DNA from: Pauljensenia sp.
GTDB taxonomy: Bacteria; Actinomycetota; Actinomycetes; Actinomycetales; Actinomycetaceae
Length of the DNA stretch: 64,000 nucleotides
Direction: 5' to 3'
Assembly (NCBI GenBank): GCA_042645485.1
Contig: JBHRQN010000003.1
Coordinates: forward strand, 2,450 to 66,449
Under the pieces are notes generated by a model. The model was not told the origin of the DNA. It worked only from the letters and a program-made list of their open reading frames with translations, and did not search any database. Below are positions 1 through 64,000 of this stretch, one piece after another. Numbering within the stretch: the stretch's first letter is position 1; each line of letters starts with the position of its first letter. The position numbers and the translations under genes were made by a program.

Positions 1-183
1 CCGCACCATTGGGGCCGACGAAGCCGTAGAAGGACCCTTTGGGGATGTCGAGGTTGAGGTTTGCGACGGCGACCAAGTTTCCGAAAATCTTTACGAGGCC
101 ACGAATTGCGAGTGCCGGAGGCTGAGCTTCCGTGGGAGCTTGCATCGTCGAAGGCTGGGCTGGAGGAGGAGTAGGTATAGACA
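1..183 (-). CDS. ABC transporter ATP-binding protein, N-terminal fragment (gene continues beyond window start)
   Basis: Reverse complement reads MSIPTPPPAQPSTMQAPTEAQPPALAIRGLVKIFGNLVAVANLNLDIPKGSFYGFVGPNGA, a typical ABC ATPase N-terminus reaching the start of Walker A. ATG at 181-183. Confidence 0.75.
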
Positions 184-437
184 TGTTCCCATAGTAGTGA
201 AAATCTCCTCAGCAGTGGAGAAAGTTGCAGAAAATGGACGCTGTTTCCCCTTTATCTGGGGACAAGCTGATGATTCTCAGAATTGATACTGAGATTTTGT
301 GAAAACGTCCTTTAGAGCTTCTGAGCAGGACTAACCTTTTGAGTGATTGGGGTAACAGGTCAGGAGTGTGCCTGCTCTGTCCTCGCAGACGACACCCGCT
401 GTTTTCTGCATTCGGATTCGTTCGCCTTGAGAGGGAG

Positions 438-2747
438 ATGCACATGCTGCATGCGAAGAATCGGACACTAGTGACCACCCTTGCGACACTCTCGCTCATG
501 GGAATGCCCGTTCTGGCTTACGCTGACCCCGCAGGGGGTGAAACGCCAAGAAATGATGCGGAAATGGCATCTTCTGCGCCCCAGGCTGTAACTACGTCCC
601 CGCAGGAGGCAGTTTCCGTCCCTGCTGCCGAGGCCTCGCAAACCCAGGGCGAGGATCGCGCGGCACCAACGCTGGTGAGCATCGGCGATATTCAAACCCC
701 AGGTGATGGAGATGACTCTCACCTGATTAATCAAACCGTTGAAACCAAAGGCGTTGTGACCGCGGCCTATCCCAAGGCAGAGAACGCAAACCTCAAAGGC
801 CTCGAGGGCTTCACTATCCAAACCCCCGGAACAGGCGGGACCTGGGATGCTTCGCGAAGCACCTCCGATGGCCTCTTCGTTTTTATGGGGAAGTCCTCTG
901 CATCAATGCCTTCCATCGGTGACTGTGTTGTCGTCAAAGGCAAGGTTGATGAATATGCGGGTGTGAAGAATGCAACCGCCTCAACTCAGAGTCTGACCCA
1001 ATTGGTCCCGCAAAGTATTACTGCAGCCACTGATTGTGATCCCGTTAAGCCAACGGAACTGAGCGGTGTACCGACGCAAAAGCAGATGGAAGCGCTTGAA
1101 TCCATGCTGGTTCTGCCCAAGGGCACCTGGACAATTACGGATAACTACAAGACGAACCGCTTCGGGACGCTCTCGCTAACTCCTGGAACCGAGGTTTTGC
1201 GCACCGCCACCGACGTTGTTGCCCCCGGTGCCGCAGCCCAAGCCTACGAGGCCGAAAATGCTGCCAAGACTATTGATTTAGATGACGCTTCGACCACAGA
1301 CCTGACGAATTTCAAGCAGAACGGGCACAAAGAGCGCTACGCCTACTTGGCCAATGGAGCACCTGCGCGCGTGGGCTACCACGTCACCTTCACCAAACCC
1401 GTTGTCTTGGAATCACGCTTTGGAAGCTTCGTTTTCCAGCCCACGCAGATGACCGCTGGTTACCCTGATCGCTCTCCGATCACCATCACGGGTGAGCGTC
1501 CAGCTGTTCCAACAGTGAGCGGTGATACCAAGGTCGCAACCTTCAACGTCCTCAACTACTTCTCTGATCTGGGTGAAAACGAACCCGGATGCAAGGGATA
1601 CGAAGACCGCGACCACAAGTACGTGACTGACAAGAACTGCAAGCTCCGCGGCGCTTGGTCATCGCAAGCTTTCGCGAACCAGCAAACCAAGATCGTTCAG
1701 GCGATAAACACTATCGATGCCGATGTTGTGGCACTGGAAGAAATCGAAAACCCCGTAGCCTCCGGTGTCAGCAGTGACCGTGATGGTGCGCTCAAGAGCC
1801 TGGTTAATGCGCTCAATACCGCTGCCGGATCTGAGGTCTGGGCCTACGTCCCCAGTCCTTCAACCGTTCCCGCGAACGAAGATGTCATCCGCATTGCCTT
1901 CATCTACAAGAAGGCAACAATTACCCCGGTTGGCAACTCAGTCATTTTTGACGACCCCGTATACACGGGCCTTGCTCGCCAGCCGCTGGCTCAAGAATTC
2001 AAGCCGATCACTGATGCAAAACACGAAGGCAAGAATTTCGTCGTTATTGCCAATCACTTTAAGTCGAAAGGTTCCGCGCCGAAGAATTTGTCTGGCGCAG
2101 AAGCTGCCGCGAATACCGATAATGGTGACGGGCAGGGTAACTCCAATGGAGTCCGCGTTAAGCAAGCCCGCGCACTTGCCACTTTTGCTCAGCGTTTCGA
2201 TGGAACTCCGACTGTGCTTGTCGGTGACTTCAACGTCTACACGAAGGAAGACCCCCTGAAAGTCCTGACCGACTCGGGCTGGACCCACGAGTCGGGCCAC
2301 GGTGATTCCTCCTACGTGTATGGCGGTCGTTCCGGATCGATGGACCACGTCTTCGCGAACTCTGCCGCACACCCGCTGATCACCGAGGTGAAGTCTTGGG
2401 CCGTGAATGCGCAAGAGAGCATTGCCTTCGAATACTCGCGTGCCAACTACAACGCCTACTTGGCTTTCGAGGCCGATAACCCCTACCGCGCCTCGGACCA
2501 CAATCCTGAAATCATCGGTTTGAACCTCATCACTCCGATCAACAATCCAAGTGTTGCACCGACCAGTGAGCCTTCCGGGCAGGTCTCCACCTCCCCGAAC
2601 GCTCCCACGCAACCCACCCAGAAATCCGCAGCAACGCCGAAGCGCTCCACTTTGGCCTCGACCGGTGTCATGGGAAGCATTCCGCTGATTGCGGGAGCCT
2701 TGGCCCTGGCAGCAATCGGTTGCGCGCTGCGCCGCAAGACCCTCTGA
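438..2747 (+). CDS. Secreted, cell-wall-anchored ExeM/NucH-type extracellular nuclease (endonuclease/exonuclease/phosphatase fold)
   Basis: ORF 339-2747. Likely start at ATG 438/444 after GAGGGAG. Signal peptide (TLATLSLMGMPVLAYA). EEP-fold motifs VATFNVLNYF, DADVVALEEIEN, NHFKSKGS, LVGDFNVY, SDHNPE. C-terminal LASTG (2652-2666), a hydrophobic segment and an RRK tail form a sortase signal. Confidence 0.85.
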   Translation: MHMLHAKNRTLVTTLATLSLMGMPVLAYADPAGGETPRNDAEMASSAPQAVTTSPQEAVSVPAAEASQTQGEDRAAPTLVSIGDIQTPGDGDDSHLINQTVETKGVVTAAYPKAENANLKGLEGFTIQTPGTGGTWDASRSTSDGLFVFMGKSSASMPSIGDCVVVKGKVDEYAGVKNATASTQSLTQLVPQSITAATDCDPVKPTELSGVPTQKQMEALESMLVLPKGTWTITDNYKTNRFGTLSLTPGTEVLRTATDVVAPGAAAQAYEAENAAKTIDLDDASTTDLTNFKQNGHKERYAYLANGAPARVGYHVTFTKPVVLESRFGSFVFQPTQMTAGYPDRSPITITGERPAVPTVSGDTKVATFNVLNYFSDLGENEPGCKGYEDRDHKYVTDKNCKLRGAWSSQAFANQQTKIVQAINTIDADVVALEEIENPVASGVSSDRDGALKSLVNALNTAAGSEVWAYVPSPSTVPANEDVIRIAFIYKKATITPVGNSVIFDDPVYTGLARQPLAQEFKPITDAKHEGKNFVVIANHFKSKGSAPKNLSGAEAAANTDNGDGQGNSNGVRVKQARALATFAQRFDGTPTVLVGDFNVYTKEDPLKVLTDSGWTHESGHGDSSYVYGGRSGSMDHVFANSAAHPLITEVKSWAVNAQESIAFEYSRANYNAYLAFEADNPYRASDHNPEIIGLNLITPINNPSVAPTSEPSGQVSTSPNAPTQPTQKSAATPKRSTLASTGVMGSIPLIAGALALAAIGCALRRKTL

Positions 2748-2780
2748 CCCTCACCAACCATCACGAGAGGAACACACAAT

Positions 2781-5081
2781 ATGTTCACCACTTCACGACG
2801 AGTGGCGATTGCAACCGGTGCGGCACTCGCGCTCTTTGCAACCCCGCTGACTGCGCTCGCGGAGCCTGCCAGCGACGCCACCCCCACGGCGGAAACGAGC
2901 ACCGAGGCTCCTGCTGCCACTCCCACTGCCGAGGCCTCGGCAAGCGAGGCGACTCCTGACCCGGCCCCCGCAGCCGGAACGGATCGCGGAGCTTCAGATA
3001 TCGTCACCTTGGACCTGTACAACCTGACCGATGTGCACGGACACATTGAGCCGCAAAAGGATCGCAAGACCAAGAAGATCAGCGAATCGGGTCTTCCGGC
3101 GATGAATTGCTACCTTAAGAAAGCAAAGGCGACGAATCCGAACTCAAGCTTTACCCTGTTGGGCGACAACATTGGTGCATCTCCCTACACTTCGGGTGCG
3201 CTGAAGGATAACCCGACCATCGAGGCCCTCAATACGATGCACCCCTTGGCATCGACCATGGGTAACCATGAGCTGGATATGGGCCAGGCTGTCTTCAAGC
3301 AGCGTGTTGATGGATCGAACCCCTCTGAGTTTGTTCAGACGAACTTCCCCTACTTGGCTGCAAACGTTGACGGAATGGGAACGTGGGGCTCGGGAACTCC
3401 TTATTTGGGAGAGTACAAGCTGTGGACCTCTCCTTCGGGGGTAACGGTTGCATTTATTGGTGCAATTGCTGGGGATGTGCCCTATAAGCTCAGCCCCGGA
3501 ACCACAGCGGGTCTGACCTTCAACGATCCGATCGCCAAGATCAACACCCTGGCAAAGAAGCTCAAGCAGGATGGAACCGCGCAGATCGTCATCGCTATGC
3601 TCGATGACGACGTGAAGAATAACTACCCGAAGATGAGCGCCGATGTTGACGGCCTCATGGGCGGTGACACGCACGTGCCATACGAGTTCGACCACGTTGA
3701 TTCGCCGGTCACGCTCACCTCTGCAAATCCGCTTCTCGCGGGTGTGGCCTCGGGTTCCTACACGGATAACCTGGGCCTCATCCAGATCTCCTACGACACG
3801 GCGACCGGAAAGGTCGTTAAGGCCGATACCAAGCTGATCCCCGCTGCAACCGTTTACGAGTGCGGTGAAGACCCCGAGACAAAGGCAGTCGTGACCCGTG
3901 CGCAGCAGGCCTCGGCAGTCGCCGGCGCTGAGGTTGTGGCACGTGGCTACACCGAGAGCTTCCACCGCGGTATTTTCGAGGCTCCCGATGGAAGCATCGA
4001 AAAGGGTGGAAACCGCGGTATCGAATCGACTCTGGGCAACCTTGCTGCCGATGCGATGCGTGAAACAATTCGCACAGCCGATGGGAATCCCGTCGATATC
4101 GGCATGATCAATGCCGGTGGTCTGCGTGCGGATCTCGAGCCCGGTAGCGATGGCACCATCACCTACAAGCAGAGCTACGATGTCATGCCCTTCTCGAACG
4201 AGCTGGGATATGTAACCATCAAGGGCTCCGATGTGAAGGATGCTCTGGAAGAACAGTGGAAGACGAACCTGAACTCTCAGAACTCGCGCCCGCTGCTCAA
4301 GCTTGGCCTGTCGAAGAATGTTCAGTACACCTACGATGCCTCGAAGCCTTACGGCGAGCGTATTACCTCGCTGCTCGTCAATGGTGCGCCCATTGATATG
4401 AACAAGGAGTACACGGTTGGATCCGTTACCTTCCTGCTCGCAGGTGGTGACACCTTCCCGGCGCTGACCCGTGGCACGAAGACGGTTTTGGGTAACCTCG
4501 ACCGCGATAAGTTCAACGAGTACTTGGGCGCACACAACGGCATTAAGGCTGCGACTCTCAAGCAGGCAATCGGCGTGACGCTCCCCAGCGATACGCTTAC
4601 TCCCGATCAGGAATTCACTGTGCCCTTGCGTGGCCTGTCCTTCTCCGAGGGCCCCGGAAAGACCCAGAATGTCAAGGTCTCCTTCGGATCGGTTGTCGCC
4701 AGCGCAAGTGTCGATAACTCGCTGCGTGAATTGCATGCCTCTGACGAGGCCTCGGTCATCACAACCGATGGTGCAGGCCAGGCAACTTTGAAGGCCTCGC
4801 TGCCGATGTCGGTGTGCGCTGCCAAGCCCGAAGGGGGAGTGCTCTCCCTGCCCGTCACCGTTGAGACCGACTTTGGGACCGTCGTTCCCGAGGCCGCAGG
4901 TTTGACCGTGTCGGTGGCTTGCCCCGCCGTTCAGCAGCCTGCAACGCCGAACACTGCGGTGAACCCGAAGGCCCCGAAGGGCAAGAAGCTTGCGAAGACC
5001 GGTTCTGTAGCTGGAATTGCAGTTTTGGCTGCTCTTGCCTTGGGTGGTGCAGGGTTTGCTCTGCGTCGCAAGAAGAACTGA
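2781..5081 (+). CDS. Secreted, cell-wall-anchored bifunctional metallophosphatase/5'-nucleotidase
   Basis: Signal peptide, Thr/Pro/Ala/Glu-rich spacer, metallophosphatase motifs DVHGH and GNHELD, C-terminal 5'-nucleotidase domain. LAKTG (4989-5003), hydrophobic segment and RRKKN sorting signal. Confidence 0.88.
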   Translation: MFTTSRRVAIATGAALALFATPLTALAEPASDATPTAETSTEAPAATPTAEASASEATPDPAPAAGTDRGASDIVTLDLYNLTDVHGHIEPQKDRKTKKISESGLPAMNCYLKKAKATNPNSSFTLLGDNIGASPYTSGALKDNPTIEALNTMHPLASTMGNHELDMGQAVFKQRVDGSNPSEFVQTNFPYLAANVDGMGTWGSGTPYLGEYKLWTSPSGVTVAFIGAIAGDVPYKLSPGTTAGLTFNDPIAKINTLAKKLKQDGTAQIVIAMLDDDVKNNYPKMSADVDGLMGGDTHVPYEFDHVDSPVTLTSANPLLAGVASGSYTDNLGLIQISYDTATGKVVKADTKLIPAATVYECGEDPETKAVVTRAQQASAVAGAEVVARGYTESFHRGIFEAPDGSIEKGGNRGIESTLGNLAADAMRETIRTADGNPVDIGMINAGGLRADLEPGSDGTITYKQSYDVMPFSNELGYVTIKGSDVKDALEEQWKTNLNSQNSRPLLKLGLSKNVQYTYDASKPYGERITSLLVNGAPIDMNKEYTVGSVTFLLAGGDTFPALTRGTKTVLGNLDRDKFNEYLGAHNGIKAATLKQAIGVTLPSDTLTPDQEFTVPLRGLSFSEGPGKTQNVKVSFGSVVASASVDNSLRELHASDEASVITTDGAGQATLKASLPMSVCAAKPEGGVLSLPVTVETDFGTVVPEAAGLTVSVACPAVQQPATPNTAVNPKAPKGKKLAKTGSVAGIAVLAALALGGAGFALRRKKN

Positions 5082-5134
5082 AACGGATGCTGTACTCATG
5101 AAGATCTCAATCTGATTGAGCACTGAATTCGCAC

Positions 5135-5176
5135 GTGGGTGGCACGGTCGTATGGCTGTGCCACCCACTGTTTTTG
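5135..5176 (+). terminator. Rho-independent terminator after the 5'-nucleotidase gene
   Basis: GTGGGTGGCACGG...CTGTGCCACCCAC stem followed by TGTTTTTG. Confidence 0.8.
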
Positions 5177-5504
5177 TTAACTGTGTCAATCTCAGAGTGT
5201 GTCTCTTTAAGGATTTGGTGGCTTTTGTGCAAGTGTGCCCATATGTTGAGAGGACAACTGTGATTCAGAAATGAATAATTACTGCATTTATGCGGAAAAG
5301 ATGAGATTTATAGATTCGTTATCGAGCTGTATCCAATCCGCCTTGACACGCCTAATTGTGACGGGTGAAACTCATTAGTGGGCGTCAACGCAGCACACTT
5401 ATGCGTTCTCGCAAGCGGTGATGCATGTGCCCATTCTGGGTCTCATCGCATCCTCGCATCTATCCATCTCTGGATGTACACAACCTATGTGGAGGAAATA
5501 CAGC

Positions 5505-6602
5505 ATGAAGACCCTCACCAAATTTGTTGCGGTCGCCGGCGTCGCAACTCTCGCGCTGACCGCGTGCTCATCCGGCCAGAAGGCCTCGTCAGAATCTAGC
5601 TCTGACGCAGCATCGAAGGGCGCAAGCTTCAAGGCTTGTGCAGTGTCGGACGCAGGCGGTTGGGACGACAAGTCCTTCAACGAGTCCGCATACAACGGTC
5701 TGAAGGCCGCACAGTCCAAGCTCGGTATTCAGATCAACACGGCAGAGTCCTCCTCCTCGGCAGACTTCGTGCCCAACACCGAATCCATGGTTTCCGACGG
5801 CTGCAACCTGATCATCGGCGTTGGCTTCAACCTCGAGAAGGCGCTCCACGCCTCTGCAAATGAGAATAAGGATGTTCACTACGCACTGGTTGACTCCTCC
5901 TTCTCTGATGATTCCAACAAGACCGTCACCGTCGAGAACGCACGCCCACTGCTCTTCAACACCGCTGAAGCCGCCTACCTTGCGGGTTACGCCGCAGCAG
6001 GCATGTCCAAGACCGGCAAGGTTGCCACCTTCGGTGGTATCCAGATTCCTTCGGTTACCGTCTTCATGGACGGCTTTGCCGATGGTGTTGCCGCCTACAA
6101 CAAGGCCAAGGGCACCAATGTCCAGGTCCTCGGTTGGGATAAGGCAACTCAGAACGGCTCCTTCACCCAGTCCTTCGATGACCAGGCACTGGGCAAGCAG
6201 CAGGCACAGCAGTTCATCGACCAGGGCGCTGACATCATCATGCCCGTCGCCGGCCCCGTGGGCCTGGGTGCAGCAGCAGCTGCACAGGCTGATGGCAAGA
6301 CCTACATCATCGGTGTTGACTCCGACTGGTACGAATCTGCCCCCGACTACAAGTCGATCGTTCTGACCTCGGTCAAGAAGGAAATTGGTGCTTCGGTTGA
6401 GCAGGTAATCACGGACTCCGTGAACGGCAAGTTCACTGCAACCCCCTACGTGGGCACCCTGGAAAACGGTGGCGTTTCCATCGCTCCCTTCCACGATTTC
6501 GACTCCAAGGTTCCCTCGGATCTGAAGGATGAGCTGACCAAGCTCACCGATCAGATCAAGAAGGGCGAGCTGAAGGTTGAGTCCGCAAACTCCCCGAAGT
6601 GA
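5505..6602 (+). CDS. BMP-family (PnrA-like) ABC substrate-binding lipoprotein, probable nucleoside binding
   Basis: ORF 5418-6602 trimmed to ATG 5505 behind GGAGGA. Lipobox LALTAC. BMP-family sequence. Followed by a double-ATPase and two permeases. Confidence 0.85.
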   Translation: MKTLTKFVAVAGVATLALTACSSGQKASSESSSDAASKGASFKACAVSDAGGWDDKSFNESAYNGLKAAQSKLGIQINTAESSSSADFVPNTESMVSDGCNLIIGVGFNLEKALHASANENKDVHYALVDSSFSDDSNKTVTVENARPLLFNTAEAAYLAGYAAAGMSKTGKVATFGGIQIPSVTVFMDGFADGVAAYNKAKGTNVQVLGWDKATQNGSFTQSFDDQALGKQQAQQFIDQGADIIMPVAGPVGLGAAAAAQADGKTYIIGVDSDWYESAPDYKSIVLTSVKKEIGASVEQVITDSVNGKFTATPYVGTLENGGVSIAPFHDFDSKVPSDLKDELTKLTDQIKKGELKVESANSPK

Positions 6603-6619
6603 CGCGGAAATTTTAGGTT

Positions 6620-6658
6620 GGGGCGCGGTGGTTTTCGACCATCGCGCCCCACTTTTTT
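6620..6658 (+). terminator. Intra-operon hairpin and T-tract between the binding-protein gene and the ATPase gene
   Basis: GGGGCGCGGTGG-TTTTCGA-CCATCGCGCCCC followed by ACTTTTTTC. Confidence 0.7.
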
Positions 6659-6706
6659 CGGCTATCCTGAAACGGGAGCTTGACCACGCAGAAGGGGCGC
6701 AGTAGA

Positions 6707-8269
6707 GTGAAATTGGAACTGAAGGGGATCACCAAACGTTTCGGTCCTCTGGTCGCAAATAACGACATTAACCTGACAATTGAAGAAGGCCATATTCACG
6801 CACTTCTGGGTGAAAATGGAGCGGGTAAATCAACGTTGATGAACGTGCTCTACGGCCTTCATCAGCCCGATGAAGGTGAAATCCTCATCGATGGAAAACC
6901 TGTTCACTTCGATGGCCCCGGCGATGCGGTTGCAGCCGGCATCGGTATGGTTCACCAGCACTTCATGCTGATCCCCGTGTTCACTGTTGCAGAATCAATC
7001 GCACTGGGATTTGAACCGACCAAGGCAAGTGGCTTGATTGATCTTGCTCAAGCACGCAAGACCGTTAAAGAGGTTTCCGCGCGCTTCGGTTTCGATCTTG
7101 ATCCCGATGCGCTCATTGAAGACCTCTCGGTCGGCGCCCAGCAGCGAGTCGAAATCGTTAAAGCGCTTTCCCGCCAGGCAAAGGTCCTCATTCTTGATGA
7201 GCCAACGGCAGTGCTCACGCCCCAAGAAACTGACGAACTCATGGCGATTATGCGTCAGCTTGCCGACGCGGGCACCTCGATTGTTTTCATCACTCACAAG
7301 CTTCGCGAAGTTCGAGCCGTCGCAGACGAAATTACCGTGATTCGACGCGGTACCGTCGTTGGTGAAGCCTCTCCGCAAGATTCTGAATCAGAACTGGCGA
7401 ATAAGATGGTCGGCCGCTCCGTCATGATGCGCGTCCAAAAGGCTCCCGCAGCGCCCAGCGGTGGGGGATTGGAATTCAAGGCAATCTCCATGCTTTCGCC
7501 CCAGGGGGTCCCACTTCTTGATCATGTCTCCTTTGCGGTAGAACGCGGAGAAATCGTCGCCGTCGCGGGCGTGCAAGGCAACGGCCAGACCGAATTGGCG
7601 CAAACCGTTTTGGGTCTGTGCACCCCAGATTCTGGTGAAATTATTCTGGAAGGTGAAGATATTTCCCACGCGGGTCCTCGAAAGTCTTTGGACGCCGGTG
7701 TTGGCTTCATTCCCGAAGACCGATCGACCGATGGCATTATTTCTACTTTCTCCATTGCCGAGAACCTCATTTTGGACCAGTACAAGGATTCCTCCTTCGC
7801 ATCAGGCCCAATGCTCAAGCTGGGGGTCATTGCACAAAACGCTCGCGATAAAGAGCAGGAATTCGATATTCGCTTGACCTCAATCAACGACCCGATTTCC
7901 TCGCTTTCGGGTGGAAATCAGCAAAAGGTTGTTGTCGCGCGCGAGATGTCGAAGGATCTCAACCTGCTTGTCGCAAACCAACCGACCCGCGGTGTGGATG
8001 TTGGTTCTATCGAATTCATTCACAAGCGCATTGTTGAGGTGCGCGACCAGAACATTCCCGTCCTTCTGATCTCATCGGAATTGGACGAAGTGATCTCGCT
8101 GGCCGATCGCATCGTTGTCATGTACCGAGGCCGCGTGATGGGGGTTGTTCCCGCGGACACCCCGCGTGACGTTCTTGGTTTGATGATGGCTGGTGTTCCC
8201 TATGACGAGGCCGTCGAGGGCGTGAGCGAACACGCTGAGGTTTCGGATTCACACGTGGAGGAGAACTGA
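6707..8269 (+). CDS. ABC transporter ATP-binding protein with duplicated ATPase domains (nucleoside/sugar type)
   Basis: ORF 6680-8269. GTG 6707 gives the canonical N-terminus VKLELKGITKRFG. Walker A GENGAGKST, signature LSVGAQQR / LSGGNQQK, Walker B ILDEPT. Confidence 0.9.
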   Translation: MKLELKGITKRFGPLVANNDINLTIEEGHIHALLGENGAGKSTLMNVLYGLHQPDEGEILIDGKPVHFDGPGDAVAAGIGMVHQHFMLIPVFTVAESIALGFEPTKASGLIDLAQARKTVKEVSARFGFDLDPDALIEDLSVGAQQRVEIVKALSRQAKVLILDEPTAVLTPQETDELMAIMRQLADAGTSIVFITHKLREVRAVADEITVIRRGTVVGEASPQDSESELANKMVGRSVMMRVQKAPAAPSGGGLEFKAISMLSPQGVPLLDHVSFAVERGEIVAVAGVQGNGQTELAQTVLGLCTPDSGEIILEGEDISHAGPRKSLDAGVGFIPEDRSTDGIISTFSIAENLILDQYKDSSFASGPMLKLGVIAQNARDKEQEFDIRLTSINDPISSLSGGNQQKVVVAREMSKDLNLLVANQPTRGVDVGSIEFIHKRIVEVRDQNIPVLLISSELDEVISLADRIVVMYRGRVMGVVPADTPRDVLGLMMAGVPYDEAVEGVSEHAEVSDSHVEEN

Positions 8270-9531
8270 TGACCGCGGTAAAGCGTCCTTCGAAGGCACT
8301 GATTGTGTGCCGTCATATCTTGGGATCGCGATGGTTCGTTTCCATCCTTGCGGTTCTCATCGCCTTCGCTATCGGAGCCATTCTGATCGCAATGACCGGT
8401 GCATCGGTACTCGATGCCTACTATGCGATGTTCCGCGGAGCGATCTTTGATCCAAGCGCCCGTAGTTTCCAGCGTCAGATCAAACCTTTGACAGAGTCCC
8501 TGTTCTTCTCCATCCCCTTGGTATTGGGTGGTTTGGGCCTTGCTTTGGGCTTCCGCGCGGGCCTGTTCAATATCGGTGGTAAAGGCCAGATTATCTTTGG
8601 TGCTCTTGCTGCTGTCTGGGTTGGCTTCGCAATGAACCTCCCGCCCGTCGTTCACACTCTTGTTGCTCTTCTTGCGGCGATGGTTGCTGGTTCGCTCTAT
8701 GCGGGAATTGCCGGTGTTCTTAAGGCAAAGACCGGGGCAAACGAAGTCATTGTCACCATCATGCTGAACTCGATTGCGACCTTGGCGCTGGGCTACATCC
8801 TCTCGAAGAAGTCGTGGCAGGTTCCCGGTTCTAATCAACCTCAAACCCCGAAGGTCGCGGATTCGGCTGCCTTCACCCGCATCTTGGATGCCCCCTTCAA
8901 GATCCACGTTGGTCTTTTCATTGCCCTCCTCGCCGTCATCGTTTTCTGGTGGCTTATTGAGCGCTCGACCCTTGGATTTGAAATCCGCGCAGTTGGTGCC
9001 AACCCCGAAGCCGCACGTACCGCTGGTATCTCAGTCGGAAAGATCACCGCAATTACCATGGCGATCTCCGGCGCTTTCCTGGGACTTGCAGGTGCGAACG
9101 AGGCCTTGGGCACCGTTGGTTACGTCTCACGAGACATCGCAGGCTCCATTGGTTTCGACGCCATCACCGTTGCTCTTCTGGGCCGCAATAAGCCTCTGGG
9201 CACTCTGGGTGCAGGTATCCTCTTCGGTGCCTTCAAAGCCGGTGGTTACACCATGCAGGCCAAGGGTGTTCCGATCGATATGATCTTGATCCTCCAGTCA
9301 GTGATCGTCTTGCTGATCGCAGCTCCCATGCTGGTCCGCTGGCTCTTCCATCTGCCAAAGGAAACTAAGAAGAGCTTGCGTGCTGAGCTCGCTGAACTCA
9401 GCGGTGAGCGCACTGAAGAAGACGGGAAGACCCCGGCCATGGCCTCGGCAGTAAAGGAAGACGCAGCATCCAAGGGCGGCGATGCCGCCATCGATGATGC
9501 CTCCGCCGATACGGAAGGAGAGGCACGATGA
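8269..9531 (+). CDS. ABC transporter permease (nucleoside importer, subunit 1)
   Basis: Polytopic membrane ORF. ATGA start/stop overlap with the ATPase gene. Confidence 0.85.
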   Translation: MTAVKRPSKALIVCRHILGSRWFVSILAVLIAFAIGAILIAMTGASVLDAYYAMFRGAIFDPSARSFQRQIKPLTESLFFSIPLVLGGLGLALGFRAGLFNIGGKGQIIFGALAAVWVGFAMNLPPVVHTLVALLAAMVAGSLYAGIAGVLKAKTGANEVIVTIMLNSIATLALGYILSKKSWQVPGSNQPQTPKVADSAAFTRILDAPFKIHVGLFIALLAVIVFWWLIERSTLGFEIRAVGANPEAARTAGISVGKITAITMAISGAFLGLAGANEALGTVGYVSRDIAGSIGFDAITVALLGRNKPLGTLGAGILFGAFKAGGYTMQAKGVPIDMILILQSVIVLLIAAPMLVRWLFHLPKETKKSLRAELAELSGERTEEDGKTPAMASAVKEDAASKGGDAAIDDASADTEGEAR

Positions 9532-10802
9532 GCCAGACGCGCGCAATGAATGACGTTCAGCTCAAGCGCTCGTGGAAGATGCCGGTTGTCTACGTTCTGG
9601 CAGCCCTTCTTCAGATTCTTTTTGTCGTCAAGGTCAGTGGCGATGTCACCATCAGGCTTAATGACAAGTCCCAGAGCATCAATATCGACGACATTGTGAC
9701 CCCCGGTCGTCCCATCCTTCTGGTACTGACGGTGCTCACTCTTGTGGTGACGGCATGGTCGATCTACTCGGTGTGGGCACGTCGGCAAAATCCACGGTGG
9801 CTTGACGTCACCATGATGATCGTTGCCGGAATTGCGACGGTATTTGGCTTCTTGATCTACGCGGGTTCGGGCTCGGCCGGTGTTGTCACACTGACCTCCA
9901 CCCTCTACTCCACAGTGGCCATCTCGACGCCTCTGATCTTCGGCTCACTTTCGGGCGTTGTCTCCGAACGCGTTGGCGTTGTCAATATCGCCATTGAAGG
10001 TGACCTGCTCTTGGGTGCTTTCGCAGGCGTCATGGCAGCGTCCTTCTTCCAGACCTCGTGGGCAGGTTTGATCGCCGCTCCGATCGCAGGCGCATTCCTT
10101 GGCTGCCTCTTGGCGCTCTTCTCGGTCAAGTACGGCGTGGATCAGATCATCGTCGGTGTGGTTTTGAACGTCCTAGCAGCGGGTCTGACGACCTTCTTCT
10201 ATGGAACGTGGATGACGAAGAAGCCCGAACTGTTCAACACCAACAGGTTCTCGCTCCCAGACATCAAAATCCCGCTCCTAGGTGAGATCCCAATTCTTGG
10301 TCCCGTGCTCTTCAACCACAACATCTTGGTGTACCTGATGTACGCCACGGTGATCTTCCTGGCGGTCTACCTTTACCGCTCGCGCTGGGGCCTGCGCCTT
10401 CGCGCCTGCGGTGAGCACCCGCGAGCCGCCGATACCGTGGGAATCAACGTCAATCGCACGCGAACCCTCAATGCGATCCTCGCTTCTGGTTTTGCTGGAT
10501 TGGGTGGTGCATTCTTCACCATCGGCTCGAGCCTCTCCTTCACTGACAATATCTCCGCAGGTAACGGCTACATCGCCCTTGCGGCAATGATTTTGGGCAA
10601 GTGGCACCCGATCGGTGCTATGAGCGCAGCGCTCATGTTCGGTTTCGCCCAGGCGCTCGCTCGCTTGCTGCCCAACCTTGAGCAGTCCATTCCTTCGGAC
10701 CTGATTTCGATGATTCCTTACATCGTGACCATCATTGCGGTCGCTGGATTCGTTGGGAAGTCGCGTCCGCCGGCAGCCGAAAATATTCCTTACACGAAGT
10801 GA
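9528..10802 (+). CDS. ABC transporter permease (nucleoside importer, subunit 2)
   Basis: Polytopic membrane ORF. ATGA overlap with the preceding permease gene. Confidence 0.85.
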   Translation: MSQTRAMNDVQLKRSWKMPVVYVLAALLQILFVVKVSGDVTIRLNDKSQSINIDDIVTPGRPILLVLTVLTLVVTAWSIYSVWARRQNPRWLDVTMMIVAGIATVFGFLIYAGSGSAGVVTLTSTLYSTVAISTPLIFGSLSGVVSERVGVVNIAIEGDLLLGAFAGVMAASFFQTSWAGLIAAPIAGAFLGCLLALFSVKYGVDQIIVGVVLNVLAAGLTTFFYGTWMTKKPELFNTNRFSLPDIKIPLLGEIPILGPVLFNHNILVYLMYATVIFLAVYLYRSRWGLRLRACGEHPRAADTVGINVNRTRTLNAILASGFAGLGGAFFTIGSSLSFTDNISAGNGYIALAAMILGKWHPIGAMSAALMFGFAQALARLLPNLEQSIPSDLISMIPYIVTIIAVAGFVGKSRPPAAENIPYTK

Positions 10803-10817
10803 TCGACGGCTAGATAG

Positions 10818-11249
10818 ATGAAGGACCCAAACATGGATATCAATTGGGAAGAACTCAAGGATCTTGCGATCTCAGCAATGGAGCAGGCTTACTGCCCCTA
10901 TAGCGGATTCCCCGTCGGTGCGGCAGGACTGACAACCGATGGACACACCTACTCGGGCTGCAATGTGGAAAATGCCGGTTATGGCGTCACCCTGTGTGCC
11001 GAATGCGGCATGGTGTCGCAGATGGTGCGCTCGGGCGGAGGTCGCTTGGTAGCGGTCGTTGCAGTGAACGGAAACTGCGAACCCGTGGCTCCTTGCGGAC
11101 GCTGCCGCCAGCTTATTTTTGAGCACGGTGGGAATGACTGCTTGGTTCTGATGCTTGAAGGCGTCATGACCATGAAGCAGGTGCTCCCGGGAGCTTTTGG
11201 TCCGCACGACCTAACCGAAGTCGCCTCGGCGCGATTCACGGAAGACTAA
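10818..11249 (+). CDS. cdd: Cytidine deaminase
   Basis: Zinc-binding motifs CAECG and PCGRCRQ. Size about 140 aa. Confidence 0.92.
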   Translation: MKDPNMDINWEELKDLAISAMEQAYCPYSGFPVGAAGLTTDGHTYSGCNVENAGYGVTLCAECGMVSQMVRSGGGRLVAVVAVNGNCEPVAPCGRCRQLIFEHGGNDCLVLMLEGVMTMKQVLPGAFGPHDLTEVASARFTED

Positions 11250-11333
11250 TCACTGTGGCGGGCGTATGTGTCATCAGGTGACATGTACGTCCGCCACACA
11301 CGTAGCCCGACAACAACACCCAGGAAGGACATC

Positions 11334-12617
11334 ATGAAACAGTTTGATGCCGTCGACGTCATCCGCGTGAAGCGCGATGGCGGGAAACTGTCCACCGAAG
11401 AAATCCAGTGGACCATTGATGCCTATACGCGCGGGGTTATGAAAGACGAGCAAATGGCAGCGCTTGCCATGGCCGTCTTCCTGCGTGGAATGGATCGGGA
11501 AGAAATCGTCACTTGGACCCAGGCCATGATTGATTCCGGCGAACGTATGGATTTTGCTCGAATTGGCCGAGTGACCGCCGATAAGCACTCCACTGGCGGT
11601 GTCGGCGATAAGATCACCCTTCCTCTTGCGCCCCTGGTTGCGTGCTTTGGCGTTGCCGTTCCGCAGCTTTCCGGCCGAGGCCTTGGGCACACAGGCGGGA
11701 CCTTGGACAAACTCGAGGCCATCCCCGGCTGGCGCGCCTCGCTGTCCAACGAAGAGATCTACCATCAGCTGGGCGAAGGCTGCGGCGCTGTCATTTGCGC
11801 AGCGGGTGCGGGACTTGCCCCCGCAGATAAGAAGCTCTACGCACTGCGCGATATCACATCGACAGTCGATTGCATTCCACTGATTGCCTCTTCAATCATG
11901 TCGAAGAAGATTGCCGAAGGCACCGATTCGCTGGTCTTGGACGTCAAGGTTGGCAGCGGCGCATTCATGAAGGACATCGACAATGCGCGCGAGCTTGCCC
12001 GCACCATGGTGGATCTTGGACGAGATGCCGGTGTGAAGACCCAGGCACTGCTTACCGATATGTCGACCCCGCTGGGACTCAAGGTCGGTAATGCGCTTGA
12101 GGTCGAAGAATCGGTTGAGGTTCTGGCCGGCGGCGGTCCCGCAGATGTTGTGGAGTTGACCGTTGAGCTTGCTCGCACCATGCTTTCTATGGCCGGTAAG
12201 AGCGACGTCGACGTTGAGGCCGCGCTCAAGGACGGTCGTGCGATGGATACCTGGCGCGCAATGATCCGTGAGCAGGGGGGAGACCCCGATGCCGCGCTGC
12301 CGACCTCAACGCTGACCCACACTGTTACTGCCGAGGCCGATGGCTACCTTTCCGAAATGGATGCGCTCAGCGTGGGCGTGGCCTCGTGGAGGCTGGGCGC
12401 CGGACGAGCAGTCAAGGACGATCCGGTACAGGCCGGTGCGGGTATCGAAATCCACGCAAAGCCCGGTGATCAGGTCAAGGCGGGCCAGCCGCTCTTCACC
12501 TTGCACACCGACGATGAATGGCGCATTCCCCGCGCTCTTGAAGCACTTGATGGGGGAGTGGCCATCAGTGAAACCGCACCCGCTCCCCGTCACATCATTT
12601 TGGACCGCGTGGGCTAA
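11334..12617 (+). CDS. deoA: Thymidine (pyrimidine-nucleoside) phosphorylase
   Basis: ORF 11268-12617 trimmed to ATG 11334 behind AGGAAGGA. KHSTGGVGDK motif and full-length family resemblance. Confidence 0.92.
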   Translation: MKQFDAVDVIRVKRDGGKLSTEEIQWTIDAYTRGVMKDEQMAALAMAVFLRGMDREEIVTWTQAMIDSGERMDFARIGRVTADKHSTGGVGDKITLPLAPLVACFGVAVPQLSGRGLGHTGGTLDKLEAIPGWRASLSNEEIYHQLGEGCGAVICAAGAGLAPADKKLYALRDITSTVDCIPLIASSIMSKKIAEGTDSLVLDVKVGSGAFMKDIDNARELARTMVDLGRDAGVKTQALLTDMSTPLGLKVGNALEVEESVEVLAGGGPADVVELTVELARTMLSMAGKSDVDVEAALKDGRAMDTWRAMIREQGGDPDAALPTSTLTHTVTAEADGYLSEMDALSVGVASWRLGAGRAVKDDPVQAGAGIEIHAKPGDQVKAGQPLFTLHTDDEWRIPRALEALDGGVAISETAPAPRHIILDRVG

Positions 12618-12673
12618 GACTCAGACCAGACCAAGCAAGCGACACGACCACACACGTATTGGAGTAAACAACC

Positions 12674-13381
12674 ATGAAATCGACACCGCACATCAACCCG
12701 GCTGCCCCAATCGCGCCGACCATCTTGCTGCCCGGAGATCCGCTTCGCGCCAAGTTCATTGCCGAGACCTACCTTGAGGATGCGCAGCAATTCAACGCGG
12801 TGCGTAACATGCTGGGCTTCACCGGCACCTACCAGGGCACTCCGGTATCGGTTATGGGCTCGGGTATGGGTATTCCTTCGATCTCGCTGTACGCGTGGGA
12901 ACTCATCCACGTCTTTGGCTGCACAAAGCTCATCCGTGTGGGTACGTGTGGCGCGCTGCAGCCCGGAATCAACCTTTACGATGTCGTCATCGCTCAGGGA
13001 GCATGCACGAACTCGAACTTCATCGATCAGTACAACATCCCGGGAACCTATGCCCCCATCGGCTCCTATCGCCTGATTGAGGCTGTGCGCGAGAATGCAA
13101 AGGAAAAGGGCGTAACCACCCACGTGGGTAACGTCCTCTCCTCGGATACCTTCTACAACGCTGATCCGACCTTTAACGAGCGCTGGCAGAAGATGGGCAT
13201 CATGGCCATCGAAATGGAGACTGCGGGCCTGTACGCCACTGCCGCCGAGGCCGGGGTTGAGGCTCTGGGTATCTTCACAGTCTCCGACTCGCTGGTGACC
13301 GGTGAGGAAACCACCGCACACGAACGTCAGACCGCGTTCACCCAGATGATGGAAATTGCACTTCCGCTGGCGCAGATCTGA
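12674..13381 (+). CDS. deoD: Purine nucleoside phosphorylase, DeoD type
   Basis: TPHINP...[19 protein letters not shown]...[10 protein letters not shown]...GMGIPS closely matches hexameric DeoD. Confidence 0.93.
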
Positions 13382-13400
13382 GGACTTGAAAAGGAAAAGT

Positions 13401-14054
13401 ATGAAGAAGTCTGAAGTTGCACACCTGATTGACCACACGATCCTCAAGCCCGAGGCAACTCACGCCGATGTCGCGCGGATCGTTGAGGAAGGTGCACGTT
13501 TTGGTACCTATTCCGTGTGCGTGTCCCCATCGATGCTCCCGCTTGAGGTGCCCGAAGGACTGAAGGTCGCCTGCGTCGTGGGCTTCCCTTCGGGGGCACT
13601 TAAGCCGAATGTCAAGGCTTACGAAACCAAACAGGCTATTGCCGATGGTGCTGACGAGATCGATATGGTCATCAATATTGCCCTGGCAAAAGAAGGCAAG
13701 TTCGATCAGGTTGAAGACGAGATCCGAGCCGTTCGCGCGGAGATCCCCGCGGGTAAGGTCCTGAAGGTCATCATCGAATCGGCGGCCTTGACCGATGAAG
13801 AAATCGTTGCAGTCTGCCGTGCGGCGGTCGCTGCCGGTGCAGATTTTGTCAAGACCTCAACTGGTTTCCACCCTGCAGGTGGAGCATCCGTTCACGCGGT
13901 GAAGCTCATGCGTGAGACCGTGGGCGAGGGTGTCGGGGTGAAGGCCTCGGGCGGTATCCGCAATGCAGAGACCGCTGTCGCCATGATCAATGCCGGCGCA
14001 AACCGTTTGGGTGTGTCTGCAACCGCAGCAATTCTTGAAGGCCTTGAGGACTGA
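13401..14054 (+). CDS. deoC: Deoxyribose-phosphate aldolase
   Basis: ORF trimmed to ATG 13401. [16 protein letters not shown] and FVKTSTGF (Schiff-base Lys region). Confidence 0.92.
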
Positions 14055-14056
14055 AT

Positions 14057-15733
14057 ATGAACCTTATTGAACGTGCCCAACAGTGGGCTGATCACGATCC
14101 GGATCCCGTAACTGCCGAAGAGCTCGGATCATTGGTCCAGGCCGCTCGCGAAGGCGATCAGGACGCAGAACTCGAACTTGCACGTGCCATGAATGGTCCC
14201 TTGCAATTCGGTACCGCTGGCCTGCGTGGTGAGATCGGTGCCGGCGAGTCTCGGATGAACCTTGCGGTTGTGATCCGTGCGACGGCGGGCTTGTGTGCAG
14301 TGCTCCTTAAGCACGCTCCGCGCACTCCGCGTGTCGTTATCGGATGCGATGCCCGCTACGGTTCGGTTGACTTTGCTCACGCAGCCGCGCGTGTGGCCTC
14401 GGCAGCGGGATGCGAAGTACTCTTGCTTCCCCTGATGAACCCAACCCCGCTCACCGCTTTCTCGGTGCGCGAACTGGACGCGGATGCGGGAATCATGGTG
14501 ACCGCCTCGCACAATCCTCCTCGCGACAACGGCTACAAGGTCTATCTGGGTGGAACAGTCGTGACGGATGCCGGTCAGGGCGTCCAGATCGTTCCTCCCT
14601 TTGACGCAGAGATCGCCTCAGCGATTGCGTCGGCTCCCTTTGCCGATCAAATTGCACAAAATGATGAACTCATCGTCAATGTGGATCCCCGCGAGGACTA
14701 CATTGCCCGCGCAGGCTCTTTGGCCTCGGGAAGCGCTGAAAGCAAGGCTGACCTGGGGATTACTCTGACGGGAATGCACGGTGTGGGCGCTGCACTCACC
14801 AAGAAGGTCCTGGAAGAAGCCGGCTTCACCAATGTCACTCTGGTTGCCGAGCAGGCCGATCCGGATCCGGATTTCCCGACCGTCTCCTTCCCGAACCCGG
14901 AAGAACCTGGGGCATTGGACCTGGCAATCGCGCATGCCGCCGCTCACGGATCGGATCTGATCATTGCTGTTGATCCCGATGCTGACCGCTGTGCACTTGC
15001 TGTCCCCGACAGTGAATCTGCGACCGGTTGGCGTCAGCTCTCCGGTGATGAGATCGGCTCATTGCTGGGTGAATTCCGTGCTCAGAGCGCACCTTCGGAC
15101 GCGGTTTTTGCGAACTCGATTGTTTCCTCGCGACTTCTGGGCAAGATCGCTGAGGGACATGGCTTGAAGTACCAGCACACGCTGACCGGCTTCAAGTGGA
15201 TTGCCCGCGTTCCTGGCCTCTACTTCGGCTACGAGGAAGCAATCGGTTTCTGCCCCGATCCTTCGCGTGTGCGCGATAAGGACGGTATTGCAACATCCGT
15301 CGTCGCAGCCTCCCTCTTCGCGCAGCTCAAGACTCAGGGCCGCAGTGCGAAGGATGAATTGGAACGCATGGCGCGCCTATATGGTCTGCACGTGACCGCT
15401 CCCTTGACCTTCCGCGTCGATCGGCTGGAGCTCATCGCTGAAGGAATGCAGCGCCTGCGCGCTCAGCCGCCGACAACCCTTGCCGGTGCTGAGGTCGAAG
15501 GCGTCGTGGATCTGTCGAAGGGGTGGGATGGTCTTCCCGGAACAGATGCACTGATGGTCACAACCACCGCTGGAGACCGCGTGATCGCTCGTCCTTCGGG
15601 CACCGAACCTAAGCTCAAGTGCTATCTGGAAGTGATTCTTCCCGTCGAGGAAGGCGCTGAGGTGCCCTGGGAGGCCGCTCGTGCTCGCCTAGAGAGCATC
15701 AAGGCTGAGTTTGGCGCTGCGATCGGGATCTGA
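14057..15733 (+). CDS. Phospho-sugar mutase (alpha-D-phosphohexomutase family); by context the phosphopentomutase of the deo pathway
   Basis: Active-site TASHNPPRDNGYK. Four-domain size (558 aa). Lies 2 nt after deoC. Confidence 0.8.
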   Translation: MNLIERAQQWADHDPDPVTAEELGSLVQAAREGDQDAELELARAMNGPLQFGTAGLRGEIGAGESRMNLAVVIRATAGLCAVLLKHAPRTPRVVIGCDARYGSVDFAHAAARVASAAGCEVLLLPLMNPTPLTAFSVRELDADAGIMVTASHNPPRDNGYKVYLGGTVVTDAGQGVQIVPPFDAEIASAIASAPFADQIAQNDELIVNVDPREDYIARAGSLASGSAESKADLGITLTGMHGVGAALTKKVLEEAGFTNVTLVAEQADPDPDFPTVSFPNPEEPGALDLAIAHAAAHGSDLIIAVDPDADRCALAVPDSESATGWRQLSGDEIGSLLGEFRAQSAPSDAVFANSIVSSRLLGKIAEGHGLKYQHTLTGFKWIARVPGLYFGYEEAIGFCPDPSRVRDKDGIATSVVAASLFAQLKTQGRSAKDELERMARLYGLHVTAPLTFRVDRLELIAEGMQRLRAQPPTTLAGAEVEGVVDLSKGWDGLPGTDALMVTTTAGDRVIARPSGTEPKLKCYLEVILPVEEGAEVPWEAARARLESIKAEFGAAIGI

Positions 15734-15796
15734 ATAATTTCCGAGGCGGCAGCTGCTGTGCAGCGCACACAGTAGCCGCGGCGCGCGAAAGACCTT

Positions 15797-15835
15797 TGGT
15801 GGGTGTCGCCTGTGGGCGGCACCCACCAGTCTTAT
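15797..15835 (+). terminator. Hairpin terminator after the nucleoside catabolic operon
   Basis: TGGTGGGTGTCGCC-TGTG-GGCGGCACCCACCA with a weak T tail. Confidence 0.55.
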
Positions 15836-15948
15836 TCGCCTCCTTGCAATGCGTCTTCCCTGGAAGCGCTGCTTCGTCATTGATCTTCCTATTACCGCCT
15901 GCGCGTGGTTGACTCGCAACAAACAATCGAGGCTGGCAGGATAAAGGT

Positions 15949-17433
15949 GTGAGCGAAGAACACAGCGCATCAGATACGCAGCCGCAAGATTTTCACGATC
16001 ATCTGCTTTTGCAAGCCTTCGCGTGGGATCTCCCCGCCGATCAAAGCCTGTGGAGAAGCATTGCCGCTTCGGCGCAGGACCTTGCGGATCTGGGAATCGA
16101 AGGTGTCTGGCTTCCGCCCGCCTATAAGGGCTATATGGGACGCGAGGATGTCGGCTACGGTGTCTACGACATGTACGACCTGGGTGAGTTTGACCAAAAG
16201 GGAAGCGTCGGGACAAAGTACGGGACAAAGGAAGAGTATCTGGCTGCCATCGATGCCCTTCATGCAGCGGGTATTCACGTAATTGCCGATATTGTCTTTA
16301 ACCATCGCCTGGGTGGGGATGAGACCGAAGACGTTCGAGCGCGCAAGGTTGATCCGGGGAACCGAATGCAGGTGATCTCCGACGAAGAAACGATACGCGC
16401 ATGGACCCGTTTTACTTTCCCGGGCAGGGCTGGAGCCTACTCCGATTTCCAATGGGATTGGCAGTGTTTCAACGGTATTGATTGGGACGAAAACACGAAG
16501 AGCAACGCTGTTTGGCTTTTCGACGGTAAAGAATGGGACCCCACTGCCGGTGAGGAGCTGGGCAACTACGACTACCTCATGGGCTGCGATGTTGATGTCT
16601 CTTCACCGCAGGTTAATGAGGAATTAGACCGTTGGGGCCGCTGGTACATCGAAACGACAGGCGTTGACGCCCTGCGCTTGGACGCTGTTAAACACATCGG
16701 TTCAGATTTCTTTGCGCGTTGGCTGCCAGATTTACGCGCGGCGACAGGCAAACTTCTTCCCGCCGTTGGGGAGTATTGGAGCTACGACGTGGGGCAGCTG
16801 TGTTCGTACCTCGACCGAGTTCCCGATGTCGCACTCTTTGACGTCCCATTGCATTTTCACTTCCACGAGGCTTCTGTCTCGGATGGGAATTTTGATCTTT
16901 CGCAGCTCTTTGCCAATACTTTGGTTGGGACTCGCCCGGAACGGGCCGTCACTTTCGTTGAAAACCACGACACGCAACCTGGACAGTCACTAGAGTCCAC
17001 TGTCGCCCCTTGGTTTAAACTTTCCGCTTACGCCTTGATTCTGCTGCATGATAGTGGAGTGCCCTGCGTTTTTTGGGGAGATCTTCTGGGTAGCGGTGAT
17101 TCTCTTCCTGCCGTGAGTGAATTACCCTTCCTCATGCGTGTGCGCAAGGCCGCCGCCCAAGGCCCGCAGTTCGACGCTTTTGATGATCCCGATGTCGTTG
17201 GTTTTTCTCGCCAAGGAATCGAAGGTGACCCATCGACTGGTTGCGCCGTCATTCTGTCGGACCGCCTTGGTGGTGAAAAGCGTTTATTCCTTGGAAACTG
17301 GCGTGCGGGTGAGACCTGGGTGTGCGCTATCGGTGAGCAGCCGGCAGTCGTTATCGAAGAAGACGGGTGGGCAACTTTCCCGGTTTCCAATGGTGGTCTT
17401 TCCGTTTACTTTCCCGAGGCCGCGCGTCTGTAA
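15949..17433 (+). CDS. Cytoplasmic alpha-amylase (GH13, AmyA-like)
   Basis: No signal peptide. GH13 regions DIVFNH, LRLDAVKHI, GEYW, FVENHD. Confidence 0.88.
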   Translation: MSEEHSASDTQPQDFHDHLLLQAFAWDLPADQSLWRSIAASAQDLADLGIEGVWLPPAYKGYMGREDVGYGVYDMYDLGEFDQKGSVGTKYGTKEEYLAAIDALHAAGIHVIADIVFNHRLGGDETEDVRARKVDPGNRMQVISDEETIRAWTRFTFPGRAGAYSDFQWDWQCFNGIDWDENTKSNAVWLFDGKEWDPTAGEELGNYDYLMGCDVDVSSPQVNEELDRWGRWYIETTGVDALRLDAVKHIGSDFFARWLPDLRAATGKLLPAVGEYWSYDVGQLCSYLDRVPDVALFDVPLHFHFHEASVSDGNFDLSQLFANTLVGTRPERAVTFVENHDTQPGQSLESTVAPWFKLSAYALILLHDSGVPCVFWGDLLGSGDSLPAVSELPFLMRVRKAAAQGPQFDAFDDPDVVGFSRQGIEGDPSTGCAVILSDRLGGEKRLFLGNWRAGETWVCAIGEQPAVVIEEDGWATFPVSNGGLSVYFPEAARL

Positions 17434-17444
17434 CGGGAGAACTG

Positions 17445-18077
17445 CTACTTGGCCTCGTCCGCGGAAGTCATGAGGATGGGAGAGGGACGCAGATTGCGCA
17501 TACCGTTCCACACAAGGTTAACGACGTGTGAGGCGACCTCTTCCTTGCTCATTCGACGCTCATCAAGCCACCACTGTCCCACCTGTGCGATCAGACCGAC
17601 AAGCATTTGTGCATACAGGGGCGCCCACTTGGGATCCATATGCGCATGAGAAAACTGCTCAGCCAAGAGGTGTTCAACCTTAATGGCGACATCTCCAAGC
17701 AGTGAAGAGTAGGAGCCAGACGTCGAATTCTGCGGGGCGTCACGCACCAGAATTCGAAAACCGTCTGTATGGGACTCGATGTAGCTCAGCAGAGCGAGCG
17801 CTGAATCCTCAAGGATCATTCGCGGGCGCTTGTGGGAGTCCAGAGCGGCTTCCAATGCGCTCATGAGTGCCTGGACTTCTCGGTCCACAATGACGGCGTA
17901 GAGTCCTTCTTTTCCCCCAAAATGTTCGTAGATAACAGGTTTTGAGATCTTTGCCTGAGCGGCAATTTCCTCAACACTGGTGCCGTCAAATCCTTTTGAG
18001 GCAAAAGTCGCACGTCCTACGGCAACCAATTGCTCGCGACGCGCAAAAGCGCTCATTCTCATCCGCTTCTCGGCCAT
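17445..18077 (-). CDS. TetR/AcrR-family transcriptional regulator
   Basis: N-terminal HTH SVEEIAAQAKISKPVIYEHFGGKEGLY. Confidence 0.88.
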   Translation of the reverse strand: MAEKRMRMSAFARREQLVAVGRATFASKGFDGTSVEEIAAQAKISKPVIYEHFGGKEGLYAVIVDREVQALMSALEAALDSHKRPRMILEDSALALLSYIESHTDGFRILVRDAPQNSTSGSYSSLLGDVAIKVEHLLAEQFSHAHMDPKWAPLYAQMLVGLIAQVGQWWLDERRMSKEEVASHVVNLVWNGMRNLRPSPILMTSADEAK

Positions 18078-18157
18078 GTCTTAACCGTACACTCACACCG
18101 TGTCATAGGTTCTAGATGGCATAACACGGTGTGTTTATGGCACAATCTATGTGTCCT

Positions 18158-18228
18158 TCCGCCTTGGTGTAACGGCAGCACAGAGGTTTTTGGTGCCTTT
18201 AGTCTAGGTTCGAATCCTAGGGGCGGAG
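18158..18228 (+). tRNA. tRNA-Gln (anticodon UUG)
   Basis: Hand-folded cloverleaf. Acceptor TCCGCCT/GGGCGGA, T-arm CTAGG-TTCGAAT-CCTAG, anticodon stem GAGGT/GCCTT, loop TTTTGGT. CCA is not encoded. Confidence 0.85.
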
Positions 18229-18257
18229 CTCAGGATGAGCGCGCGTGAAAGGGCGAC

Positions 18258-19289
18258 ATGGCTACTCCCACAGCAGTGATTGTTCTGGCCGCCGGCGCCG
18301 GAACCCGAATGAAGTCTTCCCTTCCCAAGGTTGTTCATCCAGTCGTCGGGCGTTCGATGATTGGTCATGCGTTGCACGCAGCTGCAGGGACTCACCCCGA
18401 TCATCTTGTTGCGGTTGTTCGTCACCAGCGTGAACTCGTCGCTGCTGAAATCCTGCGCAATAACCCCGATGTGATCATTGCAGACCAGGACGATATTCCC
18501 GGAACCGGTCGTGCGGTGCAATGTGCTCTTGATGAACTTTTGCGCCGCGGTCATAGTCTTTCGGGCACGATCTTGGTGACCTACGGCGATGTCCCCATGC
18601 TTGATGCCGACACCCTGAATGCTCTTGTTCGCTCTCATGACGAGCGCGGTGCAACAGTGTCAGTGCTGACGACAATTGTTGATGATCCCACCGGCTACGG
18701 GCGGATCATCCGTGATGATGCCAGCGGCGATGTCTGCAGGATTGTCGAACAAAAAGATGCATCCGAAGCAGAGCGTCAGATCCGCGAAATCAACGCTGGG
18801 ATCTACGCATTTGATGGTGAGTTCCTTCGCGATGCTTTGATGCACGTGGGAACCAATAACAATCAGGGTGAGGTTTACCTCACGGATGTTCTTGCTCAGG
18901 CATACCAAGCGGACCGCGTAACAAACGGTGTCATTCTTGACGATCAGTGGATGGCGCAGGGCTGCAATGACCGGATCCAGCTTGCCGAATTGGCCGCAGA
19001 AATGAACCGTAGGATCTGCGTGGAACATATGCGTTCAGGCGTTTCCATTGTGGATCCCTTAAGCACGTGGATCGAATGCGATGTCCGCATTGATGCAGAT
19101 ACGACGATCTATCCCAATACTGTTCTGCGCGGTCGTACCGAGATCGCCACGGGCTGTGAAATTGGCCCGGGAACAACACTGACGAATGCGCAGGTCGGGC
19201 CGGGGTGCCGAGTACCTGCCGCCTGGGTCAGTAACACACGCCTAGAAGGCGATACGATAGTAACGCCTTTTACTTCGATCGAACGGTGA
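18258..19289 (+). CDS. glmU: GlmU (UDP-GlcNAc pyrophosphorylase / GlcN-1-P acetyltransferase), truncated inside the C-terminal left-handed beta-helix
   Basis: N-terminus VLAAGAGTRMKS...PKVVHP and the full uridyltransferase domain are present. Only about 80 aa of hexapeptide repeats remain before the stop at 19287-19289. Total 343 aa, whereas actinobacterial GlmU is usually near 480-495 aa. Confidence 0.8.
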   Translation: MATPTAVIVLAAGAGTRMKSSLPKVVHPVVGRSMIGHALHAAAGTHPDHLVAVVRHQRELVAAEILRNNPDVIIADQDDIPGTGRAVQCALDELLRRGHSLSGTILVTYGDVPMLDADTLNALVRSHDERGATVSVLTTIVDDPTGYGRIIRDDASGDVCRIVEQKDASEAERQIREINAGIYAFDGEFLRDALMHVGTNNNQGEVYLTDVLAQAYQADRVTNGVILDDQWMAQGCNDRIQLAELAAEMNRRICVEHMRSGVSIVDPLSTWIECDVRIDADTTIYPNTVLRGRTEIATGCEIGPGTTLTNAQVGPGCRVPAAWVSNTRLEGDTIVTPFTSIER

Positions 19290-19342
19290 ATAAGGATACT
19301 GCTCGACGAAAAAAGTCCGCATAAACGGGAGGGACATACCGC

Positions 19343-20323
19343 ATGACGGGGCTGGTAACCAGCGGTGAAAAGCGTCTGGTTCTTGTATCGGGTCGAGCAC
19401 ACATTGAACTCGCCCAGCAGGTTGGCGAAGAGTTAGGTTGCGGAGTTTCTCCGACAACCACGTATGACTTTGCCAGTGGGGAAACCTACGTTCGTTTTAA
19501 CGAATCAGTACGTGGTGCGGATGTCTTCGTCCTGCAATCGCATACCGGTGAAGTGAATAAGTGGCTGATGGAACAGCTCTTGATGATCGATGCAGCGAAG
19601 CGAGCATCGGCCAAGCGCATTACCGCAGTCGCCCCCTACTACCCCTACGCGCGCCAGGATAAGAAACACCTGGGGCGCGAACCTATCTCTGCCCGGCTTA
19701 TTGCTGATCTGTACAAGACGGCAGGCGCGGATCGCATCATGAGCGTTGACCTGCACGCTTCGCAGGAACAGGGCTTCTTCGACGGTCCGGTTGACCACCT
19801 CTGGGCAATGCCCGTCCTGGTTGAGTACGTGCGCTCGCACGTTGACCTGTCCAATGTCTGCATGGTCTCGCCCGACGCCGGTCGTATTCGTGTCGCAGAG
19901 AAATGGTCAGCAAAGTTGGGTGGATGCCCTCTGGCCTTTGTCCACAAGACTCGTGATACCACCCGTCCCAATGTCGCTGTTGCTAACCGTGTCGTTGGTG
20001 ATGTTGCGGGTAAGCAGTGTGTGCTGGTCGATGACATGATCGATACCGCCGGTACCATTTCCGAGGCCGTTAAGGTTGTGATGAATGCGGGTGCCTCCTC
20101 CGTTATCGTTGCTGCAACCCACGGTATTTTGTCCGATCCTGCAGCTCAGCGTCTTTCCGAATGCGGGGCCCAGGAAGTGATCGTTACCGACACCCTGCCC
20201 ATTGCACCTGAGAAGCGCTTCGATAATCTGACAATCCTGCCGATTGCTCCGCTGCTTGCACGTGCAATCCGCGAGGTTTTCGACGACGGATCGGTCACAT
20301 CTCTCTTTGATGGGGTCGCCTGA
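19343..20323 (+). CDS. prs: Ribose-phosphate pyrophosphokinase
   Basis: DLHASQEQGFF and the PRPP loop VLVDDMIDTAGT. Confidence 0.93.
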   Translation: MTGLVTSGEKRLVLVSGRAHIELAQQVGEELGCGVSPTTTYDFASGETYVRFNESVRGADVFVLQSHTGEVNKWLMEQLLMIDAAKRASAKRITAVAPYYPYARQDKKHLGREPISARLIADLYKTAGADRIMSVDLHASQEQGFFDGPVDHLWAMPVLVEYVRSHVDLSNVCMVSPDAGRIRVAEKWSAKLGGCPLAFVHKTRDTTRPNVAVANRVVGDVAGKQCVLVDDMIDTAGTISEAVKVVMNAGASSVIVAATHGILSDPAAQRLSECGAQEVIVTDTLPIAPEKRFDNLTILPIAPLLARAIREVFDDGSVTSLFDGVA

Positions 20324-20460
20324 GGCCTCAAAACGCGCTATTCTGGCTAGGTTGCTCCGGCGAGGGCGCGAAAGCGCCGTTATCGACAGGGCTTTCTGTA
20401 GGGTTATCCTTCAGATTCCTAGCGCCGGTGCGTGGAATGAACTATTTGAAGGAGGCTCTC

Positions 20461-21054
20461 ATGAGCAACCCCACGCTGGTCGCACAGACCCGTTCTGAAT
20501 TTGGTAAGGGTGCAGCACGTCGCGCACGTCGCGCCGGCCTGGTCCCCGGTGTCCTTTACGGTCACGGTGGCGAGCCCGTTCACGTTGATCTCCCCGCTCA
20601 CGAGCTCTTCCTGGCTGTCCGTGGCCAGAAGAACGCTCTGCTTGAGCTGGTCATCGAGGGCAAGAAGCAGCTTGCTCTGGTGAAGGAAGTTCAGCGTCAC
20701 CCCGTCTCCCGCGATCTGCTCCACGCCGACTTCCTGGCCGTCAAGGCCGGCGAACTGGTTGACGTTGAGGTTCCCGTCTCGATCGTCGGTGAGCCCGCAG
20801 CGGGCACCCAGCACACTCAGGAAGAGTTCGCACTGCTGGTTAAGGCCCCCGCCACCGCTATCCCCGAGTCCATCGAGGTTGACATCACCGGTATCGAGGC
20901 CGGCACTACCGTTCGTGTCGCCGATGTGACCTTCCCCAAGGGCGTTGTCTCCGAGCTCGATCCCGAGACCGTCGTTGTTACGGTTTCCGAAGAGGTCGTC
21001 GAGGTCGAGGAAGAGGAAGCACCCGCCGAGGCTGCTGAAGAATCTGCTGAGTGA
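20461..21054 (+). CDS. rplY: 50S ribosomal protein L25 / general stress protein Ctc
   Basis: ORF trimmed to ATG 20461 behind GAAGGAGG. RSEFGKGAARRARRAG...PGVLYG and an acidic C-terminal tail. Confidence 0.9.
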   Translation: MSNPTLVAQTRSEFGKGAARRARRAGLVPGVLYGHGGEPVHVDLPAHELFLAVRGQKNALLELVIEGKKQLALVKEVQRHPVSRDLLHADFLAVKAGELVDVEVPVSIVGEPAAGTQHTQEEFALLVKAPATAIPESIEVDITGIEAGTTVRVADVTFPKGVVSELDPETVVVTVSEEVVEVEEEEAPAEAAEESAE

Positions 21055-21069
21055 TCTCACTTCGATTCA

Positions 21070-21105
21070 GGGAGGCTTGCCGTTTGGCAAGCCTCCCTTT
21101 TTATT
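21070..21105 (+). terminator. Rho-independent terminator after rplY
   Basis: GGGAGGCTTGCC-GTTT-GGCAAGCCTCCC followed by TTTTTATT. Confidence 0.9.
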
Positions 21106-21117
21106 ACACTGAGAAGT

Positions 21118-22182
21118 ATGAATCGACTTCACGTCATTATTCCCGCCGGGGGAGTGGGCTCTAGGCTGTGGCCTCTGTCGCGTAAGGATCGGCCGAAATT
21201 TCTGCTTGATCTTCGCATGAGTGGAAAGAGCTTGCTCCAAGAGACCATTGACCGTCTGGCTCCAATTGCCGCTTCTTTCACGATTGTCACGGGGCGTGCA
21301 CACGAACAAGCCGTTCGTGCTCAGATCCCCCAGGGGCTTGATGTCACTGTTCTTGTCGAGCCTCAAGGACGTGATTCGATGCCCGCTATCGGTTTGGCGG
21401 CTTATGTCATTCGCCAGCGCTTTGGTGATGAGGCTCCGATTGCTTCCTTCGCTGCCGACCACGCGATTACTCATCCTCAGGTTCTTCTTGACTGCGTAGA
21501 ACGTGCGCTGGAAGTTGCTCAGAAGGGCTACGTTGTCACGATTGGTCTCAAGCCGCTGACCCCTTCAACAGCCTATGGCTACATTGCCCCGGGAGAACCT
21601 TTTGAAAAGGAGTCTCCCGAAAAGGGATCTATCGTGCGCTCTTTCGTTGAGAAACCGGATGAAGAGACCGCGAAGCATTACTGTGAACAGGGCTACCTGT
21701 GGAACGCTGGAATGTTCATCATGACCGCGGGGACTCTTGCTCGCGCACTGACGCGTTTTCATCCCGATATGGATACGCATCTAAGCGTGATCGGAAGCCA
21801 ATGGGAAAGTGAGAGCTTCGCGAAGACTCTCAGCGAAGAATGGCCCGCGCTCACGAAGATTGCCATCGATCATGCCATCGCTGAGCCGCTTGCCTCGGAG
21901 GGAGGAGTGGCCGTTGTCCCAGCGACGGATATGGGATGGACCGATGTGGGTGATTTTGATGCGCTTGCTCAGATTAGCTTAGAAGGTCAGGCCCTTCGGA
22001 TTGATTCCTCCGGTTCATTCGTCCGATCGTTGACTGGCCAAAAGATTGTTTTGGTTGGGGCGCCGAATATGGCTGTCATCGCTACAGAGGACGCAATATT
22101 GGTTGTTGACCGTAATCGCGCGCAGGACGTGAAACACGTGGTTGACCAGTTGACGCAGAGCGGAGAGGAAGAACTCCTTTAG
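21118..22182 (+). CDS. Mannose-1-phosphate guanylyltransferase-like nucleotidyltransferase
   Basis: IIPAGGVGSRLWPLSR nucleotide-binding loop. 354 aa. Confidence 0.85.
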   Translation: MNRLHVIIPAGGVGSRLWPLSRKDRPKFLLDLRMSGKSLLQETIDRLAPIAASFTIVTGRAHEQAVRAQIPQGLDVTVLVEPQGRDSMPAIGLAAYVIRQRFGDEAPIASFAADHAITHPQVLLDCVERALEVAQKGYVVTIGLKPLTPSTAYGYIAPGEPFEKESPEKGSIVRSFVEKPDEETAKHYCEQGYLWNAGMFIMTAGTLARALTRFHPDMDTHLSVIGSQWESESFAKTLSEEWPALTKIAIDHAIAEPLASEGGVAVVPATDMGWTDVGDFDALAQISLEGQALRIDSSGSFVRSLTGQKIVLVGAPNMAVIATEDAILVVDRNRAQDVKHVVDQLTQSGEEELL

Positions 22183-22183
22183 G

Positions 22184-23254
22184 ATGAAAACCATGACTCG
22201 ATTCGCGCGTGCACACCTATGCGCAGCAACAAGCGCTTTGCTGCTTCTCCTTGCCGGCTGCTCCTCAGCCCCTGCCTCAAATGCTCAAACTCAACTGTGC
22301 GGAATTTCTGACGCATCTGGGTGGGAGAGCGCGACCTCGCAAACTCCGGCGAAACTGGCAATTTCGCAGGCGGCCTCGGAAATTGGAGGGGAAGCAAAAT
22401 TTGCCACCGGCGAAGGCGAACTGGATGCACTTCTCAAGGGTGGATGCACCATTGTTGTCTCCGAAGGCCAGGGAATGACCCAGGCCATCACCCAGGCGGC
22501 GAAGAGAAACTCATCAGTCCGCTTTATTACCGTTAATTCTGGCTTCGAATCAGCAAATAAGACTGTCGAGCCCAGTAATGGCAAGGCTGTTGTCTCACGT
22601 GCAACCCAGGGCGCCTATATGGCCGGCTATGCTTCCGCCGGTTTGACGACGACCGGAACTATTGCCGGATTTGGTGGGGTTGAAACCAGCGAACGACAAG
22701 CGCTGATGGATGCCTTTGCGCAGGGAGTTGACGCCTACAACCTCGCATATGGGACATCGATCCGCTTTGAAGGATGGGATACCTCCCGCATGCGCGGAAC
22801 CTTCACCGGAAACGATGACCCGGCAAGTATCAAGGATGCAGCTTCAAAGGCACTTGCTGCGGGTGCGGATATTTTGGTCCCCTTCGCGGATGGTGGAAAC
22901 CAAGGTGCGCTCCAAGCACTTGAGGCAGCTGGAAATAACTCGGCCCAGCGCTTGGTCTGGATGGGTGATGACCTTCCCAGTGACCTTCCTCAGGTCATCA
23001 CGGCGGTCACTACGACCACGAAGGATCACGCGACCGAGGCAATTACTTCCGCACGAGGAAATGATTTTTCAACGAATGCGGTCATCGATTCTCTTGATAA
23101 TAACGGCGTGACGCTGGCTCCTTTCGCTGCTCATGAGGCGCTTATGACCCCCGAGCTCAAAGACTCCTTGGCGTCGATGCGCCAGCAGCTGCTCACTGGC
23201 AGCCTTGTGATCACGACCCAATTTGATCCCCTGTTGATTTCTCCCCGTAAGTGA
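22184..23254 (+). CDS. Second BMP-family lipoprotein with no adjacent transporter genes
   Basis: Lipobox LLLLLAGCSS. BMP-like body with recognisable resemblance to the 5505-6602 product. Confidence 0.75.
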   Translation: MKTMTRFARAHLCAATSALLLLLAGCSSAPASNAQTQLCGISDASGWESATSQTPAKLAISQAASEIGGEAKFATGEGELDALLKGGCTIVVSEGQGMTQAITQAAKRNSSVRFITVNSGFESANKTVEPSNGKAVVSRATQGAYMAGYASAGLTTTGTIAGFGGVETSERQALMDAFAQGVDAYNLAYGTSIRFEGWDTSRMRGTFTGNDDPASIKDAASKALAAGADILVPFADGGNQGALQALEAAGNNSAQRLVWMGDDLPSDLPQVITAVTTTTKDHATEAITSARGNDFSTNAVIDSLDNNGVTLAPFAAHEALMTPELKDSLASMRQQLLTGSLVITTQFDPLLISPRK

Positions 23255-23997
23255 AGGACCCCATGGAACACGCACACCAGAATTCCTCCTATCGCCGAGG
23301 CCCGGTGATCCTTCGTGGAGGAAAGATCCCTCGCGAAACATCCGATACCGGCCTGCTGCGCCCCCAGTCCTCTGCGGATTGGCTGCACGAGGACCCCTGG
23401 AGGGTGCTTCGTATCCAGTCGGAGTTCGTCGAAGGTTTTGGAGCGCTTGCCGAATTGGGTCCGGCAGTGTCGGTTTTCGGCTCGGCTCGCACCCCTGCTG
23501 GAAGTGAAGATTGGGAGCGTGCGCGCTCCATTGGCTCCCTATTAGTTCAGGCGGGCTTTGCCGTGATTACCGGTGGTGGACCGGGAATTATGGAAGCGGC
23601 CAATAAAGGCGCGTGGGAAGCCGGAGGAACCTCCGTCGGCTTGGGAATTGAGCTTCCCCACGAGCAGGGAATGAATGAATGGGTCAATGTTGGAATTAAT
23701 TTCCGTTATTTCTTTGCCCGCAAGACCATGTTCATGAAGTATTCCTCGGGCTTTATCGCTATGCCGGGTGGTTTTGGCACCATGGATGAGCTTTTTGAGG
23801 CTGCAACCTTGGTGCAAACCGGTAAGGTGCATTCCTTCCCGATCGTTTTGGTTGGGCGCGACTATTGGGGCGGATTAGTTCAATGGATTAACTCGACCAT
23901 GAAGGAATCGGGAATGCTTTCAAGTAATGACCCTCAACTTTTGCACGTGGTCGATAGCCCCGAAGAAGCTGTGGAAATAGTAATTGGACACAAATAA
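23251..23997 (+). CDS. LOG-family (TIGR00730) nucleotide 5'-monophosphate phosphoribohydrolase
   Basis: GGGPGIMEAANKGA and PGGFGTMDELFE motifs. GTG 23251 overlaps the upstream stop. Alternative ATG at 23263. Confidence 0.88.
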   Translation: MKDPMEHAHQNSSYRRGPVILRGGKIPRETSDTGLLRPQSSADWLHEDPWRVLRIQSEFVEGFGALAELGPAVSVFGSARTPAGSEDWERARSIGSLLVQAGFAVITGGGPGIMEAANKGAWEAGGTSVGLGIELPHEQGMNEWVNVGINFRYFFARKTMFMKYSSGFIAMPGGFGTMDELFEAATLVQTGKVHSFPIVLVGRDYWGGLVQWINSTMKESGMLSSNDPQLLHVVDSPEEAVEIVIGHK

Positions 23998-24086
23998 TTC
24001 AAAACCTTACTAAAGCACGGCATTCTCGGTAGAATAAATGTGTTTTTAGCGGTATTTAATACCCGGCGTTCAGAAGGGAAACGAAC

Positions 24087-24251
24087 ATGGCAGCTATGAA
24101 GCCGCGAACCGGAGATGGCCCCCTCGAGGCAGAAAAAGAGGGTCGTGGGATTGTCATGCGTATCCCCAGTGAAGGCGGTGGCCGTCTGGTCATTGAACTC
24201 AGCGCTGAAGAAGCACAGGAACTGGCTCAGGCCTTAGCTAACGCTCTGTGA
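24087..24251 (+). CDS. DUF3117-family small conserved actinobacterial protein (54 aa)
   Basis: Absent from the ORF track because it is under 60 aa. MAAMKPRTGDGPLEAEKEGRGIVMRIPSEGGGRLVIELSAEEAQELAQALANAL matches the strongly conserved DUF3117 consensus. Confidence 0.85.
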   Translation: MAAMKPRTGDGPLEAEKEGRGIVMRIPSEGGGRLVIELSAEEAQELAQALANAL

Positions 24252-24989
24252 GGCACTCAGGGCTTCCTCAAGAGTCAGACTCCCGACATAGAGGGCCTTG
24301 CCAACAATCACTCCATCCAGATAACCTTCACGCCTCAAGGTGCGGATATCCTCGACATGACGGATTCCTCCTGAGGCAACCAGAAGCGTAGGTGTTTTCG
24401 CCCGTAGATCTCTGAGCAGGTCTACGGGCGGTCCCATAAGTGCCCCGTCACGTTGGCGCTCGGTGACGATGTAACGCTGCACACCCGCTTGATCCAGAGC
24501 GCGGCAGACTTCCCAAAGGTTCCCCGCGTCCCCGTCAACGCCTCGTGGACGAATTCGATCGCCCTCTACGTCAATGCAGATGTTGAGGCGCCCGGCGAAC
24601 TCGGCGAGCAAAGCGCGGACCCGATCGATATTAACCAAGGCTTGAGAAGCCAGATTGACGCGATCAGCACCTGCTTGAAGCGCAGCTTCGATATCCTCCC
24701 CGCTGCGTACACCACCAGACCACTCGATGCAGCATTTAGGGATGTGCCTGCCTGAGCCGGATGCTCCAGATCCGTCAAGCTCAGAAATTACCTCAGAAAG
24801 CACATCTGAGTTGCTTCCTCGCTCAAAGGCCGCATCAATATCGACCAGATGAATCCAGCGAGCACCCTGAGCGACGAAGGAACGCGCAACCTCGCAGGGA
24901 TCAGCACTGGTCGAGTCTTCACCTCCGTCAGCCCTACGGTGCGTGAGGGCCCGGCCATTGGCGATATCAAGGGCGGGGAGAATATCCAC
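24234..24989 (-). CDS. priA: HisA/PriA-family (beta/alpha)8 phosphoribosyl isomerase, last gene of the trp operon (probable PRA isomerase, TrpF role)
   Basis: N-terminal ILPALDIANGRA, IHLVDIDAA and C-terminal ASGGIRHVEDI motifs of HisA/PriA. Starts 4 nt downstream of the trpA stop. No separate trpF in the operon. Confidence 0.8.
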   Translation of the reverse strand: MDILPALDIANGRALTHRRADGGEDSTSADPCEVARSFVAQGARWIHLVDIDAAFERGSNSDVLSEVISELDGSGASGSGRHIPKCCIEWSGGVRSGEDIEAALQAGADRVNLASQALVNIDRVRALLAEFAGRLNICIDVEGDRIRPRGVDGDAGNLWEVCRALDQAGVQRYIVTERQRDGALMGPPVDLLRDLRAKTPTLLVASGGIRHVEDIRTLRREGYLDGVIVGKALYVGSLTLEEALSASQSVS

Positions 24990-24992
24990 GAC

Positions 24993-25850
24993 TCAGTTGT
25001 TTCCGTGATTGAGGGTTGCCTGGTACATCGGTGCGAAGAACTCACCCAGCCGCACAAGAGTTTCCTTCAGCGCATCGCGAGTGCCGTTCTTTTCCTCTTC
25101 CACGATCTCTGCCGCATGCTTGGCGATGATGCGCACAATCGCTGAACCCGAGATCGCGCCATCTGCTCCCGCCTGGAGTGCCGCACGCACGTGTTCAGGT
25201 CGCGAAATTCCAAAACCCAAGAGAACAGGTGCGGCCGCTTCCTCGCGAAGCTTTGCGACGGCCTCGTGCAAGCCCACGGTCGAGGCCTCGTGATCCGCGC
25301 CCGTCACGCCCACGCGAGAGACCGCGTAGACGTAGCCGCGTGCAGAGTGTGCGACGTCGCTCAGGGTGCGAGGCGAGGCCGATGGGGGAGCGATGTACAC
25401 GCTGTCGATGCCCGACTTGAGTGCTGCTTCTCCAAATGGATGTCCCTCGCGGATCGGGAGATCTGGAATGAGTACCGAATCGACTCCCGCCTGCGCACAG
25501 AGCTCATAGAAACGATCAACCCCAACGGAGAAGGGCACATTCGCGTAGACCAGCAGCCCGATGGGGAGATCGGGGTGTGAGTCGCGAATGTGAGAAAGGA
25601 TCTGGAAGCACTCATTGATAGCAGTACCGGCCTGAAGGGCCCGCAGGTGTGCTTCCTGAATAACAACGCCGTCTGCGACCGGATCTGAGAAGGGTATCCC
25701 AAGCTCTAGAGCATCTGCGCCATCGGCGATGAGTGCCTCGATGATGGCTTCGCAAGATGCAGGAGTGGGGTCACCCAGCATAACGAAGGGGACGATTGCC
25801 CCGCGTTCCTGCGCGGCGCAGCGCTCAAACATTGATGCGTAGCGAGTCAT
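24993..25850 (-). CDS. trpA: Tryptophan synthase alpha chain
   Basis: VPFVMLGDP and [14 protein letters not shown] motifs. 4-nt overlap with the upstream gene. Confidence 0.92.
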
Positions 25851-28147
25851 CGTTCCTCCTTAGATGAACCCAGATCATAGGAATGGGTCCTATGGGTTCC
25901 AAAGCCGGCACGTTCTTGTGCAACCAATTCAGCGGCGCGGGCAACCGCCCCATCCCTGGAGAAGGAGCCTCCCAAGCGCTCGCGGACTTGGTCAAGGTCC
26001 TTGTCACCTCGGCCGGATAGACACACAAGCAGTGTGGGGACGTGTCCCTCGCGTGTCTCGAGCCCCTCGGTGTGGCCTGTCTCCTTGAGTTCGCGCGCCA
26101 TCTTGAGGGCGTAAGCCAAGGCGTGAGAGGACTCCATTGCCGGAATAATTCCCTCATGACGCGAGAGCTCGATGAAGGCGTTGACGGCCTCGTCATCGGT
26201 AATTCCCACGTAGTGAGCGCGGCCGCTCGCAGCTAAATAGGCGTGCTGGGGACCAACACCGGGGTAGTCCAAGCCTGCGGAAATCGAATAGGACTCTTCG
26301 ACTTGTCCCTCATCAGTGCGCATGAGATAGGAGCGCGCACCGTGAAGAACACCGACCTTACCCTCATGGATCGCCGCGCCGTGGTGTCCGGAATTCAGCC
26401 CCTCGCCCGCAGGCTCAACACCGTAGAGCGCAACAGATGGATCGTCAATAAAGTCGGCGAACAGACCAATTGCGTTCGAGCCGCCACCCACGCACGCAAT
26501 AACCGCGTCGGGGAGCGCACCGGTTTGCGCGAGGATCTGAGCACGGGCTTCGGTTGAAATAATGCGGTGGAATTCGCGAACCATGGTGGGGAAGGGGTGC
26601 GGGCCGGCCGCGGTTCCCAAGAGGTAGTGCGAGGTCTTAAAAGTCGCCGTCCAGTCGCGTAGGGCCTCGTTAACGGCGTCCTTGAGGGTCCCACTGCCCG
26701 CGGTCACGGGGACGACAGTTGCACCCATGAGCTCCATGCGCTCAACGTTTGGAGCCTGTCGAACAACATCGACCGTGCCCATGTAGATCGTGCATTCCAA
26801 TCCCAAAAGCGCGCATACCATTGCGGTTGCGGTCCCGTGTTGACCGGCTCCGGTTTCAGCGATGATGCGCGTCTTGCCCATGCGCTTAGCAAGCAGAGCC
26901 TGTCCCAGAACCTGATTACCCTTGTGTGCGCCTCCGTGGACCAGATCCTCACGCTTGAGGAAGATCCGAGCACCGCCGCCGGGAAGGTTGCGAAGCTCTG
27001 TGACGGGGGTGGGGCGTCCCAGGAACTGATGGAGCAGAGTATTGATCTCCTCGATGAAAGTTGGGTCGTCAATTGCCTGAACGAAGGCTTCTTCAAGCTG
27101 GTCCAGTGCGGGGATTAGAAGCTCAGGAACGTATTGTCCGCCGAATTGTCCGAAGTAGGGGGAAAGCTTCGTCGGGCGCTCGGGAGCTCCTTCGTCCTTC
27201 GTACCCTCAGTCTTTGCGCCGAGGCGCTCACTGGAGTAGGGCCTCCACGAGGTGTGGAGCGCAGCTTCTTCGAGGAAAGCGTGGCCGGCACTGGGCTGGC
27301 CGCCTGCGATCTCCCAAGCTGCCTGTGCGGGATCATCCGATCCCGAGAGCGAGGAGCCAACCAATAGCGCGTCGACATATGGGGCAAGAGCCATCACGTC
27401 ATCGCGTGAATGAACGCCAGACTCGCCAACGATCACTGCTCCCTTTGGAGCAAGGGGAGCGAGCTTCTGCGTGCGGGTGATGTCAATCTGAAGCGTGCGC
27501 AGGTCACGATTGTTGATGCCTATAATGCGTGCGCCCAAACGCTGAGCGCGGTGCATATCCTCTTCACTGTCAACCTCGGTCAGGACATCCATTCCCAGGC
27601 GCTGGGCCGCCAAGGAAAGCTCCGTGTAGTCCTGATCGTCCAGAACAGACAGCATCAGTAAGATCGCATCTGCCCCGTGAGAGCGAGCAGCCGTGATCTG
27701 AATGGGATCGATGATGAAGTCCTTGCACAAGACAGGCTGGTTAACTTCGTCTCGTACCTCATCAAGATCAGCGAAATTGCCGTTGAAACGGTCGGGCTCT
27801 GTCAACACACTGATCGCTGCGGCGTAGCGCGAGTAGGCACGAGCCAAAAGGCGCGGAGAATATGCGCCCTCGATAATTGTGCCCAAAGTCGGAGATGCCG
27901 ACTTGCACTCCATGATGATTGCCGGGCCGCTGGGACGAGACTGGTAGCCTTCTTTTTCGTCGTAACGACGCGTGCGTAGTGCGTCCTCAAAAGAGCGCGT
28001 CGAGCGAGGAAGCGTCAGGGGATCGATGTGCCCGTAGGCCTCGTGAAGTTCAGGAAGACGCGTCCGACGCTGAGCGACGATCGAATCAAGGACGGTCCCG
28101 GTTTCGCGCAATCGCGTGGAAATGGGAGAGAAAGACGGCTGGTTCAC
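25847..28147 (-). CDS. trpCB: Fused indole-3-glycerol-phosphate synthase (N-terminal) / tryptophan synthase beta chain (C-terminal)
   Basis: N-terminal half has TrpC motifs ([19 protein letters not shown]). A linker of about 60 aa follows. The C-terminal half is TrpB ([37 protein letters not shown]). Single 766-aa ORF. Confidence 0.88.
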
Positions 28148-29175
28148 TGGTTCTCCTGCTCTTTCAATTCACGCGCGGTCGAAACGATGGTCTCAAGGTG
28201 GGAGGCGACGGCCCCGCTGGAGAGTTGAGACAGTGCCAATTCTGTTCCCTGGTTCAAAGACTCTGCCTTGCCCGCCAGATAGAGCATCGCGCCGCTTGTC
28301 GCAGCGATGGCCTCGCGCTGAGCCGGCGCGCCCTTCCCGGCGAAGATTTCCGAGATCAGACGCAGGTTTTCTTCTGCATCCCCACCGACCAACTCTGAAA
28401 GCGGAGCAGGATTAATTCCCAGCTCCTCAGGGGCCAGGGTAAAGGAAGCAATACCCTCTTGGGTGATCTCGCGGATCTCGGTGGGACCGTGGACGGCGAA
28501 TTCATCGGTACCGCTACCGTGAACCACCAGTGCGTGCTTCAGACCCAAGGAGGCCAAAGCCTTCGCAACGACATCCAGGAGTTCAGGCTTTCCAACCCCC
28601 AGTACCTGGTAGGACAGCGGCGCGGGGTTCACCAAGGGGCCGATGAGATTGAAGATCGTCGGGTTCTTCAAAGCGCCGCGCACGGGTGCGACATAGCGCA
28701 TGGCCGGGTGATACTTCTGCGCGAACAAGAAGCAGAAACCGGTGCGTTCCAAGAGCTTCGCCGAAGAAGCGGGGGAGAGGTCCAGGGGAATACCCGCGGC
28801 CTCAACAAGGTCTGCGGCTCCAGCCTTCGAAGACACCGCTCGGTTACCATGCTTGGCGACCTTGAGTCCCATGGACGCCGCAACGAAAGCCGAGGCCGTC
28901 GAGATATTGATTGTTCCGACACCGTCACCGCCCGTTCCGACGACGTCAATGACGCCGGGAGCGGTCGTTGTGAAGTGTTGTGCTGCTGAACGGAAAGCTT
29001 CTGCCGCACCCGCAATTTCACTGGGCTGCTCACCGCGTGCGTGAAGCGCTCCAAGGAAAGCTGCGATTTCAATTTCGCTGAGTTCCCCGCGTGACATCTC
29101 CTCGAAAACGGAACGTGCCTGTTCCTGGTCTAGTAGGTGACCGTTCAATGCGCGGCGCAGAAAGGACTCACTCAT
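28144..29175 (-). CDS. trpD: Anthranilate phosphoribosyltransferase
   Basis: [19 protein letters not shown] and [15 protein letters not shown] motifs. Confidence 0.92.
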
Positions 29176-29176
29176 G

Positions 29177-29842
29177 TCAATTCCTTGAATTAGTAGCGGT
29201 GGATAGGGTTAGGTCAGCCAGCAGGGCACGCAGAAGAAGCGGGCCAGCCGGAGTCAAAATCGATTCTGGGTGGAATTGCAGACCGATGCACGGCGCACTG
29301 CGGTGACGCGCAGCCATGACAATCCCATCACGGGTGTGTGCCAAGGAAACCAAAGCATCGGGAAGGCTACGCGTGCCCAGAGAATGGTAACGAGCAACAG
29401 AGATATATCCGTGCTCAGCATCGTCACCGGGACGGGGAGCCTCTGCAATTGAGGAGAAGGCGGGGTCTTCAATGCCGGCCTCGGTAAGTTCAATGCGGTC
29501 GGTGCGCCCATGGGTTGCCCCTACTGGTCCGACGACGCCCCCGCAGGCCTCGACCATTGCTTGGAAGCCCAGGCAAATCCCCAAGGTCGGAATATTCTCA
29601 CGGAGAGCCACCTCAAGGATCTCCATCATGTTTCCTGCGCCTCGGGGATGCCCCGGGCCGGGAGAAAGAATCAATAGCGGACGTTCGCCCGCAGCGCGCT
29701 CGGCCTCGGTCGGGACAAGTGCCTTGAGAAGCGTTGATGTTGGGGTCGTATTACGGAAGACCTGCACTGCGGCCTCGCGGGCGGTTAAATCCACCAAGTT
29801 ATAGACGAAAGAGTCGCGGTTATCCAGGAAAATGACGCGCAT
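29177..29842 (-). CDS. trpG: Anthranilate synthase component II (glutamine amidotransferase)
   Basis: ORF 29177-30085 trimmed to ATG 29842, 1 nt after the trpE stop. MRVIFLDNRDSFVYNLV, LGICLGFQ (catalytic Cys), FHPES. Confidence 0.9.
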   Translation of the reverse strand: MRVIFLDNRDSFVYNLVDLTAREAAVQVFRNTTPTSTLLKALVPTEAERAAGERPLLILSPGPGHPRGAGNMMEILEVALRENIPTLGICLGFQAMVEACGGVVGPVGATHGRTDRIELTEAGIEDPAFSSIAEAPRPGDDAEHGYISVARYHSLGTRSLPDALVSLAHTRDGIVMAARHRSAPCIGLQFHPESILTPAGPLLLRALLADLTLSTATNSRN

Positions 29843-29843
29843 C

Positions 29844-31469
29844 TTAGAACTCGCTTTCTTCCGCATTCGAGGAAATGGCCAGTGGGCGACCGGTCGAGGC
29901 GGCCAAAGCGCGCAAAACAGCGCTTGCTTTGTGGACGGTTTCTTCAGCCTCGCGAGCGGGGACAGAGTCTGCAACAACTCCTGCCCCTGCCTGCACGATC
30001 GCTTGCCCATCCTTAACGAATGCCGAACGGATGACGATGCAGGTATCGAGCTCGCCGTCGCCGCGAAGATAACCAACAGCACCACCGTATGAACCGCGGC
30101 GCTGACCTTCGTAGTTGCGGATGAGTTCTGCCGCGCGAAGCTTTGGAGCCCCCGTCAGCGTCCCCATGGTCATCGATGCGCGGAAAGCATCCAAGGGGTG
30201 CAGATCTTCTGCCAGGGTGCCGCTAACCTCAGATACCAGGTGCATGACTCGCGAATAGCGGTCGACGCGCAAGAGCTGCTCAACGCGACGAGTTCCTCGT
30301 TGCGAAACGCGTGCGACATCGTTGCGGGCCAAGTCGACAAGCATGACGTGCTCGGCAACTTCCTTCGCATCCGAACGCAATTCAAGTTCCAAGCGGATAT
30401 CAAGCTCGTGATCGATACTGCCGTCGGGGGCAAATCCTCGAGGGCGTGTACCAGCAATCGGGCGAATTGCAACCGTTCCGTCCTTGGCTGAATGAAGCAG
30501 TGAGGATTCCGGAGATGCGCCGAAAAGCTCGAAGTCGTCCGCGCCGATATAGAACATGTATGGACTTGGATTCTCATCTCGCAAAAAGCGGTAGCTGCGG
30601 AGCGCATTCGGGCAATCCGCAATAAAACCGCGAGAGGGAACGACCTGGTAGATATCGCCAGCGGCGATGTGCTCTTGCATGGTCGTCACCAGAGCCTCGA
30701 AGTCATCATCAGAGATGGTTGGGCGCGCAATAAGAGGCTGCGATGCGGGATCGATTTTCATTTCCGAGGCCGTGGAGGTCTCGGTCGGCAGCGGAGCTTG
30801 GTCGATCGCCTGGGCAAGCGCATCGATTTGCTGTTCAAGAGAATCGCGGTCGAGTGAGGCTCCGACCAAGTTGGCGCTTTGCGAAGGATGGTCGACCACC
30901 AAGATGATTCGCGCAAGGAAGAACAAGTAATCAGGGCAGGAGTTAAATCCCTGGTCAACATCGGGTAGGGATTCGTAGGTTGCGAGGTAATCAAAAGAAA
31001 CGGTTCCGGCGACCAAAGGCAGGTGCGGGTGATCGACGGGAGTATCGGTGAGAACCCGCAGTGGCTCCATGGTTGCGCGCTCTTTCAAGCGTGTTTCCTC
31101 ATCGGCCTCGTCTTCACGAAGGGAAGGAAGCTCAAAGAGAGCGTGCGAGTCCTTCCGCTCGCGTAGAGCGTTCGGGAGAGCCTCACAGACCTGATTCAGT
31201 GCACTTTGGCCATCAACCGGGTTGGTCGAGGTGACACGTACGTAGTCTCCATCGCATTGAATCGAGGCTGAAGTATCGAGAACTGCAATGGTGGTGAGGT
31301 GCTGCTTAGAAGCGATATCGGCGCTATCCAACAGGACGACTCGTGTTGGGTGACCCGAGGCCGATTGGGGGACCAAGCCCTTTTCGCACAGGTAAGCCAA
31401 AAGCTTGCCGCCGTCTGGGTGGTAGCGCACCTCGCGCGAGATCACGTGGGGTGTGTCTGCGTGTGTCAT
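29844..31469 (-). CDS. trpE: Anthranilate synthase component I
   Basis: ORF trimmed to ATG 31469. Chorismate-binding motifs GTLTGAPK and GGAVGY. Confidence 0.9.
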   Translation of the reverse strand: MTHADTPHVISREVRYHPDGGKLLAYLCEKGLVPQSASGHPTRVVLLDSADIASKQHLTTIAVLDTSASIQCDGDYVRVTSTNPVDGQSALNQVCEALPNALRERKDSHALFELPSLREDEADEETRLKERATMEPLRVLTDTPVDHPHLPLVAGTVSFDYLATYESLPDVDQGFNSCPDYLFFLARIILVVDHPSQSANLVGASLDRDSLEQQIDALAQAIDQAPLPTETSTASEMKIDPASQPLIARPTISDDDFEALVTTMQEHIAAGDIYQVVPSRGFIADCPNALRSYRFLRDENPSPYMFYIGADDFELFGASPESSLLHSAKDGTVAIRPIAGTRPRGFAPDGSIDHELDIRLELELRSDAKEVAEHVMLVDLARNDVARVSQRGTRRVEQLLRVDRYSRVMHLVSEVSGTLAEDLHPLDAFRASMTMGTLTGAPKLRAAELIRNYEGQRRGSYGGAVGYLRGDGELDTCIVIRSAFVKDGQAIVQAGAGVVADSVPAREAEETVHKASAVLRALAASTGRPLAISSNAEESEF

Positions 31470-31491
31470 TGTGTTCCTATCCCTTGCCCTC

Positions 31492-31590
31492 GGCGGGCCA
31501 GCGCAACGAAAAAGGCCCGCCACATGAGCGAGCCTTGATCATTTCCAGGTACGTCAAAGGAGGCCCGCCCTTAGGGGAGCCACCACCACA
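31492..31590 (-). promoter_or_regulatory. Ribosome-mediated trp attenuator (alternative pairing segments)
   Basis: GCGGGCC occurs twice on the RNA (plus-strand 31562-31568 and 31514-31520). Both copies can pair with GGCUCGC (31528-31534), giving mutually exclusive antiterminator and terminator. A further GGCCCGCC (31492-31499) complements the terminator 3' arm. Confidence 0.65.
31509..31534 (-). terminator. trp attenuator terminator (segments 3:4)
   Basis: Minus-strand RNA GGCUCGC-UCAUGUG-GCGGGCC followed by UUUUU. Lies between the leader ORF and trpE. Confidence 0.7.
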
Positions 31591-31624
31591 TCTGCGATGC
31601 TGAAGTACCAAACATGTTTTTCAT
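31571..31624 (-). CDS. trpL: trp operon leader peptide, 17 aa with three consecutive Trp codons
   Basis: Minus strand ATG AAA AAC ATG TTT GGT ACT TCA GCA TCG CAG ATG TGG TGG TGG CTC CCC TAA = MKNMFGTSASQMWWWLP. Stop lies 2 nt before attenuator segment 2. No obvious Shine-Dalgarno. Confidence 0.7.
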   Translation of the reverse strand: MKNMFGTSASQMWWWLP

Positions 31625-31773
31625 AGTAATGCGGGGTGCTCGGGGGCGCCAACGCTACCAGTAAGTGAGACGTGCGAAGTTAGTCGGATAGAGGGATCAG
31701 AAAGAGCAACGCCCGCAGATCACGAGGAAGAGATCTACGGACGTCAGAAGAAGAGTTGAAGATTCGGCCTGGT

Positions 31774-32409
31774 TCAGCGTCGTTTGACTGCAGCAAGAAG
31801 GCCATCGCCAACGGGGAGCATCGCGGGGATGAACTCCTCAGAAGATCCCAGGACCTTTGCAATCTCGCGCATCATGACGGTTTGCTCATCGCGCTGCGCG
31901 GGATCGGCAACCTGGTCATGCCAGAGAGCATGAACAATCACGATCAGTCCACCCGGGCGGAGGACACGGAGCGCGTGATCCAAATAATCGGGGATTTCAG
32001 CGTTGGGCGCATCAATCACCATCATGTCGTAACCGCGGGCAGCCATACGGGGCAGGACGTCCAGCGCGCGACCGGCAATGAGGCGGGTGCGCTGGGAAGC
32101 AATCCCAGCTGCCGCAAAGGCGCGGCGCGCGTGCTTGTGGAATTCAACCTCTTGATCGATAGTGGTCAAGACTCCATCCGGAGACATACCTTGGAGCAGC
32201 CAGAGACCGGAAACACCGGCACCCGTACCAATCTCCAGAACTGCTTTTGCACCACAGGTTGCAGCCAGAAGACGAAGGGCGGCACCAACTCCGGTTGAGA
32301 CAGGATCAGCACCCAAATCGGTGGCGGCCTCGCGAGCTTGCGCAAGAAGCTCGTTTTCTTCGACGAATTCTTCTGCGAAAACCCAACTCAAGGCTTTATC
32401 TGACGCCAT
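31774..32409 (-). CDS. Class I SAM-dependent O-methyltransferase (caffeoyl-CoA OMT-like)
   Basis: Start trimmed to ATG 32409 behind GGAGGAAAA. SAM motif VLEIGTGAGVSGLWL. Confidence 0.82.
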   Translation of the reverse strand: MASDKALSWVFAEEFVEENELLAQAREAATDLGADPVSTGVGAALRLLAATCGAKAVLEIGTGAGVSGLWLLQGMSPDGVLTTIDQEVEFHKHARRAFAAAGIASQRTRLIAGRALDVLPRMAARGYDMMVIDAPNAEIPDYLDHALRVLRPGGLIVIVHALWHDQVADPAQRDEQTVMMREIAKVLGSSEEFIPAMLPVGDGLLAAVKRR

Positions 32410-32504
32410 CTTTTCCTCCGCACTCGTGTACCTATGTCTCATAGGTTACGCACAACCCTTGTCAACTTGATGACTACGCGCCATTGTGGCGGCGATTCCT
32501 TGAA

Positions 32505-33635
32505 TTAAATGGTTTTGTTCAGGGGAGCGACGCCCAGTGGGCGTCCTGCAAGTCCGCGCGAGGCGTGAGCCAGCTTGCCAGCGAGCTCTTGGAGGACCTG
32601 TGCAGCTGGACCTTCGTGTGTTGAAACGGGATCGCCAGCGTCACCGCCTTCGCGCAGTGAAATATCCAGCGGAACCTGTCCCAGAAGCGGAACCGAATAG
32701 CCCAGCTGAGCGCTCAAGCGATCAGATACAGACTGGCCGCCACCGTGACCGAAGATCTCCAACTTGGAGCCGTCGGGCTGGGGGAGGTAGGACATATTCT
32801 CGATGACACCGATGACCTTCTGATCCGTCTGAGTTGCGATGGAACCAGCGCGCTCAGCGACCTCGGCTGCAGCAATCTGCGGGGTTGTCACAACAAGAAT
32901 TTCAGCATTGGGCAGGAGCTGCGCGATCGAAATTGCAACATCGCCAGTGCCGGGAGGCATATCGATGAGCAGAACATCTAGGTCGCCCCAGAAAACATCT
33001 GCGAGGAATTGCTGAAGTGCGCGGTGCAGCATAGGGCCACGCCAAATGACGGGCTGGCCATCGGGAACGAACATGCCAATCGAAACGACCTTGACACCTT
33101 CGGCTCCCAAAGGCGGAATAATCATTCCGTCAATAACCTGAGGATCGTGGCTCACCCCCAGCATTCGAGGAATTGAGAAACCGTAGATGTCGGCATCCAT
33201 CACGCCGACCTTGAGGCCTTGACGAGCCAGTGCAGCGGCAAGGTTTGCGGTCATTGAGGACTTGCCGACGCCGCCCTTTCCTGAGGTGACGGCAATGACG
33301 CGCGTCAGAGAATCGGGGCGGGCAAACAGAATTTCGCGTTCGGGACGACCACCGTTGAGCTTCTCGCGAAGAGCCTTTTTCTGCTCATCGTTCATCACGT
33401 CCATGGTGACCTTGACATCAGTCACGCCGTCCAAGGCGCTGAGGGTCTTGTTGACGTCCTCTGAGATCGTCGTTCGCAAAGGACATCCCGCTGTTGTCAG
33501 CAAGATTGTCACCGAAACCGTTGAACCATCGATATTAATGGAATCGACCATATTGAGGTCGGTAATCGGACGACGAATTTCGGGGTCGATAACAGTCGAC
33601 AGGGCATCAAGAACGTTCTGCGAGGTCAAAGTCAT
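32505..33635 (-). CDS. Mrp/NBP35 (ApbC) family Fe-S cluster carrier ATPase
   Basis: N-terminal DUF59-like VIDPEIRRPITDL. Deviant Walker A VTSGKGGVGKSS. Confidence 0.9.
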   Translation of the reverse strand: MTLTSQNVLDALSTVIDPEIRRPITDLNMVDSINIDGSTVSVTILLTTAGCPLRTTISEDVNKTLSALDGVTDVKVTMDVMNDEQKKALREKLNGGRPEREILFARPDSLTRVIAVTSGKGGVGKSSMTANLAAALARQGLKVGVMDADIYGFSIPRMLGVSHDPQVIDGMIIPPLGAEGVKVVSIGMFVPDGQPVIWRGPMLHRALQQFLADVFWGDLDVLLIDMPPGTGDVAISIAQLLPNAEILVVTTPQIAAAEVAERAGSIATQTDQKVIGVIENMSYLPQPDGSKLEIFGHGGGQSVSDRLSAQLGYSVPLLGQVPLDISLREGGDAGDPVSTHEGPAAQVLQELAGKLAHASRGLAGRPLGVAPLNKTI

Positions 33636-33677
33636 GGTGTCAATCCTATGGCCCAGCAACGGTTTGCGCAGACTGGT

Positions 33678-34256
33678 TTAGCTGTCGGCGTGAAGCGGAG
33701 TAGACAGATCCGCCGAATCTTCTGCTTGATCCGTATTTCCCTGCGCGCTGAGCTGTGCAAATCGTTCGTCGCGCTCTTCAAGTTCCTCGCGAAGATCGTT
33801 GAGCATGTCGCGAAGTTCCGAGCGGACGAAGTCGCGTGTTGCCACGTCCTGCAGCGCAATACGAAGACCAGCAATCTCGCGGGTCAGATACTCAGTATCG
33901 GCAAGATTGCGTTCCGCGCGCTGACGGTCTTGTTCTGCTTGAACGCGGTCACGATCATCTTGGCGATTCTGTGCAAGAAGGATCAGAGGTGCCGAATATG
34001 AAGCCTGGGTTGAGAAGGCAAGGTTCAGCAAGATGAAGGGGTAGGGATCCCACGCGTACTTTTCCGAAACCTTGTAGAGGAGGACGTTCGCAACAATCCA
34101 TGAGACGACGAAAATCGTCATGTAGAGGATGAACTTCGGCGAGCCCATGAAGCGGGCCGTGGCCTCGGCAAACTGGCCAAAACCGTCGCCAGAGGAACGG
34201 CGGCGAAAAAGCTTAAACTTCCGCTCGGTGGGGGTATCAAGACGATCAGCCATCAA
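33678..34256 (-). CDS. DUF1003-family membrane protein
   Basis: Two TM segments then a coiled-coil tail (LLAQNRQDDRDRVQAEQDRQRAE). Conserved actinobacterial neighbour of mrp. Confidence 0.75.
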   Translation of the reverse strand: MMADRLDTPTERKFKLFRRRSSGDGFGQFAEATARFMGSPKFILYMTIFVVSWIVANVLLYKVSEKYAWDPYPFILLNLAFSTQASYSAPLILLAQNRQDDRDRVQAEQDRQRAERNLADTEYLTREIAGLRIALQDVATRDFVRSELRDMLNDLREELEERDERFAQLSAQGNTDQAEDSADLSTPLHADS

Positions 34257-35550
34257 TACTCCTTGCCATTACTCGGTCGGTCACATCGTCATCCCAGTCA
34301 CGCCAGTCACGTGGCAGCAGCTCGTCCAAAACGTCATCAACGGAAACGGCGCCCAGAAGGTGCCCGTCTTCGTCGACAACGGGAAGAACTGTCAGGTTGT
34401 ATGTCGCCAGCAGACGCGTGACAGTCGCAACGTGGGCGTCAGGGGAGAGCCTGTCGAGGTCGGTGTCCATGATGGTCCCCAGAAGTGTATTGGGGGGTTC
34501 GCGAAGCGCGCGCTGGAAATGGACAGCACCCAAGTATTGACCCGTCGGGGTTTCCAAGGGCGGTCGTGCGATGAAAGCAGCTGCGGCCAAAGAAACCGGA
34601 AGGTCAGAACGACGAATAGAAGCGAGCATCTGAGCCACAGTCGCATCGGGGGCCAAGATGACCGGTTCGGTGGTCATCAAGGAACCGGCTGTTGACTCCT
34701 TGTAGGCCATCAGTCGACGAACGTCTGCAGCTTCATCAGGTTCCATCAAGGACAGCAGAGACTGAGCTTTTTCAACGGGAAGCTCAGACATCAGGTCAGC
34801 AGCGTCATCAGGCTGCATCGCGTCCAGAACGTCCGCAGCGCGCTTGGATTCCAGCTGAGAAACGATCGACACGCGGTCGTCTTCGCCCAGTTCTTCCAGC
34901 ACGTCTGCAAGACGTGAGTCGGGGAGTTCCGTTGCGACGGCCAGCTGTCGTTCTGCAGGAAGGTCGTGGAGGAAGTCTGCGAGGTCTGCAGCCTTCATGT
35001 CTTCCGTGTGTTGGATCAGAGCGGTTGCAGCTTGGTTTGAATCGGTCTTAAGAAGTGAAGAGACCTCATCGACGCGAACCGTCATGGTCGTTCCGCCGCG
35101 TTTGAAGCCCAAAGTTGTTGTGCGAACGCGCTGGACGTGCAGGGTGGAGATGATCCAGTCACGAGGCCGGCGCTGCTGCATAGCGACGTCAAGGATCTTC
35201 ACGACGCCGCTTCCGTCATTCATTGTGACTTCACGGTCGAAAAGCTCAGTGATGACAAGCGTTTCAACGGGGCGCTGGTTGAAGGAGCGGATATTGAGCA
35301 AGCCGGTCGTAATGACGGAACCGGATTCAATTGCCGTCACACGAGTAAAGGGCAGAAACACGCGTTTTCGGGGGCCAACCTCGACGACGAAGCCAATGAC
35401 ATTGGCGGTCGAATTCAGGCGAAATGTCACGACGACGTCGTGAATGACACCAACTTTCTCGCCCAGCGGGTCAAAGACGGAGGTACCGGCAAGCTTGCCG
35501 ATATAGATTCGGCGCCCGGTTGTTCCGACGTTCATAGGTGCACTGCTCAC
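34246..35550 (-). CDS. MgtE N-terminal domain / CBS-pair protein lacking the MgtE membrane domain
   Basis: Acidic MgtE-N repeats (DLADFLHDL, VLEELGEDD, AADVLDAMQPDDAADLMSEL) then tandem CBS. No TM segments. Confidence 0.8.
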   Translation of the reverse strand: MSSAPMNVGTTGRRIYIGKLAGTSVFDPLGEKVGVIHDVVVTFRLNSTANVIGFVVEVGPRKRVFLPFTRVTAIESGSVITTGLLNIRSFNQRPVETLVITELFDREVTMNDGSGVVKILDVAMQQRRPRDWIISTLHVQRVRTTTLGFKRGGTTMTVRVDEVSSLLKTDSNQAATALIQHTEDMKAADLADFLHDLPAERQLAVATELPDSRLADVLEELGEDDRVSIVSQLESKRAADVLDAMQPDDAADLMSELPVEKAQSLLSLMEPDEAADVRRLMAYKESTAGSLMTTEPVILAPDATVAQMLASIRRSDLPVSLAAAAFIARPPLETPTGQYLGAVHFQRALREPPNTLLGTIMDTDLDRLSPDAHVATVTRLLATYNLTVLPVVDEDGHLLGAVSVDDVLDELLPRDWRDWDDDVTDRVMARSIDG

Positions 35551-35637
35551 CCGGCCAGTTTATCCCCAGAGCGAACTTCTTACCCGCCCACGGAAAGGAA
35601 GTTCTCGCTACGATGGCAGAATACGAAAGGGAAAAGT

Positions 35638-36318
35638 ATGAGCGTACCTGTGAGCGGAACCCGGCGGACCCGTGGGGGTGGAAGCCTGCCTGACGGCACC
35701 GAAGTTGCTTCCTATGCCTCTTACGATCAGGCTTTGGCAGCCCTTGAGGTTTTGTCAAACAATGACTTTGAGGTTGAGAACGTCAGCGTGGTTGGTACCG
35801 ACCTCTATTCGGTTGAGCGGATTATCGGGCGCGTGACCTGGGCTCGTGCGGTTTCCCAGGCAGTGATGAACGGTGCACTCTGGGGCGCGATGATCGGCAT
35901 CGTGCTCTCTGTTAATCAGGGAAACACAATGGTCTGGGTAGGTGCCTGCATGTTGGCGGGTGCCTTGATTACATCTTGTTTAAGCACTGCAATGTTCCTG
36001 ATTCGCAGGCGTCGAGGGGACTTTTATTCTCAATCCCAGGTAGTCGCTGGTCGCTATGCGGTGATCATTGCGAAGGCTGCTGGTAGCGACCGCATTCGCG
36101 AAGCTTTCGAACTTTTGCAGAAGACCGAAGGTAATCAGATGCGCCCGCGTCGAGTTCGCCCAGTACGCGAAAGCACTGGTCCGACTGAGTACGGCTCGCG
36201 TCCAGATGAGAAGCCCCGTTTTGGAGTGCGTTTGTCGCAGCTGCCTGAAACTGACGCCAGCGCTGCCGACGCGGAGTATCACGACGACGAAAGCTCGCAA
36301 ACGGATCCCCAGAACTGA
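35638..36318 (+). CDS. General-stress-type membrane protein (conserved actinobacterial)
   Basis: ORF 35137-36318 trimmed to ATG 35638, which removes the antisense overlap with the previous gene. Soluble N-domain, two TM segments, charged tail. Confidence 0.65.
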   Translation: MSVPVSGTRRTRGGGSLPDGTEVASYASYDQALAALEVLSNNDFEVENVSVVGTDLYSVERIIGRVTWARAVSQAVMNGALWGAMIGIVLSVNQGNTMVWVGACMLAGALITSCLSTAMFLIRRRRGDFYSQSQVVAGRYAVIIAKAAGSDRIREAFELLQKTEGNQMRPRRVRPVRESTGPTEYGSRPDEKPRFGVRLSQLPETDASAADAEYHDDESSQTDPQN

Positions 36319-36330
36319 GGTATATACGCG

Positions 36331-36364
36331 AAGTGGCCTCGTCCCGGCTGGGACGAGGCCACTT
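36331..36364. terminator. Perfect 15-bp hairpin between convergent genes (bidirectional, no U-tract)
   Basis: AAGTGGCCTCGTCCC-GGCT-GGGACGAGGCCACTT. Confidence 0.7.
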
Positions 36365-36376
36365 GTGCATTCAGGC

Positions 36377-37909
36377 TTATGCGCGTCCTTGAGCGCTGGC
36401 AATCCATGCCTCGACATCGGCAATGGTTCGCGGGATGTCTTCCGAGATTCGGGTAACACTGCCATCAGCGTTCACCAGCACATCGTCCTCAATGCGCACG
36501 CCAATTCCGCGGAATTCCTCGGGGATGGCCATGTCATCGGCGCGGAAGTACAAACCGGGTTCGATGGTGAAGCACATTCCGGGCTCCAACAGTGCATCCT
36601 GGTACATTTCGCGACGCGCCTGAGCGCAGTCGTGAACATCCAGACCCAGGTGGTGGCTGGTGCCGTGAGGCATCCAGCGGCGGTGCTGCTGGCCGTTGGG
36701 AGAAAGTGATTCTTCTGCACTGACGGGCAGCAGGCCCCATTCTTCCAGTCGTGCGGCAATGACCTTCATCGCGGCATCGTGAACATCACGGAATCGGGTT
36801 CCGGGTTGGTTCGCGCGCTCGAGTGCGGCCTCGCAGGCATCCAAAACCGCCTGGTAAACCTTCGCCTGAGTGGGGGAGAAGGTTCCATTGACGGGGAGCG
36901 TGCGGGTGATGTCTGCGGTATAGAGCGAATCAACCTCGACACCCGCATCGACCAAAACCAGGTCGCCGTCGTTGACTGGACCGTCGTTATCAATCCAGTG
37001 CAGAGTATTTGCGTGGTTACCCGAGGCGGCGATGGTGTCGTAGCCCAGGCCGTTTCCTTCTTCGCGGGCTACCGCTCCAAAGGCGCCCTCAATGACGCGT
37101 TCGCCGCGGCGATGACCAACGGCTCGAGGCAGTGAACGAAGGATATCTTCGAATCCAGCCTTTGTGATCTCGACTGCGCGACGCAGCTCAGAGATCTCAA
37201 ATTCGTCCTTGCACAGGCGGATTTCTGAGAGTCGCTCTTCTAAAGCATCGTCTGTTTCGGCAGCGTCCCCACCAAAAGGCAGGCCTGCTTGCATGCGAAC
37301 CTCGTTGACCATGGCTTCCACGGCCTCGTCGACATTGCGAACCATGCGCAAACGAACGATTCCCGCATCCTTGGCCAGAGCGTCGCGAAGGGTGTCGATG
37401 TGCTCGCAACGCAGACCGGTTTCGGTTGCAACTTCCTCGAGGGAGGGGCGGGCACCCACCCAGAACTCACCGTAGCGTGAGTCAGAGTAGAACTCTTGGG
37501 AAGAACGGGAGGTGCGAGGCTTGAAGTACAGCACCGCCTCGTGACCGCCTTCGGGAAGGGGTTCAAGGACAATGACCGAATCGGGTTCGCGTTCTTGCCC
37601 AAGACCCGACAGGTGAGCAAAAGCCGAGTATGCGCGGAAACGGTAGGTGCAGTCGTTTGAGCGAACTTTGTAGGTCCCTGCGGGGATAACCAGTCGTTCA
37701 CCGGCGAAGGGCTCTCCTGCTGCAGTTGCGCGAGCGGGAAGGTAGTCGGCAACGGCCGATCGAGTAATACCCGGATCAGGACGCGGCCCCCACTGGGAGC
37801 CCATGAATTCTCGGAATGCATCTGAGGATGGACGGCGCGAGCGATTATTCACGCGCTCAGCCAAAGAATCGGGTGCTTCTTCCGCGGAGTTGGTTTCAGT
37901 CGTAGTCAT
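36377..37909 (-). CDS. Xaa-Pro aminopeptidase (M24B, aminopeptidase P)
   Basis: M24 metal-ligand regions VDAGVEVDSLYTADITRT, HGTSHHLGLDVHD, TIEPGLY, GIGVRIEDD. Confidence 0.88.
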   Translation of the reverse strand: MTTTETNSAEEAPDSLAERVNNRSRRPSSDAFREFMGSQWGPRPDPGITRSAVADYLPARATAAGEPFAGERLVIPAGTYKVRSNDCTYRFRAYSAFAHLSGLGQEREPDSVIVLEPLPEGGHEAVLYFKPRTSRSSQEFYSDSRYGEFWVGARPSLEEVATETGLRCEHIDTLRDALAKDAGIVRLRMVRNVDEAVEAMVNEVRMQAGLPFGGDAAETDDALEERLSEIRLCKDEFEISELRRAVEITKAGFEDILRSLPRAVGHRRGERVIEGAFGAVAREEGNGLGYDTIAASGNHANTLHWIDNDGPVNDGDLVLVDAGVEVDSLYTADITRTLPVNGTFSPTQAKVYQAVLDACEAALERANQPGTRFRDVHDAAMKVIAARLEEWGLLPVSAEESLSPNGQQHRRWMPHGTSHHLGLDVHDCAQARREMYQDALLEPGMCFTIEPGLYFRADDMAIPEEFRGIGVRIEDDVLVNADGSVTRISEDIPRTIADVEAWIASAQGRA

Positions 37910-37966
37910 AGTGTCATGGTCTCACTTTCCCCGTGCGGCATGCTAGGCGGATCGTATTCTAAATAC

Positions 37967-38812
37967 ATGACCAGGATCGATCTTCATACACACAGTGCGT
38001 ATTCGGACGGAACCGATACCCCCGCCGAACTCATGGAGAAGGCACGCCAGGCGCATTTGGATGTCGTCGGGCTGACCGATCACGACACATACGCTGGCTG
38101 GGACGAGGCCGCAGCATGCGTTGAGCGAACTGGAGTGTCCTTGGTGCGCGGGGTGGAGTTATCCTGCGCGAGTGAGGGGATCACCGTTCACCTTTTGGGA
38201 TACCTTCCCGATCCTGCGAACGAGGCCCTGCTTGCAGTTCAGCGCCGAGCAACTGAGTCGCGTCTCACGCGCGCGCAGAAGATTGTTGAACGCCTTGCAG
38301 AAGACTATCCAATTACGTGGGAGCAGGTGCGTGCCCTTGCTCCTGAAGGTGGACCGGTTGGGCGTCCGCATATTGCCGATGCCTTGGTTGAAATAGGCGC
38401 TTTCCCTGATCGCAGTGCCGTTTTTGCGCAGACTCTGCATCCTTCTAGTAAGTATTACGTCATGCACTGGGCACCCGATCCAGTCGATGCTGTGGAGCTG
38501 GTTCGAGCCGCCGGGGGAGTCCCTGTGCTGGCGCATCCGCGCGCGCGGGCTCGCCAAAGGCTTCTGCCCGAGGAAGTCATTGATATGATGAAGGACGCGG
38601 GCCTGTTCGGGATTGAGCGCGATCATCGTGATCATACCGAAGAGGATCGAGCCGATGTGGAGCGGATCGCACGCCGTTTGAAGCTGGAAGTATTTGGTTC
38701 CTCCGACTATCACGGCCTAGGAAAGCCGAATCAACTTGGTGAAAACCTAACGGATCAGTCGGTGCTGAACAAACTTGAAGAGGAAGCGTTTTTAGAGGTC
38801 CTGCACCCATGA
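37967..38812 (+). CDS. PHP-domain metal-dependent phosphoesterase
   Basis: Trimmed to ATG 37967. IDLHTHSAYSDGT and GLTDHDT motifs. Confidence 0.85.
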   Translation: MTRIDLHTHSAYSDGTDTPAELMEKARQAHLDVVGLTDHDTYAGWDEAAACVERTGVSLVRGVELSCASEGITVHLLGYLPDPANEALLAVQRRATESRLTRAQKIVERLAEDYPITWEQVRALAPEGGPVGRPHIADALVEIGAFPDRSAVFAQTLHPSSKYYVMHWAPDPVDAVELVRAAGGVPVLAHPRARARQRLLPEEVIDMMKDAGLFGIERDHRDHTEEDRADVERIARRLKLEVFGSSDYHGLGKPNQLGENLTDQSVLNKLEEEAFLEVLHP

Positions 38813-39447
38813 GTATCGGTTCTGTTGTGGACATTACGGTCTTGTTGACGACTTTTGCGACCCTGATCGTCATTTTGGACCCAATGGGCTTGATGCCTGT
38901 CTTCTTGGGACTAACCTCCAAGCTCTCACGCACTGCTCAGCGAAAAGCGGCTTTCCAAGCCTCGCTGGTGTCTTTCGGAGTCATCCTTGCTTTCGCTTTC
39001 CTTGGACAGCAGATTTTGCGCGCGCTCCATATTTCAATGGAATCTTTGAAACTTTCCGGTGGCGTATTGCTGTTCTTGGTCGCGATGGAGCTGTTGACCT
39101 CCAGCGACATGGAGCAGCCCGATACTGGTGATGATGCAGTGAATGTTGCATTGGTTCCGCTGGGGATTCCTCTGCTTGCGGGGCCGGGTGCGATTGTTGC
39201 TGTGATGGTGTCGATGGCACAGGCCCACACAGTTGGTTCCATTGTTGGCGTTGTCGGTGCTGTCGTTGCAACCCACGTGGTGATTTGGCTGTCGATGCGT
39301 TTCGCTTTGGAGCTTTCACGCTTCCTGGGAACGGGCGGCATTATGTTGCTCACGAAGATTTCCGGTGTGCTTTTGGCCGCTATTGCAACTGAACTGGTCA
39401 TGGGTGGTGTTTTCGACTTTATTAAGAACGCTGGAATAATTCAGTAG
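38809..39447 (+). CDS. MarC-family (UPF0056) integral membrane protein
   Basis: Six TM segments. N-terminal ILDPMGLMPVFLGLT motif. ATGA overlap with the PHP gene. Confidence 0.82.
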   Translation: MSIGSVVDITVLLTTFATLIVILDPMGLMPVFLGLTSKLSRTAQRKAAFQASLVSFGVILAFAFLGQQILRALHISMESLKLSGGVLLFLVAMELLTSSDMEQPDTGDDAVNVALVPLGIPLLAGPGAIVAVMVSMAQAHTVGSIVGVVGAVVATHVVIWLSMRFALELSRFLGTGGIMLLTKISGVLLAAIATELVMGGVFDFIKNAGIIQ

Positions 39448-39555
39448 TCAGGTTGACAGTCCGTCATCTTTTTTATCTCGCCCCGCTTTATGGGGCTACA
39501 GTAGGCTTAGTCCAGTGCTACCGGTAGTGCTGAGTCAATCGCAAGGAGAGATTTT

Positions 39556-41922
39556 ATGAGCCGGTCCCTAGAGGAACAGCTGAAGTCCCAGGTACGCGCA
39601 GTGTCCGGACGCCCAGAACGCGTCTCGACCGAGATGGAAGCGTGGCAGGGCCTTTCGGCGGCAATCATTGATCGTATTGCTGATCGCTGGCATGCAACTG
39701 AGCGCACCTACGCAGTGGGCCGTATGGAACACTACTTCTCCGCAGAGTTCCTCATGGGACGTGCGTTGCTTAATAACCTCTCCAACCTTGGCATGGTTGA
39801 CGAGGCCCGCGAGGCCTTGGCTGCACTGGGCAAGGATCTGTCCGTGGTTCTGGAAGAAGAACCCGATGCCGCTTTGGGTAATGGTGGTCTTGGTCGTCTG
39901 GCAGCGTGCTTCCTTGATTCTTGCGCGACCTTGGACCTGCCCGTTGCCGGTTACGGCATCTTGTACCGCTACGGATTGTTCAAGCAGCTCTTCGACAATG
40001 GTTTCCAGACCGAGCACCCTGATCCTTGGATGGAAGAGGGCTACCCCTTCGTTATTCGTCGCGAAGAGGAACAGCGCATTGTCCGCTATGCGGACCTGAC
40101 CGTTCGTGCGATTCCTTATGACATGCCGATTACCGGTTATGGCACCCAGAACGTCAATACGTTGCGTTTGTGGAAGGCCGAGCCCATGGAAGAGTTCGAC
40201 TACGACGCGTTCAATTCACAGCGCTTTACTGATGCGATTGTCGACCGCGAGCGCACCATGGATATCTCGCGTGTTCTTTACCCGAACGACACGACCTTTG
40301 AAGGCAAGGTTCTGCGTGTTCGTCAGCAGTACTTCTTCTGCTCTGCGTCGCTGCAGGCCATCGTTGATAACTACGTTGCTGAGCACGGTTCGGACCTGCG
40401 CGGTTTTGCTGAGTACAACGCCATCCAGCTCAATGACACCCACCCGGTTCTGGCCATTCCCGAACTCATGCGCATCCTGATGGATGAGCATGGCCTGGGT
40501 TGGGAAGATGCCTGGGATGTTGTTTCGCGTACCTTTGCGTACACCAACCACACGGTTTTGGCCGAGGCTCTGGAGACCTGGGACATTCACATCTTCGATC
40601 GTCTTTTCCCGCGTATTTCTGAAATCGTTCGAGAGATCGATCGTCGTTTCCGCTTGGACATGTCCGAGCGCGGCGTTGATGGCGCAACCATCGACTACAT
40701 GGCCCCCGTCTCGGGCAATACTGTCCGCATGGCGTGGATCGCCTGCTACGCCTCGTACTCGATCAACGGCGTGGCCGCGCTGCACACTGAAATCATTAAG
40801 CGTGAGACTCTCAAAGAGTGGTACGCGATTTGGCCTGAGCGCTTCAACAATAAGACCAATGGTGTGACTCCGCGTCGTTGGCTCAAGCAGTGCAACCCCC
40901 GTTTGGCAACGCTTCTGGATGAAGTGACCGGCTCGGATCGCTGGGTGACTGACCTTGATGCGCTTTCTGAGTACACGGGTGCCGGTAACTCGGAGCTCTA
41001 CGCTCGTCTGGCTCAGATCAAGCATGCGAATAAGGTTGACTTTGCCGCGTGGATCAAGGATCGCGAGGGCGTCGAGATCGACCCAGATGCAATTTACGAC
41101 GTCCAGATCAAGCGCCTGCACGAGTACAAGCGTCAGCTGCTTAACGCGTTCTACGTCTTGGATCTGTACTTCCGCATCAAGGACAATCCGGCTTTGGATG
41201 TTCCTAAGCGCGTGTTCATCTTCGGCGCGAAGGCTGCCCCCGGCTACATTCGCGCAAAGGCGATTATCAAGCTGATTAACACCATTGCCGACCTGGTCAA
41301 CAATGATCCGGATATCAATGGCCGCATCAAGGTTGTTTTCGTTCACAACTACAATGTTTCGCCCGCCGAGCACATCATTCCTGCCGCGGATATCTCTGAG
41401 CAGATCTCGATGGCTGGTAAGGAAGCTTCCGGTACATCGAACATGAAGTTCATGATGAACGGTGCGCTGACCTTGGGAACCTTGGACGGTGCGAACGTTG
41501 AGATTCTCGAGGCCGTGGGGGAGGAAAACGCCTATATCTTCGGTGCGACCGATGATGAGCTTCCCGAACTGCGTCGCCACTACGATCCTCGTTGGCACTA
41601 CGAGAATGTGCCTGGCTTGAAGCGCGTGATCGATGCCTTGACCGATGGCACCTTGGATGACTCCAACTCCGGTTGGTTCCATGACCTGCGTTGGTCGCTT
41701 TTGGAATCGGGATACGAGCCTGCTGACGTGTACTACGTCTTGGGTGACTTCGCTTCCTACCGTGAGACGAAGGATCGCATGGCACAGGATTACCGCGATC
41801 AGGAAGCCTGGTCGCGCAAGGCATGGATCAATATCACGCGTTCCGGTCGTTTCTCCTCTGATCGAACCATCAGTGACTACGCTCGCGAGGTCTGGCATAT
41901 CAACGCCGAACCGATTGCGTGA
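39556..41922 (+). CDS. glgP: Glycogen/maltodextrin phosphorylase
   Basis: GNGGLGRLAACFLDS and the PLP-lysine region EASGTSNMKFMMNGALTLGTLDGANVE. Confidence 0.93.
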   Translation: MSRSLEEQLKSQVRAVSGRPERVSTEMEAWQGLSAAIIDRIADRWHATERTYAVGRMEHYFSAEFLMGRALLNNLSNLGMVDEAREALAALGKDLSVVLEEEPDAALGNGGLGRLAACFLDSCATLDLPVAGYGILYRYGLFKQLFDNGFQTEHPDPWMEEGYPFVIRREEEQRIVRYADLTVRAIPYDMPITGYGTQNVNTLRLWKAEPMEEFDYDAFNSQRFTDAIVDRERTMDISRVLYPNDTTFEGKVLRVRQQYFFCSASLQAIVDNYVAEHGSDLRGFAEYNAIQLNDTHPVLAIPELMRILMDEHGLGWEDAWDVVSRTFAYTNHTVLAEALETWDIHIFDRLFPRISEIVREIDRRFRLDMSERGVDGATIDYMAPVSGNTVRMAWIACYASYSINGVAALHTEIIKRETLKEWYAIWPERFNNKTNGVTPRRWLKQCNPRLATLLDEVTGSDRWVTDLDALSEYTGAGNSELYARLAQIKHANKVDFAAWIKDREGVEIDPDAIYDVQIKRLHEYKRQLLNAFYVLDLYFRIKDNPALDVPKRVFIFGAKAAPGYIRAKAIIKLINTIADLVNNDPDINGRIKVVFVHNYNVSPAEHIIPAADISEQISMAGKEASGTSNMKFMMNGALTLGTLDGANVEILEAVGEENAYIFGATDDELPELRRHYDPRWHYENVPGLKRVIDALTDGTLDDSNSGWFHDLRWSLLESGYEPADVYYVLGDFASYRETKDRMAQDYRDQEAWSRKAWINITRSGRFSSDRTISDYAREVWHINAEPIA

Positions 41923-41972
41923 ATGCGTAAAAAGCGGCTTATTGAAAGCTGGCTGCATGGCTTAATGCCGTA

Positions 41973-42020
41973 ACGCCCCGTTGGGATTCCCCAACGGGGC
42001 GTTTGCTGTTGTTCGTTTTC
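41973..42020 (+). terminator. Rho-independent terminator after glgP
   Basis: ACGCCCCGTTGGG-ATTC-CCCAACGGGGCGT followed by a T-rich tail. Confidence 0.85.
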
Positions 42021-42026
42021 CGAGCA

Positions 42027-42087
42027 AACTGTATTACTGTGTTGACACAGTTTCGATAGTGTGGCACTGTATTAGTGTATTAATACA
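42027..42087 (+). promoter_or_regulatory. Candidate YtrA-type operator/promoter region
   Basis: TTGACA at 42042-42047. Direct repeat ACTGTATTA at 42028-42036 and 42066-42074. Inverted repeat AACTGT (42027-42032) / ACAGTT (42047-42052). Perfect palindrome TGTATTAATACA at 42076-42087, about 22 nt before the GntR start. Confidence 0.45.
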
Positions 42088-42109
42088 GATAGACAGGAGG
42101 GATACACCG

Positions 42110-42475
42110 ATGCGCATCGATGACACCCGTCCAATCTGGATCCAATTAGCTGATTCGTTCCGCGGTCGTATTACCGACGGTACGTGGAAACCTGGCGAAA
42201 AGATCCCCTCCGTGCGTGATCTCGCGATCGAGGCAGGCACCAATCCCAATACCGTTCAGCGAGCTCTGAGTGCACTTGACGAAGAAGGGCTGACGGTCCC
42301 GAAGCGGACCGCAGGGCGTTTTGTCGCAACTGACGAGTGCGCTCTGCATGCCCTGCGGAAGAACGACGCGCATCTTGCGGCAGATGCCTACATTCGCGCA
42401 TGTCGTTCACTGGGAATCGATCTGGAAGGTGCTCGGGCTCTGATCGATCAACGTTGGGATGCCACGGAGAAGTAG
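42110..42475 (+). CDS. GntR-family transcriptional regulator, short YtrA subfamily
   Basis: Trimmed to ATG 42110 behind AGGAGG. wHTH KIPSVRDLAIEAGTNPNTVQRALSALDEEGL. Only about 121 aa. Confidence 0.85.
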   Translation: MRIDDTRPIWIQLADSFRGRITDGTWKPGEKIPSVRDLAIEAGTNPNTVQRALSALDEEGLTVPKRTAGRFVATDECALHALRKNDAHLAADAYIRACRSLGIDLEGARALIDQRWDATEK

Positions 42476-42491
42476 CCAAGGAGGCAAACTC

Positions 42492-43220
42492 ATGACCACA
42501 CAAACTGAGCGCGGAACGTGTATGGGGCAAGACCTCGTCCACGTTGAGCATCTCACGAAGCATTACCGGAAAACGCCAGCTCTGCGGGACTATTCGCTGT
42601 CACTGGATTCCGGGCACATCGTCGGTCTGATGGGTCCCAACGGATGTGGGAAAACGACGCTGCTGAAAATCCTTGCAGGAGTGCTGAATGATTACCAAGG
42701 ACAGGTGAGTATCGACGGGCATACACCCGGAATCGGTACAAAATCTATTGTTTCGTACTTGCCTTCGGCAGCATTCCTTAACGGCGAATGGACCGTGGAG
42801 CGTGCGATTAACATCTACTCGCGATTCTTTACCGATTTTGAGCCGGAAAGAGCGCGAACCATGGTTGATTTCTTTCAACTCCCCGAAGGGCGACCACTCA
42901 GTGAGATGAGTAAGGGAATGGGGGAGAAGCTTCAAATCAGCCTGATCATGGCGCGCAAGGCGAAGGTTTTCTTGTTGGACGAGCCGATTAGTGGGGTAGA
43001 TCCGGCAACTCGCGACATTATCCTCGAGGGGATTTTGCGTGAGTTTGATCCCGAGTCACTGCTCATCATGTCAACCCACCTGATTTCGGATATCGAACAT
43101 TTCGTTGACTATGCGCTCTTCATGAAAGAGGGACAGGTTCTTCTGCACGGTGATGCGGATGATCTGCGTGCGACGCGTGGGGACTCTTTAGATGCGATTT
43201 TCAGGAAGGAATACCGCTGA
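42492..43220 (+). CDS. ABC transporter ATP-binding protein
   Basis: Trimmed to ATG 42492 behind AAGGAGG. Walker A GPNGCGKTT, signature MSKGMGEKL, Walker B FLLDEP. Confidence 0.88.
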   Translation: MTTQTERGTCMGQDLVHVEHLTKHYRKTPALRDYSLSLDSGHIVGLMGPNGCGKTTLLKILAGVLNDYQGQVSIDGHTPGIGTKSIVSYLPSAAFLNGEWTVERAINIYSRFFTDFEPERARTMVDFFQLPEGRPLSEMSKGMGEKLQISLIMARKAKVFLLDEPISGVDPATRDIILEGILREFDPESLLIMSTHLISDIEHFVDYALFMKEGQVLLHGDADDLRATRGDSLDAIFRKEYR

Positions 43221-44032
43221 TGTTCGGGAAAATGCTGTCTTATGAAATCGGTAGTCGCCTGCGCACTGATCTTCGTCAAATGGGGACCGCTATTGCGATC
43301 CTTGCCGTGACGGTCGGTGTTGTCGCAAGTGGAGTCCCGGGACTGAGCGGGACGATGACCATGTTTGGCTACCTGATGTGCGTAGCTATTCCTGTGGGTA
43401 TCGCGATCAGTGGAATGAGCGACTACTGGAAGACCCTCTACGGACAACAGGGGTACTTCACCATGACTCTGCCCGTGTCAGGTGCCGTGATCTACTGGGC
43501 AAAGGTCAGCCGAATGATCATCGAGTTCCTCGTCGCACTTGCCTTAGCCATCGGCGGGGGCATTGCAGTTGCTTGGGCAGCGGCATGGAGTCAGGGAATC
43601 ACCCTCGCCGACTACACTGCCGGCCCGCGTTCGCTATTTGCGATTTTTTCGACTCTGGCGCTTGCGGTTTTGTTTATTACCTGGATCGTTTCGTGTATTG
43701 CGCTGATTCTTCAGGTCTGTGCGGTCATGAGTATTGCGGCCGAAGGGCGCTTCAACCACATGGGCTTCGGTGCGGTGGCTATCGGATTGGTCCTGCTCTA
43801 CATCGTTGACCAGGTTTTGAGCGGAATTGGAACCTTTTTCATGCCCTTCTCAATGACTCTCGACGGCCATTTCAGTACCGAGGTTATGTGGACGTCATAT
43901 CGCGCGACTTTGGGAACTGATGGGTATCCCAATGTTTGGGGAATGGGCGCATGCATTTTAGTCCCTCTCTTTGCACTATTCCTAGCAGTGTGGGCCTCAC
44001 GCTCGATTGAAAAGAGAACCTCATTGCGTTAA
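43220..44032 (+). CDS. ABC-2-like polytopic membrane protein (putative permease partner)
   Basis: About 6 TM segments. 1-nt start/stop overlap with the ATPase gene. No recognisable motif. Confidence 0.6.
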   Translation: MFGKMLSYEIGSRLRTDLRQMGTAIAILAVTVGVVASGVPGLSGTMTMFGYLMCVAIPVGIAISGMSDYWKTLYGQQGYFTMTLPVSGAVIYWAKVSRMIIEFLVALALAIGGGIAVAWAAAWSQGITLADYTAGPRSLFAIFSTLALAVLFITWIVSCIALILQVCAVMSIAAEGRFNHMGFGAVAIGLVLLYIVDQVLSGIGTFFMPFSMTLDGHFSTEVMWTSYRATLGTDGYPNVWGMGACILVPLFALFLAVWASRSIEKRTSLR

Positions 44033-44136
44033 AAGAGCTGGCCAATAAGCGGTATGCGGCCCGGGACGTATTCACGTGCGCCCCGGGCGCAGCTGTATTC
44101 TTTGAGAGTTATCTGCTTGTGTGACAGGAAAAACCC

Positions 44137-44757
44137 ATGCTCTTCGCGACTTTTATTTCATCTTTCGTTCAGTTGGGAATTGCTCTGCTGATTCCAGCGA
44201 TTTGGTGGGCGGTGACAACTAAGCGTCGCTTGGAATTTGCGACCTGGATTGGTCTTTATGTTCCGACCTGGAAAGTTGGTCCTGTTCAGCGCGTTTCGCA
44301 GAAACAACTGGGCATTGCCTTGGCCTGCTGGGCCGCTGTCTCACTGGCATCACTTCGGATTGCAAGCTCGGTATGGGGTGCTCTGGCGACCTCGCGATTT
44401 ATAGGCGCCGGACTTCTTGCACTCGTCCCGATCCTTCTCTATGCCTTTATTCAGACCGGATTGGCTGAGGAACTATTCTTCCGCGGTTTCTTAGCTAAGC
44501 GCCTATGTTCGTCCTTTGGTTTTTCCCTTGGAAACGCCATTCAAGCCGCTGTGTTTGCTCTTCTTCACTTGCTGTTGTTTATCAACTATCTCCCCGTATT
44601 GAGTCTTGTCGCCATCACGGTCCTTACTGGAATCAATGGCTGGATTATGGGGTGGCTGAACGAACAAGCGGCGGCTGGTTCGGTTATCCCCAGCTGGATG
44701 CTGCACTCTTTGGCAAACCTCTTGGTTGCTCTGGGGACTGCGTTTAATCTTCTGTAG
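44137..44757 (+). CDS. CPBP-family intramembrane glutamic endopeptidase (CAAX protease/Abi family)
   Basis: Motifs EELFFRGF, FALLH and HSLAN in a polytopic protein. Confidence 0.85.
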   Translation: MLFATFISSFVQLGIALLIPAIWWAVTTKRRLEFATWIGLYVPTWKVGPVQRVSQKQLGIALACWAAVSLASLRIASSVWGALATSRFIGAGLLALVPILLYAFIQTGLAEELFFRGFLAKRLCSSFGFSLGNAIQAAVFALLHLLLFINYLPVLSLVAITVLTGINGWIMGWLNEQAAAGSVIPSWMLHSLANLLVALGTAFNLL

Positions 44758-44787
44758 TCTTGAAGCGGACTACTACAGGGGGATCCA

Positions 44788-45663
44788 ATGAATTTTGCGA
44801 CAGCAGTGGCTCAGCCTAATTTCTCGGCTACTCCGCAAAACCCTGATCTGCTCAGATGGGTTGGAATTCAAGTCGCAGTTGTCGTGCTTGCTTGGCTCAT
44901 CGGTATGATCGTTCGCCGTTTCTTGGCCTCGCGAATGACAATGTCCACTGCCTCCGCAACCTTAACTGGCATGCTTGGTATTTGGACTGGACTCCTCTTT
45001 GCGGGTTGGATTTTTTCCGACTCCGATATTTGGCGCCCGGCCATGATCGGTGTTTCGACAGCGGTTGCCATCATTGTTGTCACTGTCTGCGCTCTCATCG
45101 TCGCCTATCTGCATCCGCTTCCCGGCCTTGATCCGATCGCTGACGTTGCCGCGCGAGGAGAATCTGATACGCGCGAATTTAAGTCCAGCGCGCGCTGGAA
45201 TATGCATACCCAGCAACGGGATGATGCGATGGAGACCGTCATTGCCAAGACTGTTGCTGCCTTCATGAATTCCGGTGGCGGAACACTCCTCATCGGTGTT
45301 GATGATGATGGAAAACTCATCGGCTTAGGCCCGGACTATGCGACCTTGAAGAGCCCTGACGCTGATTGTTTTGAACTGTGGATTCGTGATCTGTGGGGAC
45401 AGCGTCTTGGAACTAACGCTGCCGCGTTACCGAGCATCGACTTTGCTCCCGCTACGGATCCCCAAGAGGGTTACGAGGCCCAGGAGGTGTGCCGCGTGGC
45501 TGTTCCTCCCAGCCCGAGGCCGGTTTACCTCCTTGGCCCCAAGGGTAAGGGAACACCCGAGCTGTGGGTTCGCGTGGGGAACTCAACGCGGCGCCTCGAA
45601 ATTCCAGATGCGGTTGAATACATTGCTCACCGCTGGCCTTCTAGCATGCGCACGACATTCTAG
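44788..45663 (+). CDS. Membrane-anchored AlbA_2 / Schlafen-like (AAA_4 N-terminal type) domain protein
   Basis: Three N-terminal TM segments, then ESDTREFKSS...IAKTVAAFMNSGGGTLLIGVDDDGKLIGL, resembling the AlbA_2 divergent-DNA-binding domain core. Confidence 0.6.
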   Translation: MNFATAVAQPNFSATPQNPDLLRWVGIQVAVVVLAWLIGMIVRRFLASRMTMSTASATLTGMLGIWTGLLFAGWIFSDSDIWRPAMIGVSTAVAIIVVTVCALIVAYLHPLPGLDPIADVAARGESDTREFKSSARWNMHTQQRDDAMETVIAKTVAAFMNSGGGTLLIGVDDDGKLIGLGPDYATLKSPDADCFELWIRDLWGQRLGTNAAALPSIDFAPATDPQEGYEAQEVCRVAVPPSPRPVYLLGPKGKGTPELWVRVGNSTRRLEIPDAVEYIAHRWPSSMRTTF

Positions 45664-45785
45664 GGTCGTATTCGCATGTTCCTCTTTACCAGGGGAGGGC
45701 GGCGTGAGCGTCCGGCCGCTCTACCGCGTTCTGTTCAGCGGATCTTGGCGGACTCGGAGGAGTAAGAACCCTCAAAGGGCAGATT

Positions 45786-45815
45786 TAATAAAAACGTATA
45801 AACTATGTTTTATTA
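45786..45815 (+). promoter_or_regulatory. AT-rich imperfect inverted repeat upstream of the DUF2249 gene
   Basis: TAATAAAAAC-N11-GTTTTATTA, about 55 nt before ATG 45870. AT content is strikingly high for this genome. Confidence 0.3.
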
Positions 45816-45869
45816 GAAGCTGATGCTCAGGCGCTTCATTCAGTCGCCGAGCCCCACGAAAGGGATCTC

Positions 45870-46211
45870 ATGATCGAACCTAATTCCGACCTGCCCGAAT
45901 TCGAACTTCGTGATGTTTCTGCCGAAAAGGCCCAGGAGCCTGCTCAGTCCGGTGGATGCGGTTGCGGTTGCGATCACGGTGCTCAGCTTCCGCGATTGGA
46001 TGCACGTCCCTTCCCGCCTCGCCTGCGTCACCCCGCAATCTTGGGTGCCGTTTCTTCTCTGAACGTCGGCGAGGCCATGGAGCTGGTTGCGCCTCACGTG
46101 CCCACGCCGCTTCTTAACCAGATCGATATGACGCTGGAAGGTGAGTTTGCCTACGAACTGGTTGCCGTCAGCGATGAAGGTGCGATTGTTAAAATCTCCC
46201 GCGTTGGCTGA
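45870..46211 (+). CDS. DUF2249-family small protein
   Basis: N-terminal GGCGCGCDHG then LDARPFPPRLRHPAILGAVSSLNVGEAMELVAPH, resembling DUF2249. Confidence 0.65.
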   Translation: MIEPNSDLPEFELRDVSAEKAQEPAQSGGCGCGCDHGAQLPRLDARPFPPRLRHPAILGAVSSLNVGEAMELVAPHVPTPLLNQIDMTLEGEFAYELVAVSDEGAIVKISRVG

Positions 46212-46290
46212 TCAGGAGGTATAGACTGCTCACCTTGAGAGCTTGCGTTCATTCATTAGTACGGGATCGCGCAGGTTCATAGGGGAGTTG

Positions 46291-46330
46291 AAGCGTCCGG
46301 TAGTGGCACACTACCGGACGCTTGTTTTGG
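46291..46330 (+). terminator. Rho-independent terminator; also the left edge of the low-GC island
   Basis: AAGCGTCCGGTAGTG-GCA-CACTACCGGACGCTT followed by GTTTTGG. Confidence 0.85.
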
Positions 46331-46361
46331 GGTGCTGACTGCATGACGGGGTGTGTGACTG

Positions 46362-46391
46362 TTGACGATATTTCTAGGTGAAAAATAAAAT
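46362..46391 (+). promoter_or_regulatory. Candidate sigma-70-type promoter at the island entry
   Basis: TTGACG (46362-46367), 18 nt spacer, TAAAAT (46386-46391). Confidence 0.35.
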
Positions 46392-46655
46392 GTGATACTA
46401 ACGGTCTTTCTGGCGCTTGTGAGAAATTAGGTGTTGAGCTCACGTAGCTTTGGATGAGAGTTACTTTTGTTTCACTTCCCAGTTCAAGTCAAACTTACTT
46501 AGCTGATATTCTTTAGATTTGTAGATTCTGTTTCAGCCGTATGATAGGCTCAATACAACCGGCGAGGTCATAGCATAGAGGCTCCTTGTGCCGTGAACTG
46601 GTGTTGGTGTTATTTTTGTTATTTTTCTGCATGTTTGCGGAGGCGCGCTAAGGAA

Positions 46656-47408
46656 ATGCATACGAAAATTGAGCGGAGGCGACTGATATGGCTCGTATTG
46701 CTTGCTATCTGGCTACTTGTCGTATTGCTTCTGAATTGCTGGGCTTATTTTTTGCTGAGAAATCGACTTGCAGGGAGTGGTCTTGATCCTAATTTGGTCG
46801 TTAAAGTTCTAACAATACCTTTCTTGATGTTCGTCATTTCGTTTCTTTTTCGTTTAGAAAGTGGAAAGGTGAGGAAAGGAGGAGTTGGAGAAAAGATCTG
46901 GGTTGTCCCGTGTGGTCTATATGTGTTCTATTTGGCCGCATATTGTGTTTTCTATGATCTGACGGAGAGCTTTAAAGGCTCGGTGCGCTCATTTTCGGCG
47001 GTGAGTGGCATTATTTCGCCGTATGAAGTGACTATACTATCGTGGATACCACCTTTCGTTATCTCGGTCTTAATACTGTGTTCATCTTTCGAGAGCTTTT
47101 ATTTCAAGCTAGGGTACTATGCGTCTTTCGTTGGCGGTGCGCTCGCAGTTTCAGCCGTATTTCTCCAGGGCTTTCTAAATTCGCTCACACTGCTGGAAAT
47201 TGAGTGCGGTACGCTCGTTGATGAGAAATTTTACCCGCAATGTCAGCAAGAAATTCCGATATTCCATTTTACCCTTGCTGGTTTAGGATCTTTACTTATC
47301 CTTTTCTTAATCGTTTTTTCTTATCTACGGCGAAATCAACGATTAGAAAACATTTTAAAAATAAAACATATTCTCGGGAGTGTGACGATAGGTAAGCGTC
47401 GGCAATAA
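46656..47408 (+). CDS. Hypothetical 6-TM membrane protein with a Cys-containing loop before the last TM (island paralog A)
   Basis: ORF 46593-47408. Start ambiguous: GTG 46593 adds a Cys/aromatic-rich NWCWCYFCYFSAC, ATG 46656 follows AAGGAA. Low GC, no family recognised. Loop LLEIECGTLVDEKFYPQCQQEIPIF. Confidence 0.6.
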   Translation: MHTKIERRRLIWLVLLAIWLLVVLLLNCWAYFLLRNRLAGSGLDPNLVVKVLTIPFLMFVISFLFRLESGKVRKGGVGEKIWVVPCGLYVFYLAAYCVFYDLTESFKGSVRSFSAVSGIISPYEVTILSWIPPFVISVLILCSSFESFYFKLGYYASFVGGALAVSAVFLQGFLNSLTLLEIECGTLVDEKFYPQCQQEIPIFHFTLAGLGSLLILFLIVFSYLRRNQRLENILKIKHILGSVTIGKRRQ

Positions 47409-48032
47409 GGAGTTTTGGGTTACAAATCAATGGTTTAAGCGTGCTTATGCAACCTCTGCCATTGGTGTGTGTAGCGTATATTAACGGAGGCGGCATGTAT
47501 TGCGTACTTAGTTGCTTGATTACGCGTCGGTGTGTCTTTATGTACGATGTTGCTAAGTAAAAGAATATGATGTAATCAAGCGAATACTTGAAAATTGGTG
47601 TGCGGAATTCGGCCGTTTTAAGCTGTGGGAGAAGTTGAGTGCATTGCGATGCTTGTGGAAGTTGCTTGTTGCTTATTAAATAAGGTTGTTTGGGGTTAGG
47701 TGCATTATTGCTCTTGTGAAGTTAGTTAGTGGTTGGTGCGTCAGTCAGAATATATTAGTGTTCTGCTTGGTTTAATTATCTTCCTGCTAGGGGTCTTGAT
47801 TCCTTTTTCGAATTCTGAATATGTTGAGCAAGAGTATTGGCTGAACGTTAGAGTCAGGTGTTTTAATTTTCTGTTTTCAGTATGGTGATGTTGCATTTCT
47901 CCTCGCTATCCGTTTGTCTTTCCTCTGGATCTTCATAAGTGAGAGAGTGAAATTTCTACTTCAATCCGCGGATCGCAGTCAGTGAAGCGTGTCAAAAAAG
48001 ACTGTAATGTCGGTTGGATTTAGAATCTGCGT

Positions 48033-48985
48033 ATGAGTGTTCAGAGTCGACGCAAACCAAGCAAGCTATGTACCGCAATTGTCTACGGGGTAATCTGGGC
48101 TGGTTTGTTGGCTCTTATAGTTTGCTGTGTTTGCGGAACAGTTGCAGAGATTAGGACTCAGGATGAGGGGCGTTATACCGGGGGGGGTATATCGCCCTGT
48201 ACCTTTTCTTCCTACTTATCCTTGCGGTTTTTAGATCTTGCAGGACGGGAGGGGTCGAGGCGTCGAAGTGGCTGTATCTAACAGTGCAGTTGCTGAATTT
48301 TACCGTTCTTTTGGGGGTGTTTAGAGGCGTACTACGCCTTGCAGGTGGGAATGGTTTCGCCTTCTTCCTCGGTAATCCGGAACCTGGAGTTGTTTCCCTC
48401 TATGAAGCGTTCTTTATTTGGTTTCTTTTCCTGGTCGGCGCAGCTCTTCAGATGCTGTCGGTGATGAATGATAAGTATCGAAACGAAATACGTATCGGTG
48501 TCGGCGGCATATTGTTCATCATCAGTATTTTTCTACCGAACATGCTCAGTTCGTTTGCGTTACTACGGGCAATGTGCAGGCGCCCGCTACCGGAAGGGAC
48601 GTGTATCAAGGAGCAATGTCAAACACAAGCAATTGAAACAATCCCGATGTTCACAATGGCAATTGCGTTTTCAGCGGCATTAGCGGTTCTGTTCTTCTTT
48701 ACTATGTTCTCGCCTACAATCGAGCGTTTCATTAGTTCACTAACCGGTGATGGTACTAACGCGAGAGAATCTGGATCGCTTTCAGATGCTCTGGAAGGCG
48801 CTCAGACTCAGCAAAATCTGCCAGGACAAGAGCTTGAAACTGCAGCGCTACCTTCCTCTGCTGAGCCACTACCGCCTGCAGCGAATCGTCATAGCCCTTG
48901 TGGAATTTTTACCGCTGCTGTCCTTGGAGGAGTCGTCGTCTGGGCGATCCAAGCGATTGGAGAACGAACGACCAAACACCGATAA
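48033..48985 (+). pseudogene. Island paralog B: 6/7-TM Cys-loop membrane protein split by a frameshift at a G8 tract (ORFs 48033-48281 and 48284-48985)
   Basis: The frame of the 48284 ORF is open back to 48188, immediately after the G run. One extra G (or two fewer) fuses both ORFs into about 317 aa with a hydrophobic segment YIALYLFFLLILAVF across the junction. Confidence 0.7.
48180..48187 (+). repeat. Homopolymeric G8 tract inside island paralog B
   Basis: Read directly: ...TATACC GGGGGGGG TATATC... Confidence 0.95.
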
Positions 48986-49073
48986 GTCGCTTGCATGCAC
49001 TTGGAACGAATTCTGAATGGAGGCGTGAGTCAAGACGCTATTCTTGAAGAATAACGTTCACACGGAGGCTGGT

Positions 49074-50153
49074 ATGCGCAAAACTCTCCCCAACGACATC
49101 AAAGAAATCCTCGCAAGCGGGGACGTTGAGGCCGTGGCTGAGGCAGTGAAAAACTGCGAGATCGGCGCATATCTGCGGAGCGAATACGGAAAGCCCAAGC
49201 TCTTGCACCTCCTCTGCTCGCAAGAGATCGTCGAGTTCTTGGTCGCTCGAGGCGAGGACATCAACTGTCGCAATGAACGCGGACAAACTCCCATTCACTG
49301 CCGCGTCACGCAACGTCGACCCGATCTGATCCCCGGTCTCATTGCCCTTGGCGGCGATATCAATGCCCGAGATAACACGGACCAAACTCCGTTGTTCGGC
49401 GCTGTCGAACGCCTAGACGCGCCTGAGGTAGAACAGATGATCCAATGGGGCGCTGACCCTACTCTCGATGCGCATTCAAAGATCTATGGGGACTACACCC
49501 TGACGAAGTACGCGCTCAGTTGGTACAACTTGTTTGATTCGCCCAGAATCCTGCGTATTTTCAAAGTTTTATGCGCTCATGGCGCACACCCAAGCGGTGA
49601 GGAATATAAAGCTCTTCAAGCCATGGATAAAGATCGCTGCTCGATCATCGCCCACAGCCCCGAAGACGCTAACAATCCCCGCTTCCTCGAAGCCGCGGAA
49701 GCCTTGCGACAGCTGTGCGAAATGTTCGGCGTCGCTCAGCAAGTTGCGCGTCCCGCCCCAAGCGTTGGAGAAAAGCTCGAGCTCGATCCTTCAAAGAGCT
49801 GGAAGAAACTTTCCAACGAACTCTGGGACTTGCTAGTTCCACTTGATAATCAGGCCGAGACACTTCAAGGCGAAGCCATCAGGATCACGGGCAAGGTTGC
49901 CTACGAGGTCTACGACAATGGCGGCATTAACTGGGAACCGACCTTTAACGCACTTCTCCAGCAATTCCTCGAGATCATTTCCTCCGAGGTCCCCCTCAGT
50001 GCAGACGAGCTTGCGCGCGCCAAGCAAGCAGTGGGGGACCTTCAGGGAGGAAAATCAACCGAGGCCAGCGATGTCTTGAGGGAAGCCGCTGTTCACTGGG
50101 TGTTTGCCAATCCTGTCTTGTACGCAAACACCCTGCCTTTCCTTGGCCGGTAA
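49074..50153 (+). CDS. Ankyrin-repeat protein with an uncharacterised C-terminal domain
   Basis: Trimmed to ATG 49074 behind GGAGG. Ankyrin repeats (GEDINCRNERGQTPIH, GGDINARDNTDQTPLFGAV, WGADPTL). No signal peptide. Confidence 0.75.
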   Translation: MRKTLPNDIKEILASGDVEAVAEAVKNCEIGAYLRSEYGKPKLLHLLCSQEIVEFLVARGEDINCRNERGQTPIHCRVTQRRPDLIPGLIALGGDINARDNTDQTPLFGAVERLDAPEVEQMIQWGADPTLDAHSKIYGDYTLTKYALSWYNLFDSPRILRIFKVLCAHGAHPSGEEYKALQAMDKDRCSIIAHSPEDANNPRFLEAAEALRQLCEMFGVAQQVARPAPSVGEKLELDPSKSWKKLSNELWDLLVPLDNQAETLQGEAIRITGKVAYEVYDNGGINWEPTFNALLQQFLEIISSEVPLSADELARAKQAVGDLQGGKSTEASDVLREAAVHWVFANPVLYANTLPFLGR

Positions 50154-50162
50154 ATACCAGCT

Positions 50163-51878
50163 TTACTCTTCGCTGCCCTTACGGCGGCGCACCCGCTTTC
50201 GTGGTGCGGGCGAGTGCTCGCCTCGGCCTCGGCCCTTGGTTCCGCGGTCAGAACGTCCCTGCTTTCCGGAATTCAGTGTCTGATCACCATCCTTGCGGGT
50301 ACGGCGTCGGGTGCGAGTCCGCTCGCCGGAAGCTGAACGCTCCCTGCGTCCTCCCGAGCGGGCGGAGGAACGACCACCGCGGCCTCGGCCTCGTCCACGG
50401 CGGGAAGGAGCGCCCAAATCCTCAAGCTTTTCGGCGCCAAGTCCCTCGCGCGTACGCTTCGCACGAGGCAAGCGCCCAGTGACGTCCTCGGGAATATCCA
50501 AGTCCGTGTACAGGTGCGGCGAGGTGTGGTAGGTCTCCAGAGGTTCGGGAACTCCCAAGCCTAGCGCCTTCGAAATCAACGACCAGCGCGGGACATCGTC
50601 CCAATCCACGAAGGTCACGGCTGTACCAGAATTCCCCGCGCGACCGGTGCGACCAATGCGGTGGATGTAGACCTTCTCGTCCTCGGGGCACTGGTAGTTG
50701 ATGACGTGGGTGACATCGTCAACGTCGATGCCACGCGCAGCAACATCGGTTGCAACCAAAACATCGACCTTGCCATTACGGAAAGCACGTAGAGCCTGCT
50801 CGCGCGCACCCTGACCGAGGTCGCCGTGAAGTGCGGCAACCGCGAAACCGCGCTCGCTGAGCTCGTCGGCAACGCGCGCAGCCGCACGCTTGGTACGACA
50901 GAAAATCACAGCGCGACCGCGGCCTCGTGCCTGCAAGATACGCGCAACGATCTCGGTCTTGTTCATGGCGTGAGCGCGGTAGATCACCTGCTGGACCGTG
51001 TTGACGGTCTGTCCCTGATCGTCAGGATCTTGCGCGCGAATATGGGTCGGCTGGGTCATGAACTTACGAGCCAGCGTGATCACCGGGCCGGGCATGGTTG
51101 CCGAGAAAAGCATCATGTGACGGTCCGCGGGAATACGCGAAAGCAAAGTTTCCACGTCCGGGAGGAAGCCCAGGTCAAGCATCTCGTCGGCCTCGTCAAG
51201 GACAACGTTTTCCACGCCGTTCAGGTGCAGCACGCCTTGACGGAGCAAATCGATCAAACGCCCGGGGGTACCGACGACGATATCCGCGCCTCGCTTGAGT
51301 GCGTCAATCTGGGGTTCAAAAGCAACGCCGCCGTAGATGTCAACGATGCGCGTCGACAGGTGCGAGGCTGCCGCCCGGAGATCTTCGGCCACCTGCTTGG
51401 TGAGCTCGCGGGTCGGCAAAATGATGAGTGCCTGCGGCATATTCGGATTGAGAAGGTCCTCGTAGCCCTCTTCATCCGGGGCGATGACGTCTTCTAAGAC
51501 GGGGATGCCAAATCCCAGAGTCTTACCGGTACCGGTCTTGGCCTGACCGATGATGTCGTGGCGATCCAGTGCGACGGGAAGAGTCAGGGCCTGGATCGGG
51601 AAGGGGTGGGTGATGCCGCGTTCTTCAAGCGCATCAACGATGGGGTCACTGACCCCGAAATCAGCGAAAGACTTCGCTTCGAAAGTTTCATTTCCCGAGT
51701 TCGTAATATCGGGGGTGGTTTCATCTTCTTGGGTCGAAGGGGCTTTGATTGAGCCCAAACGTACGACGCCAGCAGAGTAGTCAGACGGTGAAGTCACGAT
51801 CAACCTGTTCTGGGAAAAACCCGTTGGAAATTGCAGCCGATCGCGGTTCTTCTTCAAGGGGCATAGGTGCCCGGGCAA
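50163..51878 (-). CDS. DEAD-box ATP-dependent RNA helicase with an Arg/Gly-rich C-terminal tail
   Basis: Q motif FPIQ, AKTGTGKT, VLDEADEMLD, SAT, HRIGRTGRAG. True start uncertain (possibly an internal GTG/TTG upstream of the Q motif). Confidence 0.88.
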   Translation of the reverse strand: MPGHLCPLKKNRDRLQFPTGFSQNRLIVTSPSDYSAGVVRLGSIKAPSTQEDETTPDITNSGNETFEAKSFADFGVSDPIVDALEERGITHPFPIQALTLPVALDRHDIIGQAKTGTGKTLGFGIPVLEDVIAPDEEGYEDLLNPNMPQALIILPTRELTKQVAEDLRAAASHLSTRIVDIYGGVAFEPQIDALKRGADIVVGTPGRLIDLLRQGVLHLNGVENVVLDEADEMLDLGFLPDVETLLSRIPADRHMMLFSATMPGPVITLARKFMTQPTHIRAQDPDDQGQTVNTVQQVIYRAHAMNKTEIVARILQARGRGRAVIFCRTKRAAARVADELSERGFAVAALHGDLGQGAREQALRAFRNGKVDVLVATDVAARGIDVDDVTHVINYQCPEDEKVYIHRIGRTGRAGNSGTAVTFVDWDDVPRWSLISKALGLGVPEPLETYHTSPHLYTDLDIPEDVTGRLPRAKRTREGLGAEKLEDLGAPSRRGRGRGRGGRSSARSGGRRERSASGERTRTRRRTRKDGDQTLNSGKQGRSDRGTKGRGRGEHSPAPRKRVRRRKGSEE

Positions 51879-51983
51879 AATATCTCACGTGCGATCGGTC
51901 AGCACTGTCATTTGTATTCTACGAGGTTGACGTGGATCGCTCGAGGAGGAACCCGTCACGTTTATCTGATGTAGTGTTAGTGC

Positions 51984-52607
51984 ATGGAACGCACCTATGA
52001 ACCTGTGCCGGATCGCGACGCTGACGTTGTTGGTCTGATCGCGTATTCGATTTTGGCTGCAATGACACGCTTGGCAAAGGATAGTGACCAGGCGCCGACT
52101 TTCGAGGCGAAGGTTGAGCATGCGCGCATGGCCACTCGAGTTTTCGATACCTATACCCAGGTCGAAACCTGGTGTCAGCATCGCGGTGTTGACTTAGCTG
52201 AGAAAGCTCAGGCTTTCGATGGGCTATATGACGATCTGGATGCCCGTACTCGACCGACGACCTGGTATGAGCGCACGGTCAAAACCTATGTGACCTTGGG
52301 AATCTTGGGTGGTCTGCTGCGTGAGATTGCGTCGCGTAAAAACCTGTTCCCGGAAGCAAAGTGGGATCTTGAGCAGGGGGAGTGGGAGCGCCAGAATTTG
52401 GCTCCGATTTTCGAGGCCGATGAGCAGCTTGCCGCACGCCTGTCGTTGTGGGCGCGAAGGGTTGCTGGAGAGGTATTGGGATTGGTGCGCTCAACCCTCT
52501 TCATGCACCCTGAGTTATCGGATTCTCCCGAAGACGCAGATACTATTGCTCAGACTTTGAGCGTTGAGCATGCAGAGCGCATGAAAGGAATCCACCTGCG
52601 CGGTTAG
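51984..52607 (+). CDS. Ferritin-like-fold conserved actinobacterial protein
   Basis: All-helical 207-aa ORF in the position conserved next to the DEAD-box helicase and DUF3107. Assigned by resemblance only. Confidence 0.5.
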   Translation: MERTYEPVPDRDADVVGLIAYSILAAMTRLAKDSDQAPTFEAKVEHARMATRVFDTYTQVETWCQHRGVDLAEKAQAFDGLYDDLDARTRPTTWYERTVKTYVTLGILGGLLREIASRKNLFPEAKWDLEQGEWERQNLAPIFEADEQLAARLSLWARRVAGEVLGLVRSTLFMHPELSDSPEDADTIAQTLSVEHAERMKGIHLRG

Positions 52608-52645
52608 ACGCAGATGGATAAGTATCAGCTGATTTCGGCTTGCTC

Positions 52646-52888
52646 TTAGTGAATAGCAAAGCCGACGCGGTGCGTCTGCGGGGCAGTTACGCGCACGTAG
52701 GAAATTGCTTGGGCGGGAATGAGCGTCTTCTCTCCCTTAGTGTCCGTAAGGATCAGGGGAGTCTGCTCGCGTAGGGAATTAGTGACTTGGGCGAAGAGTT
52801 CATCTTCGCTGAGGTCCAGTTCGAGGTCGAGTTCGCGCGGGCTGGCGTTGATACCGATCGTGATGTTCACTGCGACTCCCAGGTTCAT
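52646..52888 (-). CDS. DUF3107-family small protein
   Basis: NITIGINASPRELDLELDLSEDELFAQV...TDTKGEKTLIPAQAISYVRV...RVGF matches the DUF3107 pattern. Confidence 0.75.
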   Translation of the reverse strand: MNLGVAVNITIGINASPRELDLELDLSEDELFAQVTNSLREQTPLILTDTKGEKTLIPAQAISYVRVTAPQTHRVGFAIH

Positions 52889-53022
52889 TGATTGGGGTTA
52901 ACTTTTCACTCTCATGGTACGTGAGGAGGAAAGCGGCGCTGGGGGATTTCAGTGTCAGCGTAATTTCGCTTAGAAGCCCAAAGTGGTCTCCAAATGCCGG
53001 TGGCCTCTGTCAAAATCACTAT

Positions 53023-56000
53023 ATGAACAACACACCGGTGCGTATCACGGTTGGATCTGAGTTCTCAGGCCTACCGGAACTCAGCGACCATCAGCGATTT
53101 CTGCTTAAGCAGATAACTGAAGGTGATGCTGTATTTCGCGGTGCACCCGGAAGCGGGAAGACGACTCTTCTTCTTGCCGCTGTCGCTGAACTTGTACGCA
53201 ACGACCACTCGTTTTTAGTTCTCACTCCAGATCGTTCACGAGCCGATCAATTGATGCCTGCGGTACAAGCACTTGCTCCCAATGCGGTACGCCCGGTTCG
53301 AACCCCCATTGGGTGGGCCTATTCAATCGTGTCGCAGTGGCGAAATACGCGTGACCAACCGCTGGGTGATGTTGAGCTCCTGACGGGAGCAAACATGGAT
53401 CGCATGGTCTTAGAACTGCTAGAAGAAACTGCGATTCAATGGCCTGAAGAACTTTCCGATACCATCCGTTCACTTCCGGCATTTCGGATGGAACTACGTG
53501 ATCTCATTGATACTGCTGCGGAGTCTGGGACAACTGCTGAGAATCTAGAGGAGCTCGGCCGCATTCGCGCAATGGAGCAGTGGGTGAGTCTTGCGCCCCT
53601 TCTCAGGAGGTGGAACGAACTTCCGCAGTTGGGGGTGGAGTTCCGAGGAACCATGCTGGCACACGGTGCTGGATTGGGAAGGCAAGCTGCCCAGCTCCTT
53701 ACCGAATGGGATGATCGTGCGCAGTCCGCCGGGGTACGAATTTTTACCCCGCTTCCGCAATACCTTTTGATCGATGATCTACAGGACTGCACTCCCTCGC
53801 TGCTAGCGCTACTTCATGTCGCGCACCAATTGGGAAGTCGCATCATTGCTTTCTCGAATCCAGATCTCTCAGTAACCTCATACAAGCGCGGTTATGCCCA
53901 TATGGATCTCGATCTGGCCAGAATCTTCGACGTTCAAATCGAAGACTGTGGGGAAAGCTACGTCGGTACTCCTCAGCTTCATGCCTTGAATCTCTCGCTT
54001 GCCTCACGCATTACGCAAAGCGGACCCGCTGGAAGAAGAAATGCCCCGTTTGCTGGCGACTCTGAAAGAGGGCTCGGTGAACAGGGGGTACATATCCACA
54101 ACTGCGCCAGCCTTGCACAGATGGGGGCGGCTTTGGGATATCAGCTGCGCTCCCACTATCTGCGTGACAACATTCCTTGGTCGCAGCAGGTAGTGATTGT
54201 CCGCTCGCAATCTCTCATTCAGCAGGCAAGAAGGGCCCTGAAACGTAGCAAGATCCCCCTTGCTGGAGGTCAACAAGCCTTCAATTTTGCCTCCAATTCA
54301 ATGACCAGCGCGTTGCTGAAAGCCTTAATTCCGAATGAAGACAATGGCGTGGGAGTGATCGATCGCTGGCTACGTTCAGATCTGATCTCGATCGATGCCC
54401 TGCATGTGAGTTCGCTTCTTCACAACTATGTTTGGGCGCATAGCGATCAGAAGTTGGCACAGGGACGCGTTCAGCACCTCAGTACAGATACGGTCTCTCG
54501 CATTCTTCAGGACCCCTCTCTTCTCTCACAGAATGTAGAAACGGAACTGCGCAAGCTTCTGAAGGCCTCGACGTTATGGAAAGAAGTAGAAGCCCTCAGT
54601 CCTCAAAAAGCGCTCTGGGAAGCATGGGCGACGGCAGATGTAGCGGAGGAACTCAGCCAACGGGCATTAGCGCATGACTCGGATTCAGATTATTTTGATG
54701 ACGTCTTAGATTCGGTGATAGCACTGTTTAGAGTGGCGGATATCTGGCAACAAAGAAATCCGCAGAGAACCGCCGCAGAGTTTGCGCGTGAGCTCCTTGA
54801 ATCCGACGTCGCTACCGACACCATTGCTGCAACCGCATATCGCCACGAAGGGATCCAGGTCCTCACCCCAGAACAGGCAGTGGGGCAGCATTGGGATGTC
54901 GTGGCAATTTATGGGCTTCAAGATGGCAGTTGGCCCGATCTGCGGCTTCGACAGCGCTTGCTGCGCGCTGATCTTCTTGGGGAGATCACACGCAGTAACG
55001 ACCCGGCCCAAGAGATCATTGATGATCCTCGGATCCAACGTAGGGCAGTTTTAGACGATGAACTTCGGCGACTTCTTGCTGCCGTTTCACGAACGAATCT
55101 GGCACTGCACATTGGAGTTGTTTCCAATGAAGACCAGGCACCATCACAATTTGTTGAACTTGTTGCACAAGGGGCAGGGATCGAAATCCCTGAAGACGGC
55201 TTTGCGATTGAAGACGTTCCGCCTGCATTAGACCTATCTGGTCATATCTCCAGACTGAGGTATCTTGCCGCGCAGGAGCATGACCCCCAAATATCTCAGC
55301 TTGCTACCCGTCTGCTTGCAATTCTTGCCAGACGCGGGGTGCCCAGCGCAATCCCCAGCAATTGGATCGGAGCCGGAGGGATCAGCTCGGATAGCCCGAT
55401 CTACGAGCAGCAACGTGTCGCCGTGAGTCCTTCCAGCTTTGATAGCGCACGTCAATGTATTCTTCGCTGGTTCTTTGCTTCCAATAGCGGCACTTCAATG
55501 CCAACGCAGAGTGCAGCAGATGGAACCTTAATCCACAGCCTGGCTGAGCGCTTCCCATGCGGGCCTCGCAGCGCTGTTATGGATGCGCTCCAAGAAGAGA
55601 TTCGTGCAATGGGCGTGGATGAAGGGCAGGCTGCCAGCAAGATCCACATGGATCACCTTCGAGAGATGGCATCTGCGCTCGGTGAATATCTTGAGCAATC
55701 AGCTCAAACGGGAGGCTTGGCAGCCCCGGACGGAAATGTTCAAGTCGAAGTGCCATTCGATGTTCCGATCTCTTCAGTTCACATCCGCGGAAGAATTGAC
55801 CGAATGGAATTGGACGGCCAAGGCGTCCGGATTATTGACTTCAAGACTGGGAAGAAGGGAAATAAAACTGGCGCGAAAAAGGACCCGGACCATCCGCAGC
55901 TCGCTCTCTATCAACTTGCAGTCGAACAACTGGGTTATGAAGTTCTAGGAGCAGAGCTCAAATATCTTGGCTACGGTGACGTCCGGACCATCTCGCAAGA

Positions 56001-56169
56001 CCCCTTAGACCCGGAAACAAGGGCGGATTGGATTAGTCAGCTTGATGAGATTGGGCAGAAAATGAAAGGCCCATCTTTTATCGCGACACCCTCTGATGAA
56101 GCATGCCAATACTGCGAGTTCGCCCGTTCTTGCCCGGCTCGTGAGCAAGGAAAGAGGAGTGTGGAATGA
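53023..56169 (+). CDS. adnA: AdnA-like helicase-nuclease subunit (UvrD-like motor plus C-terminal PD-(D/E)XK nuclease with Cys cluster)
   Basis: ORF 52888-56169 trimmed to ATG 53023. Walker A GAPGSGKTT. Nuclease motif GRIDRMELD...IIDFKTGK, QLALYQLA. C-terminal CQYCEFARSC (CxxCx5C). Confidence 0.75.
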   Translation: MNNTPVRITVGSEFSGLPELSDHQRFLLKQITEGDAVFRGAPGSGKTTLLLAAVAELVRNDHSFLVLTPDRSRADQLMPAVQALAPNAVRPVRTPIGWAYSIVSQWRNTRDQPLGDVELLTGANMDRMVLELLEETAIQWPEELSDTIRSLPAFRMELRDLIDTAAESGTTAENLEELGRIRAMEQWVSLAPLLRRWNELPQLGVEFRGTMLAHGAGLGRQAAQLLTEWDDRAQSAGVRIFTPLPQYLLIDDLQDCTPSLLALLHVAHQLGSRIIAFSNPDLSVTSYKRGYAHMDLDLARIFDVQIEDCGESYVGTPQLHALNLSLASRITQSGPAGRRNAPFAGDSERGLGEQGVHIHNCASLAQMGAALGYQLRSHYLRDNIPWSQQVVIVRSQSLIQQARRALKRSKIPLAGGQQAFNFASNSMTSALLKALIPNEDNGVGVIDRWLRSDLISIDALHVSSLLHNYVWAHSDQKLAQGRVQHLSTDTVSRILQDPSLLSQNVETELRKLLKASTLWKEVEALSPQKALWEAWATADVAEELSQRALAHDSDSDYFDDVLDSVIALFRVADIWQQRNPQRTAAEFARELLESDVATDTIAATAYRHEGIQVLTPEQAVGQHWDVVAIYGLQDGSWPDLRLRQRLLRADLLGEITRSNDPAQEIIDDPRIQRRAVLDDELRRLLAAVSRTNLALHIGVVSNEDQAPSQFVELVAQGAGIEIPEDGFAIEDVPPALDLSGHISRLRYLAAQEHDPQISQLATRLLAILARRGVPSAIPSNWIGAGGISSDSPIYEQQRVAVSPSSFDSARQCILRWFFASNSGTSMPTQSAADGTLIHSLAERFPCGPRSAVMDALQEEIRAMGVDEGQAASKIHMDHLREMASALGEYLEQSAQTGGLAAPDGNVQVEVPFDVPISSVHIRGRIDRMELDGQGVRIIDFKTGKKGNKTGAKKDPDHPQLALYQLAVEQLGYEVLGAELKYLGYGDVRTISQDPLDPETRADWISQLDEIGQKMKGPSFIATPSDEACQYCEFARSCPAREQGKRSVE

Positions 56170-59100
56170 GCATCGATAGTTCACGGCTCAGTGTTGATGA
56201 AATTCTGCGATTGGCCACCCCCCGAAGCCGCCAGTATTTTCCCCCCACAGATGAGCAGCGTGCCGTAATCGAAGCACCTCTTGAACCTCTGCTTGTCGTT
56301 GCGGGAGCGGGAGCAGGGAAGACAACCACCATGTCACAGCGCGTGCTCTACATGGTTGCCCATCACGGAATCGAGCCGGAGCGCATTCTCGGCTTAACCT
56401 TTACACGGAAAGCAGCGGGGGAGCTGGGGCTCAAAATGCGGCAAGACCTCGGGGTCTTGGCATCAAATCTTGGCCGTAGCTTTCAGGGCGATCCAACGGC
56501 ATTGACCTATAACTCTTTCGCTGCTCGAATCCTTGGTGAGTATGGCGCAACAATTGGGGTAGACCCCGACTCGCGCTTGATCGGACAGGCGCAGCAGGTT
56601 CAGATTCTTACCGAGATCGTCCAAAACTGGAGGGGAGAGTACCCCGAAGAAGACGGGCGATACAAACCAACGTCATCAATTGTTGCTGCGGTACTTGCGT
56701 TAAGCGGTCATATCGCAGAACAAAATATGACCCTTGATCAAGGGGCAAAAGCTCTCCGCGCATTTAGCGAAGAGCTGGAAGAAATTGCTCAATCTGCAGG
56801 AAAAGATCCGACCGGTTCTCTCAAATCCATGATCACCGTCAACGCCAATAGGATTCTGCTCCTTGAAATGGCGCGGGTATTCGAAGACTACAAACGCAGT
56901 CACGGTCTGATTGATTTTTCAGATCAGCTTCTTCTTGCAACACAAATCGTTACAGAGAACGCTTCAGTTGTCCGTCAGGTGCGCTCCGACTATCAAGCTG
57001 TCCTTCTCGACGAATTCCAAGATACGTCGGTCATCCAGATGACCTTCCTATCCGCCCTTTTTGCAGATCATCCAACCACCGCAGTCGGTGATCCCAGTCA
57101 AGCAATTTACGGTTGGAGAGGTGCTTCGGCATCCGCGCTCAGTAACTTCTTGACCGCATTTTCAACCCCGCGTGAGGCAAAGCAGCTCACCCTCTCTACC
57201 GCGTGGAGAAACGACCACGCAATCCTCCAGGCAGCAAATGCGGTTGCTCGTCCGCTGCGAGGCCTTCCCAGAATCGGCCAAGACGGCAGCTCGGGGAGCA
57301 CGTCCATTAAGGTTCCCCAGGTCAAACCTCCAGTTCTTGGGCCCCGGCCTCAAGCGGGAGAAGGGGAAGTGAGTGCAAGCTATCCGCTGACATACCAGGA
57401 AGAACTTGAGCATGTCGTCGAATTCATCCGTCAGCATCGCGTCCAAGACGCGAAGGGAAAGTGGAACACCTGCGCTGTGTTGTGTCGTCGTCGTGCAGAT
57501 TTTCCTGCGATCGAACGTGCACTCAAAGACGCAGATATCCCGGTTCAAGTTGTCGGTTTAGGAGGACTCTTAGACCAACCTTCAGTCAGTGACGTTCGTG
57601 CCGCCCTCGAGCTCGCTTCAGATCCGACGAATGCCCCAGCTCTTATGCGCCTTGTTACCGCGATGGATATTGGCGCGGCTGACCTCCTGGTTCTTAACCA
57701 ATATGCAAAATACCGGGCCCGACAGGGAACGCAGGCTGAACAGGAGCATCCGGATGTTTTCCTTATGGATGCCATCGATCAACTTCCGCCTGCGGGGTGG
57801 CATGCGCCTTCAGGAGGCCCGTCATTTACCGCTGTCGCACATGAACGGCTTTCGCTTCTTGCTCGCCGACTTGAAATTATTCGTCAAGGAACTGGCAGGC
57901 CACTCGACGAACAAATCGAGCGTGCAATGTCCATTCTTGGACTCAGAGAAGCCATCATGTCCGACCCCCTTGGTGATGGGGGAATGGAAATGCTCGATGC
58001 ATTCGTTGATATCGCGGCTGACTACGAAGCACAGGTCGCAGGCGCTGACCTATCCGGATTCCTTACATGGCTAGCAGTCGCAGAGGAAGAAGAAAAAGGT
58101 CTCCCAATCCCTACCAGTGCCACTCGAACCGATGCAGTCCAATTACTGACGATTCACTCTGCAAAGGGACTGGAATGGGACTCGGTCGTGGTCTTTGGCC
58201 TACAAGATTCGCGCTTCCCTAACCACAGCGCCTCTCCAAGAGACTGGAAGCAGGACCCCCCGGGGGCAAAAGAATGGTTTAACTCCCTTTCAGAATTGCC
58301 CTATCCCGTGCGCAGAGATTACTCGGACCTTCCCCAGATCGTCCCCGAAGAGTACGGGGAGATCGGAATAGCAGCCTATTTCGATCTGCTTGCATCTGAA
58401 GCAACAAGTTCGCGGACAACTGCGATGAGTATCTTCAACAACCACATGCAGGGAAAGTCCGGCAAGGAAACAAATAAAGACAGCATTCACTATCGCCAAG
58501 GAATTCACCATGAATGCGAAGAACGGCGTTTGGCTTATGTCGCATGGACTCGAGCGCGACACGATCTGCTCCTGAGCGGTTCTTGGTTTGACTCAGGAAG
58601 CCTCAAACCGCGTGATCCATCCCGGTATCTCATGGAAACGGTCGACGCACTTGATCTAGATGCTCAGCAGATCGCTGCGCGACCTGACGAAGACTGGGAA
58701 TCTGAACAGCTTATCGAGGTCGATACCCGACTGCGACAGTATCCAATCCTTCCAGGGCGTTCACGCCAACTGGTCATTGACAGTGCTGCACGCGTTCAAG
58801 CTCTCATAGATCAGAGCGAAGGCGACCCAGATGTCATAGATGCCAGCGGAGATTCCTTGATTCATGACACCCACTTACTGCTTGAAGAACGAGAAAAGGA
58901 TCTTCATTCGGCGCTTGATATTCGCATTGATCGTGTTCGCGCCACCGGAATCTCAGACTTGATTGGAAAGGCAGAAACGTGGATTAACAATATCCGCAGG
59001 CCTTTGCCGGTTGAGCCTCAATCAAGTTCCGTGCTTGGCACAATCTTCCACAAATGGGTTGAAAAAGAACTTCACCTCAGTACCGGTGAGCTTTGGGACG

Positions 59101-59576
59101 AACCGGTGGAAGGTAGCGAAGCATTGGAAGCTTCTGATCAACAGCTGCTTGCTCAGATGCAAGAGAACTTCCATTCGCTCAACCTTGAACAGCTTGAACC
59201 CATTGCGATCGAAGAGCCCTTTGCGCTTACCCTTGCGGGAATATCTATTCAAGGAAGAATCGATGCGGTATTTAAAGATGCCAACGGCACATACACCGTC
59301 ATTGATTGGAAAACATCGCACCTTCCTGGGAAGAACACGCCGCTTTCAACGTGGGAGTACTACGCGCGTCAGCTTCAGCTCTACCGTATCGCCTGGGCGC
59401 AGCGCGAAGGTCTCTCTCCCAATGAAGTGCAGGCGCGAGTGTGCTTCCTCAGGGGCCCCATTAGCTACAGCATCGACGACATCGTGACTCAAACCGGTGT
59501 CCCCGTCGATCAGCTTGAATCCCAGCTGACTCAGGCGCTCAGCGAACTCCAAAAGAAAAATCCCAGCTCGCAGTGA
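56166..59576 (+). CDS. adnB: AdnB-like helicase-nuclease subunit (UvrD/Rep motor plus C-terminal PD-(D/E)XK nuclease)
   Basis: ATGA overlap with the upstream subunit. Walker A AGAGAGKTTT, LLDEFQDTS, TIHSAKGLEWD. Nuclease GRIDAVFKD...VIDWKTS, QLQLYRIAW. Confidence 0.78.
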   Translation: MSIDSSRLSVDEILRLATPRSRQYFPPTDEQRAVIEAPLEPLLVVAGAGAGKTTTMSQRVLYMVAHHGIEPERILGLTFTRKAAGELGLKMRQDLGVLASNLGRSFQGDPTALTYNSFAARILGEYGATIGVDPDSRLIGQAQQVQILTEIVQNWRGEYPEEDGRYKPTSSIVAAVLALSGHIAEQNMTLDQGAKALRAFSEELEEIAQSAGKDPTGSLKSMITVNANRILLLEMARVFEDYKRSHGLIDFSDQLLLATQIVTENASVVRQVRSDYQAVLLDEFQDTSVIQMTFLSALFADHPTTAVGDPSQAIYGWRGASASALSNFLTAFSTPREAKQLTLSTAWRNDHAILQAANAVARPLRGLPRIGQDGSSGSTSIKVPQVKPPVLGPRPQAGEGEVSASYPLTYQEELEHVVEFIRQHRVQDAKGKWNTCAVLCRRRADFPAIERALKDADIPVQVVGLGGLLDQPSVSDVRAALELASDPTNAPALMRLVTAMDIGAADLLVLNQYAKYRARQGTQAEQEHPDVFLMDAIDQLPPAGWHAPSGGPSFTAVAHERLSLLARRLEIIRQGTGRPLDEQIERAMSILGLREAIMSDPLGDGGMEMLDAFVDIAADYEAQVAGADLSGFLTWLAVAEEEEKGLPIPTSATRTDAVQLLTIHSAKGLEWDSVVVFGLQDSRFPNHSASPRDWKQDPPGAKEWFNSLSELPYPVRRDYSDLPQIVPEEYGEIGIAAYFDLLASEATSSRTTAMSIFNNHMQGKSGKETNKDSIHYRQGIHHECEERRLAYVAWTRARHDLLLSGSWFDSGSLKPRDPSRYLMETVDALDLDAQQIAARPDEDWESEQLIEVDTRLRQYPILPGRSRQLVIDSAARVQALIDQSEGDPDVIDASGDSLIHDTHLLLEEREKDLHSALDIRIDRVRATGISDLIGKAETWINNIRRPLPVEPQSSSVLGTIFHKWVEKELHLSTGELWDEPVEGSEALEASDQQLLAQMQENFHSLNLEQLEPIAIEEPFALTLAGISIQGRIDAVFKDANGTYTVIDWKTSHLPGKNTPLSTWEYYARQLQLYRIAWAQREGLSPNEVQARVCFLRGPISYSIDDIVTQTGVPVDQLESQLTQALSELQKKNPSSQ

Positions 59577-59682
59577 CGGGCAGTGGAGGAAGGAACGACT
59601 GTACGCTGAAGGCGTCCGTCTAGCGTACGCAGAGTACCGCGTAGAAAAGTAGAAAATCTGAGAAATAATGCAGAGCCTGGAT

Positions 59683-60912
59683 CTACTCGTGAGTAGGCAG
59701 GATCGCACTCATATCGATGTGCTCAGTTGGCGCTTCGGCCGCCTGCTCAGAAGCACCCTCAGAATCAGCTTTTGAGGTGCGGGCACTCAGCCTAATCGGA
59801 CCGGAGTGAGGACGAGCATGAGCTTCACTTGTGCCGGTGGATGCATCGCGTTGAGCAACTTCGGTATTGAGCGGGCTCTCGGGAGCCGACTCAGACCTTC
59901 GAAGGGTTGTGTCCTCCCTCTGTGAAGAAGACTCCTCTTCTGAAGTCGCGGAATCGTTTGCAGTCTTCACAGGCTCTTCCGTGCGCTTGGGAGTGCTTTC
60001 TCCGACACTTGCTGAGAGCTCTGCCAACATGGCTCGGGCCTCGTCGACAATCTCGGAATCCCCACTGTGCAGTCCGTGAACCAACCAACGCACCACGGCC
60101 AACTCGGAAAGAAGCTCAGCGCGCTCCAAGAGGTGCAGGTCCTTCTCGGAACGAGTTTGCTGGTAGGCCTCGTGGAAGCGCTCTAAAAACTCATCCGACG
60201 CGCGCGCAAAGACCCATGCGATATCGACGGCGGGGTCACCAACGTGTGCAGATGAAAAACCTGTCAGTGCACAGACCCGACCGTGGTCGACGTGAATCGA
60301 AGTCTCGGAAAGATCACCGTGAATGGGGGAGGGGAGGAAACGCCACAGGGACAAATTCTCCAGCGACTCTTCCCAGCGATCCCACAAGTTTGCGGGGATA
60401 ACGACTTCCTGCGCGGCCTCGTCCAAAACCGCTTGGTGACGGTCACGGCACTCAATCGCCGAATAAGCCGGAAGATTGACGCCGGTATAGATCAGCTCGG
60501 GAAGATTGTGCAGTGAGGCCAATGCATTTCCCAAAGATGCAGGCAGCAAGTGCGGGTCATCGAAATCCGAGGTTTCCATGACGTGCCCACCCAGATCGCG
60601 GTGGACCATGACTCGATCACCCTCTGGTGTGCGGGTAAAACCGGCAGGACGCGGAACCTCAAAGGGAATCTTCGAAAAATCGTGAGCCTTCCCCAAACGC
60701 TCGAGAACCGCGTTCTGGGCTTCCATGTCCAGCCCGCCGACAGTGTCGTGTGGGCAAACGACCATCCAGCGATCGCCTGAAGTGTCAATGAGTCCGGTGA
60801 CCGAAAGGACCTCATCGCTGAACTGCGGGGGACGCAGTCCGGCTACTTCAAGCCGCGGAACCGCAACTGTTGCAAGGGCAGCAAGTTCATAGGGAGTCTT
60901 AGATCGAGTCAC
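59683..60912 (-). CDS. Aminoglycoside/macrolide-phosphotransferase-like kinase (APH fold) with a low-complexity tail of about 100 aa
   Basis: Catalytic-loop region IHGDLSETSIHVD and GFSSAHVGDPAVDIAW. C-terminus rich in Ser/Glu/Thr/Ala. Confidence 0.75.
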   Translation of the reverse strand: MTRSKTPYELAALATVAVPRLEVAGLRPPQFSDEVLSVTGLIDTSGDRWMVVCPHDTVGGLDMEAQNAVLERLGKAHDFSKIPFEVPRPAGFTRTPEGDRVMVHRDLGGHVMETSDFDDPHLLPASLGNALASLHNLPELIYTGVNLPAYSAIECRDRHQAVLDEAAQEVVIPANLWDRWEESLENLSLWRFLPSPIHGDLSETSIHVDHGRVCALTGFSSAHVGDPAVDIAWVFARASDEFLERFHEAYQQTRSEKDLHLLERAELLSELAVVRWLVHGLHSGDSEIVDEARAMLAELSASVGESTPKRTEEPVKTANDSATSEEESSSQREDTTLRRSESAPESPLNTEVAQRDASTGTSEAHARPHSGPIRLSARTSKADSEGASEQAAEAPTEHIDMSAILPTHE

Positions 60913-60971
60913 GTTTAGACCTTAATGTGCTGGGCGAAAACAGCGGGGCAGGCGCATCGAGAGAAGGCTAA

Positions 60972-62471
<1,500 letters not shown>

Positions 62472-62486
62472 TTCGCAGGCTGTTTC

Positions 62487-62522
62487 AGGGGCTTCACGCC
62501 GGTGGGCGTGAAGCCCCTTTCC
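62487..62522 (+). terminator. Rho-independent terminator after gdhA
   Basis: AGGGGCTTCACGCC-GGTG-GGCGTGAAGCCCCT followed by TT. Confidence 0.85.
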
Positions 62523-62647
62523 TGTACAAGGCGGGGGAGTGCGCTCAACGAAACAGAGGGACTTCCTTTGGGGCTAGTGCGAAATGCAGGGCGCGCGTAG
62601 CATTTTCGATATCGCAATGATGCGGGCAATGGGTATGCGGAGGTTCA

Positions 62648-63262
62648 GTGATGTTCTGGGATCGGGTTGCGCCCCTTTACGACTTCTTCGAAAACACATT
62701 TAATCGCGGCGTGTATGACGGAACAGGCGTCGCTGTCGCTCAGCTGGTTGGCCCCGCAGACGAGGTTCTTGAATGCGCCTGCGGAACCGGTGCAATCAGC
62801 ACCTTCTTTGCACCGATGTGCAAGAGGCTGGTCGCTACCGACTTTTCCGAGGGAATGCTCAAACAGGCGCGGAAGAAACTTGCGAAATATCGCAATGTCA
62901 CAATCGAAAGAGCTGACATCACAAAGTTGCATTACGCGGACGATTCCTTCGATGTCGTCATCGCAGGTAATGTCATCCATCTACTTCCAGATCCTGGTGG
63001 TGTTATGAGGGAACTCGAACGAGTCGTCCGCCCCGGAGGCACTATCGTCGTCCCGACTTACGTCAAGCGTCGGCCAAGCAAACAAGGAATAATCCCGAAG
63101 ATTCTTGCGAGGCTCGGCGTTGACTTCAAGGAACAATTCGATGTGGACTCCTATCGAGCTTTCTTTGAAAAATTGGGATACCGGAACGTTACCTACACCG
63201 TTATTGACGGCCGCATTCCTTGTGTGATCGCTTCCATCACCTGTAACAATGATGGCCAATAG
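62648..63262 (+). CDS. Class I SAM-dependent methyltransferase
   Basis: Motif I VLECACGTGAIS. FDVVIAGNVIHLL, LRPGG-type motif VRPGGTIV. Confidence 0.85.
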   Translation: MMFWDRVAPLYDFFENTFNRGVYDGTGVAVAQLVGPADEVLECACGTGAISTFFAPMCKRLVATDFSEGMLKQARKKLAKYRNVTIERADITKLHYADDSFDVVIAGNVIHLLPDPGGVMRELERVVRPGGTIVVPTYVKRRPSKQGIIPKILARLGVDFKEQFDVDSYRAFFEKLGYRNVTYTVIDGRIPCVIASITCNNDGQ

Positions 63263-63293
63263 TCCTCACTGTTGAGCTCACCCGGAGTCTGAG

Positions 63294-63938
63294 ATGGCAT
63301 TTGATTTTAAGAAGGAATATAAGGAACTCTACGCGCCTAAGAAAGGGCCGAGCATCCTTGATGTTCCACCGATGCACTGCGTCGCTGTGCGCGGTAGTGG
63401 AGACCCTAATGATGTGGAGGGTGCTTACCAAAGGGCAATTTCTGTCCTATACGCCATTTCCTACACGATTAAGATGAGTAAGAAAGGCTCCCGTCAGATT
63501 GACGGGTATGTCGATTTCGTCGTACCGCCACTCGAGGGATTCTGGTGGCAAGACGGCGTTGAAGGCGCTGACTATTCCCACAAAGAGGCCTTCAACTGGA
63601 TTTCCGTTATCCGGCTGCCTGATTTTGTCTCACGCGAGGATTTCGACTGGGCGGTCCAGGAAGCGGCGAAGAAAAAGAAAGTTGATTGCTCGGTAGCTGA
63701 GTACCTGACGATAGAAGAAGGCTTGTGCGTGCAGTGCCTGCACATTGGTAGCTACGACGATGAGCCCGCCACTGTTGAGGCCATGCATGCCTATGCGCGT
63801 GAGTGCGGATACGCGATCGACCTGATGCAAGAGCGGCGTCACCACGAAATCTATCTTTCAGACGCACGCAAAGTGGCGCCTGACAAGCTCAAAACGATCA
63901 TCCGCCACCCGATCAAAGCTTTAGAAGAGAAGAAATGA
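63294..63938 (+). CDS. GyrI-like small-molecule-binding domain protein
   Basis: DFKKEYKELY...PPMHCVAVRGSGDP...PPLEGFWWQDG...HEIYLSDARK pattern typical of GyrI-like/SOUL-type effector-binding proteins. Confidence 0.75.
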   Translation: MAFDFKKEYKELYAPKKGPSILDVPPMHCVAVRGSGDPNDVEGAYQRAISVLYAISYTIKMSKKGSRQIDGYVDFVVPPLEGFWWQDGVEGADYSHKEAFNWISVIRLPDFVSREDFDWAVQEAAKKKKVDCSVAEYLTIEEGLCVQCLHIGSYDDEPATVEAMHAYARECGYAIDLMQERRHHEIYLSDARKVAPDKLKTIIRHPIKALEEKK

Positions 63939-64000
63939 GCGAGTGTCTACATTTTATTCTCTGCCTTTCGTGACTGGGTGGGGATATCGTTGAGAGTGCA

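Follow-up and report, generated by a model that had tools for sequence, protein, structure and literature searches.

Poly-G and poly-C tracts are found in the phase-variable genes of Campylobacter, Neisseria, and Haemophilus. The Wzy and Wzx genes of Enterobacteria (O-antigen, capsule) sit at a fixed locus, diverge extremely between conserved flanks, and have a lower GC content than the genome. TsaI (DUF443) of S. aureus represents tandem polytopic immunity proteins of polymorphic toxin/type VII secretion systems; ankyrin-repeat proteins, too, are known from polymorphic-toxin systems, alongside such membrane immunity arrays. In actinobacteria, homopolymeric-tract phase variation has been described for the 7C tract of Mycobacterium tuberculosis glpK and for other tracts of this species (10.1101/717272; PMC10334774). 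A full-text literature search found no report of homopolymer phase variation in Actinomyces, Schaalia, or Pauljensenia.

Members of Schaalia and Pauljensenia abound in the human mouth and serve as the model hosts of Saccharibacteria epibionts. Little is known of the surface molecules that determine whether a given strain is parasitised by an epibiont or phage; the locus described here is a candidate. It lies in a 64-kb stretch of DNA from a Pauljensenia sp. MAG (the window) and carries two genes, A and B, of a clade-restricted, undescribed membrane-protein family. The gene of this family is the fastest evolving in its neighbourhood. We consider, with a probability of about 55%, that the locus is native and of the contingency type, that its membrane protein is surface-exposed, and that B is off in the window genome.

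B resembles contingency loci in having a short coding G run, single-nucleotide length differences between near-identical strains, and a frame that is on or off. The host is actinobacterial, as for the M. tuberculosis tracts, and prediction places the product at the cell surface, as for the Gram-negative poly-G/C genes. Unlike contingency loci, the in-frame tract is just G6, only one allele lineage has it, and the protein family is unrelated to those of phase-variable genes. The locus shares with Wzy/Wzx a polytopic product, a fixed chromosomal position, strain divergence between conserved flanks, and persistently low GC. It differs in that the proteins have 6–7 TM helices instead of 10–14, show no sequence or fold similarity to Wzy/Wzx, and are paired with an ankyrin protein; apart from a single GT4 gene that adjoins it in one clade, the locus also lies outside any glycan-synthesis cluster. 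Small polytopic proteins in a variable number of divergent tandem copies are reminiscent of TsaI, but the family has no homology to it, no toxin or secretion gene adjoins, and there is usually one copy at a syntenic site. The original prediction spoke of "Cys-loop" proteins. The resemblance to pentameric Cys-loop ligand-gated channels is in name only: the sole likeness is a cysteine pair in an extracytoplasmic loop, whereas the N-terminal ligand-binding domain is missing, the core has six TM helices and not four, and there is no Pfam match.

A low-GC stretch at a conserved locus

Sliding-window analysis confirmed the sharp GC drop that had been noticed by eye. Positions 46332–49030 had a GC content of 0.445 against 0.557, the minimum among all 2.7-kb windows in the 64 kb, and values below 0.50 occurred solely in 2.7-kb windows overlapping this stretch. 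With 400-nt windows, GC was 0.385–0.445 at 46400–48000 and 0.46–0.50 up to 48800, whereas both flanks were at 0.52–0.59. The GC3 of A was 0.414 (z = −3.7 against 44 other ORFs) and that of B was 0.43–0.47 (z = −2.7 to −3.4). The permease gene at 43220, also polytopic and nearby, had a normal GC3 of 0.609.

A predicted terminator at 46291–46330 (+ strand), 3' of the DUF2249 gene, was found to contain a 15-bp perfect stem with a 3-nt loop. The hairpin (46291–46323) is followed by TTGTTTTG; the terminator scan made no call there because the T tail is weak. On the left, the hairpin bounds both the low-GC stretch and a strain-variable segment, the A cassette (46328–47974, + strand), which was delimited by the blastn HSP boundaries between the window and L011 (a contig from either the window's species or a sister species). 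The L011 alignment stops at 46327, and ~95 bp of unrelated sequence replaces the cassette there. Within the cassette are a promoter-like site, gene A, and the larger part of the A–B spacer. The promoter-like site lies upstream of A (46362–46391, + strand; TTGACG, 18 nt, TAAAAT) and is sigma-70-like by consensus alone: one was found where shuffled sequences give 4.1. The spacer (47409–48032, + strand) has 41% GC, and its 3' part (~450 nt) is almost invariant between the window and contig L001. Family HMMs run on six-frame translations revealed no decayed paralogue in it. An Rfam scan of 46100–49100 (E ≤ 1) gave no match, indicating that the conserved spacer is no known RNA.

The ankyrin-repeat gene (Ank; 49044–50153, + strand; likely start ATG 49074) has normal GC. 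It had been taken as the outer boundary of an island, which did not hold: Ank is the conserved partner of the membrane-protein gene in all clades. Relatives' loci were recovered with a narrower alignment and with patterns that do not match the B subfamily, so that the window's own species was recovered solely via L011. In three Actinomycetaceae clades, a family member (M) adjoins the same Ank between a GntR–ABC module and a DEAD-box helicase, and it is kept there down to 27% identity. The order AlbA_2/DUF2249, Ank, M, DEAD helicase, ferritin-like was found in L001, L003, L005–L012, and L014. A more distant clade again has GntR–ABC–permease followed by Ank–M; the GntR–ABC–permease module of the window is at 41981–44032. 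The neighbours of the family are GntR, ABC, CPBP, AlbA_2, DUF2249, Ank, DEAD, and ferritin-like genes. The Ank protein, examined with a view to identifying its C-terminal half, gave ankyrin/DARPin matches only, both with AlphaFold 2 (AF2) plus Foldseek and in a PDB sequence search. The two genes would form a native, conserved module of Schaalia/Pauljensenia-type Actinomycetaceae, a cytoplasmic ankyrin-repeat protein plus a polytopic membrane protein. Most species have a single copy of the latter at a fixed position. The gene has multiplied in the lineage of the window, with A and B upstream of Ank and, in other strains, a third copy (C) downstream. Copy C is absent from the window genome.

The original prediction took this stretch for a foreign island, and recent acquisition of such an island would explain the atypical composition and the A cassette that is present or absent between strains. 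True presence/absence, however, is limited to that cassette, and the same locus with the same partner gene is present in all relatives examined. The low GC is not a mark of a recent arrival either, since it persists equally across genomes of 55–66% GC; at the relatives' loci, the GC3 of M was 0.35–0.57 versus 0.65–0.92 in flanking genes, and in the three clades it stayed at 35–51% even beside genes of 80–90%. Conservation of the locus with native composition would have spoken against an island: conservation was found, native composition was not. As predicted, there is no integrase or transposase among the predicted ORFs of the stretch, the nearest tRNA is at 18158, and no meaningful flanking direct repeats were found. 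Searches of phages, plasmids, and viral contigs gave no family homologue, and the family was restricted to Schaalia/Pauljensenia-type Actinomycetaceae among the 1.84 billion representatives searched. For B, the foreign-island explanation is largely refuted, and for the locus as a whole it is most unlikely. A resident gene held for a long time at a GC3 of 35–50% in genomes with a GC3 of 65–90% would imply an active compositional constraint, silencer binding being one example, or escape from GC-biased conversion. The locus thereby offers a clean natural example in which to study the reason that certain resident genes remain AT-rich although their genomes are GC-rich.

The membrane-protein family and its allelic diversity

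Gene A (46656–47408, + strand; GenBank MFC2730284.1) is intact and encodes 250 aa with six predicted TM helices and both termini inside. It is a short, divergent paralogue within the family. Gene B (48033–48985, + strand), after repair of its frameshift, encodes the same 6-TM core followed by a disordered linker of ~55 residues and a seventh, C-terminal hydrophobic helix. The expectation of two proteins of identical layout therefore applied to the core, and not to the linker and last helix of B. Most family members have the linker and the C-terminal helix. The suspected paralogy was real and distant: hhalign aligned A and B over 198 columns with 97.7% probability (E = 1.8e-12), and the family HMM matched A with E = 9.5e-11. 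The predicted shared motif around TM5 and TM6 was recovered by BLASTP, which gave 34% identity over 65 residues (TM5, Cys loop, TM6; E = 1e-6) for A and repaired B.

The initial failure to recognise a family was borne out. Pfam-A/NCBIfam searches with A, B, and 19 family members yielded no usable match (best E 0.003 or worse, each for a single member), PADLOC had no match, and PHROGs gave one weak match (E = 0.003). B was modelled using AF2 (pLDDT 72 overall, 85–94 in helices). At a Foldseek cut-off of E ≤ 0.001, the model matched neither the PDB (best E = 0.5, TM below 0.3) nor the viral structures of BFVD (best E = 0.03, TM 0.19).

The motifs G-x-VS-x-YE and GILMPKLLESYS and a Cys pair are conserved across the family. 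Positive charges are found at the N terminus, in loops 2 and 4, and in the tail of A; loops 1, 3, and 5 have the acidic residues and the Cys pair, the conserved pair being in loop 5. This distribution points to a cytoplasmic N terminus and to an outward position of loops 1, 3, and 5, and the protein is probably surface-exposed. The segment from the end of TM5 through the outer loop to the start of TM6 has two cysteines in A (47181–47270, + strand; coding for SLTLLEIECGTLVDEKFYPQCQQEIPIFHF) and three in B (48551–48658, + strand). A sortase sorting signal was considered for the C terminus and rejected, as no LPXTG/LAXTG is present and the C terminus reads (V/L)(P/S)KQLMGAAVSGLVAGACFSVVNRLFNRR, in B HSPCGIFTAAVLGGVVVWAIQAIGERTTKHR. 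The hydrophobic helix with its basic tail nonetheless resembles the layout of such a signal despite having no LPXTG.

Among six species of 65% GC, the identity was 77–95% for AlbA2, 86–93% for Ank, 95–98% for DEAD, and 88–100% for the ferritin-like protein, and 38–53% for M. Within the species complex of the window, B alleles (311–317 aa) fell into ~90 clusters at 90% identity and were 62–98% identical to the B of the window, whereas the adjacent Ank formed three clusters with at least 83% identity. Entropy peaked in loop 1, TM2, and loop 5, and variation was highest in the predicted outer loops 1 and 5; the three-Cys segment of B is one of the two most variable allele parts. Mosaic alleles were present: over three segments, the identity was 75/99/100% for P0164 and 99/95/75% for P0172. 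In addition, the block from AlbA2 to B is identical between the window and L012, although Ank and DEAD differ at a dS of 0.28. This block could be read in favour of a foreign island; next to such a dS, it suggests that sequence was recently transferred by recombination inside the species. The membrane-protein gene thus changes much more rapidly than the genes around it, has many mosaic alleles, and stays AT-rich at every genome GC content; allele shuffling via recombination may be one source of its variation.

The gene-wide dN/dS was 0.45–0.62 for B and 0.31 for A, and 0.00–0.25 for most flanking genes. As these values are below 1, relaxed constraint alone could yield much of the divergence. 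A and B might then be dispensable paralogues decaying under relaxed selection, with tract changes, a 20-bp deletion, and nonsense codons as irreversible hot-spot lesions. A dN/dS of 0.3–0.6 is compatible with this, and several independent lesions are present at the locus. B is multiply frameshifted with a remnant of Ank in L002/L003, Ank is frameshifted and C truncated in L011, and M has a nonsense codon in L006. Whole copies are also missing, C being deleted in the window and A absent from L011. However, decay does not readily explain why a member stays beside Ank in three clades at such low identity, why the two motifs and the Cys pair are preserved, or why the variability is focused on two predicted outer loops and not evenly spread. 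We regard decay as rather unlikely; the reading frames of B bear on it further.

The poly-G tract of gene B

Contrary to the original prediction, B is not a single ORF in the window. A run of eight G (G8; 48180–48187, + strand) shifts its frame and leaves two ORFs, 48033–48281 (82 aa) and 48284–48985 (233 aa). Joining the 5' part from 48033 to 48188–48985 at G6 gave a 316-aa protein. A record lookup with the 82-aa 5' ORF returned no match. The tract lies in codons of the predicted outer loop 1 and is the sole homopolymer of at least 7 nt in the 64 kb.

The length of the tract was compared among eight independent contigs or assemblies with identical flanks. G6 and G7 were found three times each, and G5 and G8 once each. 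The in-frame length is G6, which gives the 316-aa protein (P0161, P0162); G7 leads to gene calls of just 273 aa, and G5 and G8 split the gene. B was thus out of frame in five of the eight, and the reading frame 3' of the tract was still open in all five. L013 is 99.8% identical to the window over 3.6 kb. L012 equals the window at synonymous sites from AlbA2 through B; nonetheless, it has G7 in B and T7 in A. B therefore combines a repeat inside an ORF with length polymorphism and an on/off effect on the full-length product, as contingency genes do. Programmed ribosomal frameshifting in B was rejected, as an in-frame G6 form exists and out-of-frame forms occur in both alternative frames.

A second slip was found in A. 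Its T6 run (47314–47319, + strand) is T7 in all five other contigs with this allele (L012–L015, L020). The loss of one T shifts the frame of the cytoplasmic tail, altering the last ~30 residues, so that A has 250 aa instead of the usual 246.

G8 and T6 might be assembly or sequencing errors of this MAG, with both genes intact in the organism. Both are private to it in the protein collection, and homopolymers are prone to error. Yet the indels relative to L012–L015 over ~9 kb were those in the B G run and the A T run, plus some in the tail of the DEAD gene; no further homopolymer was affected, except for a G run at 52894 that differs by 1 nt from the window in L012 alone. Identical products are also listed from NCBI and Logan sources. 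Such errors are very unlikely in our view, and G5 and G7 in other assemblies mean that the tract varies whatever its true length in the window.

The share of out-of-frame carriers, five of eight, could again be taken as decay. Against this, these carriers have no secondary lesions 3' of the tract, and the tract takes four lengths in sequences that are nearly identical elsewhere. Our preferred reading, a contingency-type locus, would have B out of frame through slippage at the loop-1 tract, with G8 instead of G6. On/off switching by homopolymer slippage, presumably reversible, would be the second source of variation beside recombination. The poly-G tract is confined to one B allele lineage, and other alleles and species have no comparable run; slippage is thus not built into the family. 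If this is confirmed, Actinomycetaceae would join the small number of actinobacteria for which there is evidence that homopolymers act as switches.

B is also shortened in other strains by a deletion between two TCTGGA direct repeats, which lie 20 bp apart at 48769–48794 (+ strand) in the window. The product has 269 aa and lacks the linker and the seventh helix. This 20-bp deletion is recurrent.

Candidate antagonists

The original prediction had offered immunity proteins, receptors, or a surface-variation module, and the last fits the evidence best. The membrane protein would be exposed at the surface and targeted by an antagonist that selects for novelty and loss. Phages, epibionts, membrane-acting toxins, and host antibodies are candidates.

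An orphan immunity cluster is an alternative. The polytopic proteins, perhaps with Ank, would neutralise membrane-targeting polymorphic toxins or bacteriocins of competitors; allele diversity would track toxin diversity, and copy number would vary as in tandem immunity arrays. The tandem, divergent, copy-number-variable paralogues are in line with this, as are the CPBP/Abi-type protease gene and the ABC module nearby. However, none of the neighbouring genes was recognised by Pfam as a toxin, LXG/WXG, Rhs, or bacteriocin gene, PADLOC gave no match, and a solitary copy in most species is no array. Frequent loss of function is also unexpected for a protective gene. This alternative is unlikely.

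Within the surface-variation reading, M may be a host-side specificity determinant, either a receptor or an exclusion factor, for Saccharibacteria (TM7) epibionts or phages. We offer this as a speculative proposal that is unlikely to be right. If it were true, the host range of these parasites, narrow and resolved at the level of strains, would be accounted for by the allelic diversity, on/off slippage, and repeated loss of M. A literature search linking the locus to TM7x or XH001 found nothing relevant; the XH001 ABC transporter APY09_06050/06055 has been reported to be down-regulated by TM7x (PMC11032452). S. odontolytica is genetically tractable, so the parasite-specificity idea is directly testable. 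In S. odontolytica ORNL0103 (L005), a cultured Saccharibacteria host, an IS element lies between Ank and M.

Composition and conservation of the locus

The stretch 46332-49030 had been proposed to be a foreign low-GC island carrying two 6-TM Cys-loop membrane protein genes, A and B. The sharp drop in composition was confirmed and was unique within the window. In 400-nt windows, GC was 0.385-0.445 from 46400 to 48000 and stayed at 0.46-0.50 to ~48800, with 0.52-0.59 on both flanks. It climbed to 0.64-0.66 at 50000-50600, the 3' end of the DEAD-box helicase gene, which codes for an Arg/Gly/Ser-rich tail. GC of 46332-49030 was 0.445 versus 0.557 in the entire window, the lowest among all its 2.7-kb windows. 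GC3 was 0.41 in A and 0.43-0.47 in B, compared with 0.60 ± 0.05 in the 44 other ORFs. A nearby permease gene had normal GC3, indicating that the dip is not explained by the amino-acid content of membrane proteins. The hairpin expected at the left edge was present (46291-46323), and, as already noted, no mobility gene, tRNA or meaningful flanking repeat was found at the locus.

The foreign origin was not supported. The gene order (GntR-ABC-permease) ... AlbA_2/DUF2249, ankyrin protein, family member, ... DEAD-box helicase, ferritin-like protein was found in the window's own species complex (contigs L001-L004 and L011-L015) and in six Schaalia, Pauljensenia and "Actinomyces sp." genomes of ~65% GC (L005-L010). 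In a third, more distant group (L016-L018), the family member (M here and in the 65% GC genomes) was only 27% identical, with GntR-ABC-permease upstream and the ankyrin gene directly before M. In all three groups the family member was AT-rich (41-50% GC), and its GC3 was 0.35-0.57 versus 0.65-0.92 in its neighbours, indicating that low GC is a lasting trait of a resident gene and not the signature of recent import. No family homologue was found in phage, plasmid and viral-contig collections. With the same locus in three groups, a foreign island was rejected. AT-richness might be kept by escape from GC-biased conversion, the alleles being too divergent to recombine, or by a requirement for binding of an AT-seeking silencer. 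The ankyrin gene (Ank, 49044-50153, 3' of B), once taken as the outer boundary, proved to be the family's conserved partner.

The membrane-protein family

BLASTP of A against repaired B gave an E value of 1e-6 across 65 residues spanning the motif noted in the original prediction. When the profiles of the A group and the B/M family were compared, the probability was 97.7% (E 1.8e-12, 198 columns), and the family HMM matched A (E 9.5e-11). The proposed paralogy therefore holds, but it is distant and A is the shorter protein. The claimed lack of a recognisable family also stood, with zero matches in Pfam, NCBIfam, PADLOC and PHROGs. Database names of members were at best "hypothetical" or "membrane protein", and no description of the family or locus was found in the literature. 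With 38 representatives in 1.84 billion clusters, this is a small, clade-restricted family; A had only four 90% clusters among 5.8 billion proteins. Orphan immunity genes are one of the main rival explanations for the locus.

The AF2 model of B had a mean pLDDT of 72 (helices 85-94) and contained a core of six helices followed by a disordered linker (242-299) and a helix at the C terminus. It had no structural match in PDB or BFVD. From the charge distribution, the N terminus is predicted to be inside, with loops 1, 3 and 5 exposed outside and the conserved cysteines lying within loop 5; A would have its two termini inside. The last ~30 residues of the family (..PKQLMGAAVSGLVAGACFSVVNRLFNRR; alignment A2 columns 395-424) were conserved far above the rest of the protein. 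This motif, the hydrophobic helix and the basic tail look like a C-terminal sorting signal without LPXTG. The C-terminal module was repeatedly truncated (M of L006, a third paralogue C of L011, a 269-aa form of B), suggesting that the 6-TM core, which matches A's architecture, is the functional unit. Given six core helices and an inside N terminus, the basic tail is predicted to lie outside, which is unusual.

In a 575-aa metagenomic protein (P0034), a complete ankyrin protein is preceded by the initial 16 residues of an M-type protein and followed by an entire M. Whether a true fusion or an artefact of gene calling, it underlines the Ank-M link.

Reading frames of A and B and the poly-G tract

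Two intact membrane-protein genes had been expected, which was true of A only. The longest ORF of A was 46593-47408, with a probable start at ATG 46656 and a product of 250 aa, MFC2730284.1 in GenBank, from a Pauljensenia sp. MAG. B was frameshifted into two ORFs, 48033-48281 (82 aa) and 48284-48985 (233 aa, MFC2730285.1), joined by eight G's at 48180-48187. Homologues of the 3' part were usually 300-350 aa and aligned from about residue 84, indicating that the 5' ORF is part of the same gene. Intact, near-identical 316-aa B proteins read ...RYTGGYIALY... at the tract, equivalent to G6. The T run of A was one nucleotide shorter in the window (T6) than in five other contigs (T7); with T6, the last ~30 residues are read in another frame. 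The usual A product was 246 aa, on 76 contigs.

That the window's two frameshifts are assembly errors is a main rival explanation. The sequence on either side of the tract was identical in eight independent assemblies, in which the tract was G5 (L001), G6 (L014, L015 and L019; the sole in-frame length), G7 (L012, L013 and L020) or G8 (window). Against L013, L014 and L015, over up to 9 kb shared, the only indels were in the G run and A's T run; L013 was 99.8% identical to the window over 3.6 kb. L012 had further differences only in the DEAD gene's low-complexity tail (50000-50600) and in a 1-nt G-run indel at 52894. Its synonymous sites were those of the window from the upstream AlbA2 gene through B, yet it had G7/T7 versus G8/T6, indicating that tract changes outpace point substitutions. 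The downstream frame was open in all five out-of-frame carriers, and G8 was the only homopolymer of at least 7 nt in the 64 kb. At the sequence level, these are hallmarks of a slipped-strand contingency switch, a mechanism also documented for M. tuberculosis, itself an actinobacterium (10.1101/717272; PMC10334774). The tract was limited to one allele lineage; other alleles had TGAY, TEGY or TQGY there.

Allelic diversity and gene flux

Across the six 65% GC species, M was only 38-53% identical, whereas AlbA2 (77-95%), Ank (86-93%), DEAD (95-98%) and the ferritin-like protein (88-100%) were conserved. In the window's species complex, a profile search returned ~90 clusters (90% identity) of full-length B, 62-98% identical, and the adjacent Ank formed three clusters of at least 83% identity. 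Across 92 alleles, column entropy peaked in loop 1 (1.64 bits), followed by TM2 (1.17) and loop 5 (1.04); the N terminus, TM3 and loop 3 varied least. Alleles were mosaic: over three segments, identities to window B were 75/99/100% (P0164), 99/95/75% (P0172) and 70/93/98% (P0169). Between the window and L012, dS was 0 across the AlbA2-DUF2249-A-B block (44788-48985) and ~0.28 in Ank and DEAD, placing a recombination breakpoint between B and Ank. This contrast indicates a recent recombinational exchange.

Further lesions were found. On >30 contigs (e.g. WP_448758525.1), 20 bp have been lost between two TCTGGA repeats (window 48769-48794), a recurrent deletion that yields the 269-aa B without linker and seventh helix. 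L011 lacked AlbA2 and the A cassette (46328-47974) and had an intact 311-aa B, a frameshifted Ank and, downstream of Ank, a truncated C. In L002 and L003, A was 62% identical, B multiply frameshifted, Ank a remnant and C intact. C was wholly absent from the window, where 10 bp separate the end of Ank from the convergent DEAD gene.

A dispensable gene in decay is the remaining main rival explanation. Pairwise dN/dS was 0.45-0.62 for B and 0.31 for A, versus 0.00-0.25 for most flanking genes; these values are raised yet <1 gene-wide, and on their own could reflect either diversifying selection or relaxed constraint. The best-supported reading is a native, syntenic, hypervariable locus in which a surface-predicted membrane protein would be coupled to a cytoplasmic ankyrin protein, and which appears diversified through recombination and repeatedly switched off or lost. 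The window genome lacks C and has an altered A, and its B is predicted to be off (G8). The most likely mechanism would be negative frequency-dependent selection by an agent recognising the outer loops. Candidate agents are a phage, host antibody, a Saccharibacteria epibiont and a toxin acting on membranes, and inside the cell the ankyrin protein would act as a partner of the membrane protein's linker or loops. Hypervariable surface genes with a homopolymer switch are a known kind of system, which this locus resembles. New are the protein family, the fixed ankyrin pairing, the persistent compositional anomaly and the occurrence in Actinomycetaceae.

L011 (NZ_JVLH01000012.1) is titled Trueperella pyogenes strain 331_TPYO and belongs to the same or a sister species to the window. 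Its CPBP, DUF2249, DEAD and ferritin-like proteins were 95-100% identical to the window's, with ~15 kb aligning at 92-95% nucleotide identity. Mislabelling or contamination of this record is likely.

Between the window and L001, the final 340-450 nt of the A-B spacer (window 47690-48030) showed only two differences, though ~11% of the residues of A differ. It contains a 51-aa hydrophobic ORF (47733-47888), identical in both. The spacer matched neither Rfam nor the family, and could be a regulatory region or encode a small protein.

The AlbA2 protein (44788-45663), of the Schlafen/AlbA_2 domain type, has an N-terminal membrane segment, and its gene is kept beside the module in most relatives. 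It was absent from L011 and the distant clade, where HTH-peptidase M78, YbjQ or HEPN (ApeA) genes occupied the zone. Between the ABC module and Ank, the sequence resembles a variable hot spot of the defence type.

In Schaalia odontolytica ORNL0103, isolated as a Saccharibacteria host, a 458-aa transposase gene (L005 8618-9994) lies exactly between Ank and the start of M, and may uncouple or re-drive M expression. A malic-enzyme gene sits between M and DEAD in the 65% GC species (L005 12056-13705). L002 (5532-6360) had only an N-terminal fragment of it, joined to another C-terminal fragment of DUF2249 and another start of Ank. This suggests that the region was locally duplicated or rearranged or, given the N's in the scaffold, was wrongly scaffolded.

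Follow-up and report, generated by a model that had tools for sequence, protein, structure and literature searches.

Recurrent length changes in a short G-tract that sets the reading frame of a predicted membrane protein gene in Pauljensenia and its oral relatives

A gene split at a run of eight G residues

The stretch of Pauljensenia sp. DNA analyzed here (64 kb, hereafter the window) contains two consecutive forward-strand ORFs, of 82 aa (48033-48281) and 233 aa (48284-48985), that together make up one gene, denoted gene B (48033-48985). Gene B encodes a lineage-restricted, predicted seven-transmembrane (7-TM) protein, which is 316 aa long if intact and is frameshifted in the window. The break falls on a run of eight G residues at positions 48180-48187 of the forward strand, where the window reads ...CGTTATACC-GGGGGGGG-TATATCGCC... 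(with more of the surroundings, ...GAGGGGCGTTATACC-GGGGGGGG-TATATCGCCCTG...). This G8 run consists of codons 50 and 51 of the intact G6 allele (GGG GGG, Gly-Gly) and two extra G. The 82-aa ORF comprises the genuine N-terminus of the protein (residues 1-51: cytoplasmic tail, TM1 and loop 1) followed by approximately 30 out-of-frame residues, and its exact product is absent from the protein catalogue searched. The 233-aa ORF corresponds to the 3' part of gene B (TM3-TM7), starts at the first available GTG and is represented in NCBI by MFC2730285.1, 'MAG: hypothetical protein [Pauljensenia sp.]'. The frame arithmetic and the existence of more than 100 full-length homologues bear out the original prediction that the two ORFs are a single gene broken at the G-run.

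When the run was edited in silico, nine G residues yielded a 317-aa ORF and six a 316-aa ORF, whereas with seven the gene was still broken. The length of the tract therefore sets the reading frame of gene B, with G6 and G9 in frame and G5, G7 and G8 out of frame. Both repairs had been foreseen, with G9 taken as the intact state; the natural intact state is G6, with a 316-aa product. As anticipated, the repaired protein regains the second TM helix (residues 48-66), one of seven predicted TM segments. The downstream frame is open for 819 nt, from 48167, right after the TGA at 48164-48166, and thus slightly earlier than the position originally given, 48188. An internal ATG (48163-48165, forward strand) is in frame with the downstream part in G7 alleles and out of frame in G8; from its equivalent, gene callers assign to the G7 alleles a 273-aa product starting with MRGVIPGGYIALY. 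A run of four G residues (GAGGGGCG; 48167-48170, forward strand) lies 10 nt upstream of the G8 tract.

The G8 run is the sole homopolymer of seven or more bases in the window, and to that extent it stands out, as had been noted. A first-order Markov model of the window, in contrast, gives an expectation of 1.4 G/C runs of at least 8 nt and 6.0 of at least 7 nt per 64 kb; observed were a single run of at least 7 nt, namely the G8, and six of at least 6 nt, compared with 24.7 expected. Composition alone does not make the G8 run improbable; it is nonetheless exceptional in this genome, where runs are otherwise avoided. Its significance lies in its position, exactly where the reading frame breaks in a gene that more than 100 homologues keep undivided.

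Genomic context

Gene B resides in a low-GC stretch, with 40-48% GC compared with 55.7% in the window as a whole, between a DUF2249 gene and a DEAD-box helicase gene, an interval whose content varies between strains. A Schlafen/AlbA_2 gene, a paralog of gene B (paralog A) and an ankyrin gene are each present in some relatives and absent from others. The ankyrin-repeat protein is encoded directly downstream of gene B (49044-50153, forward strand), and its presence in relatives goes together with that of parts of the islet. Between positions 44500 and 49000, the window is 99.4-100% identical to a related assembly (L001), with flanks of 81-97% identity, and this combination suggests a recent exchange of the islet. 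The only Rfam match was a tRNA far from gene B, and a promoter and terminator scan near gene B found nothing above shuffle expectation.

Paralog A (46656-47408, forward strand; 250 aa in this genome) is a six-TM distant homologue of gene B. The two proteins are similar over 65 aa spanning TM5, the following loop and TM6 (BLASTP E = 2e-6), share a Cys...QCQ..IP.F motif, and are bridged by a third homologue, P0208; the six TM helices of paralog A are co-linear with those of gene B. The proposed co-linearity of the two proteins is thus real in terms of similarity and helix order, but the relationship is distant.

The gene B protein family

A search with the repaired protein retrieved 170 proteins, most of which are 311-327 aa long and cover the query end to end. 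These include more than 100 full-length homologues in oral Actinomyces and Pauljensenia metagenomes; relatives of the 233-aa product are labelled Actinomyces sp., including oral taxon 181. In the closest full-length homologues (P0001, P0002, P0004, P0151 and P0137; 98% identical at most, 316 aa), the tract region reads ...RYTGGYIALY..., with TGGY encoded as ACC GGG GGG TAT (Thr-Gly-Gly-Tyr), that is, G6. No Pfam domain was found in any of the 170 family proteins, Pfam and PADLOC gave no match for gene B or paralog A, and Pfam searches with ten distant family members produced sub-threshold DUF and Ank hints only. An exhaustive profile search of 1.84 billion representatives recovered 53 members, indicating a narrow, uncharacterised family, found only in oral Actinomyces, Schaalia and Pauljensenia.

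Hydropathy analysis of the repaired protein predicts TM segments at residues 16-34, 48-66, 82-100, ~122-142, 159-177, 203-221 and 290-308, the last one preceded by a low-complexity linker, and the membrane topology given here is deduced from these predicted segments. An AlphaFold (AF2) model from a 59-sequence alignment contains the same seven helices, but at pLDDT 43.4 and pTM 0.20 it is too poor for a fold search. The tract encodes Gly50-Gly51, where loop 1 meets TM2. Within the family, variation is greatest in loop 1 (residues ~44-51), which reads DEGRYTGG, DEGRYTQG, DEGRYTEA, TIGDSARS, AVEGFARS and others; the tract thus lies in a hypervariable loop that, under the predicted topology, is probably extracytoplasmic.

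Around 24 of the 170 protein types (~14%) carry TGG at the tract position, and the rest have TQG, TEG, TEA, TGA or ARS. In relatives of the latter kind, the DNA is interrupted at this position, as in L006 (ACCGAGGCG) and in L024 and L041 (ACCCAGGGA). The tract is accordingly not conserved across gene B alleles, being absent from approximately 85% of the allele types.

Tract length in related assemblies

To compare the tract across strains, as originally proposed, we collected loci from ENA, Logan, JGI and NCBI assemblies in which the flanks are identical (GGGGCGTTATACC...TATATCG), and found tracts of five, six, seven and eight G residues. The G6 tract is present in 26 loci that represent at least six haplotypes; over the first 268 nt, the identity of their backgrounds to the window ranges from 82 to 99%. 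G7 was found in L001 (ERZ25891042), L002 (SRR31403969), L004 (ERZ773250), L022 (ERZ28641378), L023 (ERR7520808) and L042 (ERZ27319680), and G5 in two assemblies, L028 (ERZ28666787) and L029 (ERZ27256071). G8 is limited to the sample of the window, where it occurs in the window itself and in L019, a Logan assembly of SRR28645810. No G9 allele, nor any three-glycine protein or locus, was found among the proteins and loci examined. In all 26 G6 loci, the tract is an uninterrupted GGGGGG without any synonymous GGC or GGT codon, even though the surrounding sequence diverges by up to 18%. Judged from these alignments, the tract could be actively maintained or could merely belong to a shared recombining segment.

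Most of the locus DNA was retrieved by exact protein sequence, so that allele frequencies are biased and rough, and the census counts are not frequencies. A metagenome pattern scan contributed three loci and a scan of GTDB genomes another three, all from uncultured Actinomyces MAGs. For the same reason, uniformity of the retrieved loci within a haplotype was not counted as evidence, and contig counts from the catalogue were used instead. The commonest tract-bearing allele type, P0135 (G6), is represented by 51 index blocks, and its G7 twin, P0140, by three contigs. Other G7 types in the catalogue are found on two contigs (P0015), one (P0018) and four (P0044), and the G5 type P0077 on two. By a rough tally of these counts, about one tenth of the assembled tract-bearing alleles are out of frame.

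Recurrent changes in tract length

Haplotype distances were computed without the tract itself. The window (G8) differs from the G7 loci L001 and L002 by one substitution in ~950 nt, and a single substitution likewise separates the G7 loci L022 and L023 from the G6 loci L003, L014 and L015. The G5 allele is found on a third background, 48 differences away from its nearest neighbor. L004 (G7) is a recombinant, its 5' part matching the clade of the window, with 40-45 differences overall. From these relationships we infer at least four independent length changes, namely G6 to G7 twice, G6 to G5, and G7 to G8, two of which separate haplotypes that are one substitution apart. G7 is present on at least two unrelated backgrounds, that is, it is homoplastic, and the G7 and G8 alleles qualify as runs of at least 7 nt with homoplastic ±1 indels. 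Recombination may account for G7 in L004, which shares the 5' segment with the clade of the window; as the only source of G7 on several backgrounds it was rejected for L022 and L023, given that these are one substitution from their G6 sisters. Although the tract takes up less than 1% of the length of gene B, at least four of the five independent 1-nt frameshifts identified in the gene fall within it. This recurrence of length change makes the tract a real slipped-strand hot spot.

All five samples with the haplotype of the window, complete or in the 5' part only, are out of frame: four are G7 (L001, L002, L042 and L004) and one, the window, is G8. One of these, L042, is 99.4% identical to the window over 4 kb (21 mismatches). 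Since every sampled member of the clade is OFF, this state has been kept as the lineage acquired substitutions and moved between hosts. Within a small and biased sampling, the deduced changes all lead away from G6 or stay OFF (G7 to G8), and no OFF clade with a re-derived ON allele was detected among the loci sampled.

The most straightforward course of events, suggested by the distribution of alleles, would start from a functional ancestral allele with ACC GGG GGG TAT (G6) at the end of loop 1. Replication slippage on the GGGGGG of the two glycine codons would have added one G in the haplotype of the window, producing the out-of-frame G7, and the gain of a further G in this strain would have produced G8, again out of frame. 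The direction G6-G7-G8, like slippage as the mechanism, is the interpretation that best fits these sequences. Translation from the ATG at 48033 would then stop at 48281, after TM1, loop 1 and some 30 missense residues, with TM2-TM7 lost or, at most, a fragment made from the GTG at 48284. Slippage intermediates would be left uncorrected in a host that, to judge from its taxon (Actinomycetaceae), probably lacks MutS/MutL (PMC5290159).

Almost all Actinobacteria lack MutS-MutL (PMC5290159), and NucS repair is described as specific to transitions (PMC8228993); plausibly, the tract is an indel hot spot owing to the missing MutS/MutL and the transition specificity of NucS. A 7G tract in M. smegmatis undergoes +1 shifts at 3.1e-8 per generation, and in M. 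tuberculosis, homopolymer-tract indels amount to 9340/kbp compared with 243/kbp for SNVs, a ~38-fold difference (PMC10334774). For the 3.6 kb in common with L002, which contain 5 SNPs, the M. tuberculosis ratio gives an expectation of ~0.7 tract events in the two runs; two were observed, which is compatible with ordinary hot-spot behavior.

Additional lesions in gene B and paralog A

The G-tract is not the only site at which gene B is disrupted. In L024-L026, GAGGGAGG is found where a near-identical genome assembly, L041 (GCA_001070095.1), has GAGGGGAGG, a G4 to G3 frameshift. This lesion affects a tract-less allele, 10 nt upstream of the tract position, and is found in at least three runs; L041, one substitution apart, is intact. 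In addition, many relatives have lost 20 nt (48770-48789) between the TCTGGA direct repeats at 48770-48775 and 48790-48795 (forward strand), resulting in a 269-aa form without the linker and TM7; the window retains this segment. This deletion is present in the commonest tract-bearing allele, P0135, and P0140 combines it with G7.

At 47314-47319 (forward strand), paralog A carries a T6 run, in contrast to the T7 of seven other loci. Since the more distant homologues P0172-P0174 conserve the T7 frame, the T6 of the window is a second derived homopolymer frameshift, which replaces roughly the last 26 residues of the protein. In this genome, both paralogs of the islet therefore contain derived homopolymer frameshifts. 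The broken gene B shows no further decay: its 819-nt frame is open and one substitution away from G7 alleles, which indicates that the lesion is recent. Thus, the further disabling mutations downstream that would identify a decayed pseudogene were not found; a fixed pseudogene had been among the alternatives considered originally.

Loss of function or phase variation

In our assessment, the window most probably (roughly 60%) carries an allele that has recently lost function, and could in principle regain it, in a gene for a dispensable and hypervariable 7-TM protein, with the tract acting as a slow hot spot and not as an evolved high-frequency switch. We infer both the low slippage rate and the dispensability of gene B. 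The phase-variation switch originally predicted is substantiated as far as the slipped-strand tract, with its recurrent G5, G6, G7 and G8 states, is concerned, whereas the lack of conservation of the tract and the short ON length count against it.

A genuine contingency locus, that is, a selected, rapidly reversible slipped-strand switch of a surface-exposed membrane protein between ON (G6, G9) and OFF (G5, G7, G8) states within populations, is the principal competing explanation, although we deem it unlikely. Such a switch might provide, for example, for escape from phage or host antibody, and the window would be a captured OFF phase. Four natural tract lengths and at least four independent changes, two of them between near-identical haplotypes, are what such a locus would produce, and a 5'-proximal site, here in a hypervariable loop of what is predicted to be a multi-pass membrane protein, is a classical contingency position. 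The uninterrupted tract in 26 of the 26 G6 loci and the undecayed downstream frame, in which a change of -2 or +1 could restore the gene, point in the same direction. There are also actinobacterial precedents, namely the G-tract switch of the B. breve pilus (PMC9187656) and homopolymer-tract phase variation in M. tuberculosis (PMC10334774), and a metagenome consensus masks heterogeneity within populations, so that the actual rate could exceed the one deduced here. However, the ON tract is merely G6, compared with G9-G12 in B. breve and the criterion of at least 7 nt applied to M. tuberculosis tracts, and some 85% of the allele types do without it. Furthermore, tract length follows haplotype in the catalogue (51 index blocks of the G6 type P0135 against three contigs of its G7 counterpart), the clade of the window is OFF in every sample, and G8 is two steps away from the ON state G6, with no G9 among the loci found. 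The frameshifts elsewhere in gene B suggest that loss of function is simply tolerated. A literature search yielded no relevant paper on phase variation in Actinomyces.

A more elaborate version, which we find still harder to credit, is a working contingency switch that could have three states. G6 and G9 would specify the complete 7-TM protein, whereas G7 would specify a 273-aa isoform, shortened at the N-terminus and initiated at the ATG at 48163, and G5 and G8 would be null. On this reading, the protein under control, which bears the hypervariable loop and shares a mobile low-GC islet with the Schlafen/AlbA_2 and ankyrin genes, could serve as a phage receptor or a defence component.

It is quite improbable that the frameshift is an error of sequencing or assembly at the homopolymer, with a true tract of G6 or G9 (or G7), an alternative that had been raised at the outset. 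In favor of an error, the sequence comes from a MAG, the two homopolymer differences seen in this sample alone (G8, and T6 in paralog A) are of the type that platforms get wrong, and trouble of Illumina sequencing with G-tracts is known (PMC9187656). Two different assemblers nevertheless agree exactly, L019 being 100% identical to the window over 4921 nt, including G8. This identity most likely means that the same sample was assembled by a different program, and L019, probably derived from the same reads, is hence not an independent sample. The long ORFs and conserved genes of the window are free of frameshifts. Over the alignments with L001 (12.8 kb) and L007 (~10 kb), the only 1-nt indels are the G-tract, the T-run of paralog A and one G4/G3 difference, which is apparently intergenic and belongs to L001, with none inside conserved genes. 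With the conserved genes intact, a platform that makes systematic homopolymer errors was rejected. Moreover, out-of-frame G7 and G5 tracts occur independently in several unrelated assemblies with different sample accessions, and a G8 miscalled from G7 would leave the gene still broken. The agreement of the second assembly and the lack of homopolymer damage in the rest of the window make the error explanation unlikely.

G-runs are poor slippery sites relative to A/U runs. Least plausible of all is recoding, whereby the G8 allele would give the full-length protein through -1 ribosomal frameshifting on G_GGG_GGG or by slippage during transcription. Ribosomes shifted by -1 on the run would enter the downstream frame, and homopolymer runs can favor slippage of RNA polymerase (review PMC5009743). 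True recoding sites, however, keep an out-of-frame junction among homologues, whereas here nearly all have one frame and lack the run. Of secondary structure, only a weak hairpin of 5 bp overlaps the tract, and no strong stimulatory element follows it. Programmed recoding was therefore rejected, the frameshift junction not being conserved (most homologues are single in-frame ORFs of 311-327 aa).

Relation to known variable tracts

The loss-of-function allele favored here resembles the homopolymer-tract variants of the M. tuberculosis complex (glpK 7C, the tract upstream of espA, and others; PMC10334774, bioRxiv 10.1101/717272), which belong to the same phylum and, like gene B, involve an intragenic G/C run of 7-8 nt. 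The likeness extends to repeated ±1 frameshifts on different backgrounds, in-principle revertible loss of function and a modest rate per generation. In M. tuberculosis, however, reversion and phenotypes have been shown experimentally, whereas in gene B, the functional allele is G6, below the 7-nt criterion, and only a minority of alleles have the tract.

The sortase-dependent pilus switch of B. breve UCC2003 (PMC9187656) is similar in that it operates in a host-associated actinobacterial commensal and in that the G-run splits the gene into 'a' and 'b' ORFs in the reference genome. There, too, the G-run lies inside the first gene, and one length restores the fused ORF, in that case for a surface structure. 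Unlike gene B, with tracts of G5-G8 known from consensus assemblies and a common state that is in frame, the B. breve tracts are G9-G12 and show heterogeneity of tens of percent by maximum-depth sequencing.

The contingency loci of Neisseria, Haemophilus and Campylobacter have longer tracts, which persist as repeats from strain to strain and switch at rates of ~1e-2 to 1e-5 per generation. As in these poly-G/C tracts of surface-structure genes (PMC5084427), the frame of a predicted envelope protein is altered in gene B by slipped-strand mispairing at a coding repeat near the 5' end; the tract of gene B differs in not being conserved.

Ordinary pseudogenisation at short runs is matched by the several disabling lesions in gene B (G4 to G3; G6 to G5, G7 or G8; the 20-nt deletion) and by the location of the gene in a low-GC, variably present islet. 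It is set apart from gene B by the concentration of at least four of five 1-nt frameshift events in the tract and by the lack of secondary decay in the broken gene.

Homopolymer phase variation in Actinomycetota has so far been documented for Mycobacterium and Bifidobacterium only. If high-frequency switching of gene B were true, it would extend this phenomenon to abundant oral commensals of the genera Actinomyces and Pauljensenia, would make its product the first envelope protein of the Actinomyces/Schaalia/Pauljensenia group with SSR phase variation, and would single out an uncharacterised family of hypervariable 7-TM proteins as one on which phage or host pressure acts. On present evidence, gene B is mainly a clean natural example of a familiar process, in which ±1 indels recur at a short G-run of an accessory gene, in a phylum whose members generally have no MutS/MutL. 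It also calls for caution in annotation, since MFC2730285.1, entered as a 233-aa 'hypothetical protein', is only the end of a 316-aa gene that has been broken.

Length variants and frameshifts in gene B and paralog A

Near its 3' end, gene B in the window contains two TCTGGA direct repeats and an intervening 20-nt segment (48770-48795) that is deleted in many relatives; among the homologous loci, this deletion between the repeats is listed for L003, L008-L018 and L022-L023. The deletion allele encodes a 269 aa product that ends in ...ARESGRRSESVKSARRRARNCSATFLC and lacks the linker and TM7. The resulting truncated 6-TM form of the protein has the same architecture as paralog A and may be functional. 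The deletion is found on several N-terminal backgrounds (protein types P0135, P0150, P0073 and P0168), which points to either recurrent origin or spread by recombination.

Other alleles of gene B differ in length at other sites. A frameshift, GAGGGGAGG -> GAGGGAGG, distinguishes L024-L026 (about 1330-1345) from L041 (about 1620-1640), the locus of GCA_001070095.1. The site is homologous to 48167-48170 of the window, the allele is tract-less (RYTQGY), and the frameshift is an independent one. At least three sequencing runs contain the GAGGGAGG allele, which, the frameshift aside, is one substitution apart from the intact gene of GCA_001070095.1. A further slippage-type length variant is an 11-residue tandem duplication (TIERFITKLSS-TIERFISSL) following TM6 in some alleles (P0012, P0021 and P0167; 327 aa), in the region homologous to about 48710-48745 of the window.

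Paralog A (46656-47408) contains a T-run (47314-47319) that is T6 in the window and in L019, the Logan assembly identical to the window over 4921 nt, and T7 in L001, L002, L004, L008, L020, L021 and L042. The T7 frame yields the C-terminal tail that is retained in the more distant homologs P0172-P0174, so T6, which replaces approximately the final 26 residues of the protein, is a second derived homopolymer frameshift in the genome analyzed here.

Possible exchange and rearrangement of the islet

The low-GC islet encompassing the genes for AlbA_2, DUF2249, paralog A and gene B (44500-49000) is 99.4-100% identical to L001, whereas the flanks are only 81-97% identical, which suggests recent recombination or transfer between strains. 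Gene content in the interval from DUF2249 to the DEAD-box helicase varies among lineages. Downstream of the ankyrin gene in GCA_001070095.1, the place of the helicase is taken by an ISL3-family transposase (L041, 3423-3951), another sign that this interval is a rearrangement hot spot.

Neighboring genes

The Schlafen/AlbA_2 protein (44788-45663) is TM-anchored at its N-terminus. The ankyrin-repeat protein encoded next to gene B (49044-50153) matches the PADLOC candidate defense family PDC-M72A (E = 5e-13), a match that may reflect ankyrin-repeat similarity only. P0198 (575 aa), a distant family member, apparently combines a weak ankyrin match and the 6-TM domain in one fused protein, a hint of a functional connection. 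The DEAD-box helicase is encoded on the minus strand, and its Arg/Gly-rich C-terminal tail, at the 3' end of the gene (50000-50500), shares only 81% identity with L001; with in-frame 27-nt and 3-nt indels, the tail is far more variable than the core.
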